Part shown: piece after piece, positions 1 to 60,919 of the stretch | Numbering within the stretch: the first letter of the stretch is position 1 | How the letters are laid out: every line of letters starts with the position of its first letter | From: Candidatus Sigynarchaeum calidifontis | GTDB taxonomy: Archaea > Asgardarchaeota > Lokiarchaeia > Sigyniarchaeales > Sigyniarchaeaceae | Length of the DNA stretch: 60,919 nt | NCBI GenBank assembly: GCA_030587475.2 | Contig: JAUQYZ020000258.1 | Coordinates: forward strand, 1-60,919 | Direction of reading: 5' to 3' | Translations under genes and position numbers: made by a program | Notes under the pieces: generated by a model | The model's database searches: none | Told to the model about the DNA's origin: nothing | Seen by the model: only the letters and a program-made list of their open reading frames with translations

Positions 1-456
1 CGCTATCATCGAATCATCATTATGTGCGATGCGGATGTCGATGGGAGTCATATAGAGACGTTGTTACTCACGTTTTTCTTCCGATACGCAAAGAAACTCA
101 TCGAACACGGTCACATCTACATTGCAATGCCCCCGCTCTTCAAGGTCTCCTATAAGAAGGACAACCATTACTTGTTTTCCGAGGCGGAACTGCGAAAGGT
201 ACTCGATGATTATAAAAATCAAGGCGTTGAAGCGGACAAGATCAAGGTGCAGCGGTACAAGGGTCTCGGGGAGATGAACCCTGAACAGTTGTGGGAAACG
301 ACCATGGATCCTGCGAACAGGAAGATCAAAAAGATCGAAATCGCCGATGCAATCGAGGCCGAAAAATCATTTTCTACGTTGATGGGCGAGGAGGTTCTTC
401 CCCGCAAGCAATGGATCATCCAGAATGCAAAGAACGTTGGTTTCCTGGACATTTAA
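1..456 (+). CDS. gyrB: DNA gyrase subunit B, C-terminal part (5' truncated by window edge)
   Basis: Frame open from base 1 ([24 protein letters not shown] motif); [21 protein letters not shown]; directly upstream of gyrA. Confidence 0.97.
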
Positions 457-486
457 TTCAACTTGTAATTGGAGAACGGGCTATCC

Positions 487-2979
487 ATGACCGAAGATAA
501 TGACCAACAAGATGGCTTCGCGCTTCAAAATCCCGCCAACATCCTTACGAAAGGGATCAAGAACGAGATCGAGACAGCTTATCTCAACTATTCTATGTCG
601 GTCATCGTCGGCCGCGCCCTTCCCGACATCCGCGACGGTCTCAAGCCCGTTCACCGCCGCATCTTGTATTCCATGCACGAGATGGGCTTGCGACACAACA
701 CCGCCCATAAAAAAAGTGCTCGCATCGTGGGAGACGTCATAGGCAAGTATCACCCCCACGGGGACCTCGCGGTCTACGACGCGCTCGTTCGTATGGCGCA
801 AGACTTTTCACTGCGGCATCCCTTGATCGACGGGCAAGGAAACTTCGGATCCGTGGATGGTGATCCCCCTGCAGCTTACCGGTACACCGAAGCACGCATG
901 GCGGAGATCACCCAGGAATTGCTAGCCGACATCGACAAGGAAACGGTTCCATTTGACCCGAATTACGATGAAACGCTCCAGGAGCCCCGGTACCTCCCCG
1001 CACGGATCCCCAACCTGCTGATCAACGGCGCGCAAGGCATCGCCGTCGGCATGAGCACGTCGATCCCAACGTACAATCTCGGGGAGGTTCTCGACGCGGT
1101 AATCGCTTTGATAGACAAGGATCTTTCATTGTCCGATCTCATCAATATCATCCCTGGACCCGATTTTCCCACGGGCGCCATCATCATGGGGCAGAAAGGC
1201 ATCAGCGACGCCTATAGAACTGGCAGGGGAAGTATCATCATCCGGGCCAAAGCTGACTTCGAGAACCAAGATGATCGGCAAGCTATCGTGGTAACGGAAA
1301 TTCCATACATGGTCAACAAGGCCGATCTCGTTAGTGACATCGATGCCAAGATAAAGGAGGGAACGATCGAAGACATTTCGCACGTGCGGGATGAATCGGA
1401 CAGGGAGGGTATGCGCATCGTCTTCGAACTCTCCAAAAAAGCAAATTCAAAGACCGTGCTCAACAACCTTTACAAGCACTCGCGGTTACAGACGAGCTTC
1501 CACATCATGAATCTCGTGCTCGTTGACGGCATCCCGAAAGTTCTCGGCATGAAGGAAATGCTTCTAAATTTCATTGCACATCGCGAGGACATCATTCAAA
1601 AGCGCACGGCTTACGAAAAAAAGCAAGCAGAAGCACGCATACACATCGTGGAAGGCTTATTAATCGCCTTGAAAAATATAGATGCGATCGTTAAAATTAT
1701 CAAGGAGAGCGAAAATACCAAGGCTGCTCTTGCACAGTTGGTGAACGATTTCAAGTTGTCCGAGATCCAGGCAACGAAAATACTGGACATGCAATTGAAG
1801 AGCCTCACCAAGCTTGCCGGTAAGGACCTTGAGGACGAGCGGGAATCTCTCGTCGCAGCTATCGAACGGTTCAAAGCGATCCTCGCGTCTAAAGAAGAGA
1901 AAATGAAAGTCATCAAGGAAGAATGCTTACAAATCAAGGAAAAATATAAAAAAAGCATCGTGCGCAGGACCGAGATTAAAATGTCCGAGGAGGAGGCTGT
2001 TGACATTCCTCCTGAAGACCTCATCAAGGAGGAAAACGTGGCGGTCATTCTCACGAAAACGGGATATATCAAGCGCATCCCGGTTTCTCTTTACGAGACC
2101 CAGAATCGTGGCGGGAAGGGCAAGCGTGCCGCATCGCTCAAGCCCGAAGATGTCATCAAGGACGTTTTCATCGTTTCCACGCACGATTACTTGCTCGTGC
2201 TCACGAACATGGGCCGCTTGTACTGGCTCAAGGTGTATGACATCCCAGAAGGATCCCGGGAATCGAAAGGAAAGCCGATAGAGGCATTCGTCTCGCTCAA
2301 GCCGGAAGAGAAATTCAGCACGATCGTGCAAACACGCGACTTCTCCGAGGACTTCTACCTCATCATCGCCACGAAGAATGGCACGATCAAGAAGACCCCC
2401 CTCGACCAGTTCTCGAACGTGCGCGAGTCCGGCATCATCGCCATAAACTTGCGCGAAGGCGACGAGATCGTCGCTGCCAAGATAACGAGTGGTGATCACG
2501 AGATCGTCCTTGGTACCAAGCTCGGGATGGCTAACCGGTTCGCGGAATCCGATGTGCGACCGACCGGCAGGGGAAGCATGGGTGTACGGGGCATAAATTT
2601 GCGCGAAGGCGATCAAGTCATTGGCATGGTGACCGTGGAAGAAGGTGCCAACACTACATTACTCACGGTGACGAAAAAAGGCTACGGCAAGCGCACGAGG
2701 TTCGAGGATTATCGATTAACCAAGCGTGGTAGCCTCGGCGTGAAGAATCTCGACACGAAGCTGCGCGGCGACGAGGTCATATGTATCAAGTGCGTTTCGG
2801 AGAGCGACGAGCTCATGCTCGCGAGCAAGATGGGTAACATGGTGCGGCTCGCCGTCCGCGATATCAAGGTTCTGGGACGAGCGGCAGCAGGTTACATCAT
2901 CATGCGGTTCAAGGATGATGAGGACGAGCTCGTGGCTGTCGATCTCGTTGTTGGTGACGATCAATCGGAGAACGGATAA
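487..2979 (+). CDS. gyrA: DNA gyrase subunit A
   Basis: [22 protein letters not shown], catalytic AAYRYTE, GyrA-box QNRGGKG, C-terminal pinwheel repeats. ATG at 487 preferred over TTG at 469. Confidence 0.97.
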
Positions 2980-2980
2980 A

Positions 2981-4297
2981 ATGAATTTCAATAATCCTCT
3001 CGGAATCAAAAACACCCGCAGGCCGTTGCTCGAAGTTTATCCCGGCATTGCGGAGCACGTGCCGTGGATGCCCTTGATGGACGGCGTGCCCACGCCCGTG
3101 CAGAAGCTCGACGCGTTGTCAAAGGAATTCCCGGGCCACGAGATCTACATCAAGAGGGATGACCTTACTTCTTCTATCTACGGCGGCAACAAGCCCCGAA
3201 AATTCGAGTTCATTTTCGCGGACGCGTTCACTAAGAAAAAAAACACGATGGTAACTGCTGGCGGGACAGGTACAAACCATGGACTTGCTTCCGTTTTATT
3301 TTCCAAAGCGCTTGGTTTAAAGTCCAAAGTATACATGTTTAACCAGCCACTTACTTGGAATGTTCAGCGTAAGCTTCTCATGTACGTGCAGCTCGGTGCC
3401 GACATCAAGCTCGTTTCTAATTATGGCGAGCTCGCGTTTCGAGGCCTTGGGGAGCTGTTGTTTCACCCACGAAATTATCTCATGCTTCCCGGGGGTTCTC
3501 CCTTGTTTGGACTGGGCACGGTCGCTGGATGCCTCGGCTTCGTGAATGCCGGCTTCGAGCTTGCCGAACAAGTGAAGGCCGGGGAGATGCCAGAACCTGA
3601 TCATATTTTCATCGCGGCTGGATCAACTGGTTCAGCTTCTGGCTTGATTCTCGGATGCAAGCTCGCGGGTTTGAAGTCCAAGATCTCGGCAGTGATGGTC
3701 TCCGCCAAGCTTATTACGAATCCCGCCTCGATCGAGCGAAATATTCGCAACACGTTGAAGTTCATGCGAAAAGTCGAACCCGAAATTCCGAACATGACCT
3801 TGAAATTTCCAAATGATTTCGCATTCTTCGATAACTACCTTGGTTCTGAGTACGGCTGCGTTACGAAATCTGGCCAGGCTGCGGTCGATCTCGTGAACAA
3901 GCTTGAAGGAAACAAGGGATTTCACCTTGAAACGACCTACACGGGGAAGACTTGTGCGGCCATGATCAATTTTTTAAGATCATTGTCAAGCGATCGAAAG
4001 GCGGTTATCCTCTTGTGGAACACTTACAACTCCCGGGACTTGAGCTTCCTTGTGGGAGACGTGGCTTCTACTTATCCGAAACTACCGAAAGCATTCCATA
4101 AATTTTTTACACAAAAAATGGCTTGCTGGCAGTATCAAGACTGCACTTGTAAAACACCATCAGACTGCCCGGCTTACCAAAGCGAAGAAAACCGCTGCTG
4201 GTTGGTCAAGGAGGCACGCGGTGACGACACGGCCCGGTGCAAAGATTGCAGTACAAGAAAGGAAATCGAGAAGCACATCATTATCGAGGACGTGTAA
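2981..4297 (+). CDS. PLP-dependent D-cysteine desulfhydrase/ACC deaminase family enzyme with C-terminal Cys/Trp-rich domain
   Basis: PTP..L, IKRDDL, YGGNKPRK (PLP Lys), GSTGSASG, ETTYTGK. ATG 1 nt after the gyrA stop. Confidence 0.85.
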   Translation: MNFNNPLGIKNTRRPLLEVYPGIAEHVPWMPLMDGVPTPVQKLDALSKEFPGHEIYIKRDDLTSSIYGGNKPRKFEFIFADAFTKKKNTMVTAGGTGTNHGLASVLFSKALGLKSKVYMFNQPLTWNVQRKLLMYVQLGADIKLVSNYGELAFRGLGELLFHPRNYLMLPGGSPLFGLGTVAGCLGFVNAGFELAEQVKAGEMPEPDHIFIAAGSTGSASGLILGCKLAGLKSKISAVMVSAKLITNPASIERNIRNTLKFMRKVEPEIPNMTLKFPNDFAFFDNYLGSEYGCVTKSGQAAVDLVNKLEGNKGFHLETTYTGKTCAAMINFLRSLSSDRKAVILLWNTYNSRDLSFLVGDVASTYPKLPKAFHKFFTQKMACWQYQDCTCKTPSDCPAYQSEENRCWLVKEARGDDTARCKDCSTRKEIEKHIIIEDV

Positions 4298-4312
4298 TGC
4301 GAGATCGAGCGT

Positions 4313-5131
4313 TCAAGTGCTGAAGAACGTGAAGTAATTGGCCTTGTACAGCTCGTACATCTCCTGCACGATTTCGTCCTTGAATTTTTTTTTCTGGACG
4401 TCCGAATCGCTGCCACCAACCAAGTCGATAAAAAGATTTTTCAAGCAGACAAAATTGTGCTTCTTGTAATAAACCAGGGCTTGATCAAGTATAGTTTTCC
4501 CGAGTTTCGACACGTCATCGATCTTTATGGCAAGGGGATCATAGAGCAAGTTCATGTTCTCGATGTAAAATGTATCAAAAATATCCCTGATGAGGCCCAT
4601 GGTGGCTTCATAATCAGCGATGTTCACATACCCGGTATTTTCTCTAAGCTTAACCGAAAACTTTTTCTCGAAGCTGCGGACGAGTAACAACATGTTGTCT
4701 TCAATGACGGACGACGGTTCCGTGCGGGACACGAGGATAACATTGCAGTATTGGCCGGGAATCGCGATGATATGGTAATTACCGTATACCAGGCGAGAAA
4801 ACTGCTCGTTGAACCCCATCTCCTTGCCAATGTTTTGGATGGCGTGGACGACTCCCGACAAGAAATCCGGGCTCTTGACCGCCACGTCATCCTCGTTTTC
4901 CACGATATAAGAGTACAACAAGATACCGGAATCCTTTCGTGCAACAAGAATGGCACGTAATGCCAGTAAATCTTCAAACTTTTCCGTCAGGTATTCTCTT
5001 GTCCGTCTCTTCACGATTGTCTTCTTTCTCGGATAAACCCAAAACCGGGTAATCAAAAGAATCAAGAAAAACAAGGTCGCGGCCAGGATCGCCGCGATCA
5101 AGACACCCAGAGAAGCATCCTGGAACATCAT
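4313..5131 (-). CDS. Membrane-anchored hypothetical protein with longin/roadblock-like cytoplasmic domain
   Basis: N-terminal hydrophobic helix plus basic stop-transfer patch, then ILVARKDSGILLYSY...FLSGVVHAIQNIGKEM, a longin-like pattern frequent in Asgard proteins. Confidence 0.6.
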   Translation of the reverse strand: MMFQDASLGVLIAAILAATLFFLILLITRFWVYPRKKTIVKRRTREYLTEKFEDLLALRAILVARKDSGILLYSYIVENEDDVAVKSPDFLSGVVHAIQNIGKEMGFNEQFSRLVYGNYHIIAIPGQYCNVILVSRTEPSSVIEDNMLLLVRSFEKKFSVKLRENTGYVNIADYEATMGLIRDIFDTFYIENMNLLYDPLAIKIDDVSKLGKTILDQALVYYKKHNFVCLKNLFIDLVGGSDSDVQKKKFKDEIVQEMYELYKANYFTFFST

Positions 5132-5143
5132 GTCTGTCGCGTT

Positions 5144-5365
5144 CTACCATGGTATAGCTAGATATATCAATTTTATGAGCGCGTGGCGTGAATACTGGCT
5201 GGTTATAGCTCGTTCAAGCCCGTTATTTCTAATGAAATTGAAGAGAGCTTCGTCAACAAGGTGGAAAAGAGCATTACGGCTCGAACTTGGGTGAAATGAA
5301 ATGCAAAGGAGATAATCTTCGATTTGACAATGTATGATTTCATGGGCTTCAAGATGCAGATCCAC
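5144..5365 (-). CDS. Small hypothetical protein
   Basis: 73-aa GTG-start ORF co-oriented with and 12 nt upstream of the TM-longin gene; no recognisable motif. Confidence 0.35.
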   Translation of the reverse strand: MDLHLEAHEIIHCQIEDYLLCISFHPSSSRNALFHLVDEALFNFIRNNGLERAITSQYSRHALIKLIYLAIPW

Positions 5366-5470
5366 GGGAGTCGCCTATTTGATATATTCAAAGCCTACGT
5401 TAAGAAATACGAATAATTTGCAAACAAGTGGATGTGCCGGCTTATAACGGGCCAGATTGATGCCCAGGAA

Positions 5471-5818
5471 TCATTCCCAGTTATTTTTGATGAAATTGAA
5501 AAGCGCGTCGAAGTCTATGGGCTTGAAAAATATCTCGTCGAAACACCCACTTGTTTCGTTGAATGCGGTCATCAAAGCCACCTTGATGCCTTTATACTTG
5601 TTTTTAATCATTTTACAGAGCTCGGTGCCATTCATCACCGGCATTTTCATGTCACTCAACACGATGTGGGGCAAGTCCTTCTCTTCTTTTTTCAAGAGAT
5701 TGAGCGCCTCGACACCGTTCTTGGCCGTGGCGAGCTTGATCGACGGGAATTTCAAGAGCAAGATATCCTCGAGTAATTTAAGGATATCTCCATCGTCATC
5801 GACGATTAAAACCTTCAT
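5471..5818 (-). CDS. Stand-alone response regulator receiver (CheY-like)
   Basis: MKVLIVDDD, phosphoacceptor SDMKMPVMNG, MTA, KP motifs. Confidence 0.92.
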   Translation of the reverse strand: MKVLIVDDDGDILKLLEDILLLKFPSIKLATAKNGVEALNLLKKEEKDLPHIVLSDMKMPVMNGTELCKMIKNKYKGIKVALMTAFNETSGCFDEIFFKPIDFDALFNFIKNNWE

Positions 5819-6014
5819 TTCTTGAACCTTATTTAAGATTGACTCGTATCCCCCGATATTTTCTAGGATTTTTTGATGAGAATGCTAGGTATATTGTGCC
5901 ATTCTCTAATCGTTACATCTTTTATTATCCAACAACTGAACGCAAGATTCTTGTTCGTTATCGACATTTATTTTTAGCAGTTCGGAATATAAAGGTTTAT
6001 GGCGGGGCAACATA

Positions 6015-6692
6015 TCAAGTCCCCAACCATCTTAGCAAGCAGCCGATAGCTTGCAGCTCCGCATCGCGGAGGCTCGCTTTCGACTTGCGCACCACGAGTA
6101 TATCGTGAAAAACAGATAGCTCTGTTTCGAGCACTGGCTTGTTGGTGCAGCTGATCAAGGAACATTCGACCGTGCGGGATTGCCTAGCTTTAAATGCCAT
6201 GGCGAGGCCATCGACGCAGGCCTTGAGGCCGGGAGCGCCTCTCTCGTTCACGAAGATGGCGCGAGGGATTTTACTTTCAACGATCCACTCGATGCAAGCC
6301 GTTATGGTCGTGGCAACCTCATCCTTGCACGTGATCGAGCCGTGATGGACAATCGCGATGCAATCTTTATTTTGCAAGGCTCTTGCAGCACCATTGGCCG
6401 AGCGTGATAATAACACGCGGAATCCCGCTGCCAGCAGCCCTTGGACGAGCCAGGTTCCTCTTTTTCTTGGGTCAAGCGATGGTTTGTCAAGTACGACGAC
6501 GGCGGCAGCGACTTTTCTCTGGAAAGGAGGCTCGAAAGCCCGGTAACCATCTTTTTTTGTCCCGGATTGCTTGAGCCCGTACCGCGTGTCCCACCTGAAA
6601 AAATGGCGCCAAAAGTATGTCAACAACCAGATGATGCACAATATCCCTATAATCATGAAATCAATATCTTCCAGCCGCCATTCAGCGGTCAT
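6015..6692 (-). CDS. Membrane-anchored protein, probable degenerate alpha/beta-hydrolase paralog
   Basis: ATG at 6692 overlaps the upstream TGA; N-terminal TM; segments resemble the upstream hydrolase but there is no GxSxG. Confidence 0.55.
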   Translation of the reverse strand: MTAEWRLEDIDFMIIGILCIIWLLTYFWRHFFRWDTRYGLKQSGTKKDGYRAFEPPFQRKVAAAVVVLDKPSLDPRKRGTWLVQGLLAAGFRVLLSRSANGAARALQNKDCIAIVHHGSITCKDEVATTITACIEWIVESKIPRAIFVNERGAPGLKACVDGLAMAFKARQSRTVECSLISCTNKPVLETELSVFHDILVVRKSKASLRDAELQAIGCLLRWLGT

Positions 6693-7696
6693 TTCGTGTC
6701 CCCTCCCGAGAAGTGGTGGCACGCGAGGCCGATGAGGATCGGTTCCTTCCTGAGCATGAAGTGAGATCCCTTCTTGAAGCTGATTTGATTAGTTTTGGGT
6801 AACTGGAGCCAGCGAACGTTCTCCACGAAATTATCGAACCCGATCATCGTATCGTTCCTTGCATGGCATAAAAACAATTTATCCCGTGCAAGCGCGACGA
6901 CCTTGTCCTTTCCGCCGAGATCACGTGCCAGCGACTCGAAATAATGGACAGGTGAAACTAACTTGTTAGATTCCCGTGATACATACAGCAATTCTCCTTT
7001 GAAAAGATACCTGAACGTTGCAAACGGGTTTAAATAAAGGCGCCAGAGCACGCGCTTTCGCAAGTCTGACCAGGTCGACCATACAAATATCTTGGATACT
7101 CTCTCGTTGTGCAAGCCCGCCTGAATGGACACCATGCCGCCCATGCTCCAACCGAGTAAAAAGACGGGTCGCGCGGTAACGAAGGGATGGTTCGAAAAAT
7201 GATCGATAAGAGCCATCAAATCGGCCACGTGGCCTTTCAAGTCGGTGATTCTGCCACGATTTTTCCCGCGGCCGCGATAATCCCAAGAGAATACTGAAAA
7301 GCCAGCAGCGGCAAGTGCTTGGGCGATGTGGGTGGCGCGAAACTGGTTGTCGTTGAAACCATAGCTGACCAAGATGATGCCCCGACCCTTCCCGAGATGC
7401 TTTGAGAAGGCTGGCTCGTGCATGATCCCGCTAATAGAACGTCCACCCGAGACAGTGATCGTCATGGTTTTAGAATTTACCACGTTGGCATCCACTGGTC
7501 GCCAGCGGTTCCACCAGAACCTTGACACGCTATCCGCGATGAAAAATGACACGTAAACGAGCAAAAAGGTCTGGATCCCGAAGAAAAACGACCTATCATA
7601 GTCGATTCGCCTGGTCAAATTCACGATGATGATGACCACGCCGGCCACGGTGCTGAGGGTTCTCAAGATGAGATACTTGAGCGCGAATCGCCGCAT
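6689..7696 (-). CDS. Membrane-anchored alpha/beta hydrolase
   Basis: Two N-terminal TM helices; YGF oxyanion region, WDYRGRG, nucleophile GWSMGG, Asp in HARND, His in GSH. Confidence 0.85.
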   Translation of the reverse strand: MRRFALKYLILRTLSTVAGVVIIIVNLTRRIDYDRSFFFGIQTFLLVYVSFFIADSVSRFWWNRWRPVDANVVNSKTMTITVSGGRSISGIMHEPAFSKHLGKGRGIILVSYGFNDNQFRATHIAQALAAAGFSVFSWDYRGRGKNRGRITDLKGHVADLMALIDHFSNHPFVTARPVFLLGWSMGGMVSIQAGLHNERVSKIFVWSTWSDLRKRVLWRLYLNPFATFRYLFKGELLYVSRESNKLVSPVHYFESLARDLGGKDKVVALARDKLFLCHARNDTMIGFDNFVENVRWLQLPKTNQISFKKGSHFMLRKEPILIGLACHHFSGGDTK

Positions 7697-7802
7697 CGTG
7701 CTTGTTCTGCCTATCGATGTTTTTAATTTTGCGCCCTTGGAGACACCAGAAACACGGTGATTCTTATGGAAAAACCAGACGACGCGTGTTCAAAGACAAG
7801 AC

Positions 7803-7853
7803 GGCACATGATGAAAAAACTTGTTGATTACAGATAGACTCGTCGCTGATGTT
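7803..7853 (+). ncRNA. Candidate C/D-box sRNA or L7Ae-binding kink-turn element
   Basis: Box C ATGATGA 7808-7814, box D CTGA 7846-7849, closing stem GGCA/TGTT in k-turn register; intergenic. Confidence 0.35.
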
Positions 7854-8058
7854 AACACGCGGCGATATCCTCCCCCGCAAGAACGCGTAAAGGGCGCGCA
7901 CTTTCCCGGCACGGACGAATTGATAAAAGGGATCGAGTACGCGTTAGGCACGATACAGTTCCCGTGATAATAACGGGCACTCGCGTCCCTTGGCTATTTA
8001 AGGTGCCAGCGCGTCGAACCGGAGCTGGCTGGACGAGACAGATGCAGATGCAACGATC

Positions 8059-8922
8059 ATGGTCCGGGAAAAAAGAGACAAGCGTCGTGTATTCGCAACC
8101 TTGCCAGGAATGCACAAGCGGCACGGCGTGTATCTCGTGGGCAAGTGCGAGTGCACGCCGATCGTCTTCGGAGGTGAATTGCTCACGGTCACTTTCGATC
8201 GCGTGGCAGCACACGGCACGGGGATCCTGGTGCACCGGCTCGTGACGCGCGAACTGGTTGCGCATGTGCCATGGGATCGCGGGCTCGGCTGCGCGATCGT
8301 GGTCGACGGGCAAGTCCGCGTGTTCGGTTCCTCCAGCTGGACAACGCGCAACAGCGTTGCCACGGCGGTGCTGTCCCCCGGCTGGAAGCTGGGCGAGACC
8401 GTGGACGTCCTGAACGCGGTCGAGGGACAGAAGATCTTCAACACGTCCGTGGCCCCCTGCCCCGGCGGGTACGTGATGGCCTACGAGGTGGGCGAGCCCG
8501 GCCTCGTGAACTTCTCGATCCGGTTCGCACGGTCGGCGGACCTGGTTCATTGGGAAAGGATTGGCGAGGTTTTTGAGCCGGACGTGTACGCGGCTTGCCC
8601 GACCATCCGGTACCACGATGGCTGGTATTATATCCTGTATTTACGCCATTTCAAGCACTACGTGACATGCATCGCCCGCACGCGTGACCTCGCCACGTTC
8701 GAGCGGTTCGAAGGGAACGCCCGGTGGCCCGCGTCGATCGCCGTGCTGTCGCCGAAGGATTGCCCCCACGAAGGCATCAACAACTCGGACATCGACATGG
8801 TCGAATGGCAAGGCACCGTGCTGTTTACCTACTGCGACGGCGACCAGAAGACGTGGATGAACTTGCGAACGGCCTTGTATCTCGGCACTACTGGGCAATT
8901 TTTCAAAGAATTTTTCCCGTGA
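8059..8922 (+). CDS. Hypothetical beta-propeller glycosidase-like protein
   Basis: Repeated S.DL..W-type blade motifs (RSADLVHW, RTRDLATF), ACPTIRYHDGWYY, NNSDID; in operon with the sialidase. Start uncertain. Confidence 0.6.
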   Translation: MVREKRDKRRVFATLPGMHKRHGVYLVGKCECTPIVFGGELLTVTFDRVAAHGTGILVHRLVTRELVAHVPWDRGLGCAIVVDGQVRVFGSSSWTTRNSVATAVLSPGWKLGETVDVLNAVEGQKIFNTSVAPCPGGYVMAYEVGEPGLVNFSIRFARSADLVHWERIGEVFEPDVYAACPTIRYHDGWYYILYLRHFKHYVTCIARTRDLATFERFEGNARWPASIAVLSPKDCPHEGINNSDIDMVEWQGTVLFTYCDGDQKTWMNLRTALYLGTTGQFFKEFFP

Positions 8923-8932
8923 TGATTGGACA

Positions 8933-10027
8933 ATGAATGAGCATCTGCAAATCGAGAAAATCGACGTTTTCATCGGCGGGCAAGAGGGATTCCCCGTCTA
9001 TCGCATCCCCGCGCTCGCGGTGACAAAAAAGGGGACGATCTTGGCCTTTTGCGAGGGCCGCCAGTCGATCAGCGATGCGTCGCAGAATGCCATCGTGCTC
9101 AAGCGGAGCACGGATGGAGGCAAGACCTGGGAGCCGATGCGAGTCATCGCCAGGATGGGTCGGGATAGCCTCAACAACCCGCAAGTCGTGATCGTGCAAG
9201 AAACCGGGCGCGTGATCTTGTTTTTCCAGCGATATCCCTACCCGTCCAACGAGCGTACCGTCGTGGCAGGGTACACGGTATCACCGCTGAAGCGGCTGTT
9301 GGGTTTTCGCTCCCTGGATTCGTGGAGTATGCACAGCGATGACGACGGTGCCACGTGGAGCACGCCCCACGACATCACGCGCCAGGTGAAGCCGCCAGCA
9401 CCGGCGACATCCCTCGCCAGCGGGCCGGGGATCGGCATCCAGCTCCGGCGCGGGAGTCACGCGGGGCGCCTGCTCATGCCTTTCAACTGCGGGCCGTATG
9501 GCAAGTGGCGCGTGTTCTGCGCGTACAGCGACGATGCTGGCGAGACTTGGCACGCGGGGCAGTTCGCTCCTGAATCCGGGCCCGGGCATGCAAACGAGGT
9601 CCAAGTGGTCGAGCTGGTTGACGGGACCATACTCCTCAATGCCAGGAACCAGCGAGGCGAGAAGCGGCGGAAAATCGCGAGGAGCCGCGACGGCGGGGAG
9701 ACCTGGTGCCCGCTGACCGTGGATGGCACGTTAGTGGATCCCGTGTGCCAGGGTAGCATCATCCGCTATTTAGATCCTTTAGACGGCGACAAAAGCGTGA
9801 TCTTGTTCGCCAACCCGGCATCTGAAACCCGGCGGGAAAACGGCACCGTGCGAGCGAGTTTCGACGAGGGCAAGACATGGCCCATTTCGAGAGTCATCGA
9901 GCCAGGGAAATTCGCATACAATTGTCTCGGGATACTGCCAGGCAAGCGAATCGCGTGCTTGTACGAAACGGGCGACAAAAATGGCTACGAGAAAATCGTG
10001 CTCGCCTCGTTTTTATTGGAATTGTGA
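8933..10027 (+). CDS. Sialidase/neuraminidase family (GH33, BNR Asp-box)
   Basis: YRIP motif; Asp-boxes STDGGKTW, SDDDGATW, SDDAGETW, SRDGGETW, SFDEGKTW; catalytic-type NE and AY. Confidence 0.9.
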   Translation: MNEHLQIEKIDVFIGGQEGFPVYRIPALAVTKKGTILAFCEGRQSISDASQNAIVLKRSTDGGKTWEPMRVIARMGRDSLNNPQVVIVQETGRVILFFQRYPYPSNERTVVAGYTVSPLKRLLGFRSLDSWSMHSDDDGATWSTPHDITRQVKPPAPATSLASGPGIGIQLRRGSHAGRLLMPFNCGPYGKWRVFCAYSDDAGETWHAGQFAPESGPGHANEVQVVELVDGTILLNARNQRGEKRRKIARSRDGGETWCPLTVDGTLVDPVCQGSIIRYLDPLDGDKSVILFANPASETRRENGTVRASFDEGKTWPISRVIEPGKFAYNCLGILPGKRIACLYETGDKNGYEKIVLASFLLEL

Positions 10028-10330
10028 AACGTGCCACGGAGATCAACACGCCGAATCATTGACTAATGCTTCATTTACGTGACAAACCTAATTCCATGTT
10101 CATTTTGGATTCCAATTCTAATTTAGTACTCTATCCGGTTCCCAGATAAGCCATTTGTTAAAAGAAATAGTTATTTATTTTTGGAAGCAAATCTCTTATT
10201 TCAATAGGCGTTATAAACACGTGAAACATGAGCCCCATATCGAGGGAGGAATGAAAACAAGATCACCTGGCTCGTTCGTTCATAGAGAGATCGCGGGTAA
10301 ATCATAAAATCCGTGAATGCGTGAAATTGA

Positions 10331-10891
10331 ATGTCGAGTGCATATGATTATATTTGGAAAGTGGTCGTTGGCGGACAAGGTGGTGTTGGAAAAACGACCA
10401 TTCTCTACCGGTTCATTCATAACGAATTTCTCGAGGACACGAAGCTCACGGTCGGTGTCCAATTCCACACGCAAGCCCTCGAACGCCAATCTCGCAAGAT
10501 CTCCCTCGTGCTGTGGGATCTTGGCGGGCAAGAGCGCTTCCGGTTCATCCAGCCCGAATATGTCAAGGGGGCTGTTGGCTGTTTCGTTTGCTTCGACATG
10601 AGCCGGTTCATGACACTCGAATCCACGCGTGAATGGATTGACATGTTCCGGCAGAACGCGCCCAATGCACCCATCGTCATCGTCGGCACCAAGCTTGACC
10701 TCATCGATGAAAACGAGCAGTTGAACATCATGAACGCCGCCAACCAGCTCGTCGCCGAGACCGGTTGCCTCGCTTTCATTCCGACCTCGTCCAAGCTTGG
10801 CATCAACGTGAACGAGACCGTGTACTACATGGTCGACACGTTACTATACAACGCGTACTATGGCTCTCAAGGTGCGGTTGCACAGCAGTAG
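10331..10891 (+). CDS. Rab-like small GTPase (Ras superfamily)
   Basis: G1 GQGGVGKT, G2 TVG, G3 WDLGGQERF, G4 TKLD, G5 TSSK. Confidence 0.93.
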   Translation: MSSAYDYIWKVVVGGQGGVGKTTILYRFIHNEFLEDTKLTVGVQFHTQALERQSRKISLVLWDLGGQERFRFIQPEYVKGAVGCFVCFDMSRFMTLESTREWIDMFRQNAPNAPIVIVGTKLDLIDENEQLNIMNAANQLVAETGCLAFIPTSSKLGINVNETVYYMVDTLLYNAYYGSQGAVAQQ

Positions 10892-11027
10892 TTTCTTTTT
10901 GTCGGCGTGCATCGAAATGATTCTTTTTGTTAATTGAATTAAATTAACAAGTTTAACATAGCTTTCTTTCGTTTCGATACGTTTTCGGTACTGAAAAATG
11001 CAAAATAATGAAAAGAATGCGAGTGGA

Positions 11028-11675
11028 TCAGCTGTACACGAGCATCTTTTTCTTGATGAGCACCGATTCTGCCCAGTAACCGAGGATCGTGAAAAAAACG
11101 CCCGCGATGGTCGTGCAAAACACGCCGAGCGGTGCCGCGAGGATTACTGCCTCGTTTTCGACAGCATCCGACACACCAAAGATCACGAGTAAAACGACGA
11201 GGCCACCAATACAAGCAAGCCCGATATACAAGAGACACATTAACTTTTCAACCATTTCTCCGATCAACTTTCCCGCGACGATGAGAACCCCGCTACCTGC
11301 GGACAACAAGGCGACACCAATGGACCATCCTGCAAGATCCCAGAATTTATCTGGCTTTTCCATGACACTCAAATTGATAATAAAATTGATCGTCCCGGCT
11401 ATGCCCAGCGCGCCGACCGCACAGACGACGATCCAGCCGAGCATCTTGGTTCTTTTTTGCAGCGCCCACATGATCTTCGCCATCAAGAAATAGAGCCCCG
11501 CGGCAGCAAGGCATAAAACGGCCGTGATTACCAAGATCGGTTCGCCGTAATGGAAAGCAGGAATCGCGTACCATGCAGCATACCCCGCGAGCATGAACGC
11601 GGTAACTATGCCAACCACGTTCGCGACGAGCCGGATCTTCATTTCTTTTGGCATGAGCATCTTCATGTTTTTCAT
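11028..11675 (-). CDS. Integral membrane hypothetical protein (about 6 TM)
   Basis: Alternating hydrophobic helices; fills the gap between neighbours. Confidence 0.7.
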   Translation of the reverse strand: MKNMKMLMPKEMKIRLVANVVGIVTAFMLAGYAAWYAIPAFHYGEPILVITAVLCLAAAGLYFLMAKIMWALQKRTKMLGWIVVCAVGALGIAGTINFIINLSVMEKPDKFWDLAGWSIGVALLSAGSGVLIVAGKLIGEMVEKLMCLLYIGLACIGGLVVLLVIFGVSDAVENEAVILAAPLGVFCTTIAGVFFTILGYWAESVLIKKKMLVYS

Positions 11676-11776
11676 CTCGTTTCATGGCGCCGCAACGCAG
11701 CTCCTCGCGACCGCGCCATCATATCAAGCTCCATCGCTGTGCTATTTTAACCTATACTTTGAAACGTGAATTTGTA

Positions 11777-12850
11777 TCATGCGAACGCATGGCCCCACCC
11801 CAAGATGCGCAGCCTGCCAGAGAATTTCTCCAGCATCACGACTATTGCCCAGTTACAATTGTCGCCGAATGCTATCCGCTTCTCGGTCTTAAACGTGACG
11901 GTGCCCTCCTCGTTCGGTTTGAGCATGCCTGCCTCGCTTCCGCCCTCGATCTTGACCGGCACCGCACCGATCACCTGATGCTCGATGGCAACGTGGTACA
12001 ACTGCTTTTCCTTCACGTCCATGGCCTTCTTGGAGAATTTCGATAAGCGGAACTTTATCTTGAATTCTTGGTAGGCTTTCATGCTACCCTTGGTCACGAA
12101 CATGTTATCGCGGGAGATCTCCTCCGATTTAAGCCCCTTGATGGCGAGTCCAACCCGGTCGCCGCGTCCCGCGGCTTTCTGGTCGATGTCTTGCATTTGG
12201 ATGGACTTGATGATCACGTTCTTGAATTCGGTGGCATCGGTGAACTCGAGCATATCGTTGGCATTGAACGTGCCCGATTTAACGACCCCAAGGACGACCG
12301 TGCCGACCCCCTTTACCGTGAAAGCAGCGTCGATGAGCACGCGCACGTCGTTGCTCCTCGGCACGGGAATCCTTCCAGCGAGCGATATAATCATCTGCTT
12401 GAACGCGGGCAAATCCTTCTCCAGGTCACGCATGACGATCACGTCGGTCACTTTATCCTTGAGTGACGTGTTCTTGATGATTTGAAGCAGTTTTGTCTTC
12501 AAATCATCCACGGCGTACTCGTTAGCCTTCGTGATCCCGGCAATCATGACGAGCGGGATGGTATCGGGATGGCATTCCATGGCGACGATCATTTCGCCCA
12601 TCAACGCATCGAGCTTGTCGTCCGGTGTCACGAGCAGCACCTGGAAGTCTCCGATGTTCAAGCATTGCAAGAGCGTCTTGAGCTTGTCCGGGTATCCTTG
12701 CGGGGCGACCGTGATGAACACGTTTTCCCCTTCCATGCCGTCATAGAACACCATGTCCGTGTCGCTCGCCTTCTTGCCAAAATATTCGCCGATCTTCTTG
12801 GCGATCGTGTCGGAATGTGTCGTGATGAAGGATATCGAATAATGTTTCAT
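11777..12850 (-). CDS. SelB-like / EF-Tu-like protein with degenerate G domain (archaeal SelBL type)
   Basis: Domain II motif IDAAFTVKGVGTVVLGVV, IKSIQMQD, GDRVGLAIKG; no GxxxxGKT P-loop. Start probably MKHYS at 12850. Confidence 0.8.
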   Translation of the reverse strand: MKHYSISFITTHSDTIAKKIGEYFGKKASDTDMVFYDGMEGENVFITVAPQGYPDKLKTLLQCLNIGDFQVLLVTPDDKLDALMGEMIVAMECHPDTIPLVMIAGITKANEYAVDDLKTKLLQIIKNTSLKDKVTDVIVMRDLEKDLPAFKQMIISLAGRIPVPRSNDVRVLIDAAFTVKGVGTVVLGVVKSGTFNANDMLEFTDATEFKNVIIKSIQMQDIDQKAAGRGDRVGLAIKGLKSEEISRDNMFVTKGSMKAYQEFKIKFRLSKFSKKAMDVKEKQLYHVAIEHQVIGAVPVKIEGGSEAGMLKPNEEGTVTFKTEKRIAFGDNCNWAIVVMLEKFSGRLRILGWGHAFA

Positions 12851-13214
12851 GAGCTGCTCATTCCCGCGTGAGATCAAAGCGTTCAATGTGGCCCCGCATT
12901 TCTTGATATCGTCGTCCTGGATCATGTCACCAATACGCAAATCCACTTTTCAGGCTGCAAGCATCAATGCTTGCCGTCATGGAAAACATGATCACACAAT
13001 ATTATTCTCCAATGGCCACTCCAGCAAAATATTGGGAAGTTGCACGGCTTGCAAATAATTATCGTTAGAGCAACATGTTAGGTTCCAGATCGGGCATTTT
13101 ATATCCATATTTGCCATCACCCCGGCTATAATCGGCCATGTCAACCTTTTAAACGTCACGAGGGTAATTTTTCTATGAAAGCCGTCTCGTATACCGGAAT
13201 CAGATGATATCAAA

Positions 13215-13541
13215 ATGGTGAAAAACATCAATGGGAAGGCCGAATTCGATGCGGCGACAAAAGCTGCTAAAGTCGTCTTGATCGATTTCACCGCGACGTG
13301 GTGCGGGCCTTGCCGCGCCCTGGGGCCAATTTTAGAACAGATAGCCACGGAATATCCACCTGACCAAGTTCAGATCTTCAAGGTCGACGTTGACGAGAAC
13401 CACGATCTCTCCAACAAGTTCGCCATCACCGCGGTGCCTGCCGTTGGCATTTTCAAGGATGGCAAGATGCAAGGTGGTCTGGTCATCGGATTGCGACAGA
13501 AATCCGACTATAAAACTGCAATCGACAAGTTACTAAAATAG
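13215..13541 (+). CDS. trxA: Thioredoxin
   Basis: DFTATWCGPC, KVDVDE, AVP cis-Pro. Confidence 0.95.
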   Translation: MVKNINGKAEFDAATKAAKVVLIDFTATWCGPCRALGPILEQIATEYPPDQVQIFKVDVDENHDLSNKFAITAVPAVGIFKDGKMQGGLVIGLRQKSDYKTAIDKLLK

Positions 13542-13662
13542 CTGTTGTTTTTTCCTCTTTTTTCTCGTAATAATGCGAGATCTCTCTATCGTGCGATTCT
13601 ACCTTTCCAATACTTGTTGAAAGTTTTTATGAACCAAGCACGATCCGTGACACGACGACGGC

Positions 13663-14835
13663 ATGGCAGCCACGATAGATGCGTTCATGGCAGCGGCCAA
13701 GGCGGATGGCGAGATCCGCATTGCGCGCATCCACGCCCTTGCAAAGCGGTTATGGCACGATGGGAGGCTTACGCCTGTTGATCTCCAAGCGAAATGCATG
13801 GCTGCATGGGATAACATCGCGGAAAATATCGGTTCGAGGATAGTGCCACTCGTGCCCGTACGCGAAAACCAAGCAGTTACAGACGTGATCTTCGGATCTG
13901 GCAGTTTCTCGACCGGCGCATTCCAGGCCGCGCAATTCAAGGTTGTCGAGCAATACGCAAAGCATTCTCCGGTCAAACTCGCCGGCATCGTCGCTAACAA
14001 GGTTAAAGCAGCCGGCTGCAACGCGAGCGTCGTCGCCGGCGATCACGGGGTTCCCCTCGCCGAGTTGGACTTCTCCGCCTGGTACCGAGAGCACGTCGAC
14101 AAGGCCGAACCCAATCCCGTTGCCGCGTCCCGGTATTGGTTTCCCAAGGACGACCCTGCGCGCCCTGACCATCGAGAGATCTCGAAGCGATTCGCCATCC
14201 GGCAAGTCCAGTACCATGCTGCACTCGGAGAACGCATCGCGGAAGCCATTGGTGTGCCGATTGACATCGCTTCGGCTCGTGGCTACAGCTTTCAATTTTG
14301 CAGTGCCATGTTCAAGCAGCAATCGCGCAATCCACATGTCAACGACACGCATCCCGCGGATCTCACCTTCGTCGATCCAGAAACGAAGGCCAAGCTTTAC
14401 CCCGGCTGGCAATCTGGAGCCATCCAGCTCATGATGCGGGATAAGCACGCGCGGTTTCGCGGCAGTCTTATCGAGGTCGGTTTCATGGATCGCGTCGAGC
14501 AAGTCGACGAGCTCGACGAGGGAGCCTTGCTTGCTATAGGAGGTGGTATTGCTCCGGACGCGTCGATCTCGTGCACTGCGGATCAGGTTCAAGCTGCCAT
14601 GAAGCTCGTCGACGATTACCTGTTCTGCACGATCGAGCCGACCGGACTCATTCTCGCGTGGGGAATCACTGATAAACCCGTTCCCGTTATGTTTCAAGAC
14701 TTGAAGGGCCACGACGTGGTGGTTCGGCAGCGAGCGATCGTGGTAGGTAACGAGATCCGTGCCGGTAGAAACGCCTGGGGGCGCGATTTCGATGCTGATC
14801 TGGAGCGGCTAGAGTCCTTTCTCTTGAAAAAATAA
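13663..14835 (+). CDS. Divergent formyltransferase (PurN/GAR transformylase-like) protein
   Basis: IFGSGSFS loop, VNDTHPADL (cf. NIHPxLL), LDEG (cf. LDxG); much longer than PurN. Confidence 0.55.
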   Translation: MAATIDAFMAAAKADGEIRIARIHALAKRLWHDGRLTPVDLQAKCMAAWDNIAENIGSRIVPLVPVRENQAVTDVIFGSGSFSTGAFQAAQFKVVEQYAKHSPVKLAGIVANKVKAAGCNASVVAGDHGVPLAELDFSAWYREHVDKAEPNPVAASRYWFPKDDPARPDHREISKRFAIRQVQYHAALGERIAEAIGVPIDIASARGYSFQFCSAMFKQQSRNPHVNDTHPADLTFVDPETKAKLYPGWQSGAIQLMMRDKHARFRGSLIEVGFMDRVEQVDELDEGALLAIGGGIAPDASISCTADQVQAAMKLVDDYLFCTIEPTGLILAWGITDKPVPVMFQDLKGHDVVVRQRAIVVGNEIRAGRNAWGRDFDADLERLESFLLKK

Positions 14836-14841
14836 CGTTGG

Positions 14842-15879
14842 TCACGACAAGTATCCCAGGAGCTCCGTGATCTCGGCCGGTTTCCACGGCGACGCATCCG
14901 CGAAAAGCGGGTGCCGTTTCAAGGAGAACTGCAAGGATTTCCAGTCGATGCCTTTGCAAGCAATGCTCCCGACATCGTGAGTTCCCAACCCCCGTTCCCC
15001 CGCCCGTAACACGTATTGGAACGAATCGAGCGGCATGCCCGCGATAGCTGCGCATGTCGCGTCGATAGCGACCGGATCTGTACTTGCGATGGCGAACCCG
15101 CCGATCCCGGTGCATGTATGCCCGCGCCTTGGACCGGCGCCTTCCATGACCGTTGAGCCATCGATGACGGCGAGATCCGGGACGCGGCACGTCGCGAGCC
15201 GGACAAGATTGGCCGCGAGGGCGACCTTGCTGGGACCGATGTTTTGCTCCCTGGATAGCTCGTGCGGCTTCTTGTTGCCGAAACCGTGCATATACCCTTT
15301 CACGTCGCCGCGGCGGATGATGGCCGATTCGCCGTGGTACCGGGCTGCGTTGAGCGTTCCCATGATGTTTTTTAAACAAAGGGTCAAGCCGAGCACGTCG
15401 TGGGTCTTGAATTTCGCAGCACTCACCAAAAATGAATCGATGGCGATCTTAGCGATGCCCAGTTCGATTGGTCGTGGTGTCTCGTGATTGATGATACGGA
15501 ACCATTTCCCCGCATCGTCATCGTGCAGGTCGACAAGGCCCCACGTGTCCTTGTGTGCCGAGTAGCCATGATTTTCTAGTGCAAGCATCGTTGATGGCTT
15601 GTGTTTCGATTCATAGGTGGTTCCATCGCCTACCATGATCTTGTATGATGTTATTTCCTTGAAAAAATCGGCGATTCCAAGACATGTCTCGACTGACGTG
15701 TTACATGCAAAATTGGTGTCGGTAGAGAGTAGATTCGGCTTTATCAAGACCCGCTTTTGTCCACCGGCACGCTCCCAATGGTCGAGGGCAGCGATAATCT
15801 CATTCCGGATCAAGTCTAAAGTATTATGAATAGCAACTCGCGGGTCATTATTTTTCGAGATAGCGAGCGTTGCTGGCAT
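14842..15879 (-). CDS. DUF362 domain protein
   Basis: VLIKPNL, VGDG, AKFKTH, TLCLKNIMG, VIDG..MEGAGP, DPVAID. Start probably MPATL at about 15879. Confidence 0.85.
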   Translation of the reverse strand: MPATLAISKNNDPRVAIHNTLDLIRNEIIAALDHWERAGGQKRVLIKPNLLSTDTNFACNTSVETCLGIADFFKEITSYKIMVGDGTTYESKHKPSTMLALENHGYSAHKDTWGLVDLHDDDAGKWFRIINHETPRPIELGIAKIAIDSFLVSAAKFKTHDVLGLTLCLKNIMGTLNAARYHGESAIIRRGDVKGYMHGFGNKKPHELSREQNIGPSKVALAANLVRLATCRVPDLAVIDGSTVMEGAGPRRGHTCTGIGGFAIASTDPVAIDATCAAIAGMPLDSFQYVLRAGERGLGTHDVGSIACKGIDWKSLQFSLKRHPLFADASPWKPAEITELLGYLS

Positions 15880-15926
15880 GGAGACACCTCGAAGCATCTT
15901 TTCATTATAAAAAAAACGAACGCTTG

Positions 15927-16505
15927 TCACAAAAGCGATTTTATGTCTTTATCTAATTGCATGATACGATAGCGTGATTTTAATAAGAATGGGGTCTTTC
16001 CGTGCTTCTTGAACCATCGAGAAAACCGCTTTTTCACGCTCACTTGCATCGTCCCGACAGCGTGCTTGTCTGCAAAACAAACGATCTTTTCCTCGATGCT
16101 CTGGGGCATGAGAGAAACATTGATGTCCTTGGCGTTGCCGGGGAACTCGCGTTTGATGTCATCGACGGTAAACCCGCCCAACACGTGTACAAGGGCACAG
16201 CGGGCAACACGCTCGTCCACCTTTGCATCCATCAAGACCTGGTATCCTCTATACCCGTGATCGAGACCGTGGGACTTGATCCGGCCGATATCATGTAGCA
16301 AGGCTCCTGCTTCGACCACGCGCGCGTCAATTTTCACGTTCGGATCGCGCTCGTTGATTTTTCTCACGAATTCCATGGCGATATCCTTGACGACTATGCA
16401 ATGATCCTTGATACCATCCGGTAATCCCCATTTCGACATCAAGTCGAGAATCTCATCGTTAGTCGGAATACGGTTCCCAAAATCGAACCTGGTTTTCTCC
16501 GCCAT
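15927..16505 (-). CDS. HD/HDIG domain phosphohydrolase
   Basis: H...GALLHDIGR, HG, H, EEKIVCFADK. Confidence 0.9.
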   Translation of the reverse strand: MAEKTRFDFGNRIPTNDEILDLMSKWGLPDGIKDHCIVVKDIAMEFVRKINERDPNVKIDARVVEAGALLHDIGRIKSHGLDHGYRGYQVLMDAKVDERVARCALVHVLGGFTVDDIKREFPGNAKDINVSLMPQSIEEKIVCFADKHAVGTMQVSVKKRFSRWFKKHGKTPFLLKSRYRIMQLDKDIKSLL

Positions 16506-16579
16506 CGGAACTCCACCTTCTAGAAATGGTCATCTGAATTAATTAGTTTCTTTTCTTTTCACAGCATGGCATTGAAACG

Positions 16580-17503
16580 ATGAAACCCTCATTTATAAAA
16601 CCGAATTGCGCTCCATGCCTTGTCGAGACCGCCTTGAAGTTCTTGAAAGCAGGCGTGGATGGCAAGGACAGCGATGTGATCATTATTGAAGGCATGAAGA
16701 GAGCTTTGAGCATCATCCAGCAGCAGTTTTCAAAAAATGGCTACACATTCGAGATAGGGAATATGGTCGCCCGAGATATCGCTGCGTTCTTGAAAAATGA
16801 GGACATTTTCAAGGATGTCAAGGTTCGTAGCAACGAGCTGTGCATGTCGATGTATCCGGTTCTTCAGACGCGGCTAGATTCATTGTCATCGATCGACGCG
16901 CAGCTCGATTTCGCGATCGCAGCGTCGGTTGCTGGAAATATAATCGACGTTGGAACAGCGGGACACGACTTCTCGCTTCGTGCCGATGAGATCTTCAAGG
17001 TCATCGATGATATCCAGTGCAAGGGGTATGCAATCGATCAACGGGTGCAGCTTAAAGAGGTTCTGGCTGATCCAAATACCCGTGACGTTCTCTTCATGCT
17101 CGACAACGCCGGTGAGATCGTTTTCGACAAGCTGCTTATCAGCTTGCTTAAAGCTCGCGGCAAACACGTGTCGTGCATGGTGCGTGGAAAGCCAATAGCC
17201 AATGACGCCACGAAAAAGGATTTGATAGACACCGGCATCGACGTGCTCTGCGATCATGTCATCGAAACCAGCATCGCCTCTCTTGGTTATGATCCCCGAG
17301 AGAACTCGAAAGAGGTCAACGACCAGGTGAACAACAAGGATTTGATCCTCGCGAAAGGCCAAGCGAATCTCGAGACCGTGTCGACATTCATCGACGAGAT
17401 CGCGGCAAGACACGTGTTTCTCATCGTCCGGGTGAAATGCGCGACCGTGGCAGCCTTCCAGGGCGTCAACGTGGGCGATAACATCGTGCGCCAGTTGCGA
17501 TGA
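16580..17503 (+). CDS. DUF89/ARMT1-like damage-control phosphatase
   Basis: N-terminal CAPC, GNIID, LDNAGEIVFD, PIANDAT, AKGQANLE, KC. Confidence 0.9.
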   Translation: MKPSFIKPNCAPCLVETALKFLKAGVDGKDSDVIIIEGMKRALSIIQQQFSKNGYTFEIGNMVARDIAAFLKNEDIFKDVKVRSNELCMSMYPVLQTRLDSLSSIDAQLDFAIAASVAGNIIDVGTAGHDFSLRADEIFKVIDDIQCKGYAIDQRVQLKEVLADPNTRDVLFMLDNAGEIVFDKLLISLLKARGKHVSCMVRGKPIANDATKKDLIDTGIDVLCDHVIETSIASLGYDPRENSKEVNDQVNNKDLILAKGQANLETVSTFIDEIAARHVFLIVRVKCATVAAFQGVNVGDNIVRQLR

Positions 17504-18043
17504 TTATTTCCTGGCAAGTTGTTTCTTGAGCAGCGAGATGGCACCCCCCGCGTGCAAGATCTGCATGATAAAAACCGGTAACGGCTGGAGCAAGCATTTT
17601 TTTTTTGATCGAGCGTTCGTGATGACTATGGGGTCGAGCGTGTAGACCACGGGATCCGATGTCTTGAATGACGTGTAGTCTTCACGCTCGATGATGATGG
17701 CGGGCAGACCGATGTTGATCGCGTTGCGATAAAAAATGCGAGCAAACGAGCATGCAAATATAGCACCCACACCAAGAAGTTTCAACAAGTACGGGGCTTG
17801 TTCACGGGAACTGCCACACCCGAAATTGTTTCCGGCGATGATCACGTCTCCCGGCTTCACATTTCTTGCGAAATCATTTCCAAACCGCTCGAACACGTGG
17901 ATGGACAAGCTTTCCATGTCCCGGATCTCAAGGAACTTGCCGGCGATGATGTCATCGGTCGAAACGTCATTTCCCATCACCCAGGCAGTGCCCTTGTTCT
18001 CCCCGTCGAAAGAGATCTTCCATTCCCGTGTCTTGTTTGCCAT
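17504..18043 (-). CDS. 3-isopropylmalate dehydratase/homoaconitase small subunit (LeuD/HacB family)
   Basis: DVSTDDII, NFGCGSSREQA, SFARIFYRNAINIG. Confidence 0.9.
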   Translation of the reverse strand: MANKTREWKISFDGENKGTAWVMGNDVSTDDIIAGKFLEIRDMESLSIHVFERFGNDFARNVKPGDVIIAGNNFGCGSSREQAPYLLKLLGVGAIFACSFARIFYRNAINIGLPAIIIEREDYTSFKTSDPVVYTLDPIVITNARSKKKCLLQPLPVFIMQILHAGGAISLLKKQLARK

Positions 18044-18047
18044 GGCT

Positions 18048-19307
18048 TCATGCTCCTCTGGGATCTGTTATTTCCCCATGCACCGCAGAGGCCATCGCGG
18101 TCGCGGGTGATGCGAGGTATATCTCCGCGTTGTAGGCACCCATGCGCCCGGGGAAGTTCCGGTTCGACGTGCTCAGGCACACCTCGCCCGGGCCGAGCAA
18201 GCCCATGTGTCCGCCCATGCAAGGACCACACGTCGGATATTCAACGATCGCACCTGCCTTGATGAATTGGGCGATGAGTCCCTTCTCCAGTGCGTTTTCA
18301 TACACCGCCCGCGAAGCGGGAATGATGATACACCTCACATGTTCGTGGATACTCCTCCCTTTCAAGACAGATGCGGCCAATTGCAAATCATCGAGGCGGC
18401 CGTTCGTGCATGACCCGATGAAGACCTGGTCCACCGCTTTACCCGCGAGTTCAGATACCGGCTTCACGTTCGATGGCGACGGGGGTGCTGCGATGAGAGG
18501 TTCGACGCGGCGCAAGTCGATGGCGACTTCTCGCTCGTATGCAGCGCCAGGATCCGGGAGAACCGTCTTGTAACCGGTCAAGCCGTGTTCAGCGAGCCAG
18601 CCATCGAGTACCTTGTCCGGCTCGAAGATCACGCATTTAGCCCCCATTTCAACGCCCATGTTCCCTATCGTGAACCGCCCCGACATCGGCAATGCACCCG
18701 GTACTTTCAAGCCGATTTCTAGCGCCTTGTAATTCAAGCCTTCGGTACCAAACATGCCCAGCATCTGAAGTGCAACGTCCTTTCCCGTGCACAGCGCGGG
18801 TAATTCTCCAGCCAGTTCGACCCGCACGGTGTTTGGTACCTTGAACCAATTCGTTCCTCTTGCCAATATTACCGTCGCATCTGTTGCGCCGATGCCCGTG
18901 GAAAAACAATTCAACGCCCCGTAGGTCGTCGTGTGACTATCGGAACCAACAATGAACATGCCTGGCATGACGAATCCACTCTCGGGCACTGCCACGTGGC
19001 ATATTCCCGCTGTCATGCCAAGGTCATGCTTGATGCCGTGCTGTTTGACGAACCGGCGGTATTCTTGGTGAATGACAGCGACCTTTTCTGATGGGGCGGG
19101 TATCCAGTGATCGAGCACTGTCACGATCTTCGATGGATCCCAGACCTTCTCCAGCCCTGCTTCTCGAGCGATCCGGGCAATCTGGTCGCCGAGCATCTCG
19201 TGCATCATGAGAAGATCAACGCTGCATTCAACAATCTCACCTGCTGCGGCTGAGCTTCCCTTTACATTATGGCGGGCAAATATCTTCTCGACAATGGTTC
19301 CGGGCAT
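18048..19307 (-). CDS. 3-isopropylmalate dehydratase/homoaconitase large subunit (LeuC/HacA family)
   Basis: TIVEKI, DH, GICH, GSDSHT, IGSCTNGR, CGPCMG, STSNRNF. Start MPGTI at 19307. Confidence 0.92.
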   Translation of the reverse strand: MPGTIVEKIFARHNVKGSSAAAGEIVECSVDLLMMHEMLGDQIARIAREAGLEKVWDPSKIVTVLDHWIPAPSEKVAVIHQEYRRFVKQHGIKHDLGMTAGICHVAVPESGFVMPGMFIVGSDSHTTTYGALNCFSTGIGATDATVILARGTNWFKVPNTVRVELAGELPALCTGKDVALQMLGMFGTEGLNYKALEIGLKVPGALPMSGRFTIGNMGVEMGAKCVIFEPDKVLDGWLAEHGLTGYKTVLPDPGAAYEREVAIDLRRVEPLIAAPPSPSNVKPVSELAGKAVDQVFIGSCTNGRLDDLQLAASVLKGRSIHEHVRCIIIPASRAVYENALEKGLIAQFIKAGAIVEYPTCGPCMGGHMGLLGPGEVCLSTSNRNFPGRMGAYNAEIYLASPATAMASAVHGEITDPRGA

Positions 19308-19397
19308 GGTCGCTGGTTGCAAGATCATCTCCCGTCCACTTAAACTAATCCCTTTCATTAGGTTGCATGGACATTACCAGACGCAATCGTGACACCC

Positions 19398-21338
19398 ATG
19401 TCGAACGCGCGAGCGATCATCGAGGATCACCTCGTCGAGGGATCGGCAGAGAAAGGGAAGGACATTTCCATCAAGATCGACTACACGCTCACCCAGGACG
19501 CGACCGGAACGCTTGCATACTTGCAATTCGAGGCGCTTGGTATCCCACGCGTTCGGACAGAGAAATCGGTTTCGTTCGTGGATCACAACACCCTTCAAAC
19601 CGATTTCAAGAACGCGGACGACCACCGGTTTCTACAGTCCGTCGCAGCGAAATACGGAATCTATTTTTCACGTGCTGGCAATGGCATCTGCCACCAGGTT
19701 TTCCTGGAGCGGTTCGCCGTGCCTGGCAAGACGCTTCTCGGCTCGGACTCCCACACGCCAACGGCAGGCGGGATAGGCATGCTCTCCATCGGGGCTGGTG
19801 GCCTCGACGTCGCGTGTGCCATGGCCGGGGAGCCATTTTCGCTGAAAATGCCCGAGATCGTTGGTGTCAAGCTGGTAGGGAAACTCGCGCCGTTCGTTTC
19901 CGGGAAAGACGTGATCCTGGAAGTCTTGCGACGTCTCGACGTGAAGGGTGGCATCAACAAGATCCTTGAGTATTTCGGTGATGGAGTCAAGTCGCTATCC
20001 GTTCCTGAACGGGCCACGATAACCAACATGGGCGCGGAAACCGGTGCCACGACATCTATCTTCCCATCGGATGACGTGACAAAGGCATACCTGGCAATGC
20101 AACAGCGGCCCGGCAGCTGGATTTCCTTGCCCGCGGCAACAAGCGAGAAGGATTTCGACCGCGTGATCGACATCGACCTTGCTACTATCGTGCCACTTGT
20201 CGCGAAACCGCACAGCCCGGGGAACGTGGTGCCAGTGACCGAGGTCGAGGGAACACCGCTTGATCAGATAGCCATCGGCTCGTGCACGAACTCGTCGATC
20301 AAGGACTTGACTGTTGCAGCGTCGATCCTCCATGGAAAGACAATTGCACCGGGGGTGAGCCTTGGTATCAGCCCGGGATCCCGACAGGTTCTGATGCAAA
20401 TCGTTAAAAATGGAGCGCTGCATGCGCTCATGCAAAGTGGCGCACGGATCTTGGAGTCGGCATGTGGACCATGTATTGGAATGGGGTTCGCCCCGCCTTC
20501 AGGGGGAATTTGCCTCCGAACGTTCAACCGGAACTTCCAAGGCCGATCCGGCACGGAGGACGCGCAAGTCTACCTGGCAAGCCCCGAGGTCGCAGCAGCA
20601 TCGGCACTCGTGGGGAAGATCGCGGATCCCCGCAAGCTCGCGGGCATCAAGATGTTGCCAATCCCCGAAAAACTGGACATCGATGATGGAATGATCATTC
20701 CACCGCTGGCCGAGGGGAAGGACATCAAAGTTATCTATGGGCCGAACATAAAGCCGGTGCCAATGGCACCCCCCATGCCAGACGATCTCAGGATTATGGT
20801 CGCTCTCAAGGTGGGGGATAACATCACGACCGATCATATTATGCCCGCTGGCGCTGAACTCTTGCCGCTTCGTAGCAATATTCCCGAGATCGCCAAGCAT
20901 GTTTTCGAGCGCGTGGACAAGACCTTCGCGGAGCGCGCGATCAAGGAAAAAGGCGGGACGGCTGTCGTCGGTGGGGTTAATTACGGCCAGGGATCATCGC
21001 GAGAGCACGCGGCCATTGCCCCCATGTACCTTGGCGTGCGGGTCTTGCTCGTCAAATCATTCGCGCGCATCCACGAGGCCAATCTCGTCAATTCCGGCAT
21101 CATCCCCTTCGAGTTTGCGGATGAAAAGCAAATGGATGCGATGGAAATTGGAGACATGCTCGAGTTCCGTGGCATTCGCAAGTATTTCGAGAACGGTGGC
21201 AAGGGTCAATTCCTGGCGAGGAACGCGTCGAAAAATCTGGACTTTTATGTTAAACACCATCTTTCTCCCCGCTCCATCCAGATCCTGCTCGCGGGTGGCC
21301 TCTTGAACCTGATCCGGCAGAAGCTGGCGAAAAAATAA
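19398..21338 (+). CDS. Aconitate hydratase (single-chain, about 650 aa type)
   Basis: QDATG, DHN, GICHQ, GSDSHT, IGSCTN, CGPCIG, FNRNF, TTDHI, GQGSSREHA. Confidence 0.92.
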   Translation: MSNARAIIEDHLVEGSAEKGKDISIKIDYTLTQDATGTLAYLQFEALGIPRVRTEKSVSFVDHNTLQTDFKNADDHRFLQSVAAKYGIYFSRAGNGICHQVFLERFAVPGKTLLGSDSHTPTAGGIGMLSIGAGGLDVACAMAGEPFSLKMPEIVGVKLVGKLAPFVSGKDVILEVLRRLDVKGGINKILEYFGDGVKSLSVPERATITNMGAETGATTSIFPSDDVTKAYLAMQQRPGSWISLPAATSEKDFDRVIDIDLATIVPLVAKPHSPGNVVPVTEVEGTPLDQIAIGSCTNSSIKDLTVAASILHGKTIAPGVSLGISPGSRQVLMQIVKNGALHALMQSGARILESACGPCIGMGFAPPSGGICLRTFNRNFQGRSGTEDAQVYLASPEVAAASALVGKIADPRKLAGIKMLPIPEKLDIDDGMIIPPLAEGKDIKVIYGPNIKPVPMAPPMPDDLRIMVALKVGDNITTDHIMPAGAELLPLRSNIPEIAKHVFERVDKTFAERAIKEKGGTAVVGGVNYGQGSSREHAAIAPMYLGVRVLLVKSFARIHEANLVNSGIIPFEFADEKQMDAMEIGDMLEFRGIRKYFENGGKGQFLARNASKNLDFYVKHHLSPRSIQILLAGGLLNLIRQKLAKK

Positions 21339-21409
21339 ACAACGGCCATTTTCAATCCCCTCCTTTATCATCAAAAAGATTTTTTACCGCGTTGGGTGAT
21401 CCATCGCTC

Positions 21410-22585
21410 ATGGACGGCGAATTCAGGCCTTTCACCTTCCGGTCACCTCGTATCGTGTTCAAGCGGAACGCGTGGAAGGATATTCCCAAGATTTGCGAGG
21501 AATACGGCAACCAGGGCATGATCGTTACCGGATCGACGGTCATATCAAAATCGGGCGTGTATCCCGCGCTGATGGACGCGTTTAAAGCACAAAAGATCGT
21601 CGTGAAGGAGATCGTCCGCGAGGGGGGCGAACCAACGGTTCGAGAGGCCGATACCCTTGCAAGCGAGGCACGCAAGGAGAAAACCGACTGGATCCTCGGC
21701 ATCGGCGGTGGTAGCTCCCTGGACTTGGCAAAGGCGGCAGCGGGTCTCGCAAAAAACGAGGGTTCTGCAGCCGTGTATCAAGAAGGCAAGGATCTTGCCA
21801 ATGAAGGTATCCCCTTCATTGCAGTCCCGACCACTGCAGGTACGGGCTCGGATATCACGAACAATGCAGTTCTCATCAACGAGCAAAAGCAAGTCAAGCT
21901 GAGCATCCGCGGGGACAAGATGATCGCCCGCGTCGCCGTGCTCGACCCCGTGCTTTCCCGGTCGATGACACCGCAAGTTACCGCGTACACGGGGCTCGAT
22001 GCTTTGACCCAGGCGATCGAAGCATACGTGTCGAAGGCATGCAACCCGATGACCGACCTGCTCGCGGAAAGGGCTATCGAGGTTATCTGGGGCTCTTTAT
22101 TTAATGCTTTCACGAACGGGAACGATCTAAATGCACGGGAACAGATGCTCTACGGGAGCTTGCTCAGTGCCCTTGCATTCTCGAATGCCAAGCTCGGCGC
22201 GGTGCACGGCTTCGCGCATCCCATCGGGGCGCTGCACGGGATACCTCACGGGCTCATATGCGGGGTCCTCCTGCCCCACGTGATGCGATTCAACCTGGCC
22301 GGTAATATCTACGAAGTAACGAGGAAATACGGGTGGATCGGTCGCAAGATGATAGGAAAGGGGGCCCGCGAATCGTTAACCGATATGGAGCTTGCCAACA
22401 CGGCCATCAAGTGCATTATCGACTTGCTGGAAAGCATGCGTCTCCCAACACGTCTGTCCGGCTTGGGACTGAAAGAAGAGGATTTCCCGGCGGTTCTCGA
22501 CGATACCAAGGGAAGTTCGCTCCAAAATAACCCGCGGGAGACGAGTAGGGACCTGCTCGAGAATGTCTTGAAAGGGGCCTTGTGA
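21410..22585 (+). CDS. Iron-containing alcohol dehydrogenase
   Basis: GGGSSLD, PTTAGTGS, DALTQAIE, H..AH, PHG. Confidence 0.92.
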   Translation: MDGEFRPFTFRSPRIVFKRNAWKDIPKICEEYGNQGMIVTGSTVISKSGVYPALMDAFKAQKIVVKEIVREGGEPTVREADTLASEARKEKTDWILGIGGGSSLDLAKAAAGLAKNEGSAAVYQEGKDLANEGIPFIAVPTTAGTGSDITNNAVLINEQKQVKLSIRGDKMIARVAVLDPVLSRSMTPQVTAYTGLDALTQAIEAYVSKACNPMTDLLAERAIEVIWGSLFNAFTNGNDLNAREQMLYGSLLSALAFSNAKLGAVHGFAHPIGALHGIPHGLICGVLLPHVMRFNLAGNIYEVTRKYGWIGRKMIGKGARESLTDMELANTAIKCIIDLLESMRLPTRLSGLGLKEEDFPAVLDDTKGSSLQNNPRETSRDLLENVLKGAL

Positions 22586-22728
22586 GCCGCCTTTAGGGGC
22601 GGTAACGCTCCCACAGCTTTTATACTATCCCCATCCACTAGATTTGATTAAGCACGTCTTTGATCGAAACACAATCGTTTTATCTGTCAAAGCGAGAATC
22701 ACATCGATAAAAGGGAATTCTGAGCATC

Positions 22729-23070
22729 ATGAAAAAAGTAACCGAGAAGGACCTGAAGTTTCGAAATCCAGATGGTTCCGGACCGAAGTACATGATTCGA
22801 GGCCCGTCCATCGACTGGGGCGTGTTCGTTCTCAAGCCCGGGCAGAAGATGGGTGTCCACGGCCATCTCAACACGGAGGAAACTTTTTATTTCGTCGCGG
22901 GTTCGGGAAAGATGATCGTGAATGACCATGAACACGATGCAAATGCTGGAGATGCTTTTCTCGTGGAAAAGCAAGAAAAACACGATATCCACAACACCGG
23001 GACGGAAGACTTGAAATTCGTGTTCATCAAGTGTCCCTACCTGCCCGATGATAAGATCGAGTACAAATAG
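22729..23070 (+). CDS. Cupin domain protein
   Basis: HGH...EETFYFVAGSG...GD....H cupin motifs. Confidence 0.88.
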   Translation: MKKVTEKDLKFRNPDGSGPKYMIRGPSIDWGVFVLKPGQKMGVHGHLNTEETFYFVAGSGKMIVNDHEHDANAGDAFLVEKQEKHDIHNTGTEDLKFVFIKCPYLPDDKIEYK

Positions 23071-23073
23071 CCC

Positions 23074-24144
23074 ATGATGCGCTCCCTTAGATTCTTTTCA
23101 ATTGCGATTCTCCTTTTTTCATCGTCTATCATCGCGATTACCGAAATGTGCAGCAAGATCGCATCGAGGGGACGCGCGGCGGGCTTAACTCTCGATGATA
23201 TTTGGATACGTGATCCAAACATCTTGTATCATAACGGGACTTATTATATGACCGGGACAACCGATCCTGGTGGTGGGTTCCTCGGCTATTCGTCTATCGA
23301 TCTCGTGACGTGGACGCCGCTCGGGCGCATTTATAACAGAAACGCGTCGAGCACGTGGGCATTGTTTGACTTCTGGGCCCCCGAGCAAGTTTACAAGGAC
23401 GGAAAGTTCTATCTATTCTTCTCCGGAAAGACAGCCACCACGAATCGCTCGACGGGCGTCGCCGTGGCGACCAGCCCAAGAGGCCCGTATATCGATCTCT
23501 GTGCAACCCCGCTCACCCCACCGGAGTGGAATTGCCTTGATGGTCATCGATTCCGCGACGACGATGGCTCCGAATATTTCATCTATTCACACGAATGGGT
23601 TGATTTCCCATCTGGGAACGGCGAGTTCTGGATCCAGCCCTTGGCGGATAACTTCACGATGCTTACAGGTAACAAGACGTTCCTTTTCCGCGGGCATGAT
23701 GCATCCTGGTCGGGCGGCGTGACCGATGGTCCTTCCATGCTCAAATACGATGGGATGTACTATTTGTTCTGGTCTACATCGAAAGGAGACTATCGCTGCG
23801 GGTACGCAATCGCACAGCACGTGCTCGGGCCTTATACGCAATCGTTGAACCCGACCATCGTGAACGACGGCGGCCATTCTACCTGGTTCAGGCGGGGCGG
23901 GACAGGAGAGCTGCTCATCACCTACCACCAGCCAAACGCTGGTGGAAAAGAACGCGCTCGCATCGACCACCTTTGCCTTTCGGCACAACAATGGATCTTG
24001 TGCCGGTGTCTTGGCATATCCGTCGACACCTGGCCTTCGTTCCTTCCGCTTGCCCTGCTTTGCGTGGCTGGTGTATTAATAACACGCCAGCACGTCGTGA
24101 ATCCCAAGAAACGAGGTACATTTACATTGAACCACAGCAATTAA
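23074..24144 (+). CDS. Glycoside hydrolase family 43 with N-terminal signal and C-terminal membrane anchor
   Basis: IRDP, WAPE, CLDG, DGP, DGGH; hydrophobic termini. Confidence 0.85.
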   Translation: MMRSLRFFSIAILLFSSSIIAITEMCSKIASRGRAAGLTLDDIWIRDPNILYHNGTYYMTGTTDPGGGFLGYSSIDLVTWTPLGRIYNRNASSTWALFDFWAPEQVYKDGKFYLFFSGKTATTNRSTGVAVATSPRGPYIDLCATPLTPPEWNCLDGHRFRDDDGSEYFIYSHEWVDFPSGNGEFWIQPLADNFTMLTGNKTFLFRGHDASWSGGVTDGPSMLKYDGMYYLFWSTSKGDYRCGYAIAQHVLGPYTQSLNPTIVNDGGHSTWFRRGGTGELLITYHQPNAGGKERARIDHLCLSAQQWILCRCLGISVDTWPSFLPLALLCVAGVLITRQHVVNPKKRGTFTLNHSN

Positions 24145-24173
24145 TGCTTTGTCGGGCAAGTAAAAAGCATACA

Positions 24174-26081
24174 ATGAGTATCCTTACACGCAAGAAAATT
24201 CCCCAAAAAGGTACCGCCGAAGCTTCTTGGAACGCAATTGGCTACCACAGAGCGTTAGGGCAGTTTTGGTGGAATTACGTGCTCACGGTATTCATGGCAG
24301 TCGTTGCTCTCTTGTTTTTTTCCGTGCTCATTCCGAACTTCTTGTTACCGTTTCCGGAGGTGTTTGGTTTTTATGGCGTCGTCACGGGATTGTTCAACCT
24401 GCTCTTCACGGTCTTGAACGCGGGCACGGGGGACGTGGTGACCCGGTATGTCAGCGAACACTCGGTGGACAACCCGCGCAAGTGTCTTGAGTACATAAGG
24501 TTCTTTATATGGTTTCAGATGGTTTCAGGCTTGTTTCAAGTCACCGGCATAGCTATATTTGCTCTATACTTCATGCCTTTGAACTTGGAGTATCTGAAAT
24601 GGATATTCATCATCTACGCCACGGTCCAGTATCCTGGCATGCTCACGGTCTACCAAGGGTGTCTTAACGGCTTTTCTCGGTTCGACAAGACCAACAAGCT
24701 CTCGATCTTGCAAGCGGCCATCATCCAGCCCGGCATCCTTGTCGCTTGCGTGCTGGTCTTCAAGGCGATCGGTGCCGCGTTTCCCGCGTATGGCGAAATG
24801 ATGGGGGCGCTGATCGGGTACGTGATCGGCAATTACCTCGACGACTTCATCACCTTCTCCATATCCGCCCGCATGTTCAAGCCAGTGCTTGAAAAGATCG
24901 GTTACACGATATATGATACCTTGAAGCCATCCGTGTCGCGCGAAGTAATCCGAAACTCGCTAGTGTTTGGCACCAAGATCATGGGCTCCGGCATGCTCTA
25001 TGAGCTCGTTGCGTTCATCGTGAACATCATGATCATCGCCTGGATACCGCAATATGGCACCATTCTTGGCGTGTACGGCATCGCCAAGAGCATCTGCGAC
25101 ATCGGGCTCATCCAGCTCCCCATGACGCCCGTGCTGTCCGAGGCATATAACCACAAGAAATACGCTGCGTACAACTATGGCATCAGCATGCAGTTCAAGT
25201 ACATCGGGCTCATCCCCGGCTTCCTGTTCACCGAGATCGGCATGCTCTTGCCGGTCGTGCTCCACGCGATCATCGGCGGGAACTATGCCATCGCCGCATA
25301 CATCATCCCCGTGCTGTTGCCCGTAAGGTTGAATGCAATATGGTGCCGGTTTCTCGACCAGGTGCAAGTGGGCGCGAGCAAGCCGGATCATTTCGTGGTG
25401 ACCCGCATCGTGGAACAAGCCACGCGTCTCGTGGCTCACTTCGTGCTGCTCAGCCCGGCCCTGCTCCCGAGTGTCCTCCCGTCGCACGTGGAACTGAATT
25501 TCCTCGGAGGAACGGCTCAACCCATCCCGATATTTTTCGTCGTGTACGCGTACTGCGATTTTCCAGGCATGATCGTTAAAACCTTCTTCGGCTTCACGCT
25601 CGCCGATCGAAAGATCTTGCGGCCCGCTGGACAAAGGCTACGCATTCCCTGGTGGCAAATGTTCGGGGCCATGGGCATTGTGGTCGCTTCTATGATCCTG
25701 GTCAACGGGTCGCTGGTCATCTTGTTCAACTGGGCTCGGGGCATCGATGTAATCTACGGATACGTGCTCGCGGGGCTTTACTTGCTCTTCATCCTCTTCG
25801 GGGCACCGTTCGTCATGTTTTTCATTTACTCCCTGGTCGGCGGGTGGGATGATTATGGCCTTTTCATTTTCAAGGAAACTGTCGTTTTGAGCGGGCCATC
25901 GAGGTTCTTAGTCGATAAGCTTTACAAGATCAGCAAGTGGGGGCACGACCACTCGCCCCTCAAGAACAAATTTCCCATCCATCACGAGGACGCGGCGCGC
26001 GAGCTAGCCGAGTTGAACGAGATCAAGAAACGCACCTACGAGCAATTAACAACATATGGGAAAAGTATCGGGAAAAAATGA
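24174..26081 (+). CDS. MATE/MOP-family flippase-like membrane protein
   Basis: 12-14 hydrophobic helices, GT..VVTRYVSE pattern; start MSILT at 24174. Confidence 0.7.
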   Translation: MSILTRKKIPQKGTAEASWNAIGYHRALGQFWWNYVLTVFMAVVALLFFSVLIPNFLLPFPEVFGFYGVVTGLFNLLFTVLNAGTGDVVTRYVSEHSVDNPRKCLEYIRFFIWFQMVSGLFQVTGIAIFALYFMPLNLEYLKWIFIIYATVQYPGMLTVYQGCLNGFSRFDKTNKLSILQAAIIQPGILVACVLVFKAIGAAFPAYGEMMGALIGYVIGNYLDDFITFSISARMFKPVLEKIGYTIYDTLKPSVSREVIRNSLVFGTKIMGSGMLYELVAFIVNIMIIAWIPQYGTILGVYGIAKSICDIGLIQLPMTPVLSEAYNHKKYAAYNYGISMQFKYIGLIPGFLFTEIGMLLPVVLHAIIGGNYAIAAYIIPVLLPVRLNAIWCRFLDQVQVGASKPDHFVVTRIVEQATRLVAHFVLLSPALLPSVLPSHVELNFLGGTAQPIPIFFVVYAYCDFPGMIVKTFFGFTLADRKILRPAGQRLRIPWWQMFGAMGIVVASMILVNGSLVILFNWARGIDVIYGYVLAGLYLLFILFGAPFVMFFIYSLVGGWDDYGLFIFKETVVLSGPSRFLVDKLYKISKWGHDHSPLKNKFPIHHEDAARELAELNEIKKRTYEQLTTYGKSIGKK

Positions 26082-26088
26082 CCTTTTT

Positions 26089-28662
26089 TCATTTCTGGAT
26101 GGCGAGAACTTGATCCTTGCCCAGTCTCACTGGTTTTTTCAAATTACCTTTTCCCTCTGCATTAAAATCAACGATTTGCACGAGCTCCGGTCCAGAAACA
26201 TTCACGCCTGCCGCATTTGACAACATGGGAAGCTTCAGCTCGTTCAGGATGATATCGCCGTACAAGATCATGATCTCAACCCTCATCATTGCCGTGTTCT
26301 GATGATAGGTGCCCCACACGCCGTCGAGAGACCAAAAACAGCGGAAATTATTTTCGTGAATGCGTGGATTGAAGCCTAAAAAGCCTTTTCCTTTGTCATA
26401 TTCGAACCCGGATAGCGCGATGAGCAACCCGTAGGATGCCATCGACCTGGCATAGTGGTGGCCGCACTCGAACTCGTCCCAGGGGTTGCGGCCCCAGCCG
26501 TCGTACCGGTCGCGGATGCTACGTGCCACGCAAAGCCCTTCCTCGAGCAAGCCCTCGATGATGCAGTGGACGGCGAACTGGTACTCGAAGCCGTTCATGA
26601 CCTCGTCGGCGTACGGGAACATGATGTCGGGGCGGCCTCCCTTCGGCCACGTGCAGATGATCGTGGCAGCCTCGTCGTTCACCGCGTACAATCGCGCCCC
26701 GTTCTCGTGTTCTCGCATGTTCGGTTTCCAGTTGTACTTGAAAATTGACCCGAGGGCCATTTTCACGTGATCCGGATCGAGGAACGTGGGAAGCCCCGCG
26801 ATGCGGGCGATCTCCTGGCCGACCAGTTGATCGATGAGGCACCCGGGACCGACCTGGTACTCCTTTGCCACGCTCGCATCGAGGCGCTGGATGTAAAATT
26901 CCCCGTTCCAGAGATTCTCGTCGACCCATTTCCTGCCGCGATCGTGGATGGCAAGGTATTCGGCAGCGGATTTCTCGTCCCCGTTTGCCCTTGCCATCTC
27001 GGCCCCGGCGAGCAACGCGCCAAGATAATAGCACGTGAGCATGGGGTTCGGGCCATGGAAGTCGACATCGTACGTGTTGTGCTGCCAGCCGTCGAGGTAA
27101 CCCCTTTTGTGCTCGTCCCAGTCCTCGAAAGCAAAGTCAAGCGCCCGCTTCACGAAGGGCCAGTTTCCTTTCAACCACTTGTCATCCCCACAGATCTTCC
27201 ATTCCCGGTAGACGTGCATGATCCCGCCAAGTTGCCCGTCCGCGCAAGGCTTTATCCAGGTGTACCCGCTGCCGAGCGGGAGCTGGATGCGGAAGTTCAG
27301 CGCGCCGACCTCGGGAACGATGAAATTGAACTTGTAGTTTGCATCGTGCATGCTCCTCTCCAGCGACGGGAACAAGAACGGCAAGGCTTGCTGGTAGCCC
27401 CACACGTGCGTGCACGAGCCCTCGCAACAGCCGGTCGAGCAATTGCACCCTTCCCAGCCATAGAACGTGCCGTCCTCGTATCGCAGGCACGTTGCAGTTT
27501 TTAAAATTGCCATGTTGGCCGAAATCGCGTCGAGCACGTAAGGCGGGAGGGACGAGCCGAAGAGGGCATCGTGAAAGCGCTTGGTTTGCTCGTGGAGCAT
27601 GGATTCTTGCAATGCAAGCTTGCACGCAACATCGAATGCGTCCTCGAAGCGAGTTGCATAGTGGTTTTTCCACCTTGGCTTTCCGTCCGTGTTTTCTGGA
27701 TCCAAGCCACCCTGCCAATATTTCACGAAATTGGGGAAATGCCACGTGATGTAGAACGTGAAAGTCTCCGTTTTTCCTCGCTCGATCACCTTCTCGATGG
27801 ACAAGGCACCTGCTTCTGGCGTGGTCGAAACGTAGGCGGGTTCACTAGGAACCTTCCCAGTAGCCTTGAAGGTATTCCAGAGCGCGTAGTGGGCGTTGAA
27901 CCAAGCGATACGCTTCCACGAGGGGCTCATGGATGCGCCGGCATCCGGCGTCGTCAAGGCCATGGTCCCGAATCGCGCGTGGTTCTCGGGCCAGGCATCG
28001 TTGCCGAAGAGGATGCCACGGACTTTCCCCTCCTCGAGCACGTAATTATGAAACTGCCCCCTGGGTTGGAACCCGTTGACATGCCGCATTTTCAAGGACT
28101 CTTCCGGCGTCACGCCGGCAATGTTGAGCATCGTCCAAGCGATCGAAACGTTGACCGGCGATTCACCCTTGTTCGTGACGTGGTATTTCAAGATCGCCGC
28201 TGGGAAGCCGGAGACGTCCGGCTCGGACGGGATGAACGGGTTGTAGGCCTCGAGGGTGATGTCCAGCGGCATCGCGGCCGACTTGAAATCGATCCACGCG
28301 AACGGATATTTCCCCCGGAATTGGCAGTCATCCATGTGCGGGAATCCTTCGCCGTTGGCGTGGAACAAGCCACCATCCACGGGCGTGTACGGCCGAGGGA
28401 CAGGGCCTTCGAGGACCCGGCAAACTGGCTCCTTCCCTTGTTGCTTGCAGCGGATCAACGCGAACGTTTTCGGGAACTTGCTGCCCATGTTCGGCCGGTT
28501 CTGGATCTCGAAATCCTGGAGCGTGCCCCGGCCGCTCAAGCTGATCGAGCCCGTGCCGATTCCACCCAATGGAAAGGAAATCTGGTCGAGATACTTGTCC
28601 CGGTAGACGCGCTGGGGGCCAAGGGCGAAAAGATCATCGTGCGAGTATTTGTTTTGCTTCAT
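26089..28662 (-). CDS. GH116 beta-glucosidase / non-lysosomal glucosylceramidase family
   Basis: FPLGGIGTG, YNPFIP, YGWEG, HNTYD, CLIDQLVGQ, YARSMASY. Confidence 0.9.
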   Translation of the reverse strand: MKQNKYSHDDLFALGPQRVYRDKYLDQISFPLGGIGTGSISLSGRGTLQDFEIQNRPNMGSKFPKTFALIRCKQQGKEPVCRVLEGPVPRPYTPVDGGLFHANGEGFPHMDDCQFRGKYPFAWIDFKSAAMPLDITLEAYNPFIPSEPDVSGFPAAILKYHVTNKGESPVNVSIAWTMLNIAGVTPEESLKMRHVNGFQPRGQFHNYVLEEGKVRGILFGNDAWPENHARFGTMALTTPDAGASMSPSWKRIAWFNAHYALWNTFKATGKVPSEPAYVSTTPEAGALSIEKVIERGKTETFTFYITWHFPNFVKYWQGGLDPENTDGKPRWKNHYATRFEDAFDVACKLALQESMLHEQTKRFHDALFGSSLPPYVLDAISANMAILKTATCLRYEDGTFYGWEGCNCSTGCCEGSCTHVWGYQQALPFLFPSLERSMHDANYKFNFIVPEVGALNFRIQLPLGSGYTWIKPCADGQLGGIMHVYREWKICGDDKWLKGNWPFVKRALDFAFEDWDEHKRGYLDGWQHNTYDVDFHGPNPMLTCYYLGALLAGAEMARANGDEKSAAEYLAIHDRGRKWVDENLWNGEFYIQRLDASVAKEYQVGPGCLIDQLVGQEIARIAGLPTFLDPDHVKMALGSIFKYNWKPNMREHENGARLYAVNDEAATIICTWPKGGRPDIMFPYADEVMNGFEYQFAVHCIIEGLLEEGLCVARSIRDRYDGWGRNPWDEFECGHHYARSMASYGLLIALSGFEYDKGKGFLGFNPRIHENNFRCFWSLDGVWGTYHQNTAMMRVEIMILYGDIILNELKLPMLSNAAGVNVSGPELVQIVDFNAEGKGNLKKPVRLGKDQVLAIQK

Positions 28663-28746
28663 GGTATGCACGGATGCAGCTCGGGAAAAATTAAGCATTG
28701 TGCCAGGTCGATTCCATGCTACCATTCGAGCGGGTTTAAGCGTGCA

Positions 28747-29850
28747 TCATGGGATGATCTCGGCGCCGTTGTATTGAAAATAGTCGAACTGAGATGGCGA
28801 AAGTATCCCGCTGGCGATCATGGCCCGGATCTTCGGTAATATACCCTGTACGGCATTGACGATGTACCGGATGCTCTCGCACACCTTTGCATACCCGTCC
28901 TCGCCCCACGGCTTGAGCTTGTTGGCATAGAGGCAGCGCCCCCCGCATATCGAGAATATGTCACATGACGGGCACGGGTCGGTGACGTCCATGGTCTTCT
29001 TGAGGTCGTCTGGTGTGTTCTCTTGTATCGTGCCCATCTGGAACATGCGATAGAAGTCCGAGGAGACCGGACACGCCGTTATCTTGCCGTCCGTGCAAAT
29101 GTTGAAGTACTGGTGGCCGCAACCGCAATGGAGCTTGGCCGGCACGCCCGAAAGCATCGTTCTCACGAGCCCGTTGAACGGGTAGACCAGCCTGACCTCG
29201 TGTTCTCGCTCGATGTTCGCTATCCAGTCAGCCAGCAGGTGCTCGATGCCAGGATAGTAGGAACCGGTTAGCCAGCCATCGAGGTCTTTCCATTCCTCCC
29301 GGTCGTCGAACATGAAATTGTTTTGCCAGTGCACGCCGTCGAAGAGAGGTTTCCCGCCGTCGTCTTTCAGCCCGAGCAAGTAGGAAACGTCCCGGTAGAG
29401 ATCGGAATGCTCCGACACGCACATGCGCGCGGTGATCTCTTTCGTATATCCCTTGCGGCGCAGCAGCCGAGCGTTTCCGACCACCTTGTCGTGGGTCCCG
29501 GTGCCCCGGTAGTAGTCCGTCGTGCCCGCTGGACCATCGATAGATAGCAAGATGCAATCCAGCATTTGCAAGTACTTGTCCTTGAGCTTGTCAAGCAAGA
29601 TGCCGTTGGTCTGGAGAACGAACTTCTTCACGGGGATCTCGTCCATGATACGCTCGATGTATTCCATGCCCACGAGCGGCTCGCCCCCGTAGAACCCGAT
29701 CATCGCGTCCGGATCCTTGGCGATAAATTGCTTGAGCGTCTCGATGTCGTAAGCGATGCGGCGCGGGAACGGCGGGTTTGCCTCGTTGTTCCGGCAGTAC
29801 AAGCAATGACCGAGGTTGCAATCGTGAGTCGTGACGATGTTGAAGAGCAC
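28747..29850 (-). CDS. Radical SAM/SPASM enzyme (archaeal AF0577-like, putative peptide-modifying)
   Basis: CNLGHCLYC cluster motif, FYGGEP, QTNG, SIDG, YYRG; SPASM cysteines CGCG...ACP...CPSC...CGGRC; ends EIIP. Confidence 0.85.
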   Translation of the reverse strand: MLFNIVTTHDCNLGHCLYCRNNEANPPFPRRIAYDIETLKQFIAKDPDAMIGFYGGEPLVGMEYIERIMDEIPVKKFVLQTNGILLDKLKDKYLQMLDCILLSIDGPAGTTDYYRGTGTHDKVVGNARLLRRKGYTKEITARMCVSEHSDLYRDVSYLLGLKDDGGKPLFDGVHWQNNFMFDDREEWKDLDGWLTGSYYPGIEHLLADWIANIEREHEVRLVYPFNGLVRTMLSGVPAKLHCGCGHQYFNICTDGKITACPVSSDFYRMFQMGTIQENTPDDLKKTMDVTDPCPSCDIFSICGGRCLYANKLKPWGEDGYAKVCESIRYIVNAVQGILPKIRAMIASGILSPSQFDYFQYNGAEIIP

Positions 29851-29872
29851 GATCGGGAAAGTCGCGAGGGGG

Positions 29873-29879
29873 CTATAAA
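29873..29879 (-). promoter_or_regulatory. TATA-like box for the radical SAM gene (probably leaderless)
   Basis: TTTATAG on the minus strand about 23 nt upstream of the GTG start. Confidence 0.45.
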
Positions 29880-29957
29880 CGTGCGCACGTTAACATGGAA
29901 GCGGTTCCTTGCAAAACCGCGGCTAAATCGAGAGAAAAAGGAATTCTTTCCCGGCAA

Positions 29958-30992
29958 TCAAGCTTCGATGTCGGGAACGTCCATCTCAGCCTTGCATGAC
30001 CAACATTTCTCGCCGTTCTTTTTCAAGAAGGTGGCGCATTTGAGACAATAAAAGGTTTCGCATTTTGGACACAAGTAAATAGCGCCTGAAATCGGACCCT
30101 TGTGCACGACGCAGATCTTCTGGTCCTTGAAGGTCGTGACCTCTTCCTCTGTCTTGTCAAGCGGTACCTGGGGGGCAGCACCATCACCGGCTGCCGGAGC
30201 ACCATCCTTCTTCATGCCCTTCACGGCCTTCGTGCTCGCGATGCTACCCATGACCTCGCTGGCGATGGCTTGTGCTTCGCTGGATTGGGGTGCCAAGACA
30301 CGTTCGAGCATAGCCCGCTTGGCGGCGGCGGCTTCCGCGGTGGTGATCGATTCCGCGGTCTTGACGGTCGGCTTCATCACCATCGACCTGGACGCGGAGA
30401 TGGTCGTGACGGATTGCGATGGCGTGGCCGCTGGCACGTTGGCCGCTGGCGCGCTGGCCGCGTTTTTCGGCATGATCTGGTTGATGATGTCGTCCGCCAC
30501 GGCTTCCAAGCCCTTGCGATAGATCGGGTCCGATGTTAAATTCGGCTGAGGTGCGGCCGGGCGCGGTTGGTGCAAGACCGGCGCGTTTAAGGCCGTGCTT
30601 GCAGCGGCACGCGTGGCCGGGCGCATGCGGGCAGGCAAGAGTGACAGCATCTGTCTTGTCTTGCCACGTCGCCCGTATTTCACGAGCTTGTAGGCCAGCT
30701 TCGCCTCCTTGCGTCCGAGATACACGCGATACCCGTTAAACTCGACGTATTTAGTACCGGAGACGCTACCCTTCTTGATGTTTATTTTTTGCGCATAATA
30801 CAAGTTGAATGCAAGGTTGAAACCAGAAGGGCCTGCACTGTAGAACACGACGCGCCGCGTGGTGATGATCAACGAGCCTGCATCGCCTACAGGCTGGCGA
30901 TGACGCATGATCCTGAATGTCATGTATTTCCCGAGGACTTCTTCCCCCGTGTCAGGAACGAATGGCGCATCGCCCATTACATTAGAGATCAT
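29958..30992 (-). CDS. Hypothetical protein: PH/GRAM-like N domain, Ala/Pro-rich linker, C-terminal RING-like Zn finger
   Basis: GEEVL...GSLIITTRRVVFY; C-terminal CVVH-x10-CPKC-x4-CLKC-x10-CWSC. Confidence 0.7.
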   Translation of the reverse strand: MISNVMGDAPFVPDTGEEVLGKYMTFRIMRHRQPVGDAGSLIITTRRVVFYSAGPSGFNLAFNLYYAQKINIKKGSVSGTKYVEFNGYRVYLGRKEAKLAYKLVKYGRRGKTRQMLSLLPARMRPATRAAASTALNAPVLHQPRPAAPQPNLTSDPIYRKGLEAVADDIINQIMPKNAASAPAANVPAATPSQSVTTISASRSMVMKPTVKTAESITTAEAAAAKRAMLERVLAPQSSEAQAIASEVMGSIASTKAVKGMKKDGAPAAGDGAAPQVPLDKTEEEVTTFKDQKICVVHKGPISGAIYLCPKCETFYCLKCATFLKKNGEKCWSCKAEMDVPDIEA

Positions 30993-31219
30993 GATCGGTT
31001 CCCATTTACCAGCATGATTGTCTTGAATGACCTATCTCAATGCAACCTATTAAGGCCATTTGCATCCATTTCTTATAACTAGATAGAAAGGAGAGCGTAT
31101 GGAGTGGTGATTCGCGGAATCAGCCTTCTCTTGATCAATTTTTAATTCCAGATAATATTATCGACTAGTGCTGCGCTCGACTGCCGGTTTCAAGGGTCGT
31201 GTTATCAAATTAAAACTAA

Positions 31220-31320
31220 GCGCCGATATTTTGGAGGAATCCCTTCAAAAACGGCAATGTCTAGTGGTATGATACGGCCCTGCCACGGCTGTGGCCCGGG
31301 TTCGATTCCCGGTCGGCGCA
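31220..31320 (+). tRNA. tRNA-Gly(GCC) with a 30-nt BHB intron (31228-31257) between positions 8/9
   Basis: Acceptor GCGCCGA (31220-31226) pairs with TCGGCGC (31313-31319), discriminator A; D arm GTCTAGTGGTATGAT; anticodon arm CGGCC-CTGCCAC-GGCTG; T arm CCGGG-TTCGATT-CCCGG; no encoded CCA. Confidence 0.9.
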
Positions 31321-31340
31321 TTTCCTTTTTTTCAATTTTC
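31321..31340 (+). terminator. Oligo-T archaeal terminator after the tRNA
   Basis: TTTCCTTTTTTTCAATTTTC immediately after the discriminator base. Confidence 0.6.
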
Positions 31341-31380
31341 CATGAAAATCAATCAAGAAAGAGATTTTTTGAAATAGAAA

Positions 31381-32175
31381 TTATGCCGGAACCACGACTG
31401 CATCGACGAACAAGTCATATTCCTCGTTCTCGTCGAGATCGTGGATCCGCACCTTCTCGACCTCGGAACCGCCAGACACCTCCACGAGCTCCGCTTGTTT
31501 CAAGAGCTTGATGTCCGAGCGCTTGACCTTGGTCTTGAGCTCGTCGTTCGTGGCGAGGTCCTTCAATGGCGAGAGCAGTATGACCCGCCCGGTCACTTTC
31601 GTGAGCTCCAGGGCAAATTCCACGCTTTTTTGATCGTACTCGACGACGAGCACGCGCTTGCCCTTGAACTGCTCCGGATTCCCATAACCGTGGTAGACCC
31701 CCTTGCCCACGTATTCGGCGAGGCCAGCCACGCTCTTGGCTTCGCCTGCGGGGCACGCAAACCTCGTCTCGCCTGGTTCGGCTGGACCGTGCTTCCCCGC
31801 CTTGAAGTTCTTGATGGCCTCGTGGAGCGCGTCGGCGGCGAGATTGGAACAATGCATCTTGATCGGGGGCAAGCCCTCGAGTTCGTTGGCCACGTCTTGC
31901 CTCGTGATCCGCATGGCCTCGTCCAGCGTCTTGCCCTTCGCGATCTCGGTTATCATGCTGCTGGTTGCGACCGCGGAACCACAGCCGAAGGTCTTGAACT
32001 TGATATCCTCGATTTTCCCGTCCTTGTCGACCTTGATGTAGATGTCCATCAAGTCACCGCAAACGGGATTGCCGACCCGACCCACGGCCACGTTCTCGCC
32101 TTCCAGCGTCCCGACGTTCCGCGGGTTCTTGAAGTGATCCAGCACTTTTTGCGAATAATTCGTGCTTTTTGACAT
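31381..32175 (-). CDS. iscU: IscU/NifU Fe-S scaffold fused to a degenerate thioredoxin-reductase-like domain
   Basis: YSQKVLDHFKNPRNVG, GNPVCGD, FGCGSA, KMHCSNL; C-terminal part resembles the TrxB NADPH domain. Start 32175 or 32187. Confidence 0.9.
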   Translation of the reverse strand: MSKSTNYSQKVLDHFKNPRNVGTLEGENVAVGRVGNPVCGDLMDIYIKVDKDGKIEDIKFKTFGCGSAVATSSMITEIAKGKTLDEAMRITRQDVANELEGLPPIKMHCSNLAADALHEAIKNFKAGKHGPAEPGETRFACPAGEAKSVAGLAEYVGKGVYHGYGNPEQFKGKRVLVVEYDQKSVEFALELTKVTGRVILLSPLKDLATNDELKTKVKRSDIKLLKQAELVEVSGGSEVEKVRIHDLDENEEYDLFVDAVVVPA

Positions 32176-32183
32176 GGTATGCA

Positions 32184-33365
32184 TCATGCCTCTTCTTTTT
32201 TTGTTAGTGGTGATAGATCCCTCAATCGCTTCACGATGCCCGGTAAAAGCTCGAGGAACTTGTCCACGTCCTGCTGCGTCGTCCAGCGGCCGAGTGTGAC
32301 TTCCAGGGAGCCGTGCGCCTCCTCGTGAAGCAACCCGAGAGCGATGAGCGTGTGGCTCGGCTCCAGCGTCTTCGACGAGCAGGCAGATCCCGTCGACACG
32401 GCGACGCCCTTTGCCTTGAACGATATCAGTATTGACTCGCCCTCGATGTAATCGAATCGAAAATGCGCGTTGTTCGGCAGCCTGTTGATCTTGTGGCCGT
32501 TCAAGTGCGATCGGGGGACAATTTCCAGCACCTTCGCAATGATCTGGTCGCGCCACTGCTGGAAACGAGTGCTCTCGGCCGCCATGCTCGCCATCGATAT
32601 TTCCGCGGCTTTTGCGAAGCCAACGATGCCCGCGATGTCTTCCGTGCCGGAACGGAGCCCGCGTTCTTGCCCGCCGCCGATGATAAGCGGGTTCAACGAG
32701 ATGCCCTTGCGCACGTACAGCGCGCCTACTCCTCTCGGGCCGTAAATGTCGTTCGATGACAGCGTGAGCATGTCCACGTTGTCACGCTGCACGTCGATGG
32801 GGATTTGCCCCTCCGATGCGACCGCGTCCACGTGGAACGCGATGCCTTTTTCCCGCGCGAGTTTCCCGATCTCGGCAATGGGCTGGATCGTGCCTATCTC
32901 GTTGCTGGCGTGCTGGACGGAGATCAGCATCGTGTCGGGCCGGATGCGCTCCGCGAGCTTGTCCAGGCGCACGGTTCCCGTGAAATCGACCGGCACTTTC
33001 GAAATCTCGAAGCCATTTTTCCCGAGGTACTTGGCGATATTGTGGATCGAGATGTGCTCGATCTCGCTAATGATGATGTGCTTGCCCTTTTGCTTGTTTC
33101 TCGTGGCAAAACCGATCAAGGCAAGATTGTTCGCCTCGGTAGCACCAGACGTGAAGATGATCTCGTCTGGCTCCTTCGCGTTGATGAATTTCGCAATCAT
33201 TTTCCGTGATGCATCGAGGGCCTCGGTCGACCAGTCGCCGACCTCATGCAGCGACGAGGCATTGCCGAACTTCTCGTTCATGTATGGTAACATTGCCGCG
33301 ATCACGTCCGGATCGACGGGTTTCGACGACTGGTAATCCAGGTAGACGACCTTTTCCGTGCCCAC
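32184..33365 (-). CDS. iscS: IscS/NifS-family cysteine desulfurase homolog (PLP Lys replaced by Asp)
   Basis: YLDY, FTSGATEANN, IEH, NEIGTIQ, HVDAV, SSNDIYGP, RSGTE, GSACSS; GAGGTGA RBS. Confidence 0.9.
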   Translation of the reverse strand: MGTEKVVYLDYQSSKPVDPDVIAAMLPYMNEKFGNASSLHEVGDWSTEALDASRKMIAKFINAKEPDEIIFTSGATEANNLALIGFATRNKQKGKHIIISEIEHISIHNIAKYLGKNGFEISKVPVDFTGTVRLDKLAERIRPDTMLISVQHASNEIGTIQPIAEIGKLAREKGIAFHVDAVASEGQIPIDVQRDNVDMLTLSSNDIYGPRGVGALYVRKGISLNPLIIGGGQERGLRSGTEDIAGIVGFAKAAEISMASMAAESTRFQQWRDQIIAKVLEIVPRSHLNGHKINRLPNNAHFRFDYIEGESILISFKAKGVAVSTGSACSSKTLEPSHTLIALGLLHEEAHGSLEVTLGRWTTQQDVDKFLELLPGIVKRLRDLSPLTKKEEA

Positions 33366-33399
33366 GAGCCTTCACCTCTCTTGTAAAAACACGGGGAAT

Positions 33400-33762
33400 T
33401 CAGAACCACAGCGTGCCGCCGGCATCGAGCACGAGATCGTTGAGCGTTCCCGCGCCGACGATCTTGACGCCCTGAACGAGATCGACCTTGTCCCAGCCGA
33501 GCATCTGCTTCGAGGCCTCGCACGCGTAGATCTTGATGCCCATCTGCATCGTCTTGTCGAGCATTTCCTTCACGCTCGGAAATGACCCTATTTTTATTTT
33601 CTCCGCAGCACCTGGCTTGAGAACCCGCAAGCCTGTTCCCAGGTAATATATCACGGGATCGAGCTCCATGGCCTTCGCGGTCTGCGCGAGTACCAACGGG
33701 GAGTATTGTCGCTCTGGATTGTCGCTGGTTTGCACGTAAAGCAACATTTTTTCGTTCTTCAT
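33400..33762 (-). CDS. DsrE/DsrF-like sulfur-relay protein
   Basis: GIKIYACEAS conserved Cys, VKIVGAG; GGTGA RBS. Confidence 0.8.
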   Translation of the reverse strand: MKNEKMLLYVQTSDNPERQYSPLVLAQTAKAMELDPVIYYLGTGLRVLKPGAAEKIKIGSFPSVKEMLDKTMQMGIKIYACEASKQMLGWDKVDLVQGVKIVGAGTLNDLVLDAGGTLWF

Positions 33763-33775
33763 CTATTGCTCACCT

Positions 33776-34015
33776 TCACTTGAGTTTCTTGATCAAGAAC
33801 CGGAGATTGCCCTCGTTGTTTTCGAGCTTCACGAGCTCGTGGCCCGTCCGCTTGACGAACCGGGTGATGTCCTCCTCGGCAGCCGGATCGTCGGCCAGCA
33901 CCTCGAGCACCTCGCCAACATTAATATTGTCGATGCCTTCCCTGGTCTTGAAGAGGGGCACGGGGCAGTAGAGGCCGACCGTGTCGATCGATTTAGCGAT
34001 TTTTGGATTCACCAT
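33776..34015 (-). CDS. tusA: TusA-family sulfurtransferase
   Basis: DTVGLYCPVP, GEVLEVLADDP, GH. Confidence 0.92.
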   Translation of the reverse strand: MVNPKIAKSIDTVGLYCPVPLFKTREGIDNINVGEVLEVLADDPAAEEDITRFVKRTGHELVKLENNEGNLRFLIKKLK

Positions 34016-34054
34016 GATCTGCCATCTCCTACTGAAAGAAGGTCCGATATCACA

Positions 34055-34060
34055 TTATAA
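34055..34060 (-). promoter_or_regulatory. TATA-like box for the tusA-dsrE-iscS-iscU operon
   Basis: TTATAA about 40 nt upstream of tusA, with an AGGAG RBS between. Confidence 0.45.
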
Positions 34061-34165
34061 CGTTCCCCTTCACCGCTAGAACCGCACTCGCATTACCTAT
34101 TTTAGATGATAAGCTGAGATTGATCACGAGCTGGATCGAGCCACGCAACCTAGGAAGGGCAGCCA

Positions 34166-34546
34166 ATGGAAAATCTCATCCAGAAAAACTATTACTGCAG
34201 CATTTGCAAGCGTTACCACGACATTACATTGCCCAAGGACCTCGCGAAGAACCGGGAATCGTACCCGTTTGCCCACATCTTTCTTCACAAGATGGAAGGT
34301 AGCAACAACATCGATGATGCCGGTGTCGATATCTTGACGACCCTCTACATCGACGCGAACATGGCTATCCGGGGTTCCGAGGTCAAGAGATTGGTGACTT
34401 GCGATATCATCTCGAAGGACGACTCGAAGAACATCGTCACCGAGCTCATGGAGGAGATGGCGCGGCTGCAAGACGAGCTCACCAAGCTCCAGGCGGAGAA
34501 CAAGGATCTCAAGGCCGAGATCGCGCGGTTGAAATCATCTCGATAG
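34166..34546 (+). CDS. Small hypothetical protein, CxxC/His metal site plus C-terminal coiled coil
   Basis: YCSICKRYH...YPFAHIFLH...LYIDAN..IRG; heptad-rich tail. Confidence 0.7.
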   Translation: MENLIQKNYYCSICKRYHDITLPKDLAKNRESYPFAHIFLHKMEGSNNIDDAGVDILTTLYIDANMAIRGSEVKRLVTCDIISKDDSKNIVTELMEEMARLQDELTKLQAENKDLKAEIARLKSSR

Positions 34547-34574
34547 ACCTTCTTGTATCGGAGCAAAAAGAAAC

Positions 34575-35939
34575 ATGGTTGCTCGAATCACGATCGCAGG
34601 TGCCGGCCACGGAGGGCTCGTGGCTGGAATTTTACTGGTACGAAACGGCTTTGACGTTACCCTTTTCGAGCAAAACTCGCGCGATGCCTTGGGTTACGAC
34701 TGGCACGACGACTTTTACCTGGAATCGTTTGACAAGGCCGGGCTTCCCCGGCCCCCATCGTCCGACTTCACGCGAAGAAAGAATATCAGTTTCCATAGCC
34801 CGGGCTTGACGCATGTGCTTTCAACGAACGTTCCCGAAAACCAATTGGAAATCCAGATGGACCGGAAGGTTCTTTATGCCCGGCTACTCGCGCACGCGGA
34901 GGAAGCCGGGGTGAAGCTCAATTTCAACACTCACGTCAGTGGGCCGCTAGTAAAAGGCCATCCAGCAATTGTGTGCGGTCTCGTCGTGGACGGCAAGGAG
35001 ATCGAAGCGGATCTGGTCATCGATGCCGCAGGTCTGAGCTCTCCCGTCCGGCGTGGATTGCCCGCCGATTACCACATCACGCACGACGTGGTTGCACCTG
35101 ATGTCTTTTACACGTACCGTGCATATTACCAGCTTTTACCGGGCAAGGCACGCGACTTGTCGATGTTTCACGTTTATTTTTTCTTTGAAGGTCTTCGCGG
35201 CATTGCTTGGTTTCGCGTTGTGGATGAACACGCCGATATTCTTTTCGGTCAAGTGAATCCACTTTCTCCAGATCTCGTGGACAAGCTCTTGCATGCCATG
35301 CGTCGCGAGGAACCATCCATCGGGGAAAAGCGCACGCGAGGTGGGCAATATAACACCATCCCGATCCGGCGATCGTTGTCGAGGTTCGTCGGGGATGGCT
35401 ATGCTGCTGTCGGGGATGCGGCTTGCATGACCGTCCCGCTGAATGGATCTGGTATTCATAACGCGTTCGTGGCGGGAAAGCTGCTCGCTGACACGGTCAA
35501 GGAGGCGAGTACCGTCACGAGCACGCGTCCTTTCACCGTTAGGGAACTCTGGCCGTATCAAGCACGTTACTTCAAGGAAATCGGCACGCGCATGGTCGGC
35601 ATCGATTGCTTGAGACGATATCTTCTTTCATTGCCAGCGAGTGATCTTGACTTCATGTTCGCCAAGCGCCTCATCACCGAAGCAGAAATCACCGCGGCGA
35701 GCGCCGGGGGGCAGATCAAGATGGGGATCAAGGACTTGATGGGAAAATTCGCCCGGGGTTTCACGCGATTGCCATTTCTCTTGTCATTGAAGAAGGCGGT
35801 CGATCAAATGAAAAAAGCAATGGCAATAGCTTCCCGCATACCTTCGACGTACGATCCATCGGCCATCAATAACTGGGAAATTGCGTTGGAGGAAAGCATG
35901 TCGTCGTTAATTAGGCCCGTGCCAAATACAATACCGTGA
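34575..35939 (+). CDS. FAD-dependent oxidoreductase, geranylgeranyl reductase-like
   Basis: IAGAGHGG, IDAAG, VGDAA..TVPLNGSGI. Confidence 0.8.
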   Translation: MVARITIAGAGHGGLVAGILLVRNGFDVTLFEQNSRDALGYDWHDDFYLESFDKAGLPRPPSSDFTRRKNISFHSPGLTHVLSTNVPENQLEIQMDRKVLYARLLAHAEEAGVKLNFNTHVSGPLVKGHPAIVCGLVVDGKEIEADLVIDAAGLSSPVRRGLPADYHITHDVVAPDVFYTYRAYYQLLPGKARDLSMFHVYFFFEGLRGIAWFRVVDEHADILFGQVNPLSPDLVDKLLHAMRREEPSIGEKRTRGGQYNTIPIRRSLSRFVGDGYAAVGDAACMTVPLNGSGIHNAFVAGKLLADTVKEASTVTSTRPFTVRELWPYQARYFKEIGTRMVGIDCLRRYLLSLPASDLDFMFAKRLITEAEITAASAGGQIKMGIKDLMGKFARGFTRLPFLLSLKKAVDQMKKAMAIASRIPSTYDPSAINNWEIALEESMSSLIRPVPNTIP

Positions 35940-35952
35940 AACAAAGAGAAGA

Positions 35953-36531
35953 TCATTCTCGTGTCTCTTTCTTTTGCAAGAAGATGCCATCACGTGAAAT
36001 GCACGTGTCCCCCTCTCCATCGATGATGTTTGCATACCGGGCGAGCTGGAACATCAAGTCCGAGAGCCGGTTCAGGTACTTGACGAGTTCAGGATTAATT
36101 GGTGCGTCGGCTGCGAGGCGGAGAATCTCCCTCTCGGCCCGGCGGAGCACGGTTCTGGCGTGGTGCAGGAAAACGGCGGCCTTCGTGCCGCCCGGTATGA
36201 CAAAATGTTTCGCGGGCGGCATCTCTTTACCGAGCTCGTCGATGATCTTTTCAAGGTCGATCGAGTCTTTCCCTTCAACTTTATAAACGAGCTTGCCAGG
36301 ATCCGTTGAAGCGAGCTCTGATGCGATGAAATAATTCTTGACTTGTAACTTTTCGATGATCGTGGCAACTTTTTTTGATGCAAAGACCTTTGCGATGCCG
36401 AGAACAGCGTTGAACTCGTCGATGGTGCCGTATGCCTCGACCCGCGGGCTGGTTTTCTCGACACGTTCCCCCGAGAGCAATCCGGTCTCTCCTTTATCAC
36501 CCTTTCTCGTGTATATTTGGCCAACGGGCAT
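35953..36531 (-). CDS. ATP:cob(I)alamin adenosyltransferase (PduO type)
   Basis: IYTRKGDKGET, EAYGTIDEFN, FVIPGG, ARTVLRRAER, YLNRLSD. Confidence 0.95.
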   Translation of the reverse strand: MPVGQIYTRKGDKGETGLLSGERVEKTSPRVEAYGTIDEFNAVLGIAKVFASKKVATIIEKLQVKNYFIASELASTDPGKLVYKVEGKDSIDLEKIIDELGKEMPPAKHFVIPGGTKAAVFLHHARTVLRRAEREILRLAADAPINPELVKYLNRLSDLMFQLARYANIIDGEGDTCISRDGIFLQKKETRE

Positions 36532-36666
36532 AAGCACTTCCTCGGCTGTGTCTAGATACATACACGCGGTTTTCCTTTATGACTTGAACCGTGATCTTCC
36601 AGATCGATAGACATCAGATGGAATTCTTCCTAACTTCTTAATAACAACGGGGGCAAGCTCGCTAGC

Positions 36667-39156
36667 ATGGCGCGAGAAAGCTCCCCTCTCGTGTTGTGGT
36701 ACAAGCAGCCAGCCAACGCGTGGACAGAAGCCCTACCAATCGGGAATGGCCGCATCGGCGGGATGATTTTCGGTCACGTGGACGAGGAATGCATCCAGCT
36801 CAACGAGTGCACGTTCTGGAGTGGACATCCGTATGATAAATCCAACCCGAAACTCAAGGATTACTTGCCCGTGGCCCGCAAGCTCGTTTTTGAAGGAAAA
36901 TTGACCGAGGCAGAGAAGATCATCGAGGAACACATGGGCGGCCCCAGGACCCAGTCCTATCAGCCGCTCGGCTACCTTTTCATCGAACCGGCCACGAAGG
37001 GCACCCCGTCCGATTACCGGCGGTACCTGGACATAACATCGGCAATCGCTGGCGTGGAATACAATGTCGGAGGAACCAAATACACGCGGGAAATGTTTGC
37101 CAGTGCCCCGAACAACGTAATGGTCATCGCTCTCGCGAGTAGCGATGCGGGCGGCCTCGCATTCAAGGCCCGCTTGGATTCCGAGCATCCGATCACGATC
37201 CGTGGTTCCGGTAAAGGCCTCGGATCCTTGCTCGCTGCCCGCGGACAAGCCCCGGACAATGTAGTTCCCAACTACGAGAATTCCGACAAGTCTGTGACGT
37301 ACGAGAAACACGAAGGTATGCACTTCGAGATCCAGCTCGGCATCCTCGCGTGTGATGGCGAAACAAGCGTGAATGGGAGCGAGTTACAAGTCCGTGGTGC
37401 ATCGCGCGCGGTTCTTTTGCTCGCTGCGGCGACAAGTTTTTCGGGCTTCGACAAGGAACCGGCAACGAGCGGTGTCGATCCTGCAAAGGCGTGCGAAACG
37501 TGGCTCGGAGCAGCAAAGAAAATGGATTACGAGAAATTGAAGGAGCGGCACGTGGCTGATTACTCGGCGCTTTTCGGGCGCGTGGCCATCGACCTGGGCA
37601 CGAGCCCGGATGCTGAATTGCCCACAGACGAGCGGTTGAAAAAGATAGCCATCCCTCACGCTGCTTCAAATCCCCTCACCCATTGGTTGTTGCAAGCAGA
37701 GTTCATCGAGTACGATCGGGAAGCCGAGAACGAGATCCAGAAGGGATTCGACGACCCCCAGCTCGTGGCGCTTTATTTCCAATACGGCCGGTACTTGCTC
37801 ATCTGCAGCTCGCGGCCAGGTGGGCAACCCGCCAACTTGCAAGGTATCTGGAACGACCTCGTGCGCCCGCCGTGGTCGTCGAATTACACGATGAATATTA
37901 ACATCGAGATGAATTACTGGCCCGCCGAGCCGTGTAACTTGCCGGAATGCGTCGAGCCACTCGTGCAGTTCATCAAGGAACTGCAAATTGCCGGAACCAG
38001 GACAGCGAAAGTCGATTATGGATTGCCTGGCTGGGTATGCAATCACAATAGCGACTTGTGGCGGACTTGCAACCCGATCAAAGGCTGGACCGGCTGGCAA
38101 TGGTGGCCGATGGGCGGCGCCTGGATATGCCGTCACCTCTGGGAGCACTACGCGTTCACGAAGGACAAAGCTTTCCTCAAGGAGACTTACCCGATCATGA
38201 AGGGCGCGGCGGAATTCTTGCTCGCGTACATGGCACCTGATCCATCGGGCAAGTACCTCGTGTCTGCGCCCTCCACGTCGCCGGAAAACGCGTTCTTGAT
38301 CGACGACAACAAGCGGGCGGCCAGTTGCATGGCGTCGACCATGGACGCGAGCATTACATGGGATCTCTTCACGAACCTCGTTAAAGCGAGCAAGATACTC
38401 GACATCGACAAGCCATTCCGCGACACGCTTGAAACAGCGATTTCAAAGATATATCCCTACCAAATCTCATCGCGTTACGCGGGCTGCTTGCAAGAATGGG
38501 ACAAGGACTACAAGGAAGCCGAACCCGGCCACCGGCACATGAGCCATTTGTATGGCTGGCACCCGGGCAATCGCATCATCCTGCGACGCCAGCCCGACCT
38601 CGCGGAGGCAGTTCGGAAGTCGATCGAGCGCCGGCTCGCGCATGGCGGTGGAGGGACTGGGTGGAGTGGGGCGTGGCTCGTGAACCACTTTGCCCGCCTC
38701 GAAGATGCCGAAGGGGCATATAACAAGGTACTCCTCTTGCTGCGCCGCTCGATCTACCCGAACATGTTCGATGCCCACCCACCATTCCAGATCGATGGTA
38801 ATTTCGGCGGGACGGCTGGTATCGCAGAGATGCTCTTGCAGAGCCATGGTGGCCAACAAGAAGACGACGTGGACGAGATTTCGCTGCTCCCTGCCTTGCC
38901 GAAGCAATGGCCAAAGGGATACGTGCGAGGGCTTGTCGCCCGCGGCGCGTATCAAGTGGACATCGAGTGGTCCGGGGGCTTACTCGAGACCGCGACGATC
39001 AAGTCGAGAGTCGGCGGGAAGGTGCGGCTGCGGGCCAAGTGCCCCGTCAAAATCACGTCTGATTCGGACGTAAAGGTGCTCGAAGCGAAGGCCGATCACG
39101 TGGTCTTCCAGGCCGAACCCGAGACGTTGTATCATGTCTATCCATTTAATCGGTGA
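36667..39156 (+). CDS. GH95 alpha-L-fucosidase family
   Basis: ALPIGNG, FQYGRYLLI, PANLQGIWN, NINIEMNYW, TSPEN, HRHMSHL, FQIDGNFG. Confidence 0.95.
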   Translation: MARESSPLVLWYKQPANAWTEALPIGNGRIGGMIFGHVDEECIQLNECTFWSGHPYDKSNPKLKDYLPVARKLVFEGKLTEAEKIIEEHMGGPRTQSYQPLGYLFIEPATKGTPSDYRRYLDITSAIAGVEYNVGGTKYTREMFASAPNNVMVIALASSDAGGLAFKARLDSEHPITIRGSGKGLGSLLAARGQAPDNVVPNYENSDKSVTYEKHEGMHFEIQLGILACDGETSVNGSELQVRGASRAVLLLAAATSFSGFDKEPATSGVDPAKACETWLGAAKKMDYEKLKERHVADYSALFGRVAIDLGTSPDAELPTDERLKKIAIPHAASNPLTHWLLQAEFIEYDREAENEIQKGFDDPQLVALYFQYGRYLLICSSRPGGQPANLQGIWNDLVRPPWSSNYTMNINIEMNYWPAEPCNLPECVEPLVQFIKELQIAGTRTAKVDYGLPGWVCNHNSDLWRTCNPIKGWTGWQWWPMGGAWICRHLWEHYAFTKDKAFLKETYPIMKGAAEFLLAYMAPDPSGKYLVSAPSTSPENAFLIDDNKRAASCMASTMDASITWDLFTNLVKASKILDIDKPFRDTLETAISKIYPYQISSRYAGCLQEWDKDYKEAEPGHRHMSHLYGWHPGNRIILRRQPDLAEAVRKSIERRLAHGGGGTGWSGAWLVNHFARLEDAEGAYNKVLLLLRRSIYPNMFDAHPPFQIDGNFGGTAGIAEMLLQSHGGQQEDDVDEISLLPALPKQWPKGYVRGLVARGAYQVDIEWSGGLLETATIKSRVGGKVRLRAKCPVKITSDSDVKVLEAKADHVVFQAEPETLYHVYPFNR

Positions 39157-39160
39157 TTCC

Positions 39161-40351
39161 ATGGCAAAAGCAGAAAAAACATTCGCGGCGCGCCAGAAAG
39201 CGACGTTCTTGCACAAGCCGGTCGATCGCATCGTCTGGCAGCCACGTTTTTCGGATTGGTATTACCAAAATCACGTCCTCCAGTTGCGGAAGGAGATGAA
39301 CGCGGACCAGATAGCCAAGCTCGTAACAAAATGTCCGGACTTGCCTAGGGACATCTATGGCATGGAACCCTGGGAGATCTATGATTATCTTGACGCGTCA
39401 CCACGATACCCCAGCGAATGCTGGGGTGGCATGAGTTTCTTCTATGACAAGGGTAATACGGACGCGGACGCGAACATCCAGCACAAAACGATCATTGACG
39501 ACAACGGGAACTGGTACCACAAGATCACGACCCCATACGGCGTGTTGACGGAGAGCAGGCGGGCTGGCTCGTCCTATCCTGATGAGAGAATCCTCAAAAA
39601 GCGGGAGGACTTCAAGGCGGTGCTTTATTACATCGAGAATCACACGAAAGAGCACCTTTTCAACGAGAACATGTACAACATCTTCCTCGAGGTGAATGAA
39701 GGCCGGTGCGTCTCCGTGGGGGGGCCATGGCGTAGTCCCTACAACAAATGCATCGTCGAGCTCGCGGGTACCAAGAACACGATGCTCCTCATGAAGCGAT
39801 ACACCAAGGAATTCGACGAGTTCTGCGACGAGCTGGCCCGGATCAATTTCGAAGTCATCATGCCGGTAGAGATGAACAGTCCCGTAGAGTTCATCAGTTG
39901 CGGTGATAACGTGGATGCCATGAACAATCCACCTTACGTCTACGAGAAATATATCCTTCCCTACTTCGAGCGAGTGGCCAAAGAATGCAAGCGGGCGGGG
40001 AAATTCACTTTTGCCCATTTTGATGGACATCTCCATGATCTACTTCCATACTTGAGCAACGAGCGTTACCCGTTCGATGGCATCGAGGCACCGACGATCA
40101 AGCCGCAAGGTGATGTAACGCTGGAGGAATTGCGGAAAGCACTCGGCGACCGCATCATCGTCCTCGATGGCATCCCGTCCACGATATTCTTGCCACATTT
40201 CACGGATGAACAATTCGACAAGCTCGTGAAGGATGTACTCGACGCGTTCGCGCCGAACATCATCCTCGGGGTAAGCGACGAATACTCGCCGAACGGCCTG
40301 TTTAGCAGGTTGAAGCGCGTGGCGAGCATCGTGGAAAAATTCAGGACATGA
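39161..40351 (+). CDS. Uroporphyrinogen decarboxylase/MtaA-like family protein
   Basis: GDN, PYF, HFDG, GIEA, PQGD, DGIP, ILGVSDE. Confidence 0.75.
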   Translation: MAKAEKTFAARQKATFLHKPVDRIVWQPRFSDWYYQNHVLQLRKEMNADQIAKLVTKCPDLPRDIYGMEPWEIYDYLDASPRYPSECWGGMSFFYDKGNTDADANIQHKTIIDDNGNWYHKITTPYGVLTESRRAGSSYPDERILKKREDFKAVLYYIENHTKEHLFNENMYNIFLEVNEGRCVSVGGPWRSPYNKCIVELAGTKNTMLLMKRYTKEFDEFCDELARINFEVIMPVEMNSPVEFISCGDNVDAMNNPPYVYEKYILPYFERVAKECKRAGKFTFAHFDGHLHDLLPYLSNERYPFDGIEAPTIKPQGDVTLEELRKALGDRIIVLDGIPSTIFLPHFTDEQFDKLVKDVLDAFAPNIILGVSDEYSPNGLFSRLKRVASIVEKFRT

Positions 40352-40375
40352 GTCCGTGGTTCGGTGATAATTCCT

Positions 40376-41545
40376 TTAATTTTCCTTGAACTTGCCCCCG
40401 TGCTGCGCGAGGACGTGCAAGACCGCCTTCTTGAAAGCTTTCGACCCTTTTAACTTGGTGATGTAGGTCTTGCCCTCCCGCGATGCAATGTCATAGCAAG
40501 AGCCACAATGTGAACACTGCACGATGTGGTGGATGCCTGTCGGGTCATCCACGAAGTGCTGCAAGTGTTCGCCGATCAAGGGTGGTTTTTCCCCTCGCTT
40601 CGTGTTTTCGATCACTTTACAATAATCGCAAGAGGAAAGCTCGTTCGGGATCGTCACCTTGAGATGCTCGAGAGCTGCCTCGAACTTCGCGCTGTTCTGG
40701 TGAAAGGCTCTGCTCCATTCGAGACGTGTGTTCTTTGCGAGTTCTTTCTGGCCATTCTTCTTGGCGAGGAACATCATGAGGTAGTCGATGATCTCGCGCG
40801 GGGTTTTACCGCCCTCCTCGGGACGTTTGAGCCATGATCGGTCGAGAAAAATAGGCTTGTAGAACGTCACGCCGACAGGGCCCGCGACGTGCGAGACGCC
40901 GAACCGGTGAGCACCCTCGCCACGGATTAACACCGGTAAAAATGGGATGCGATCCTTGTCATGGTTGATTGCTGCATATACGGGAACGATCGCCGAGAAG
41001 CCTTGCTCGATCGGGCCACGATGCGGATGCCCCTCCGGCCACAAGGCGAAGTACTTGTTCTTCTGCAAGATGAGGCGTATCATCTTCTCGATCGCGCCTT
41101 GCCGGCTCAAGCCTCGCATGTTGGTCATGCCATAGACATCGGCGATCGTGTCCGCAAACCAGCCATTCCCCCACGCGACGAACATCGCGAATGGCATATC
41201 GGGGACGCACGCGAAGACGTAAAGAGGATCGTAACTACCAGGATGGTTCACGTAAAAGATACAACCAGATTTCGGGATGTTTTCTACCCCCCGCCACGTC
41301 AGCTTGTTGAATGCTTTGAAATAGAGCCGGAACACGCGCATCAACAGCTTGAACGCGACGATCGCCCGGATTCCGCTGAACATGCCCGTGGCCTTGATGA
41401 TGCGGCTGGCAACGGCCTCCAGAGCGATGATCGGCACCGGTTGCTGCTTCCAACGCTCGTACCGGTCTGCGAGCGTGTCCACGGGTAGCTCGCAGCGCTC
41501 GTGCATCCACGACGTGAATTCCGGGTGGGGGATCTTATCTGGCAT
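40376..41545 (-). CDS. PlsC-family lysophospholipid acyltransferase with C-terminal Cys-rich domain
   Basis: GVENIP, NHPGSYD (HX4D), LWPEG; tail CDYC...CSHC. Confidence 0.8.
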   Translation of the reverse strand: MPDKIPHPEFTSWMHERCELPVDTLADRYERWKQQPVPIIALEAVASRIIKATGMFSGIRAIVAFKLLMRVFRLYFKAFNKLTWRGVENIPKSGCIFYVNHPGSYDPLYVFACVPDMPFAMFVAWGNGWFADTIADVYGMTNMRGLSRQGAIEKMIRLILQKNKYFALWPEGHPHRGPIEQGFSAIVPVYAAINHDKDRIPFLPVLIRGEGAHRFGVSHVAGPVGVTFYKPIFLDRSWLKRPEEGGKTPREIIDYLMMFLAKKNGQKELAKNTRLEWSRAFHQNSAKFEAALEHLKVTIPNELSSCDYCKVIENTKRGEKPPLIGEHLQHFVDDPTGIHHIVQCSHCGSCYDIASREGKTYITKLKGSKAFKKAVLHVLAQHGGKFKEN

Positions 41546-41621
41546 GGTGGAACACGATCCATGAGGATGCCACACTTAAAAGCTGGTGCCAATGGATAGA
41601 GAATATTGCCGATTTAAATCA

Positions 41622-42725
41622 TCAATATTGGACGTTCATATCCTTCCAGTAGTCCGGTACCCAGACAGAGCGGCCGGTGCGTGATGATTCGAGACATGCC
41701 ATCGTGACGGCGAAAGACTTGAAGGCCTCCTTGAAGTTAGTGTCTGGCTGCATTTTTCCCTTGGAATCGATGCCTCTGCTCATCTGTTCAAGGATGACCA
41801 TCTGGCCGTCGTAGCCCTTGCCCGTACCGGCCACGTCGTTATCGCTCGGGTAGAAGTCCTCCTCCCATTTCGTGCCTTGCGGGTCGGTATAAAGCCACAA
41901 GTGCAGGCCCCCGAATTTGTGATCAATAACGAATCTGCCTCGGTCGCCGGAAAACTCCCAGAAATAATCTGGCTCGCCCCGGCGCTGCCAGTCGCTATAA
42001 TACTCGACCCATGCCCACTTGCGTCGGTGCTGGTAATCTTCGGGCCTGGCAAGGGCAAAATGTGCCAGTGTCGTGCTGCTTCCTTGCCATTCAGAGAAAT
42101 TCGGTATGAACACGTCGGCCTTGACTTGCACGATGTCCATCCCGGAAATATATCGGATGAGATCGATGAAATGGACTGCCTGGTCTTCCAAGTTCAAGTC
42201 TTGAAGCCACCGGCGCCACCCCTCGCGGATGCCAGACCAGTTGAAGCTCTCGTGCGCCCTGACGAAGCAAAGTTTCCCGATCTGGTTGGCCGGCCCCTGC
42301 AAGTACTTGTGTGCGGTCCAGTTCGGCTTGAAAAATCGATACTGCGTCCCCACGGCGGTGCAGAGTTCCGGGTGATCGATCGCCATCTGTAGCATCTGTC
42401 TACCTTGGTTTATGTTAGTAGCCATGTTTTTCTCGCAGATCACGTTGATGCCGTTGTCTATGCAATCTTTCACGAGCACGTGGTGGGTATAAATGGGCGT
42501 CGCGATGATCGCCATGTCTGGCTTCTGGCCATACTTGATCGCGTCCTCGATGCTTATGTAGGCCTGGTCTTCAGAAAGTCCAGTGATCTTGGGCACGTTT
42601 TCGAGCAGTTCCGTGTCCGTGTCGACGACGCCAACGAGTTTCCAATCCGGGTGTTTTTGCACTGCCTTGAGCCAGCTATTGCGCGCGTGGCCACCCAAGC
42701 CGATTATAACGCACGTCTTTACCAT
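41622..42725 (-). CDS. Gfo/Idh/MocA-family oxidoreductase
   Basis: IIGLGG, IATP..H, VICEK, DQAVHFID. Start MVKTC at 42725. Confidence 0.9.
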   Translation of the reverse strand: MVKTCVIIGLGGHARNSWLKAVQKHPDWKLVGVVDTDTELLENVPKITGLSEDQAYISIEDAIKYGQKPDMAIIATPIYTHHVLVKDCIDNGINVICEKNMATNINQGRQMLQMAIDHPELCTAVGTQYRFFKPNWTAHKYLQGPANQIGKLCFVRAHESFNWSGIREGWRRWLQDLNLEDQAVHFIDLIRYISGMDIVQVKADVFIPNFSEWQGSSTTLAHFALARPEDYQHRRKWAWVEYYSDWQRRGEPDYFWEFSGDRGRFVIDHKFGGLHLWLYTDPQGTKWEEDFYPSDNDVAGTGKGYDGQMVILEQMSRGIDSKGKMQPDTNFKEAFKSFAVTMACLESSRTGRSVWVPDYWKDMNVQY

Positions 42726-42788
42726 GATAGGTGATCTACATCTAGGTTCAATAAAAACGGATATTGAAAAAAAGGGGATATCCCATAA

Positions 42789-46121
<3,333 letters not shown>

Positions 46122-46234
46122 CCTGCCACTTGTTTTATCCCGTTTTCTATGTCCTGTTCTTTTATTACCAACCTTTTCAATACATCTTGCACGTGGTTGA
46201 ATGAAATAACAAATTCAGAAAAAAGAGATAGTTT

Positions 46235-46934
<700 letters not shown>

Positions 46935-46942
<8 letters not shown>

Positions 46943-48101
46943 TGCGTATCACCTCTATCACGTTTAGCTTCGAGGCCCGTAGAGCCGGGCTCGCGGCGGC
47001 GATAATGCACGCGATGATGGCGATAACGGCCGAGATGATGATCAAGTTCCAATCGAGAACGAAATAGATCAATGGCCCGCCCGTGGCAGAATCTCGTACA
47101 TTTGTTGCGAATCCCCAGAACAAGAAAATTCCTAACAAAATGCCCAGCGTGGTGCCTCCTATACCGAATATAGCCCCCTCCAAGATGAAAATATTGGAGG
47201 CTTGCTTGTCGTTCGTGCCCATGGCCTTCAAGATGCCCAGCTGGCGGCTTTTCTGAACCACGGTGATCGCCAGCGTGCTCGAGATACCGAGCACGACGGA
47301 TATCAAGACGAAGGCCTGGATCATGTACGTCGAGATCGACTGCGCTTGAAAACCGGATAGTAGTTGCGCGTTCTGTTCTTGCCATGCAACCACCTTGAGG
47401 TCTGGCCGACCGATGAGTGATTTGATCGAGGTGGCTATGTCTTTCGCCTTGAAAGGGTCATTTACTTGTATGTTAATGGACGTGATGTTCGTGCCGTATC
47501 CGAAAATGGCAGTGGTGGTCTGCTTCGTCGTGATGACCCACAGCTTGTTAACCGCGGCGACTCCCACGTCGTAAAACCCGACAATCGTGACGTTATCCGT
47601 TTCGAATGGTTTGGCAAGATCTGTCTGTAACACGAGTGTATCCCCGAGGCGCAAGCCGTGCTCAACTTGCATTTCCCTGCCAATGATGGTTTCATTGGTG
47701 CTCGCCGGGGCCCTCCCCTCATAGATGGTATCGAGAAATCCATATATTTTATCGGCCTCGGCGATGTCAAATCCACGGAGCAGCACGAGCGCGTCTTTCG
47801 TGAAGTTCCTGACGAAGGCTTGCCCGTCTTGCGCTGTCGCGACGGTCGATACGCCGTCGATCCCTCGTATCGATTGCACGGGGCTTGTCCAATTCGATAT
47901 CTGGGGATTGGCCAAGTCGGACGTGATGACGATGTGCGGCGAGTTCCCGATCGTGCGATCGAGGAGTGTCTTTTGCAACCCACCGATCAAGCTGCCTACA
48001 AAGATCTGGACCGCCACGCCGAGAGCAATACCGAAAATAATGAAGAACGTCTGTTTCTTGTTCGCGGACAAGAAACGTTTCGCTATGATCGACGCAAACA
48101 T
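46935..48101 (-). CDS. ABC transporter permease (LolC/E-FtsX-MacB type)
   Basis: GIALGV TM1, large extracellular loop, QLGILKAMG, three C-terminal TMs. Confidence 0.9.
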
Positions 48102-48102
48102 T

Positions 48103-48747
48103 TCAATTCCCTCCGAGCTTGCTGATTTCATCCACGCTTGACAAGTACATGTCCGCACCGAGTTTATCGCGCATATCTTGCCTGCCCTTCAAGGCAGACC
48201 CGCCGATGATGATTTTTACCCCTCCGGGCGCTATCTTCTTGATATCAGCAATGATTTGCCGTGTCTTGAACAGGTGATACGGGTTCGATACGGAGATCGC
48301 TACGAACCCCGGCTTGGTCGCCTCGATGGCCGAGAGAACGGAGGCGCTCGGCGTGCTCGAGCCAATAAAGATGGCCTTGTAACCAGCCATCGAGAAGAAA
48401 TCGGCAACCATGCGGGCGCCGATCTCGTGCGTTTCCTCCGGCGGGCATAAGACCAGAACCCCGACTTCTTTATTCTTCGCGTACTTGCTTGCATCTCGCT
48501 GTTTAAGAACGAATGGATATGCAATCTCGATAATAGTGCGAACAATGCTTGTCTTGACGTGTTCTTTCCAGATACACATCGCTTCGTTTTTTTCCAGACA
48601 GACAATCATGTTTAATGCGGGCGTCAAAACGTTGATATAGAGATCGGCAATTTTCAAGCCACGTTCTAGTTGATCCAGCGCCCAATTCACGCATTTTTCT
48701 TTATCTTCCTCTTCCAACAATTTCATGAATTCTGCTTTTAAATCCAC
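48103..48747 (-). CDS. Stand-alone cobalamin-binding domain protein (four-helix cap plus Rossmann domain)
   Basis: WKEH in cap, EETHEIG base-off/His-on motif, AISVS, IIIGG. Start uncertain (48726-48783). Confidence 0.85.
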   Translation of the reverse strand: MDLKAEFMKLLEEEDKEKCVNWALDQLERGLKIADLYINVLTPALNMIVCLEKNEAMCIWKEHVKTSIVRTIIEIAYPFVLKQRDASKYAKNKEVGVLVLCPPEETHEIGARMVADFFSMAGYKAIFIGSSTPSASVLSAIEATKPGFVAISVSNPYHLFKTRQIIADIKKIAPGGVKIIIGGSALKGRQDMRDKLGADMYLSSVDEISKLGGN

Positions 48748-48936
48748 GATTGAAACACCCCTTAATGCTTGAAAAATAGTCATCCAGACAACATGATGGC
48801 ATATCGAATAGGGTCATCACGTGTCTCAAAAAAGTGACGCTTATCTGGACAAACCAAAATGTCGCGTTTGCGTATTGACACGCTAGTGTGTGGATAGGCA
48901 ATATGTTTTATTCCCCGTAAACCCATCTTGATATGC

Positions 48937-50109
48937 ATGACCAACTCGATGACACCCCGCGAGCGCGTGCTCTCGGCGCTCGACCGCCAGCAACCCGACA
49001 GAGTACCGATCGACCTCGGCGGCAACCAGTCCGGCATACATATCAAGGCCTACATGAAATTACTTTCGTACCTGGGCATCACGGATGACCATGTACTATT
49101 CAGCGACATTGCCCAGCACATCGTCCTTCCTTGCGAGGCCTTGCTCGAACGATTCCACGCGGACGTCCGGTACGTGCGCCCCCTATCGAGTTACCGGGAT
49201 CCGAAAGCGCCGGGTCTGCAGATCGAGGGATCGAACCAGGGGATTTACGATGATTTCGGGGTTTTCTGGGGAATCGACGCGGGGAAAAGCCTCGATGAGA
49301 TCCTCTACCTTGACCCCGTCGGCCACCCGCTCGCGAGTGCATCGTCCGTCTCGGACATCGAGGCATTCCCCTGGCCGGACGGAAAAAACCCTGCCCCCTT
49401 CAAAGGATTGGGAGAGATCGCCAGGAAACTTCACGGCACCACGTCATACGCCGTTTCCACCAGCCCGATCGGCAATATATTCGAATATATCACGTTCCTC
49501 ATGGGATTCGTGAAAACTCTGCGTTTCGTGCGAACGAAACCCGAAATCATCATCGCCACGATGAAACACTTGCTACAATACTGGAAGGATTACACGACGG
49601 CATTTTTCAAGGAGGTCGGGAAAAACGTTGACATCGTCTGCATCAACGGTGATCTCGCGGAGCAAGCCGGACCCATCATCGATCCCGCGTTCTATGCCAA
49701 GCACGTGCTGCCGATGGATAAGGAACTTGTAAACCATATCAAGCGCCTCGCTCCCGTGAAAATAAATTACCACTGTTGCGGATCGGTGCCTCTATTCATC
49801 CCGCATTTTGCCAGAGCCGGGTTCGATGCCATCAATCCTGTCCAGGTTTCGGCGTACGATATGGAGCCTTGTTCACTCAAGAATCGCTTCGGGAACATGA
49901 TCAGTTTCTGGGGCGGCTTGTGCAACGCCCAAGAGATATTGCCCTTTGGTTCTCCCGACCAAATCCGTGCCGAGGTGAAGCACAATCTCACGTGCTTGAA
50001 GCCGGGGGGTGGCTATGTTGCCGCGAACATTCATAACATCACGGCCGAGGTGCCACCGCAAAACATCGTTTCAATGTTCGACGCTGCCTACGAATTTGGC
50101 AAATATTGA
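48937..50109 (+). CDS. UroD/MtaA-CmuA family protein, paralog 1
   Basis: PDRVPIDLGG, GDL, YHCCGS, INPVQ, FWGG, HNI. Confidence 0.85.
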   Translation: MTNSMTPRERVLSALDRQQPDRVPIDLGGNQSGIHIKAYMKLLSYLGITDDHVLFSDIAQHIVLPCEALLERFHADVRYVRPLSSYRDPKAPGLQIEGSNQGIYDDFGVFWGIDAGKSLDEILYLDPVGHPLASASSVSDIEAFPWPDGKNPAPFKGLGEIARKLHGTTSYAVSTSPIGNIFEYITFLMGFVKTLRFVRTKPEIIIATMKHLLQYWKDYTTAFFKEVGKNVDIVCINGDLAEQAGPIIDPAFYAKHVLPMDKELVNHIKRLAPVKINYHCCGSVPLFIPHFARAGFDAINPVQVSAYDMEPCSLKNRFGNMISFWGGLCNAQEILPFGSPDQIRAEVKHNLTCLKPGGGYVAANIHNITAEVPPQNIVSMFDAAYEFGKY

Positions 50110-50130
50110 TGGTGACCTAACACGGCCACC

Positions 50131-51315
50131 ATGACATCTCGCCAGCGCGTCATCGCTGCATTGGAGCACCGGCAACCGGATCGCGTGCCGATCGACTTGG
50201 GTGGCAACCAGAGTGGCATCCACGTGCGTGCTTACAAGCGTGTCCTGGCACAGCTCGGCATCCACGAGGACAAGACCGTCCTTTGCCATTTTACCCAGCA
50301 GCTCGCCCGTCCTTGCGAGGCGTTGCTCGAGCGGTTCCACGTTGACACCCGATGGATCCGGCCGATAGGGAGCTACATTGACTACGATCGCCAGGAACTG
50401 CAGCACGAGCGCGGGTTCGTGGGGTGCTTCGACCAATTCCACGTTTTCTGGGGCCAGGATGAAAAAAAATCGGTCGAGGATATTTTATACTACGATCCGG
50501 TCATCCATCCCCTGGCTGATGCGAAGACGGTGCAAGACATCGAGCGCCACGACTGGCCAGATGGCAAAGACAAGTCAATTTTTAAGGGATTAAAGGATGT
50601 AGCCCGCCAGCTCCACGAGCACACCACCTACGCGGTCTGCTCCACGGCGATCGGGAACACGTTCGAGACTTGCACGTTTCTCTTCGGTCTGGTCAAGGCA
50701 ATGAAGCTCGTTCGGACAAACCCTGCGCTGCTCGATGCTGCTATGCGCCGGCTGCTCGAGTATTGGACAGATTACAACACGACGTACTTGGGTGAAGTTG
50801 GCGAGTTCATCGACGTGGCTTGCTTCAACGGGGATCTCGCGGGCCAGGATGGCCCGCTCATCAACCCCTCGTTCTACGAGAAACACGTGAAGCCAGTGGA
50901 CGCTTTACTCGTCAAGCACATCAAGTCGCTCGTGCCCGGGATCAAGCTCAATTACCATACTTGCGGCTCGGTGCCGGCATTCATCCCCCACCTTGCCGAC
51001 GTCGGCTTCGATTCTGTCAATCCTGTCCAAGTATCCGCGCGCGACATGGAACCAAGTAGCCTCAAGCAGCGGTTCGGCAAACTCATCACGTTCTGGGGGG
51101 GACTGTGTAACCCGCAAGGAACGCTGCCGTTCGGAACACCCGAGCAAGTTCAAGCCGAAGTCAAGCGCAACGTTCAAATGTTCAAGATTGGCGGGGGTTT
51201 TATCGCGGCGAGCGTGCACAACATCACGGCCGAGGTGCCAGCAGCCAACATCGTTGCCATGTTCGACACAGCCATTGAAAACGCGGCTTATGTAGAAAAA
51301 AAGAACGTTTCATAG
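50131..51315 (+). CDS. UroD/MtaA-CmuA family protein, paralog 2
   Basis: PDRVPIDLGGNQSGIH, YHTCGS, NPVQ, FWGG, HNITAEVP; closely similar to the upstream paralog. Confidence 0.85.
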   Translation: MTSRQRVIAALEHRQPDRVPIDLGGNQSGIHVRAYKRVLAQLGIHEDKTVLCHFTQQLARPCEALLERFHVDTRWIRPIGSYIDYDRQELQHERGFVGCFDQFHVFWGQDEKKSVEDILYYDPVIHPLADAKTVQDIERHDWPDGKDKSIFKGLKDVARQLHEHTTYAVCSTAIGNTFETCTFLFGLVKAMKLVRTNPALLDAAMRRLLEYWTDYNTTYLGEVGEFIDVACFNGDLAGQDGPLINPSFYEKHVKPVDALLVKHIKSLVPGIKLNYHTCGSVPAFIPHLADVGFDSVNPVQVSARDMEPSSLKQRFGKLITFWGGLCNPQGTLPFGTPEQVQAEVKRNVQMFKIGGGFIAASVHNITAEVPAANIVAMFDTAIENAAYVEKKNVS

Positions 51316-51516
51316 CTGCATACCGCCTTTAATGTTCCATGAACTAGACTATCGGGAGTTCTCTTGCAATCGGGGCGATTAATAAGGGCAGCGTTGGGGA
51401 ATTCCATAATAATCCAAGCTGGATGAAATGGTTTCACGGTTTCGCAGTTTTTATTTTATACAAGACGATTATCGACGCGGCATATTGTTTTTATCACATG
51501 AATCCTTGGTTCACGA

Positions 51517-52758
51517 ATGAATACGGACACGACTACGAGCTCGCCCAAGCGCGTGTCCTATAAATCCACGGCCATCGCGTGCTATGTCGGCATTTTTTGC
51601 CAGGCAATCGTCATCAATCTCACGCCCATCTTGTTCATCCCGCTCAGGGAACAGTTCGGACTGGCTTTTTCGGAGCTCGGGCTACTCATCTTCATCAACT
51701 TCACGACGCAAGTAGCCGTCGACATCGCCTTCAGCAAGGTCGTGGAGAAGTACGGCTACAGGTCGTTCGTGGTCGCATCGCACGCGTTCACGGTCGCCGG
51801 TCTCCTCCTCTTCGCATCGGCGCCCATGGTCATGCCCCGCCCATATCCTCTTTTCGTGGCAGCGACGGTAATTTTCTCCGCCGGGGGCGGTCTACAAGAG
51901 TTATTGCTCAGCCCCATCGTGAACTCCATTCCTACCGACGAGAAGGAAAAAGCAATGAGCGTGCTACACTCTTTTTATGCCTGGGGACAAGTAATGGTCG
52001 TCGTCATAACGACACTCCTGGTGTTCCTACTCGGGCGTACGTCTTGGCAATGGATAATGGTCTGCTGGGCAGTCATTCCCGCCGTGAACTTCGTCAACTT
52101 CATGCGGGTTCCGCTAGGCTCTCCGGTTCCCGAGACCGGGCCGCACATGGGCCTGGCCAGGCTTGCAAGGAAACCGTTCTTCATAGTCGCGATCATAACG
52201 ATCGCGGCTGGGGCGGCCGCGGAGATCACGATGGCCGGCTGGACATCGGCCTTTTTCGAGAAAACTCTCAACATTCCCAAAGCTATCGGCGATACAACTG
52301 GCGTGGCTGCCTTCGCGTTCATGCTGGGTCTCGGGCGGTTGTTATACGGCAAATTCGGCACCCGCATGTCCTTGCTGAAGGTCATGATTGCCGGGGCGAT
52401 CCTGGCGGCGGCTTGTTATCTTGTCGTCGCGTTCTCCCCGGTCAACGTGCTCTCCATCGTCGCGTGCATGGCATGCGGTTTTGGAGTGAGCTTGCTCTGG
52501 CCCGGCACGCTGGTACTATCTGCAAAACGTTTCCCAAAAGCAGGATCATCCATGTTTGCCATCCTTGCTGCAGGTGGCGACATGGGGGCTTCGATTGGGC
52601 CGTGGATCGTGAGCCTCGTAGCGGATGCCGCGGGGACACTCTCCGAGCAGATCGGGCTTCGCCTGGGCTTGCTCGTCGGTACTCTATATCCGATCCTAGC
52701 CTTTGTATGCCTGCATTGGATGGCGCGGCGCGACGCTTTTATCTCGGATGATGCATAG
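51517..52758 (+). CDS. MFS transporter
   Basis: About 12 TM helices, EKYGYR loop, LHSFYAWG. Confidence 0.9.
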   Translation: MNTDTTTSSPKRVSYKSTAIACYVGIFCQAIVINLTPILFIPLREQFGLAFSELGLLIFINFTTQVAVDIAFSKVVEKYGYRSFVVASHAFTVAGLLLFASAPMVMPRPYPLFVAATVIFSAGGGLQELLLSPIVNSIPTDEKEKAMSVLHSFYAWGQVMVVVITTLLVFLLGRTSWQWIMVCWAVIPAVNFVNFMRVPLGSPVPETGPHMGLARLARKPFFIVAIITIAAGAAAEITMAGWTSAFFEKTLNIPKAIGDTTGVAAFAFMLGLGRLLYGKFGTRMSLLKVMIAGAILAAACYLVVAFSPVNVLSIVACMACGFGVSLLWPGTLVLSAKRFPKAGSSMFAILAAGGDMGASIGPWIVSLVADAAGTLSEQIGLRLGLLVGTLYPILAFVCLHWMARRDAFISDDA

Positions 52759-52768
52759 ACGATACAAG

Positions 52769-53923
52769 ATGAGCACTGCGGATATTATTGGTTGGATTGT
52801 CCTCTTGTTGTATGCGAGCTATGTCGTGATATGCTTAACGTACATCCTCTCGCCGCCCGCCAACAATCCCCGCTCGTTCTTGAGGCAAAAGGAGATCGCG
52901 TGCCCTGGCCGGAAAAGGATCGTCTTGATTGGTGACAGCATCACCCACGGCCACGTTGGTGCGGATTATTCGACTTTACTCAGGCGGCGGCTGAACAACG
53001 CCGGGAAGGTCGTCGACGTTATCAACGCGGGCGTTAATTCGCAGCTCGCGTGGAACGTGCTCCAGAACATCGATGACATCGTTGCGTGCAACCCGGATTA
53101 CGTCACGATCCTCATCGGAACGAACGACGTGAACAGCACGCTTGATCCCATAAACGAGAAAACCTACCGGAGACAGTGGAAACTCCCACAAGTACCTGTC
53201 GATGCGGCTTGGTACCGGAAAAACTTGGAGGAGATAATCGGCACGCTCAAGGATCTCACGAAAGCCAAGATAGCTGTCCTGTCCTTGCCGACGGTCGGCG
53301 AGAACCCCGACGATAGAGGATTCCAGGCGGGTCAGGCCTATAGTAAAATAGCCAAAGACATCGCAAAAAAAGCGAATGTCGCATATCTCCCGCTATGCGA
53401 AACGATGACCGAGCTGGTAAAGGAAAAACCGTCAGTACAACATTATACCGTTAAACGGCAATCGTTGATGCAATACGGTCAAATCCTCTTGCATTATCAC
53501 GGTATTCCATATCGTTGGATATCGCGTGCTTTCAAGCTCCGCTTTCACGTTGATTTTTTACACTTGAACGACGCGGGCGCATCGATGGTCGTGGATCTCA
53601 TCGAAAAATTCGTGCTGGGCGATGAAATTTCGCGTGCAGTCGTGCCGAAAAAAATCAAGCGGACCGGATTCTTGACGCGGAAGGTCGCTGAAACGGTTCA
53701 AATAACGTCGACGACCACGCTCGTGCCGAAGCAAATCGATCCCGATGGTTTGAAGATTGGCTTTCTCATGGGCATGATCAACATGGAAGGGTTCAAGGCG
53801 ATCTGCCACCTTGACGAGGCTATGACCCTGGCCGCGTTTGCGAAGAAGATCGGCTGGGACGAGGCCAAATCGGCGGCGATGATGCATCGCTTGCTGGAAC
53901 AAGACTTGATTGGTATCGCGTAG
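52769..53923 (+). CDS. Membrane-anchored SGNH/GDSL hydrolase with C-terminal HTH-like extension
   Basis: N-terminal TM; GDSIT, NAGVN, IGTND, DFLH. Confidence 0.85.
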   Translation: MSTADIIGWIVLLLYASYVVICLTYILSPPANNPRSFLRQKEIACPGRKRIVLIGDSITHGHVGADYSTLLRRRLNNAGKVVDVINAGVNSQLAWNVLQNIDDIVACNPDYVTILIGTNDVNSTLDPINEKTYRRQWKLPQVPVDAAWYRKNLEEIIGTLKDLTKAKIAVLSLPTVGENPDDRGFQAGQAYSKIAKDIAKKANVAYLPLCETMTELVKEKPSVQHYTVKRQSLMQYGQILLHYHGIPYRWISRAFKLRFHVDFLHLNDAGASMVVDLIEKFVLGDEISRAVVPKKIKRTGFLTRKVAETVQITSTTTLVPKQIDPDGLKIGFLMGMINMEGFKAICHLDEAMTLAAFAKKIGWDEAKSAAMMHRLLEQDLIGIA

Positions 53924-53949
53924 AACGAAAAAAGATGAAAAACGAGCGA

Positions 53950-55179
53950 TTACGGGGTTCTTATTTTTTTATCCGCCACGACAATGGCCAGCAAGCTCAA
54001 CCCGCCCCCTGTTCCTATGACCAACACGACTGCCAAAGTAGTAAGGGGCGGGAAGAGCGCGATGGCAAGTACCGGCAAGAGAAAAGAGACCACGGCGATC
54101 AAATTGAAGATAAACTGCCGGCCGGGGTGAGTCAAGTATCTGTTATCCCGATCGCGCGAGAACAGCGGCAAGCATGCTGGGAACAAGATCCCGAGCAGGA
54201 ACAGCGCCGCGCCGTGCAGCCACGGCTCGAAAGCCAGCAAGGCAGAGTCAATATCTGTCCAAACCAAGAGAGCCTCGATCGCGATTAATCCAACAAACAC
54301 GGCGATCCCCAAACTTTTTGACTCGACCTTTATATTCTTGATGATGAGCACCTCGACAACCCCAGTTGCAGCGGCGAGAAACGCCCATGTCCATGTATTG
54401 TGCAATAAACCCATGGCCGACATCGCAGGATTGATTAAACTTATGGCGAGCAAGATAGCGAGGCCCTCTTCCGACCATTTCGGGATGGCACTGCTATCGA
54501 TAAAATAACGGTTTTCTCGCTCGTTTCCAGGGCCCGCACCTGGCTTGTTCACCAGCCACAAGAGCCACGCAGCGATTGCAACCACCGCCACGAGCACGAA
54601 GCGGAGTGGCGTGTCGACGATGGAACCCGGCCTGAACGTCATGTACAATGCAGCGGCCATGACGCCGAGATTAAGTTCGTGCGAGAACTGGAACCGCCCG
54701 GTGCCTCCCGTCCCTGCAGTAAAGAGTACCGGCACGGCAAAGAAGAACATCAAGCCATTCGTCCAGTATAGCACCGGCTTCACTAACGGCGTTAGATAAC
54801 CGAGGATCCCAAAGGTGCCACCAGCAGCGCCGATGCTCGACAAGTCAGGCACGAAGATCCCATAATATTGGTAATACGCCGAGAAGGCGAGCCAGTTCAG
54901 CGCCGCACAAGCGAGTATCGCCACGATTCCAAGTCCCGGCATGATTCTTATCATACTTTTGGATTTTTTCCAGCATGCGATCGAGAAAAAAACGGTAACG
55001 AACGGCGACAAGACCGGCGCAAGTACAAGGAGAATGTCCTCGATGGCGATTTCTCGAAGGTTCATGTTGAAAAAATTGAGCATGATCTGCAAGAAAAACG
55101 GGAACCACTCGACCACGGCGATCAACAAGACTGTCCACGCGATGACGCGAGAAATATCGATAGATTTGATTGCTTGCAT
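53950..55179 (-). CDS. Polytopic membrane hypothetical protein
   Basis: About 12 hydrophobic helices; 13 nt downstream of the metallophosphoesterase gene. Confidence 0.7.
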   Translation of the reverse strand: MQAIKSIDISRVIAWTVLLIAVVEWFPFFLQIMLNFFNMNLREIAIEDILLVLAPVLSPFVTVFFSIACWKKSKSMIRIMPGLGIVAILACAALNWLAFSAYYQYYGIFVPDLSSIGAAGGTFGILGYLTPLVKPVLYWTNGLMFFFAVPVLFTAGTGGTGRFQFSHELNLGVMAAALYMTFRPGSIVDTPLRFVLVAVVAIAAWLLWLVNKPGAGPGNERENRYFIDSSAIPKWSEEGLAILLAISLINPAMSAMGLLHNTWTWAFLAAATGVVEVLIIKNIKVESKSLGIAVFVGLIAIEALLVWTDIDSALLAFEPWLHGAALFLLGILFPACLPLFSRDRDNRYLTHPGRQFIFNLIAVVSFLLPVLAIALFPPLTTLAVVLVIGTGGGLSLLAIVVADKKIRTP

Positions 55180-55192
55180 CGTGCATCACCTT

Positions 55193-57037
55193 TTAACCGA
55201 GGGCTGGTTCGATGCGCAAAGAGACCACGCCGCGCGGGGCAGCTGGCACGCGGGCATCAATCCACCAGTGGGTCCCGTTCGTGACTTGCGCCCGGATGTA
55301 CGCGTGGGCGCCATCCCCGAACGTCGCATTCAAGACCCAGTGGTGTCCCGCCGGAGCATTCGGCAGCAAGAAGGTCGCCCTTGCAGCTCGAAGTGCCTCG
55401 TTCCCCGTGTTGTTCAACGTCCACGTCGACCCCGCCGAGACCAGCGAGCCGAGCCCCGCGTCGTCTAACCGGGAGACACGGAACATGCCCACGGGGAAGC
55501 TCACTTGGGGGTCGCGAATCCCATCCCCGTCGAGGTCATACGTGTAGTTCGATGCATGGTTCTTGCTGATGCTAACAAGGCGGTAGCCGGAATATCGCAG
55601 CTGGGCGTTCGTGAAGCTCCCCACGGGCATGACCGTGTCGCCATTTTTCGCGGCCGTCCTAGTCATTAATATTTGCGGCTCCCGGATCGGTTGCAAGTAG
55701 GACGTGGTGGCGTTCGTCGTTTCAAGGACCCCAGCCAGGATGGCCATGTACTCGGCTTCGCTGCCCTCGATCAAGGTACCCACGTTGTTGAAGATGGCAT
55801 CGCGCAGCTTGCCGATGCTACCAACGAGATCCGAGTGCGTGTGTCCCACGAAAATCCCCGTCAAGTTCTTGTCTATCATCAAGTCGCCGATTCCCATCCA
55901 TCCGCTTTGAAAGTAGGAGGGGTCGATGTTGTAATGGCACGTGAGGAACACGGGTGCCCCTGGCACGATAGGCATCGCCTCGCTCGCTATCCAGTTGAGC
56001 GTGCTGCTACCAATTGGGAGCGAGCTATCGATTCCGATAATCTTCACGTCGTCGAAGCGGGTTGCCGAGTTCAATGGACCGAAATAATGTTTCCAGAGAC
56101 CGAGATTCCGGTTGTCATGGTTTCCCGAGACTAACACGATCGGCAAGCCAAGGGCTGACAAGCGGTTATATGCAATGTCGTATTGCCCAGCACTCCCCGT
56201 TCTCTCGTCGCCGGGGCCTTCCATCAAGTCCCCGGACAGCACGATCACGTCGGGGGCGATGACTTGCGAATCGGCTTCCCAGAGCGAGTTGTTCCCCAGC
56301 CAATTCGGGTTGTCCGCGCAATAATGCGTGTCGGTAACGTGCATGATCGTGAATTGCTTGATTTCTTTGCCCCCTGGCGTCGCTTTTAACCCATCAGACG
56401 ACCGGGCGTCGTGAATCCAGGGGATCGAGACAGCGTTCCGCTCCACGAGCAGGAACGGGCGGTTCCCGGTGAATACATTACCGGAGGCCGAGCCAGCAGG
56501 CCCGCGCCACGAGCCGATAGCAGGTACGAGGTTCACCGAGCCGCTTCGCTGCAGTGCTGGCGTGATCGGGGTCTTGAACCCGATGGCGAGGTTGTGCATA
56601 ACCGGCACGACATCGGCCGGGATGCGACACGTGATGCCCAGCGCGGACGGGATGACCGGATTGACATCAAGGCCGCCGCCAAAGAGCACGAGCTGGTTTT
56701 TTCCCGTGAACACGCTGTCCACGACCAGCGGGGTGCAATTGGCAGTCGGCATGATCGCCGGCACGAGGGCAACGTGCCAGTTGGATTTATCAAGCCATTG
56801 CACGGGGATCGGGGTGCTTGCTGGCTCGGGCGCGACCCAGACCGTGATTGTTCCATCAAGATACGTGGTGGTGTTCATGCCCGGCCCCGGCGAGAAAGGC
56901 CCGCGGATCGGGCTCCCGAAGCGCGGGTAAACGATGGTTGCAGTTGCGTTTGCATCGACCGTCGATACAAAATAGGTTCCCGCAGCCAAGAAGGCCGCAA
57001 TGATGATGATACTCGTGATCACTCTTTTTTTATCCAT
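55193..57037 (-). CDS. Secreted/anchored calcineurin-like metallophosphoesterase
   Basis: N-terminal signal/TM; TDTH, SGD, GNHD, CH, GHTH. Start MDKKR at 57037. Confidence 0.85.
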   Translation of the reverse strand: MDKKRVITSIIIIAAFLAAGTYFVSTVDANATATIVYPRFGSPIRGPFSPGPGMNTTTYLDGTITVWVAPEPASTPIPVQWLDKSNWHVALVPAIMPTANCTPLVVDSVFTGKNQLVLFGGGLDVNPVIPSALGITCRIPADVVPVMHNLAIGFKTPITPALQRSGSVNLVPAIGSWRGPAGSASGNVFTGNRPFLLVERNAVSIPWIHDARSSDGLKATPGGKEIKQFTIMHVTDTHYCADNPNWLGNNSLWEADSQVIAPDVIVLSGDLMEGPGDERTGSAGQYDIAYNRLSALGLPIVLVSGNHDNRNLGLWKHYFGPLNSATRFDDVKIIGIDSSLPIGSSTLNWIASEAMPIVPGAPVFLTCHYNIDPSYFQSGWMGIGDLMIDKNLTGIFVGHTHSDLVGSIGKLRDAIFNNVGTLIEGSEAEYMAILAGVLETTNATTSYLQPIREPQILMTRTAAKNGDTVMPVGSFTNAQLRYSGYRLVSISKNHASNYTYDLDGDGIRDPQVSFPVGMFRVSRLDDAGLGSLVSAGSTWTLNNTGNEALRAARATFLLPNAPAGHHWVLNATFGDGAHAYIRAQVTNGTHWWIDARVPAAPRGVVSLRIEPALG

Positions 57038-57144
57038 GATCGAGACCACTCTTCGAAAAATGCGGTGTGTGATTTCAATCGAGCATATCGATGGAGGGGA
57101 ATAAAAAAGGACCTTAAGGTTTTTTGATATCTGGAGACATGCGT

Positions 57145-58437
57145 TCACCCAAGGCTCGTGAGCATCGACTTGATGGCTTTCACTATCTCGTAACCCGTCT
57201 CTGCGGAGCCGGCTAGGGATGCCTCGTACCCCTTCTTGTTGTAATACGAGTCACGCGTCGTGATGTAGGCGACAGCGCCATCTGCGAGCGTTAAAACGGC
57301 CGGCACGTATTTGCGGCCATTCTCGCGGATCGCATTCTTGATGGCAATGCCGAACTCGCCAAATGGCTCTCCCGGGATCGCCACGAGCACGAGATTGTTG
57401 ATCCTGAGGATCGTGATGCGAATTTCAAGGTACAACTTGCCGCCTTTATCGATCACGCCAATGAAACCCAGGTCAAACTGCCTGTAAAAATCGATCTTGA
57501 TCGGATCGGTGATCTCGACGAAGATGGTCTTCTTGATGACCTGGAGGGAAGCGGGCTCGCCACGGATCGCGATCTGTTTCAAGTTCTCTTCCCGGAAAGC
57601 CTTGATAACATCAGCGGCGACCTGGTTGCCGACGTTTTCGGCATCCCGGATCTCGCGCACCTCCTCGCCGAATTTGCAGTTGTACGGGTTCGTATTGCCG
57701 GCAGCACCTTGCGCGAAGATGACAGGTGTCATCCTACCGAGATGGAACGCTCGTGCGAGGAGGCTGGCGCTAAAAAACGGCCAATCCGCCGAGATGAGAT
57801 AATTTTCCTCACCTAATGCAACGCAATGGTTGGCAAGGTTGTAAAAGAGAGCGCGGATGTTTTTTCCATCGAGCTTGCCGTCATCGTTCAAGAAAGCAAG
57901 GGCGAGCACGTCGCGGTCAACGATCTTGGCTGCCACGTCGCCATAGCGCCGGTTGTGTCCTGTATCGGTCGTCCCGATGCCGTATCGCAGCGTGAGCGGC
58001 TTCATGTCCTGGAGCGCGCCGTAGACACTGGAGGCAATGGTTCGCTGGAGGTAAGGTAGACCGTGTTTCACGTACCACCCCTGGTCGATATCGTTCCTTC
58101 TCTTGACCGGCTTGTAGTAGAAGTCGAGGCCCGCTTCCAGCCGCTGTGATGAGTGCGTGTGGATGGCGGAAATCACGATATTCTCGGCTTTAACGTCGCC
58201 TCGCGTGATTTCTTCAATGATAGCCTTGATGCCATCCGTGAAATCGTAATTCACCCAGAGCAAATCGCAGATGATCACGGCCGCATACATGCCTGTTCCC
58301 GAGTCATGAAATAGTATGCATCTGGCGCGCAAATCATCGTGGATGCCGAGTGCATGGAACTTGCGATTTTCATACCCCCCGAGCGGCGTACCGAGTGGCG
58401 GAGTGATGGTAACCTGGCTGAAGCCGGCTTCGAGCAT
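57145..58437 (-). CDS. Neutral/alkaline non-lysosomal ceramidase family protein
   Basis: ITPP...LGGY, GIHDDLRAR, AIHTHS, ANH, SADWP, QGAAGN, IPGEPF. Confidence 0.8.
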   Translation of the reverse strand: MLEAGFSQVTITPPLGTPLGGYENRKFHALGIHDDLRARCILFHDSGTGMYAAVIICDLLWVNYDFTDGIKAIIEEITRGDVKAENIVISAIHTHSSQRLEAGLDFYYKPVKRRNDIDQGWYVKHGLPYLQRTIASSVYGALQDMKPLTLRYGIGTTDTGHNRRYGDVAAKIVDRDVLALAFLNDDGKLDGKNIRALFYNLANHCVALGEENYLISADWPFFSASLLARAFHLGRMTPVIFAQGAAGNTNPYNCKFGEEVREIRDAENVGNQVAADVIKAFREENLKQIAIRGEPASLQVIKKTIFVEITDPIKIDFYRQFDLGFIGVIDKGGKLYLEIRITILRINNLVLVAIPGEPFGEFGIAIKNAIRENGRKYVPAVLTLADGAVAYITTRDSYYNKKGYEASLAGSAETGYEIVKAIKSMLTSLG

Positions 58438-58469
58438 GATCGTTCTATCTTCCACTTCTCAACTATCGA

Positions 58470-58477
58470 TTTAAAAA
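58470..58477 (+). promoter_or_regulatory. TATA-like box for the GH2 gene (probably leaderless)
   Basis: TTTAAAAA about 22 nt upstream of the ATG at 58499. Confidence 0.45.
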
Positions 58478-58498
58478 CATGGTCATGAACAAGGATGC

Positions 58499-60871
58499 AT
58501 GGCAAGAGCCACGAAGGTGTTACGGGACGATTGGGCATTCCACCTAGGTGACTGCCCGGGCGCCGAGATTCCGGATTTCAAGGACGATGAATGGCAAATC
58601 GTAAACGTACCACACGACTGGAGTATCCATGGGAAGTTCACGAGAGATTCCATCGAGTTTTTCGACATGTTCACCAACATCGGCCATCGCATCGGTTATT
58701 TGCCACAAGGCATCGGGTGGTACCGAAAATCATTCCAAGTTCCCGCCGAGCACGAGGGCAAGATCACGGCCGTGCAGTTCGATGGGATTTACAAGAACGC
58801 CGACGTGTACATTAACGGCAACCACCTGGGCTTCCATCCATACGGGTATACGTCGTTCCATTATGATTTAACCCCTTATTTAAGATACGGCGCGATGAAC
58901 GTGCTCGCCATACGAGTGAATAACTTTGGTATCAGCAGCAGGTGGTATTCCGGGTCTGGCATCTACCGAAAAGTCACGATCACGACAACATCCAAGATCC
59001 ACGTCGCCCAGTGGGGTCATTACATCACCACGCCCGAGATCAAGGACACCACCGCCACCGTTCACGTCCGCACGACGATCGTCAACTCGACTGGCACGAT
59101 AGCAGCCATCGAAATCGAGACCGATGTCATCGATAACGGCCTTGCGGTCGCCACGGCGAAAAACGAGCGAAAAATTCCCCCCGGCGAGATTGTTATCGAC
59201 CAGTCTCTACAAGTTACGGGTCCCAAGATCTGGGACGTCGAAACACCATTCTTGTACGTGGCACGAACGAGAATATTCTCTTCTGGCGTGGAAATGGACT
59301 CTTACGAGACCCCGTTCGGTATTAGGGCGTTCAAGTTTGATCCCGACACGGGTTTCTACTTGAACGGGAAACCACTGAAGATCAAGGGCGTGTGCCTCCA
59401 CCATGACAACGGCTGTCTCGGCGCCGTCGAGCATCCCCGGGCTGCATCGAGGAAACTGCGCATTCTCAAGGAAATGGGTTGTAACGCGATACGGACCAGC
59501 CATAACCCTGCCAGCGTGGAATTCATGGACGCCTGCGATCGCGAGGGCTTTCTCGTCATGAATGAGATTTTCGATGAATGGACGGTTGCCGGGAAAAAAA
59601 CACCTTATGGGTACTGGAACCATTTCAACGATTGGCACGAGCGCGATATCACGGATTTCGTGCTTCGAGATCGAAATCACCCGTGTGTCATTCTCTGGAG
59701 CGTTGGAAACGAGGTTCCAGAACAAAAAACAAAGGCAGGCGCGGAAATCTGCAAGAAGCTCGCCGAACTGTTCCGAATACTCGATCCGACGAGGCCCGTC
59801 ACGAGCGGATCGAATAACCCGGTAGAAGCGAACAAGAGCGGATACTCGGATCATCTCGATGTCGTGGGCTATAACTATTATGGTGATCACGTATACAAGG
59901 TGAGCGACGAGCGTGTCCTCGTGAGATACGACGAGGAACACGAGAAATACCCGAAGCGCTGCATGATCGGGTCGGAAAACGTGTCGAACTGGGCCACCCG
60001 TGGCGTGTATGATTTTCCCCAGTACCTCGCCGGCCAGAGCTGGAAGCTCAAGGACCATTACATGTGCTCGGCTTACGACTTGACTTCGGAAATTCCTCTC
60101 TGGGTGCTCAAGACGCGCCCCTACGTGAGTGGCATGTTCACGTGGGAAGGATTCGACTACCTTGGCGAGCCAAGCCCGTATGAATGGCCGTCCAGGAGCT
60201 CCAATTTCGGCATCGTTGATCTCGCCGGCTTCCCGAAGGACACCTATTATTTGTACCAGTCTTTCTGGGTTCCGAGAAGCAAGCGACCCATGGTGCACGT
60301 GATGCCCCATTGGAACTGGGATAAAGGGACGACCGTGCCCGTGTGGGTGTATTCGAACTGCGAGGCCGCGGAGCTGCTCGTAAACGGTAAATCGTTGGGC
60401 GAGCAGCGATTCGCCGAGGCAGAGGCCGACGGGCTCATGCATCTCGAATGGCTGGTACCCTTCGAGCCGGGCGAGATCACCGCAGTAGCCAAGCAAGAAG
60501 GCAAGGTCATGGCGAAGAAGGTCGTTTGCACTGCGGGGTCCGCGTTTCAACTAAAACTCTCGGCGGATTGGAATGAAATTGCCGCTGATGATGACATAAT
60601 GTACATCACTTGCAGCGTCCATGATGCGATGGGAAACATCGTGCCGACTGCGAGCAACCTCGTGACATTCACGGTCGAAGGGCCTGGAAAGGTTATCGGG
60701 GTGGACAACGGCTGCCCGATCGATCACCAGCCCCTCGATGGTGACCAGATCCACGCGTTCAACGGGTTGTGCCTTGCGGTCATCGAGTCGACCGGTAAGA
60801 AAGGTTCCATCAACGTCATTGCCGCGTCTGCGGGCTTAAAATCCGCCACGATATCCTTGAAAGCGAAATAA
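58499..60871 (+). CDS. GH2 glycoside hydrolase (beta-galactosidase-like)
   Basis: VPHDWSI, RWYSGSGIYR, GVCLHHD, AIRTSHNP, WSVGNE, GSE, FDYLGEP, GVDNG. Confidence 0.93.
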   Translation: MARATKVLRDDWAFHLGDCPGAEIPDFKDDEWQIVNVPHDWSIHGKFTRDSIEFFDMFTNIGHRIGYLPQGIGWYRKSFQVPAEHEGKITAVQFDGIYKNADVYINGNHLGFHPYGYTSFHYDLTPYLRYGAMNVLAIRVNNFGISSRWYSGSGIYRKVTITTTSKIHVAQWGHYITTPEIKDTTATVHVRTTIVNSTGTIAAIEIETDVIDNGLAVATAKNERKIPPGEIVIDQSLQVTGPKIWDVETPFLYVARTRIFSSGVEMDSYETPFGIRAFKFDPDTGFYLNGKPLKIKGVCLHHDNGCLGAVEHPRAASRKLRILKEMGCNAIRTSHNPASVEFMDACDREGFLVMNEIFDEWTVAGKKTPYGYWNHFNDWHERDITDFVLRDRNHPCVILWSVGNEVPEQKTKAGAEICKKLAELFRILDPTRPVTSGSNNPVEANKSGYSDHLDVVGYNYYGDHVYKVSDERVLVRYDEEHEKYPKRCMIGSENVSNWATRGVYDFPQYLAGQSWKLKDHYMCSAYDLTSEIPLWVLKTRPYVSGMFTWEGFDYLGEPSPYEWPSRSSNFGIVDLAGFPKDTYYLYQSFWVPRSKRPMVHVMPHWNWDKGTTVPVWVYSNCEAAELLVNGKSLGEQRFAEAEADGLMHLEWLVPFEPGEITAVAKQEGKVMAKKVVCTAGSAFQLKLSADWNEIAADDDIMYITCSVHDAMGNIVPTASNLVTFTVEGPGKVIGVDNGCPIDHQPLDGDQIHAFNGLCLAVIESTGKKGSINVIAASAGLKSATISLKAK

Positions 60872-60919
60872 ACGACCCATCGTTTGCTTTATTTTTTGAA
60901 CAACCATGTTCGTTTCGAT

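Follow-up and report, generated by a model that had tools for sequence, protein, structure and literature searches.

How can an archaeal tRNA precursor be spliced when the bases that build its splice signal are the same ones that later form its acceptor stem? We address this question for the tRNA-Gly(GCC) gene of Candidatus Sigynarchaeum calidifontis (genome label G000), a Loki-type Asgard archaeon (Promethearchaeota), which occupies positions 31220-31320 on the plus strand of the window, that is, the whole 60,919-nucleotide stretch of contig C71 that was analysed, in an assembly of 4.99 Mb and 89% completeness. A minus-strand gene lies upstream of it and a convergent iscU/iscS cluster downstream. 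This sulfur-handling cluster (31381-34015, minus strand), identified from ORF translations alone, encodes an IscU-like protein with a C-terminal extension, an IscS-like cysteine desulfurase, and DsrE-like and TusA-like small proteins. The parts of the tRNA gene are:

31140-31147, plus strand: TATA-box-like element, the putative promoter (upstream matches of YTTWWWW type lie solely at 31139-31141)
about 31168-31172, plus strand: probable transcription start, placed by its spacing behind the TATA-like element
31172-31183, plus strand: leader block A, antisense to tRNA nucleotides 63-73 (3' acceptor strand and T-stem end)
31184-31187, plus strand: leader block B, pairing with tRNA nucleotides 49-52 (T-stem 5' strand, 31296-31299) in the MFE fold
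31193-31205, plus strand: leader block C, antisense to tRNA nucleotides 21-33 (31269-31281)
31215-31219, plus strand: leader block D, of which 31215-31218 pair with tRNA nucleotides 13-16 (31262-31265) and lengthen the outer helix of the splice motif
31220-31227, plus strand: exon 1, tRNA nucleotides 1-8 (5' acceptor strand 31220-31226)
31228-31257, plus strand: 30-nt intron at 8/9, comprising a hairpin, the unpaired A31251, the central-helix partner and bulge bases 31256-31257
31258-31320, plus strand: exon 2, tRNA nucleotides 9-73 (anticodon GCC at 31282-31284, discriminator A73, CCA not encoded)
31321-31332, plus strand: T-rich run with 7 T at 31326-31332, a likely archaeal terminator

[quoted passage not shown] The central helix joins 31222-31225 to 31252-31255 in 4/4 Watson-Crick pairs and is in register with both junctions, the bulges are 31226-31228 and 31256-31258, and the intron hairpin has 9 bp (31229-31237/31242-31250). 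Four Watson-Crick pairs together with an intron helix of at least 4 bp arose at this site in a fraction of 2e-5 of 200,000 intron shuffles. The outer helix (31215-31221 with 31259-31265) contains the single mismatch claimed for it, A-C, and one G-U pair besides. The two 3-nt bulges fared unequally: the 3' site is a strict bulge, but the 5' site prefers a 3x1 internal loop (P 0.57), the strict register being 4.5 kcal/mol less stable. In the preferred fold A31251 is extra and unpaired, so that the 5' site is a 3x1 loop and the motif fits the relaxed class of BHB. Removing 31228-31257 leaves a 71-nt cloverleaf whose acceptor, anticodon and T stems are fully paired according to ARAGORN, in which nucleotides 3-6, the central helix of the precursor, belong to the acceptor stem. 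Truncation by standard scanners had been anticipated, and both ARAGORN and Rfam indeed report the unspliced gene as 31251-31320 alone (38.9 bits), forcing intron bases into the acceptor stem; as such genes are truncated by these tools, Asgard tRNA sets would be undercounted at the 5' end. The host genome holds no further copy of the intron, which by its structure appears to be of the EndA-spliced non-canonical class, relaxed type.

The 8/9 position can be upheld independently of the BHB. A sister genome of the same genus, G001, carries the gene between the same flanking genes, and there the first exon runs uninterrupted through U8-U9-G10; the mature tRNAs of the two genomes are identical at 71/71 positions. 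U8-U9 is also found in the intron-less Gly(GCC) genes of G003 and family f2, and the insert cannot slide in either direction along the host gene. Among the other junctions considered, 9/10 (U8-A9) has no central helix and conflicts with the U9 of the orthologues, and 7/8 would lose U8. The upstream near-copy of the acceptor strand, hereafter the decoy, is not a genuine first exon: no U8 follows it, and it is the inner copy that orthologues without the intron possess.

The sister gene (L002, G001:C23) has another intron, 28 nt long, and no decoy leader. This intron is placed at 15/16 by its sole 4-bp central helix, read from sequence; so placed, 8/9 in the host and 15/16 in G001 within one gene constitute intron turnover within one genus. 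Since G001 has neither the host intron nor its leader, both were gained (or both lost) after the split. In a genome scan with the tRNA body, G001 was the sole other genome matched, and two metagenome scans did not find the body; no second genome with the same intron and leader turned up from which covariation at the host locus could be read.

Is the gene in use? Its exons are perfectly conserved beside divergent flanks, which argues for a working gene, and GGC is the commonest glycine codon in the long ORFs of the host (38,371 of 85,831). The initial annotation had named an intact, intron-less tRNA-Gly(GCC) elsewhere as one of several joint grounds for regarding this copy as a disrupted pseudogene. 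A second, intron-less copy does exist on C212, the sole other GCC gene in the host, but it is degenerate: it has C33 and C9, its anticodon stem contains two G-U pairs, and it is one of 19 genes in an array whose tRNAs are divergent. On its strength one might suppose that the 30-nt insert stays unspliced, the gene being either a recent pseudogene or functional with a hairpin between its acceptor and D stems, and that the C212 copy supplies Gly(GCC); a short-leader precursor is indeed predicted to form a cloverleaf from which the insert projects as one more arm. Against this stand the zero differences of the mature tRNA from the sister while flanks and introns differ, the great improbability of an in-register BHB by chance, the condition of the C212 copy, and the U8-A14 core of established tRNA structure, which a 30-nt arm at 8/9 would break. 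We therefore regard an unspliced insert as very improbable. The locus appears to be the cell's working tRNA-Gly(GCC) gene, and its intron is very probably real and spliced.

Three other gene types were considered and rejected. A split (trans-spliced) tRNA is at odds with contiguous exons 30 nt apart and one promoter candidate, and a permuted tRNA with upstream sequence that is antisense to the 3' part and includes no sense copy. Nor does the locus look like a pseudogene or integration-site remnant, given zero changes relative to the sister, a degenerate other GCC copy and flanks of syntenic housekeeping genes. The host has two arrays of divergent tRNA genes that lack introns, with 19 genes in the first (C212, 11601-17648) and 11 in the second (C82, 46-1816). 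Many of these genes have C33; the arrays are embedded among ordinary genes, and a Ro60-like ORF lies inside one of them.

The host also encodes the expected machinery. Its three PF01974 matches represent one catalytic EndA subunit split over C178 and C189, and one structural subunit, without the catalytic His, on C230. The catalytic subunit is closest to the alpha subunits of Sulfolobus and Aeropyrum (best PDB matches 2cv8 and 3ajv/3p1z) and keeps a CSL-like loop with its conserved Lys-Pro, which marks the enzyme, as judged from these similarities, as a CSL-type (alpha-beta)2 EndA; the CSL loop has been linked to cleavage of relaxed motifs (PMC12397907). An RtcB gene is present on C206. The break in the catalytic gene (C178:1-501 and C189:20945-21172) falls at contig ends that overlap and are partly discordant, a likely assembly artefact. 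The archaeal RNase P RNA (RF00373) was not matched in the 89%-complete assembly and is either missing or divergent.

That the BHB competes with the acceptor stem and draws on leader sequence, as first proposed, is correct, and from these two properties it follows that splicing would have to precede RNase P. The short leader originally envisaged does take part in the BHB, but it cannot win once the whole transcript is present. With a leader of 10 nt, the BHB is then predicted at P ~3e-6, ~8 kcal/mol less stable than a cloverleaf in which the intron forms an additional arm. In nascent RNA with the same leader, the BHB is dominant (P 0.5-0.8) up to nucleotide ~69, before the 3' acceptor strand exists. 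For any transcription start between 31150 and 31190, by contrast, no predicted fold is more stable than the BHB, which reaches P 0.6 at 37 C and 0.83 at 15 C, and with this long leader the true acceptor stem has a probability below 0.02.

The reason lies in the leader of ~48-50 nt behind the TATA box, which carries four blocks antisense to the tRNA in reverse order. Block A forms an 11-bp duplex with one bulged U and one G-U (-17.9 kcal/mol, matched by 0.9% of 5000 shuffles). Block C, whose target is the 3' D strand and the 5' anticodon-stem strand, forms 13 contiguous pairs, three of them G-U, with zero mismatches (-20.8 kcal/mol, matched by 0.24% of 5000 shuffles). The whole duplex of leader and exon 2 reaches -40.4 kcal/mol compared to -27.1 ± 3.7 for dinucleotide shuffles, 7 of 5000 being as good; when the leader is shuffled, the median P(BHB) is 9e-5. 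Block C alone suffices to flip the fold to the BHB when the leader starts at 31190. Scrambling blocks A-B alone leaves P(BHB) unchanged and scrambling block C alone halves it, whereas scrambling A-B and C together abolishes the BHB; scrambling block D lowers P(BHB) from 0.60 to a median of 0.003. In predicted energies, the exons would be held together after both cuts at -49.0 kcal/mol with the long leader compared to -34.2 with the short one.

This arrangement is peculiar to one gene of the host. When the 50 nt upstream of its 32 tRNA genes were compared with the 3' end of each, complementarity was seen only here (z -3.1, the next gene reaching -1.4), and only tRNA-Gly(GCC) has a 5'-proximal intron; many other host tRNA introns lie in the D-arm and at 37/38. 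No leader decoy was found in the G001 gene or in five relatives that are intron-less or have a D-loop intron. The spacing of the putative promoter points to a start at the decoy: host tRNA promoters mostly lie 35-50 nt before G1, and none is found at that distance here, whereas the TATA-like element lies 32-33 nt before the decoy G. The host tRNA-Ala(GGC) gene on C248 has a TATA-like sequence of the same form upstream.

Two other readings of the leader have to be weighed at this point. The main rival is that the intron is real and cut co-transcriptionally with a 5-nt outer-helix leader, and that the long antisense leader has no selected role, being a product of chance or a relic of how the intron arose, through a fold-back or a partial duplication in inverted orientation. 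As the short-leader BHB prevails in nascent RNA for as long as the 3' acceptor strand is lacking, co-transcriptional cleavage could indeed dispense with blocks A-C. Moreover, the blocks are colinear with the reverse complement of the tRNA (73-63, 52-49, 33-21 and 16-13), as an inverted duplication would give, and this colinear layout may be the trace of a possible fold-back origin. The leader would also impede folding after splicing. Yet at the four paired positions where it deviates from perfect complementarity, G-U pairing is still possible in every case, its loops are deleted, not randomly eroded, and a transcript of ~150 nt would presumably leave only seconds for cleavage before the acceptor strand emerges.

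The other reading makes the leader mainly a regulatory attenuator, which would keep pre-tRNA-Gly misfolded until a helicase, a change of temperature or a trans-acting RNA allowed it to mature, help in splicing being a side effect. The pairing far exceeds what the BHB requires, for which blocks A and C can stand in for each other, and it persists after splicing: in the secondary-structure model, the leader still beats the true acceptor stem by 3.7-7.9 kcal/mol in the spliced product, which would be trapped unless tertiary structure, proteins or leader cleavage free it. The sister's gene, however, manages without a leader decoy. Both readings are also confronted by genes in other Asgard lineages.

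Across a pattern survey of 400 Asgard genomes, insertions at 8/9 were found in three other genes, two tRNA-Asp and one tRNA-Thr, so that the position is rare, in keeping with its being called unusual, but not unique. All three carry an upstream near-copy of the acceptor strand, and it is from these genes that the idea of a leader decoy was drawn. A further survey allowing a second intron gave no additional clear 8/9 case among the 30 loci read. The two tRNA-Asp(GTC) genes, L044 (G056:C59) and L045 (G121:C57), have 30-nt insertions at 8/9 by alignment with differing hairpins; their BHB is one base off register, with either a bulged U or a 4-7 helix that leaves an extra base. As the insertion is common to both genomes, it is not an error. 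A genus-wide search for tRNA-Asp(GTC) yielded just these two intron-bearing genes, hence no intron-less controls from the same genus. The tRNA-Thr(GGT) gene L071 (G276:C14) has a 16-nt intron at 8/9 with a 4/4 central helix, and its upstream copy pairs with the acceptor strand and trailer (11 bp); the predicted probability of the helix is just 0.03 despite the decoy.

A larger set comes from a tRNA-Glu intron at 10/11, widespread in Thorarchaeia, whose central helix uses nucleotides 5-8 and is paired 4/4 in 22/22 loci, with U-G/U-A variation. All 22 genes have a decoy 12-25 nt upstream, with 7/7 pairs in 19 and 6/7 in 3, and in every one of them the decoy cuts the predicted probability of the true acceptor stem from a typical 0.3-1 to below 0.04. 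The median decoy energy is -21.3 kcal/mol in these 22 genes; where the intron is absent, it is -14.4 for the CTC orthologues (13 genes) and -9.2 for the TTC paralogues (26 genes). A weakened 7-nt decoy is kept in 7 of the 13 orthologues, and none of the paralogues reaches 7/7. The Thorarchaeal genomes are kin and not independent samples, so that rank-test P values overstate these differences; what carries weight is the pattern. Conversely, loci chosen solely for a perfect decoy had the intron in 38/38 cases; their TATA box precedes the decoy by 29-33 nt, a spacing that the host gene shares. The decoy would also persist after splicing, with a median advantage of 4.9 kcal/mol in the same model. 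A conserved 12-nt leader decoy at the probable transcription start is seen throughout this tRNA-Glu set (L080-L084, L091, L096, L157-L171 and L205-L243), where it is shorter than the leader of the host tRNA-Gly(GCC).

These genes tell against a relic, since the Thorarchaeal decoy is conserved across genera, unlike the adjacent bases of spacer and intron, which diverge, and is weaker where the intron is absent. They also tell against an attenuator, because decoys follow acceptor-competing introns across isotypes and lineages and not one amino acid. We consider a leader without selected role unlikely, and a mainly regulatory one far less likely still.

Two further patterns were seen in the survey. 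In the tRNA-Thr(CGT) genes of family f28 (L077-L079, L172 and L173; 5/5 genomes), the acceptor strand is present twice, at a distance of 12 nt. They also carry an insert of 29-41 nt near 8/9-9/10, and an in-register BHB was not found for it; L077 and L172 show a further tandem duplication of the 5' part. Introns at about 15/16 (L042, L047, L061, L064-L066, L069, L070, L074-L076 and L085-L088) occur very commonly in Asgard tRNA genes and in many isotypes, and no acceptor decoy is obvious in them by eye.

Our preferred explanation is a working, intron-bearing gene whose antisense leader serves as a splicing helper, to which as a whole we give a probability of roughly 0.68; taken for itself, selection of the leader as a splicing helper is probable. 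Because nucleotides 3-6 of the BHB central helix are also wanted by the 3' acceptor strand, the transcript would start ~50 nt upstream with a cis-acting antisense leader. Transcription would begin at about 31170. By pairing with four parts of the tRNA (3' acceptor strand, T stem, D/anticodon arm and nucleotides 13-16), the leader would suppress the cloverleaf and present the BHB. The (alpha-beta)2 EndA would then cut the relaxed motif after 31227 and 31257 while the leader tethers the 8-nt exon 1 to exon 2 for ligation, and RtcB would join the exons. In the order that seems most plausible, exon 1 would next displace the decoy as the product refolds, RNase P would remove the leader, and tRNase Z and the CCA enzyme would complete maturation alongside it. 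Release of the leader is the weak point of this scheme: its cost would have to be met by proteins, modifications or tertiary folding, which the model leaves out of account.

With somewhat less assurance, we favour a more general proposition: archaeal introns whose BHB is built on acceptor-stem bases (8/9, 10/11) would survive only if a cis-acting leader had evolved alongside them to take the place of the first strand for a time. The host locus would be its elaborate form, a segmented antisense copy that unfolds all four arms, tethers the exons and dictates that splicing come first, refolding next and RNase P last; having arisen together with the intron on one terminal branch, it would imply that such an intron gain needs a second, coupled sequence gain. 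An antisense leader would explain how an intron can be placed where splice signal and mature fold exclude each other, and is relevant to the debated origin of tRNA introns in archaea. A pre-tRNA leader acting as a cis-acting RNA element was absent from the literature searched. The search likewise returned no paper on an 8/9 intron or a leader decoy; primary position tables lay outside it, and absence is not proven.

How does this locus compare with known systems? In the text of a review, non-canonical archaeal tRNA intron sites extend from 20/21 to 59/60, with an extreme 3/4 in Thermoproteales (Yoshihisa 2014, PMC4090602). Position 8/9, which the initial annotation did not count among the commonly reported sites, is absent from that text, but 3/4, still more 5', is published, and acceptor-stem introns are acknowledged elsewhere (PMC12397907). 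Like the non-canonical BHB introns described in the review, the host intron is a short hairpin with a 4-bp central helix, a strict 3-nt bulge at its 3' site and a predicted cut after the second bulge base, in a cell with CSL-type (alpha-beta)2 EndA and RtcB; unlike them, as far as that text goes, its central helix consists wholly of acceptor-stem bases, and no leader helper is described there.

[quoted passage not shown] These two sources present Asgard tRNA introns as lineage-specific, recent gains at BHB-compatible sites that standard annotators miss, and the pair formed by the host and G001 fits such turnover. Goswami et al. class a few acceptor or junction introns as 'other', and their main text names neither 8/9 nor leaders.

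In the split tRNAs of Nanoarchaeum equitans, Caldivirga and Staphylothermus (PMC3218864, PMC4033280), pairing of flanks outside the exons likewise builds the BHB and holds the pieces for ligation. There, however, a leader pairs with a trailer in trans and forms the intron-side helix, whereas in the host the leader of one transcript pairs with the tRNA body and blocks the cloverleaf. The permuted tRNAs of Cyanidioschyzon and Thermofilum (PMC3218864) share a long distance from promoter to tRNA and splicing that obligatorily comes before end processing; unlike theirs, the upstream sequence of the host is complementary to the tRNA and not part of it, and the exon order is normal.

Follow-up and report, generated by a model that had tools for sequence, protein, structure and literature searches.

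A tusA–dsrE3-like–iscS–iscU operon in an Asgard archaeon associates a lysine-less IscS with candidate sulfur carriers

Where the sulfur of iron–sulfur (Fe-S) clusters comes from in strict anaerobes that have a "dead" IscS, or lack any desulfurase, is an open question. The IscS2–IscU pair of Archaeoglobus fulgidus is a case in point, and its structures left the source at "probably sulfide." This IscS2 is reported to be inactive as a desulfurase and to contribute one of its Cys residues as a ligand of the [2Fe-2S] cluster of IscU (PMC7585200, citing Marinoni 2012, Yamanaka 2013, and Pagnier 2014; PMC13066941), and no mention of TusA or DsrE partners was found in the published work as cited there. 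The minimal archaeal IscS–IscU (MIS) system is described as a cysteine desulfurase together with a scaffold and no further components (PMC12192291, PMC13066941), and SUF is, according to a review, the only system known with an intermediate sulfurtransferase (PMC13066941).

The present study concerns an operon in a 60,919-nucleotide stretch (hereafter the window) of the Asgard archaeon Candidatus Sigynarchaeum calidifontis. Specifically, tusA, dsrE3-like, iscS, and iscU form four co-oriented genes on the minus strand at 31381–34015, and the ribosome-binding sites that an initial annotation of the sequence had assigned to them are present. The features, in the order of transcription, are:

34016..34165, minus strand: non-coding region upstream of tusA, probably containing an archaeal promoter, read from the sequence
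33776..34015, minus strand: tusA, 79 aa (PF01206, E 2.4e-24; motif GLYCPVP)
33400..33762, minus strand: dsrE3-like gene, 120 aa (PF02635, E 2.7e-14; also PF13686)
32184..33365, minus strand: iscS of the Asp type (MisS-like), 393 aa, GTG start (PF00266, E 7e-77, full length)
31789..32187, minus strand: scaffold domain of iscU, residues 1–133 (PF01592, E 1.2e-49; TIGR03419, E 6e-55)
31384..31740, minus strand: C-terminal domain of IscU, residues about 150–268 (TIGR01292, E 8.9e-12, profile positions 116–231)

The whole iscU gene spans 31381–32187 (minus strand) and encodes 268 aa. The four genes are tightly packed and predicted to be translationally coupled, with spacers of 13 nt between tusA and dsrE and 34 nt between dsrE and iscS, and with the iscS stop and iscU start overlapping as ATGA. 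Ribosome-binding sites of the GGAG/GGTGA type lie 5′ of the operon genes (GGAG in the case of tusA), and a TTATAA element at about 34055–34060, ~45 nt 5′ of the tusA ATG, makes archaeal promoter function likely in this region. A neighboring gene (34166–34546, plus strand) is divergent from tusA. No HscAB, ferredoxin, or A-type carrier genes are present in the operon, and no shdr or lbpA genes lie near it. Two public expression runs, one a metatranscriptome from sludge (matching parts of iscU and iscS) and the other from a bioreactor, each cover a small share (0.05–0.06) of the stretch with short contig pieces of ~90–96% identity from relatives; as contigs without strand or transcript ends, these matches say nothing firm on transcription of this operon.

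The IscS protein has the class-V aminotransferase/IscS–NifS fold (PF00266), scores 477 bits with TIGR03402, under the equivalog cut-off of 530.75, and finds its best solved match in A. fulgidus IscS2 (4EB5_A, E 3.4e-139). Where canonical enzymes read S-x-H-K-x-Y-G-P, this protein reads SSNDIYGP, with Asp206 (codon 32748–32750) at the position of the PLP Schiff-base lysine; the position was confirmed by alignment to 4EB5_A, which has the same SSNDIYGP, and to the D199K variant 4R5F (SSNKIYGP). The loop cysteine, Cys329 in GSACSS (codon 32379–32381), is kept, and thus the description of an IscS without the PLP lysine but with its loop Cys is correct. Asn205, Asp206, and Cys329 are invariant in 93 IscS homologues. 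Moreover, the differences between Asp-type and lysine-type IscS are confined to G75A, A106S, Q183A, H205N, and K206D, all of them PLP-pocket positions, while His104 and Asp180 are kept, and 38 of the 44 sequences without the lysine group in a single clade of the tree (SH-like support 96). The single clade and the restriction of the changes to the pocket point to a selected new function rather than decay. A decaying pseudo-enzyme was considered and rejected on the invariance of Asn205–Asp206 and Cys329, the single clade, and the high identity across phyla. The substitutions K206D, H205N, and Q183A, taken with the A. fulgidus reports, suggest that this IscS has no desulfurase activity and no bound PLP. 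By analogy with the same complex, an (IscS–IscU)2 assembly with the IscS Cys as cluster ligand would fit the ATGA coupling and the constant adjacency of iscU.

One way to understand the remodeled pocket is that the lysine-less IscS has become a re-tooled sulfur acceptor rather than a passive partner of the scaffold, with ferrous iron or a persulfide or polysulfide species, for instance, as the new ligand of the pocket. The unit would then be a distinct, ancient Fe-S route without cysteine desulfuration, drawing on sulfane sulfur from the environment or from metabolism (as polysulfide, elemental sulfur, or persulfide pools). This reading, which rests on the concerted pocket change (K206D, H205N, and Q183A, alongside the retained His104 and Asp180 and the invariant Asn205–Asp206), is possible but on balance doubtful.

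TusA family domains are two-layer α/β sandwiches with the Cys of a CPxP motif. The TusA encoded here matches PF01206 over positions 2–70 of 70, carries Cys17 in CPVP, as had been annotated, and has E. coli TusA (1DCJ and 3LVJ_C, E about 4e-11) as its best solved relatives; the sulfane-binding Cys17 is invariant both in 85 operon-linked homologues and in the TusA alignment. The DsrE3-like protein has the DsrE/DsrF fold with exactly one Cys, Cys81 in YACEAS, again in agreement with the annotation of a single-Cys DsrE, and this residue is invariant in 51 homologues and in the DsrE alignment. Its match to NCBIfam DsrE2 is below cut-off (32.6 bits vs 210), and its length of 120 aa and conserved motifs (LYVQTS, PER-x-YSP, VCEAS, and VGAATLNDL) make it look like a subgroup of its own. 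The best solved relative, 3MC3 (E 4.9e-13), whose Cys aligns with Cys81, is the trimeric DsrE3A SSO1125 of S. solfataricus (PMC11094781). The DsrE3A, B, and C proteins take up sulfur from polysulfide or tetrathionate and transfer it unidirectionally to TusA, and the DsrE-to-TusA order proposed in the initial annotation fits this published in vitro work on DsrE3-type proteins (PMC11094781, PMC4175335). A TusBCD/DsrEFH-type complex, which requires three paralogous subunits, was rejected, as the operon has one DsrE-family gene.

TusA and the DsrE-family protein TusD belong to the tRNA 2-thiouridine relay of E. coli (PMC2854127), and ThiS/ThiF genes lie a few genes away from the operon at one metagenomic locus. 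The operon might thus feed tRNA thiolation or a thio-cofactor, as does E. coli IscS–TusA–TusBCD, with IscS(Asp)–IscU serving as cluster source or platform. We regard this as very improbable: IscS(Asp) is predicted to be incapable of making the starting persulfide, the single DsrE-type gene is unaccompanied by a TusBCD or DsrEFH trio, and the loci examined contain no TusE/DsrC, MnmA, or Ncs6 gene. Furthermore, the constant downstream partner is IscU, at 83 of 101 Asp-type iscS loci among the matches listed.

A DNA pattern scan with one exact motif and one genome per species recovered at least 118 Asp-type IscS loci, and upstream genes (same strand, within 1.2 kb) were recorded for the 87 among the matches listed that have at least 900 nt of upstream sequence. 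These span Asgard, Bathyarchaeia, Hadarchaeota, Thermoplasmatota, methanogen relatives, Archaeoglobus, and some bacterial MAGs. Among these matches, from genomes that are related and hence not independent samples, tusA lies directly upstream of iscS in 74/87 loci (85%), across phyla, dsrE lies upstream in 48/87, at least one of the two is found in 77/87, and neither in 10/87. By group, and again among the matches listed, tusA is present at 21/21 Asgard, 25/30 Bathyarchaeia, 3/3 Hadarchaeota, 5/6 methanogen-relative and Archaeoglobi, 4/5 Thermoplasmatota, and 10/13 bacterial-labelled MAG loci; one Archaeoglobus MAG locus (L167) has it directly upstream of the Asp-type iscS. Almost all genomes in the order of the window (Lokiarchaeia-type Asgard) carry one IscS of at least 59% identity and one canonical paralogue of 42–52%; in this order, iscS(SSND) is followed by a long iscU in 20/20 loci, with tusA upstream in 19/20. 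In contrast, co-oriented tusA or dsrE was found upstream of none of 21 lysine-type iscS paralogues of the same order, nor at the three informative closest lysine-type representatives (P0009 and P0014, whose contigs end at the gene start, were left out). The linkage of tusA/dsrE is therefore specific to lysine-less IscS, as the neighborhood survey proposed in the initial annotation was meant to establish, and its conservation within an order, throughout a phylum, and in several further phyla puts the arrangement far beyond chance. The association is not absolute: in 13 genomes of the order dsrE is located away from this locus, one genome of the window's own family (G003) is without tusA at the locus, and in one Thorarchaeota genome iscU is apart from tusA–dsrE–iscS. 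Many related Loki genomes encode a flavoprotein with Pyr_redox_2, rhodanese, TusA, and rhodanese domains immediately downstream of, and co-oriented with, iscU; this neighbor ties the unit to sulfane-sulfur chemistry. Were IscS a re-tooled acceptor, this rhodanese/TusA persulfide-reductase-like neighbor would feed the unit in some Lokiarchaeia.

The loss of one carrier from the linkage in some genomes would be expected if IscS(Asp)–IscU used free sulfide directly, as proposed for A. fulgidus, and TusA and DsrE were regulators or buffers, for example with TusA competing with IscU for IscS, or the carrier pair sequestering reactive sulfane sulfur near the scaffold. Minimal archaeal systems do build Fe-S clusters with sulfide (PMC12192291, PMC13066941), and E. 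coli TusA and IscU are reported to compete for binding sites on IscS and to alter how sulfur is allocated (PMC11302665). Nevertheless, the invariant carrier cysteines and IscS Cys329 argue for thiol chemistry over mere binding, and 85% adjacency across phyla, among the matches listed, is unusual for an optional regulator; we thus hold the direct use of sulfide to be improbable.

No description of the linkage between TusA/DsrE and lysine-less IscS was found in the literature searched, although an earlier mention is possible in the primary A. fulgidus papers or the 2022 MIS/SMS paper. The operon had been put forward as an under-described system, and this is true of one part of it, the fixed association of lysine-less IscS with the carriers; the Asp-type IscS itself is already known as A. 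fulgidus IscS2 (PDB 4EB5/4HVK).

The initial annotation further termed the relay cysteine-independent, which is not supported as stated. The same genome encodes a canonical IscS with SAHKIYGPKG (contig C129), a plain IscU (contig C95), and a SufB-type scaffold, so that this unit is not necessarily the chief route of assembly. All five complete genomes examined that carry the module encode a class-V enzyme with H-K and the Cys motif, and none of the five has the module without a lysine-bearing class-V enzyme. In two Atabeyarchaeia genomes, such an enzyme is encoded inside the operon, directly after iscS(Asp), and one metagenomic locus reads iscS(Asp)–iscU–second class-V gene. Cysteine may thus still be the sulfur source: a lysine-bearing desulfurase, canonical IscS or SufS-like, would make the persulfide, and TusA, with DsrE, would carry it to IscS(Asp)–IscU, preserving the IscS-to-TusA direction and linking two paralogues. 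The canonical paralogue in nearly every genome of the order, the lysine-bearing enzymes in this genome and the complete module genomes, the Atabeyarchaeia and metagenomic arrangements, and the loading of TusA by E. coli IscS (PMC2854127) all favor this explanation. However, tusA and dsrE never lie beside the lysine-type paralogue in the 21 genomes, a second class-V gene is found near only 3 Asp-type loci among the matches listed (at least 118), published DsrE3 proteins donate to TusA and do not accept, and the recurrent Loki neighbor is the persulfide-reductase-like flavoprotein, not a desulfurase. On this evidence, we consider cysteine a rather unlikely source.

The recipient of any such sulfur, IscU, retains Cys43, Asp45, Cys69, His112, and Cys113 in a NifU_N scaffold, which bears out the intact ligands originally annotated; the three cysteines are conserved at ≥98% and Asp45 and His112 are invariant in the IscU alignment. 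Among solved structures, those of Methanothrix IscU (7C8M) and A. fulgidus IscU (4EB5_C) match the scaffold best, with Foldseek TM scores by target of 0.82–0.86. The additional domain at residues 150–268, which the annotation did not include, is conserved in 28 homologues and has the fold of a thioredoxin-reductase NADPH domain, with PDB sequence matches 5XHU and 2ZBW. In the AlphaFold2 model, pLDDT is >90 over residues 150–268 and <50 over 136–149, and Foldseek aligns the tail with 2ZBW, 3F8D, and 4ZN0 over about 121–123 columns (rmsd about 2 Å, E 1e-10 to 4e-11). The disordered linker (residues 134–149) carries Cys145, which is only partly conserved. The tail shares its fold with the NADPH-binding domain of low-molecular-weight thioredoxin reductase and TrxR-type ferredoxin-NADP reductase; a functional thioredoxin reductase was rejected, as the tail has no FAD domain, no CxxC (YHGYGN stands in its place), and no GxGxxA (EYDQKS in its place).

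Collectively, we rate the likelihood of a sulfane relay running from the DsrE3-like protein to TusA, IscS Cys329, and IscU at somewhat better than even. The unit would be a four-component variant of MIS, in which IscS, as a member of the lysine-less, pocket-remodeled clade typified by A. fulgidus IscS2, would be unable to desulfurate cysteine and would probably act as a structural partner of IscU that supplies Cys329 to the nascent cluster. The tusA and dsrE3-like genes would provide the missing sulfur-mobilizing function: Cys81 of the DsrE3-like protein would pick up sulfane sulfur and pass it to TusA Cys17, TusA would dock on IscS and hand the sulfur to Cys329, and Cys329 would deliver it to the IscU cysteines, where it would be reduced and combined with iron. 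Each transfer step after TusA is inferred, as is the role of the IscU tail, which most likely serves for docking, for instance of an electron donor. The sulfur could ultimately come from polysulfide, elemental sulfur, or a persulfide pool, or else via a distinct, lysine-bearing desulfurase; environmental sulfide or polysulfide, the source initially suggested, may serve. As a counterpoint, the known direction in E. coli is from IscS to TusA (PMC2854127). Complex prediction for IscS(Asp) with TusA (score 0.01, mark 0.32) counts neither for nor against binding.

The linkage gives a testable answer to how "dead" IscS–IscU pairs are supplied with sulfur, in that a fixed carrier pair at the lysine-less IscS of Asgard, Bathyarchaeia, Hadarchaeota, Thermoplasmatota, methanogen relatives, and Archaeoglobus constitutes a set of concrete candidate donors. 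The linkage is likewise relevant to reconstructing ancestral Fe-S biogenesis, for which the lysine-less forms would represent one old clade with active-site changes under selection.

Among known systems, A. fulgidus IscS2–IscU (PDB 4EB5, 4EB7, 4HVK; D199K 4R5F) has the same IscS subtype, with SSNDIYGP, the loop Cys, and an adjoining iscU. The published work, as cited in PMC7585200 and PMC13066941, deals with a complex of two proteins and suggests that sulfide is the source, and the A. fulgidus IscU (153 aa) is without the C-terminal domain found here. The MIS system (MisS/MisU) of archaea likewise pairs an IscS-like with an IscU-like protein, but it is defined by an active desulfurase and a scaffold with no other dedicated components, whereas here the IscS lacks the lysine and is accompanied by a fixed pair of sulfur-carrier genes; as judged from its sequence, the unit works like a MIS-derived one but departs from the published definition. 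The DsrE3–TusA cascades of sulfur oxidizers (sHdr; Metallosphaera cuprina DsrE3A/TusA) also place a small single-Cys DsrE3-type protein beside TusA, yet they feed a dissimilatory sulfur-oxidizing Hdr-like complex, while the downstream proteins here are IscS(Asp) and IscU. E. coli IscS–TusA–TusBCD shares three families with this operon, IscS, a CPxP TusA, and a DsrE-family member; there, an active IscS donates to TusA, TusBCD has three subunits, and the genes are not clustered with iscU, whereas the IscS here appears inactive, in which case sulfur flow must start elsewhere. Finally, SufS–SufE/SufU follows the same logic, a small Cys carrier shuttling sulfane sulfur to an Fe-S scaffold, although its carriers are unrelated proteins and its donor is an active PLP enzyme.

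The operon at 31381-34015 of the window was described in the initial annotation as four tightly linked, co-oriented genes, and it comprises:

34015-33776, minus strand: tusA, 79 aa; Pfam TusA, E 2.4e-24; Cys17 in a CPVP motif
33762-33400, minus strand: dsrE-family gene, 120 aa; Pfam DsrE, E 2.7e-14; single Cys, in YACEAS
33365-32184, minus strand: iscS, 393 aa, GTG start; Pfam Aminotran_5, E 7e-77
32187-31381, minus strand: iscU, 268 aa; Pfam NifU_N, E 1.2e-49

Spacers of 13 nt (tusA-dsrE) and 34 nt (dsrE-iscS) separate the first three genes, the iscS stop overlaps the iscU start in ATGA, and each gene is preceded by a GGAG/GGTGA-type ribosome-binding site. At the site of the canonical S-x-H-K motif the window IscS has SSNDIYGP, in which Asp206 replaces the PLP lysine, and it retains the loop Cys in GSACSS; IscU retains Cys43, Asp45, Cys69, His112, and Cys113. 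Because genes, Pfam assignments, and motifs all match, the first description of this operon, with its CPVP-bearing TusA, single-Cys DsrE protein, lysine-less IscS with a loop Cys, and IscU with intact ligands, was correct. Two features flank the operon:

31215-31320, plus strand: tRNA-Gly(GCC) gene, convergent to the operon, its end 61 nt from the iscU stop (31251-31320 in ARAGORN)
34166-34546, plus strand: divergent gene for a 126-aa protein (LQDELTKLQAENKDLKAEIARLK) whose N-terminal start is zinc-ribbon-like (Cys-x2-Cys...His) and whose C-terminal part is a coiled coil; perhaps a small regulator

The closest solved structure to the window IscS is Archaeoglobus fulgidus IscS2 (4EB5/4HVK, E 3.4e-139; 4R5F is its Asp-to-Lys variant). 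Since this protein has already been described and carries the identical SSNDIYGP, the lysine-less IscS is a known type. In the passages of PMC7585200 and PMC13066941 that deal with it, IscS2 is described as having no desulfurase activity, and its loop Cys as ligating the [2Fe-2S] cluster on A. fulgidus IscU. Cys329, the corresponding residue in the window, is invariant in 93 homologues. When the Asp-type set is compared with 119 lysine-type representatives, the only consistent differences are G75A, A106S, Q183A, H205N, and K206D, all within or close to the PLP pocket, while His104, Asp180, and the loop Cys are conserved in both types. A FastTree phylogeny of 165 sequences unites 38 of the 44 non-lysine rows in one group (SH-like support 96), the other six being scattered single losses. 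Judging from alignment and tree, the pattern is that of an old, selected subfamily; decay of the enzyme was rejected, given this single well-supported group and the confinement of the changes to the PLP-pocket region. Representatives with Ala and with Pro at the lysine column are also among the closest IscS matches. In an Odin-like Asgard genome of 1.42 Mb in a single contig (locus L082), the order tusA-dsrE-iscS-iscU is kept and IscS reads SANSIYGP, with Ser replacing Asp.

Two IscS paralogues are encoded in nearly every one of the 61 genomes from the window's order, a Lokiarchaeia-type Asgard lineage; one has at least 59% and the other 42-52% identity to the window IscS. The former has SSND-x-YGP and is followed by a long IscU in 20/20 fetched loci, with tusA upstream in 19/20 Asp-type loci; the exception comes from the same family as the window. 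By hand comparison of coordinates, about 37 of 50 genomes of the order have dsrE between tusA and iscS, and in 13 genomes it stands alone elsewhere, still with 70-80% identity:

L017, L019, L021-L023, L027, L029, L031, L032, L040: stand-alone dsrE, with varied neighbors (FeoB-like, AAA, MoxR-like)
L044-L056: iscS loci of these genomes, in which tusA-iscS(Asp)-iscU remain together

The same cluster occurs in several other Asgard families; one of them, a large second family, has the long IscU, and a short IscU is encoded elsewhere. One Asgard genome (L079, G062:C10:9500-17500) has tusA in three tandem copies, then dsrE-iscS(Asp)-iscU with the short IscU. In the closed Thorarchaeota chromosome CP070658.1 (L070 and L150), tusA-dsrE-iscS(Asp) lies about 1.3 Mb from a long iscU, and IscS-IscU adjacency is therefore not obligatory.

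The extra length of the window IscU (residues 150-268) makes up a second domain, which has the NADPH-domain fold of thioredoxin reductase (TIGR01292, E 8.9e-12); its pLDDT is >90 in the AlphaFold2 model, and Foldseek pairs it with 2ZBW, 3F8D, and 4ZN0 at an rmsd of about 2 A. Neither CxxC, GxGxxA, nor an FAD domain was found in this tail by sequence and homologue alignment. In three loci (L080, L107, and L160), the open IscU frame is 450-475 aa long, and its matches to the IscU domain and to the reductase-like tail are two stretches set apart from each other. The part in between may thus, in some lineages, hold a larger insert or more of a reductase-like protein.

Beyond Asgard, with each prokaryotic species represented by one genome, a scan for DNA encoding S-S-N-D-x-Y-G-P-[KR]-G-[VI]-G returned at least 120 stretches, at least 118 of them with Asp-type IscS. 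By record title, the matches listed include Bathyarchaeia, many Asgard lineages, Hadarchaeota, Thermoplasmata, Methanomassiliicoccales, Methanosarcinales, Methanocellales, Methanophagales, Archaeoglobus, and Geoglobus, as well as some MAGs labelled as bacteria. The listed loci were searched with profiles from Asgard homologues and counted only where flanking DNA sufficed; carriers were scored upstream on the same strand within 1.2 kb. Among the matches listed, a sample that is not random and includes related, non-independent genomes, the counts were:

tusA upstream: 74/87 loci
dsrE upstream: 48/87 loci
either carrier upstream: 77/87 loci
both carriers upstream: 45/87 loci
iscU downstream: 83/101 loci

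In an Archaeoglobus MAG (L167), tusA lies 12 nt upstream of iscS. In contrast, co-oriented tusA or dsrE lies upstream of the lysine-type paralogue in 0/21 cases (20 genomes of the order and the window's genome), and, of the closest lysine-type cluster representatives, those whose contigs are informative are plain iscS-iscU pairs or lone iscS genes. The link recurs in other non-lysine representatives: TusA is encoded upstream of one Asp form, and one Ala form is preceded by DsrE and followed by IscU. The carrier association, which the initial annotation had proposed surveying across archaea, is thus present in every phylum-level group sampled and is specific to the lysine-less paralogue. Six bacterial-labelled MAG loci (L123, L108, L139, L100, L177, L143; labels Deltaproteobacteria, Stahlbacteria, Actinomycetota, Pseudomonadota, and 'bacterium') have the full cluster with a long IscU, and L123 is the nearest row to the window IscS in the tree (66% identity). 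These clusters may reflect horizontal transfer or mis-binned archaeal contigs.

Cys17 of TusA is invariant in 85 homologues and Cys81 of the DsrE-like protein in 51. The nearest solved relative of the latter, with the Cys aligned, is 3MC3 (E 4.9e-13), the trimeric DsrE3A of S. solfataricus (PMC11094781). In vitro, DsrE3A, DsrE3B, and DsrE3C load sulfur from polysulfide or tetrathionate and donate it to TusA; back-transfer is slight or absent (PMC11094781, PMC4175335). A further DsrE-TusA gene pair, unrelated to this one and with no IscS linked, is encoded elsewhere in the window's genome (contig C86:22741-23341; 115 aa and about 75 aa).

The most economical reading is a carrier relay into IscS(Asp)-IscU, in which the two carriers would stand in for the sulfur-mobilizing function lost by IscS. 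Sulfane sulfur would pass from DsrE Cys81 to TusA Cys17, and then to IscS Cys329 and the IscU cysteines, with IscS(Asp)-IscU acting as an assembly complex like that seen in A. fulgidus; we infer every step past TusA. The initial annotation had proposed such a relay operating without cysteine desulfuration. This proposal is supported in part, and the published DsrE3 work supports its DsrE-to-TusA order. A sulfane source other than cysteine would fit the absence of the carriers beside the lysine-type paralogue in the 21 genomes sampled. It would also fit a protein of about 800 aa (Pyr_redox_2, Pyr_redox_dim, rhodanese, TusA, rhodanese) encoded on the iscU strand, 0.3-0.9 kb downstream of that gene, in many Lokiarchaeia relatives, which its domain set marks as CoA-disulfide/persulfide-reductase-like, although BLAST found no counterpart in the window's genome:

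L092:4883-7249, plus strand: rhodanese/TusA flavoprotein
L044, L045, L047-L050, L056, L062, L088, L091, L093, L125, L168, L171, L172, L179, L182, L185: other loci with this flavoprotein

Cysteine itself, mobilized by a separate desulfurase, would be the alternative source, and lysine-bearing class-V enzymes are encoded in the window's genome and in five complete module-carrying genomes. The window's genome, a MAG of 5.0 Mb in 269 contigs (89% complete), has a canonical IscS (SAHKIYGPKG) standing alone on contig C129, a plain 150-aa IscU (C95), and one SufB-type scaffold. A variant operon in two Atabeyarchaeia chromosomes places a class-V enzyme directly after tusA-dsrE-iscS(Asp), in iscU's place:

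L153, L189 (Atabeyarchaeia chromosomes); L229:1465-2766, minus strand: class-V enzyme, 434 aa, SIHKMCGP and SGMFC motifs

These motifs mark a lysine-bearing, desulfurase-like enzyme directly linked to the carriers. The evidence on the source points both ways, so cysteine independence has the standing of a hypothesis rather than a result.

Full-text literature searches, with partial coverage of the key papers, returned no paper linking TusA or DsrE to a lysine-less IscS or to the minimal archaeal IscS-IscU (MIS) system for Fe-S assembly. While the IscS type was already known, the fixed four-gene combination appears to be the new part. For anaerobic Fe-S biogenesis, it provides an open question with an answer that can be tested directly. 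In recent reviews, MIS consists of a desulfurase and a scaffold with no further components (PMC12192291, PMC13066941); here, in contrast to that two-component system, the carriers TusA and a DsrE3-like protein are added and the IscS is lysine-less.
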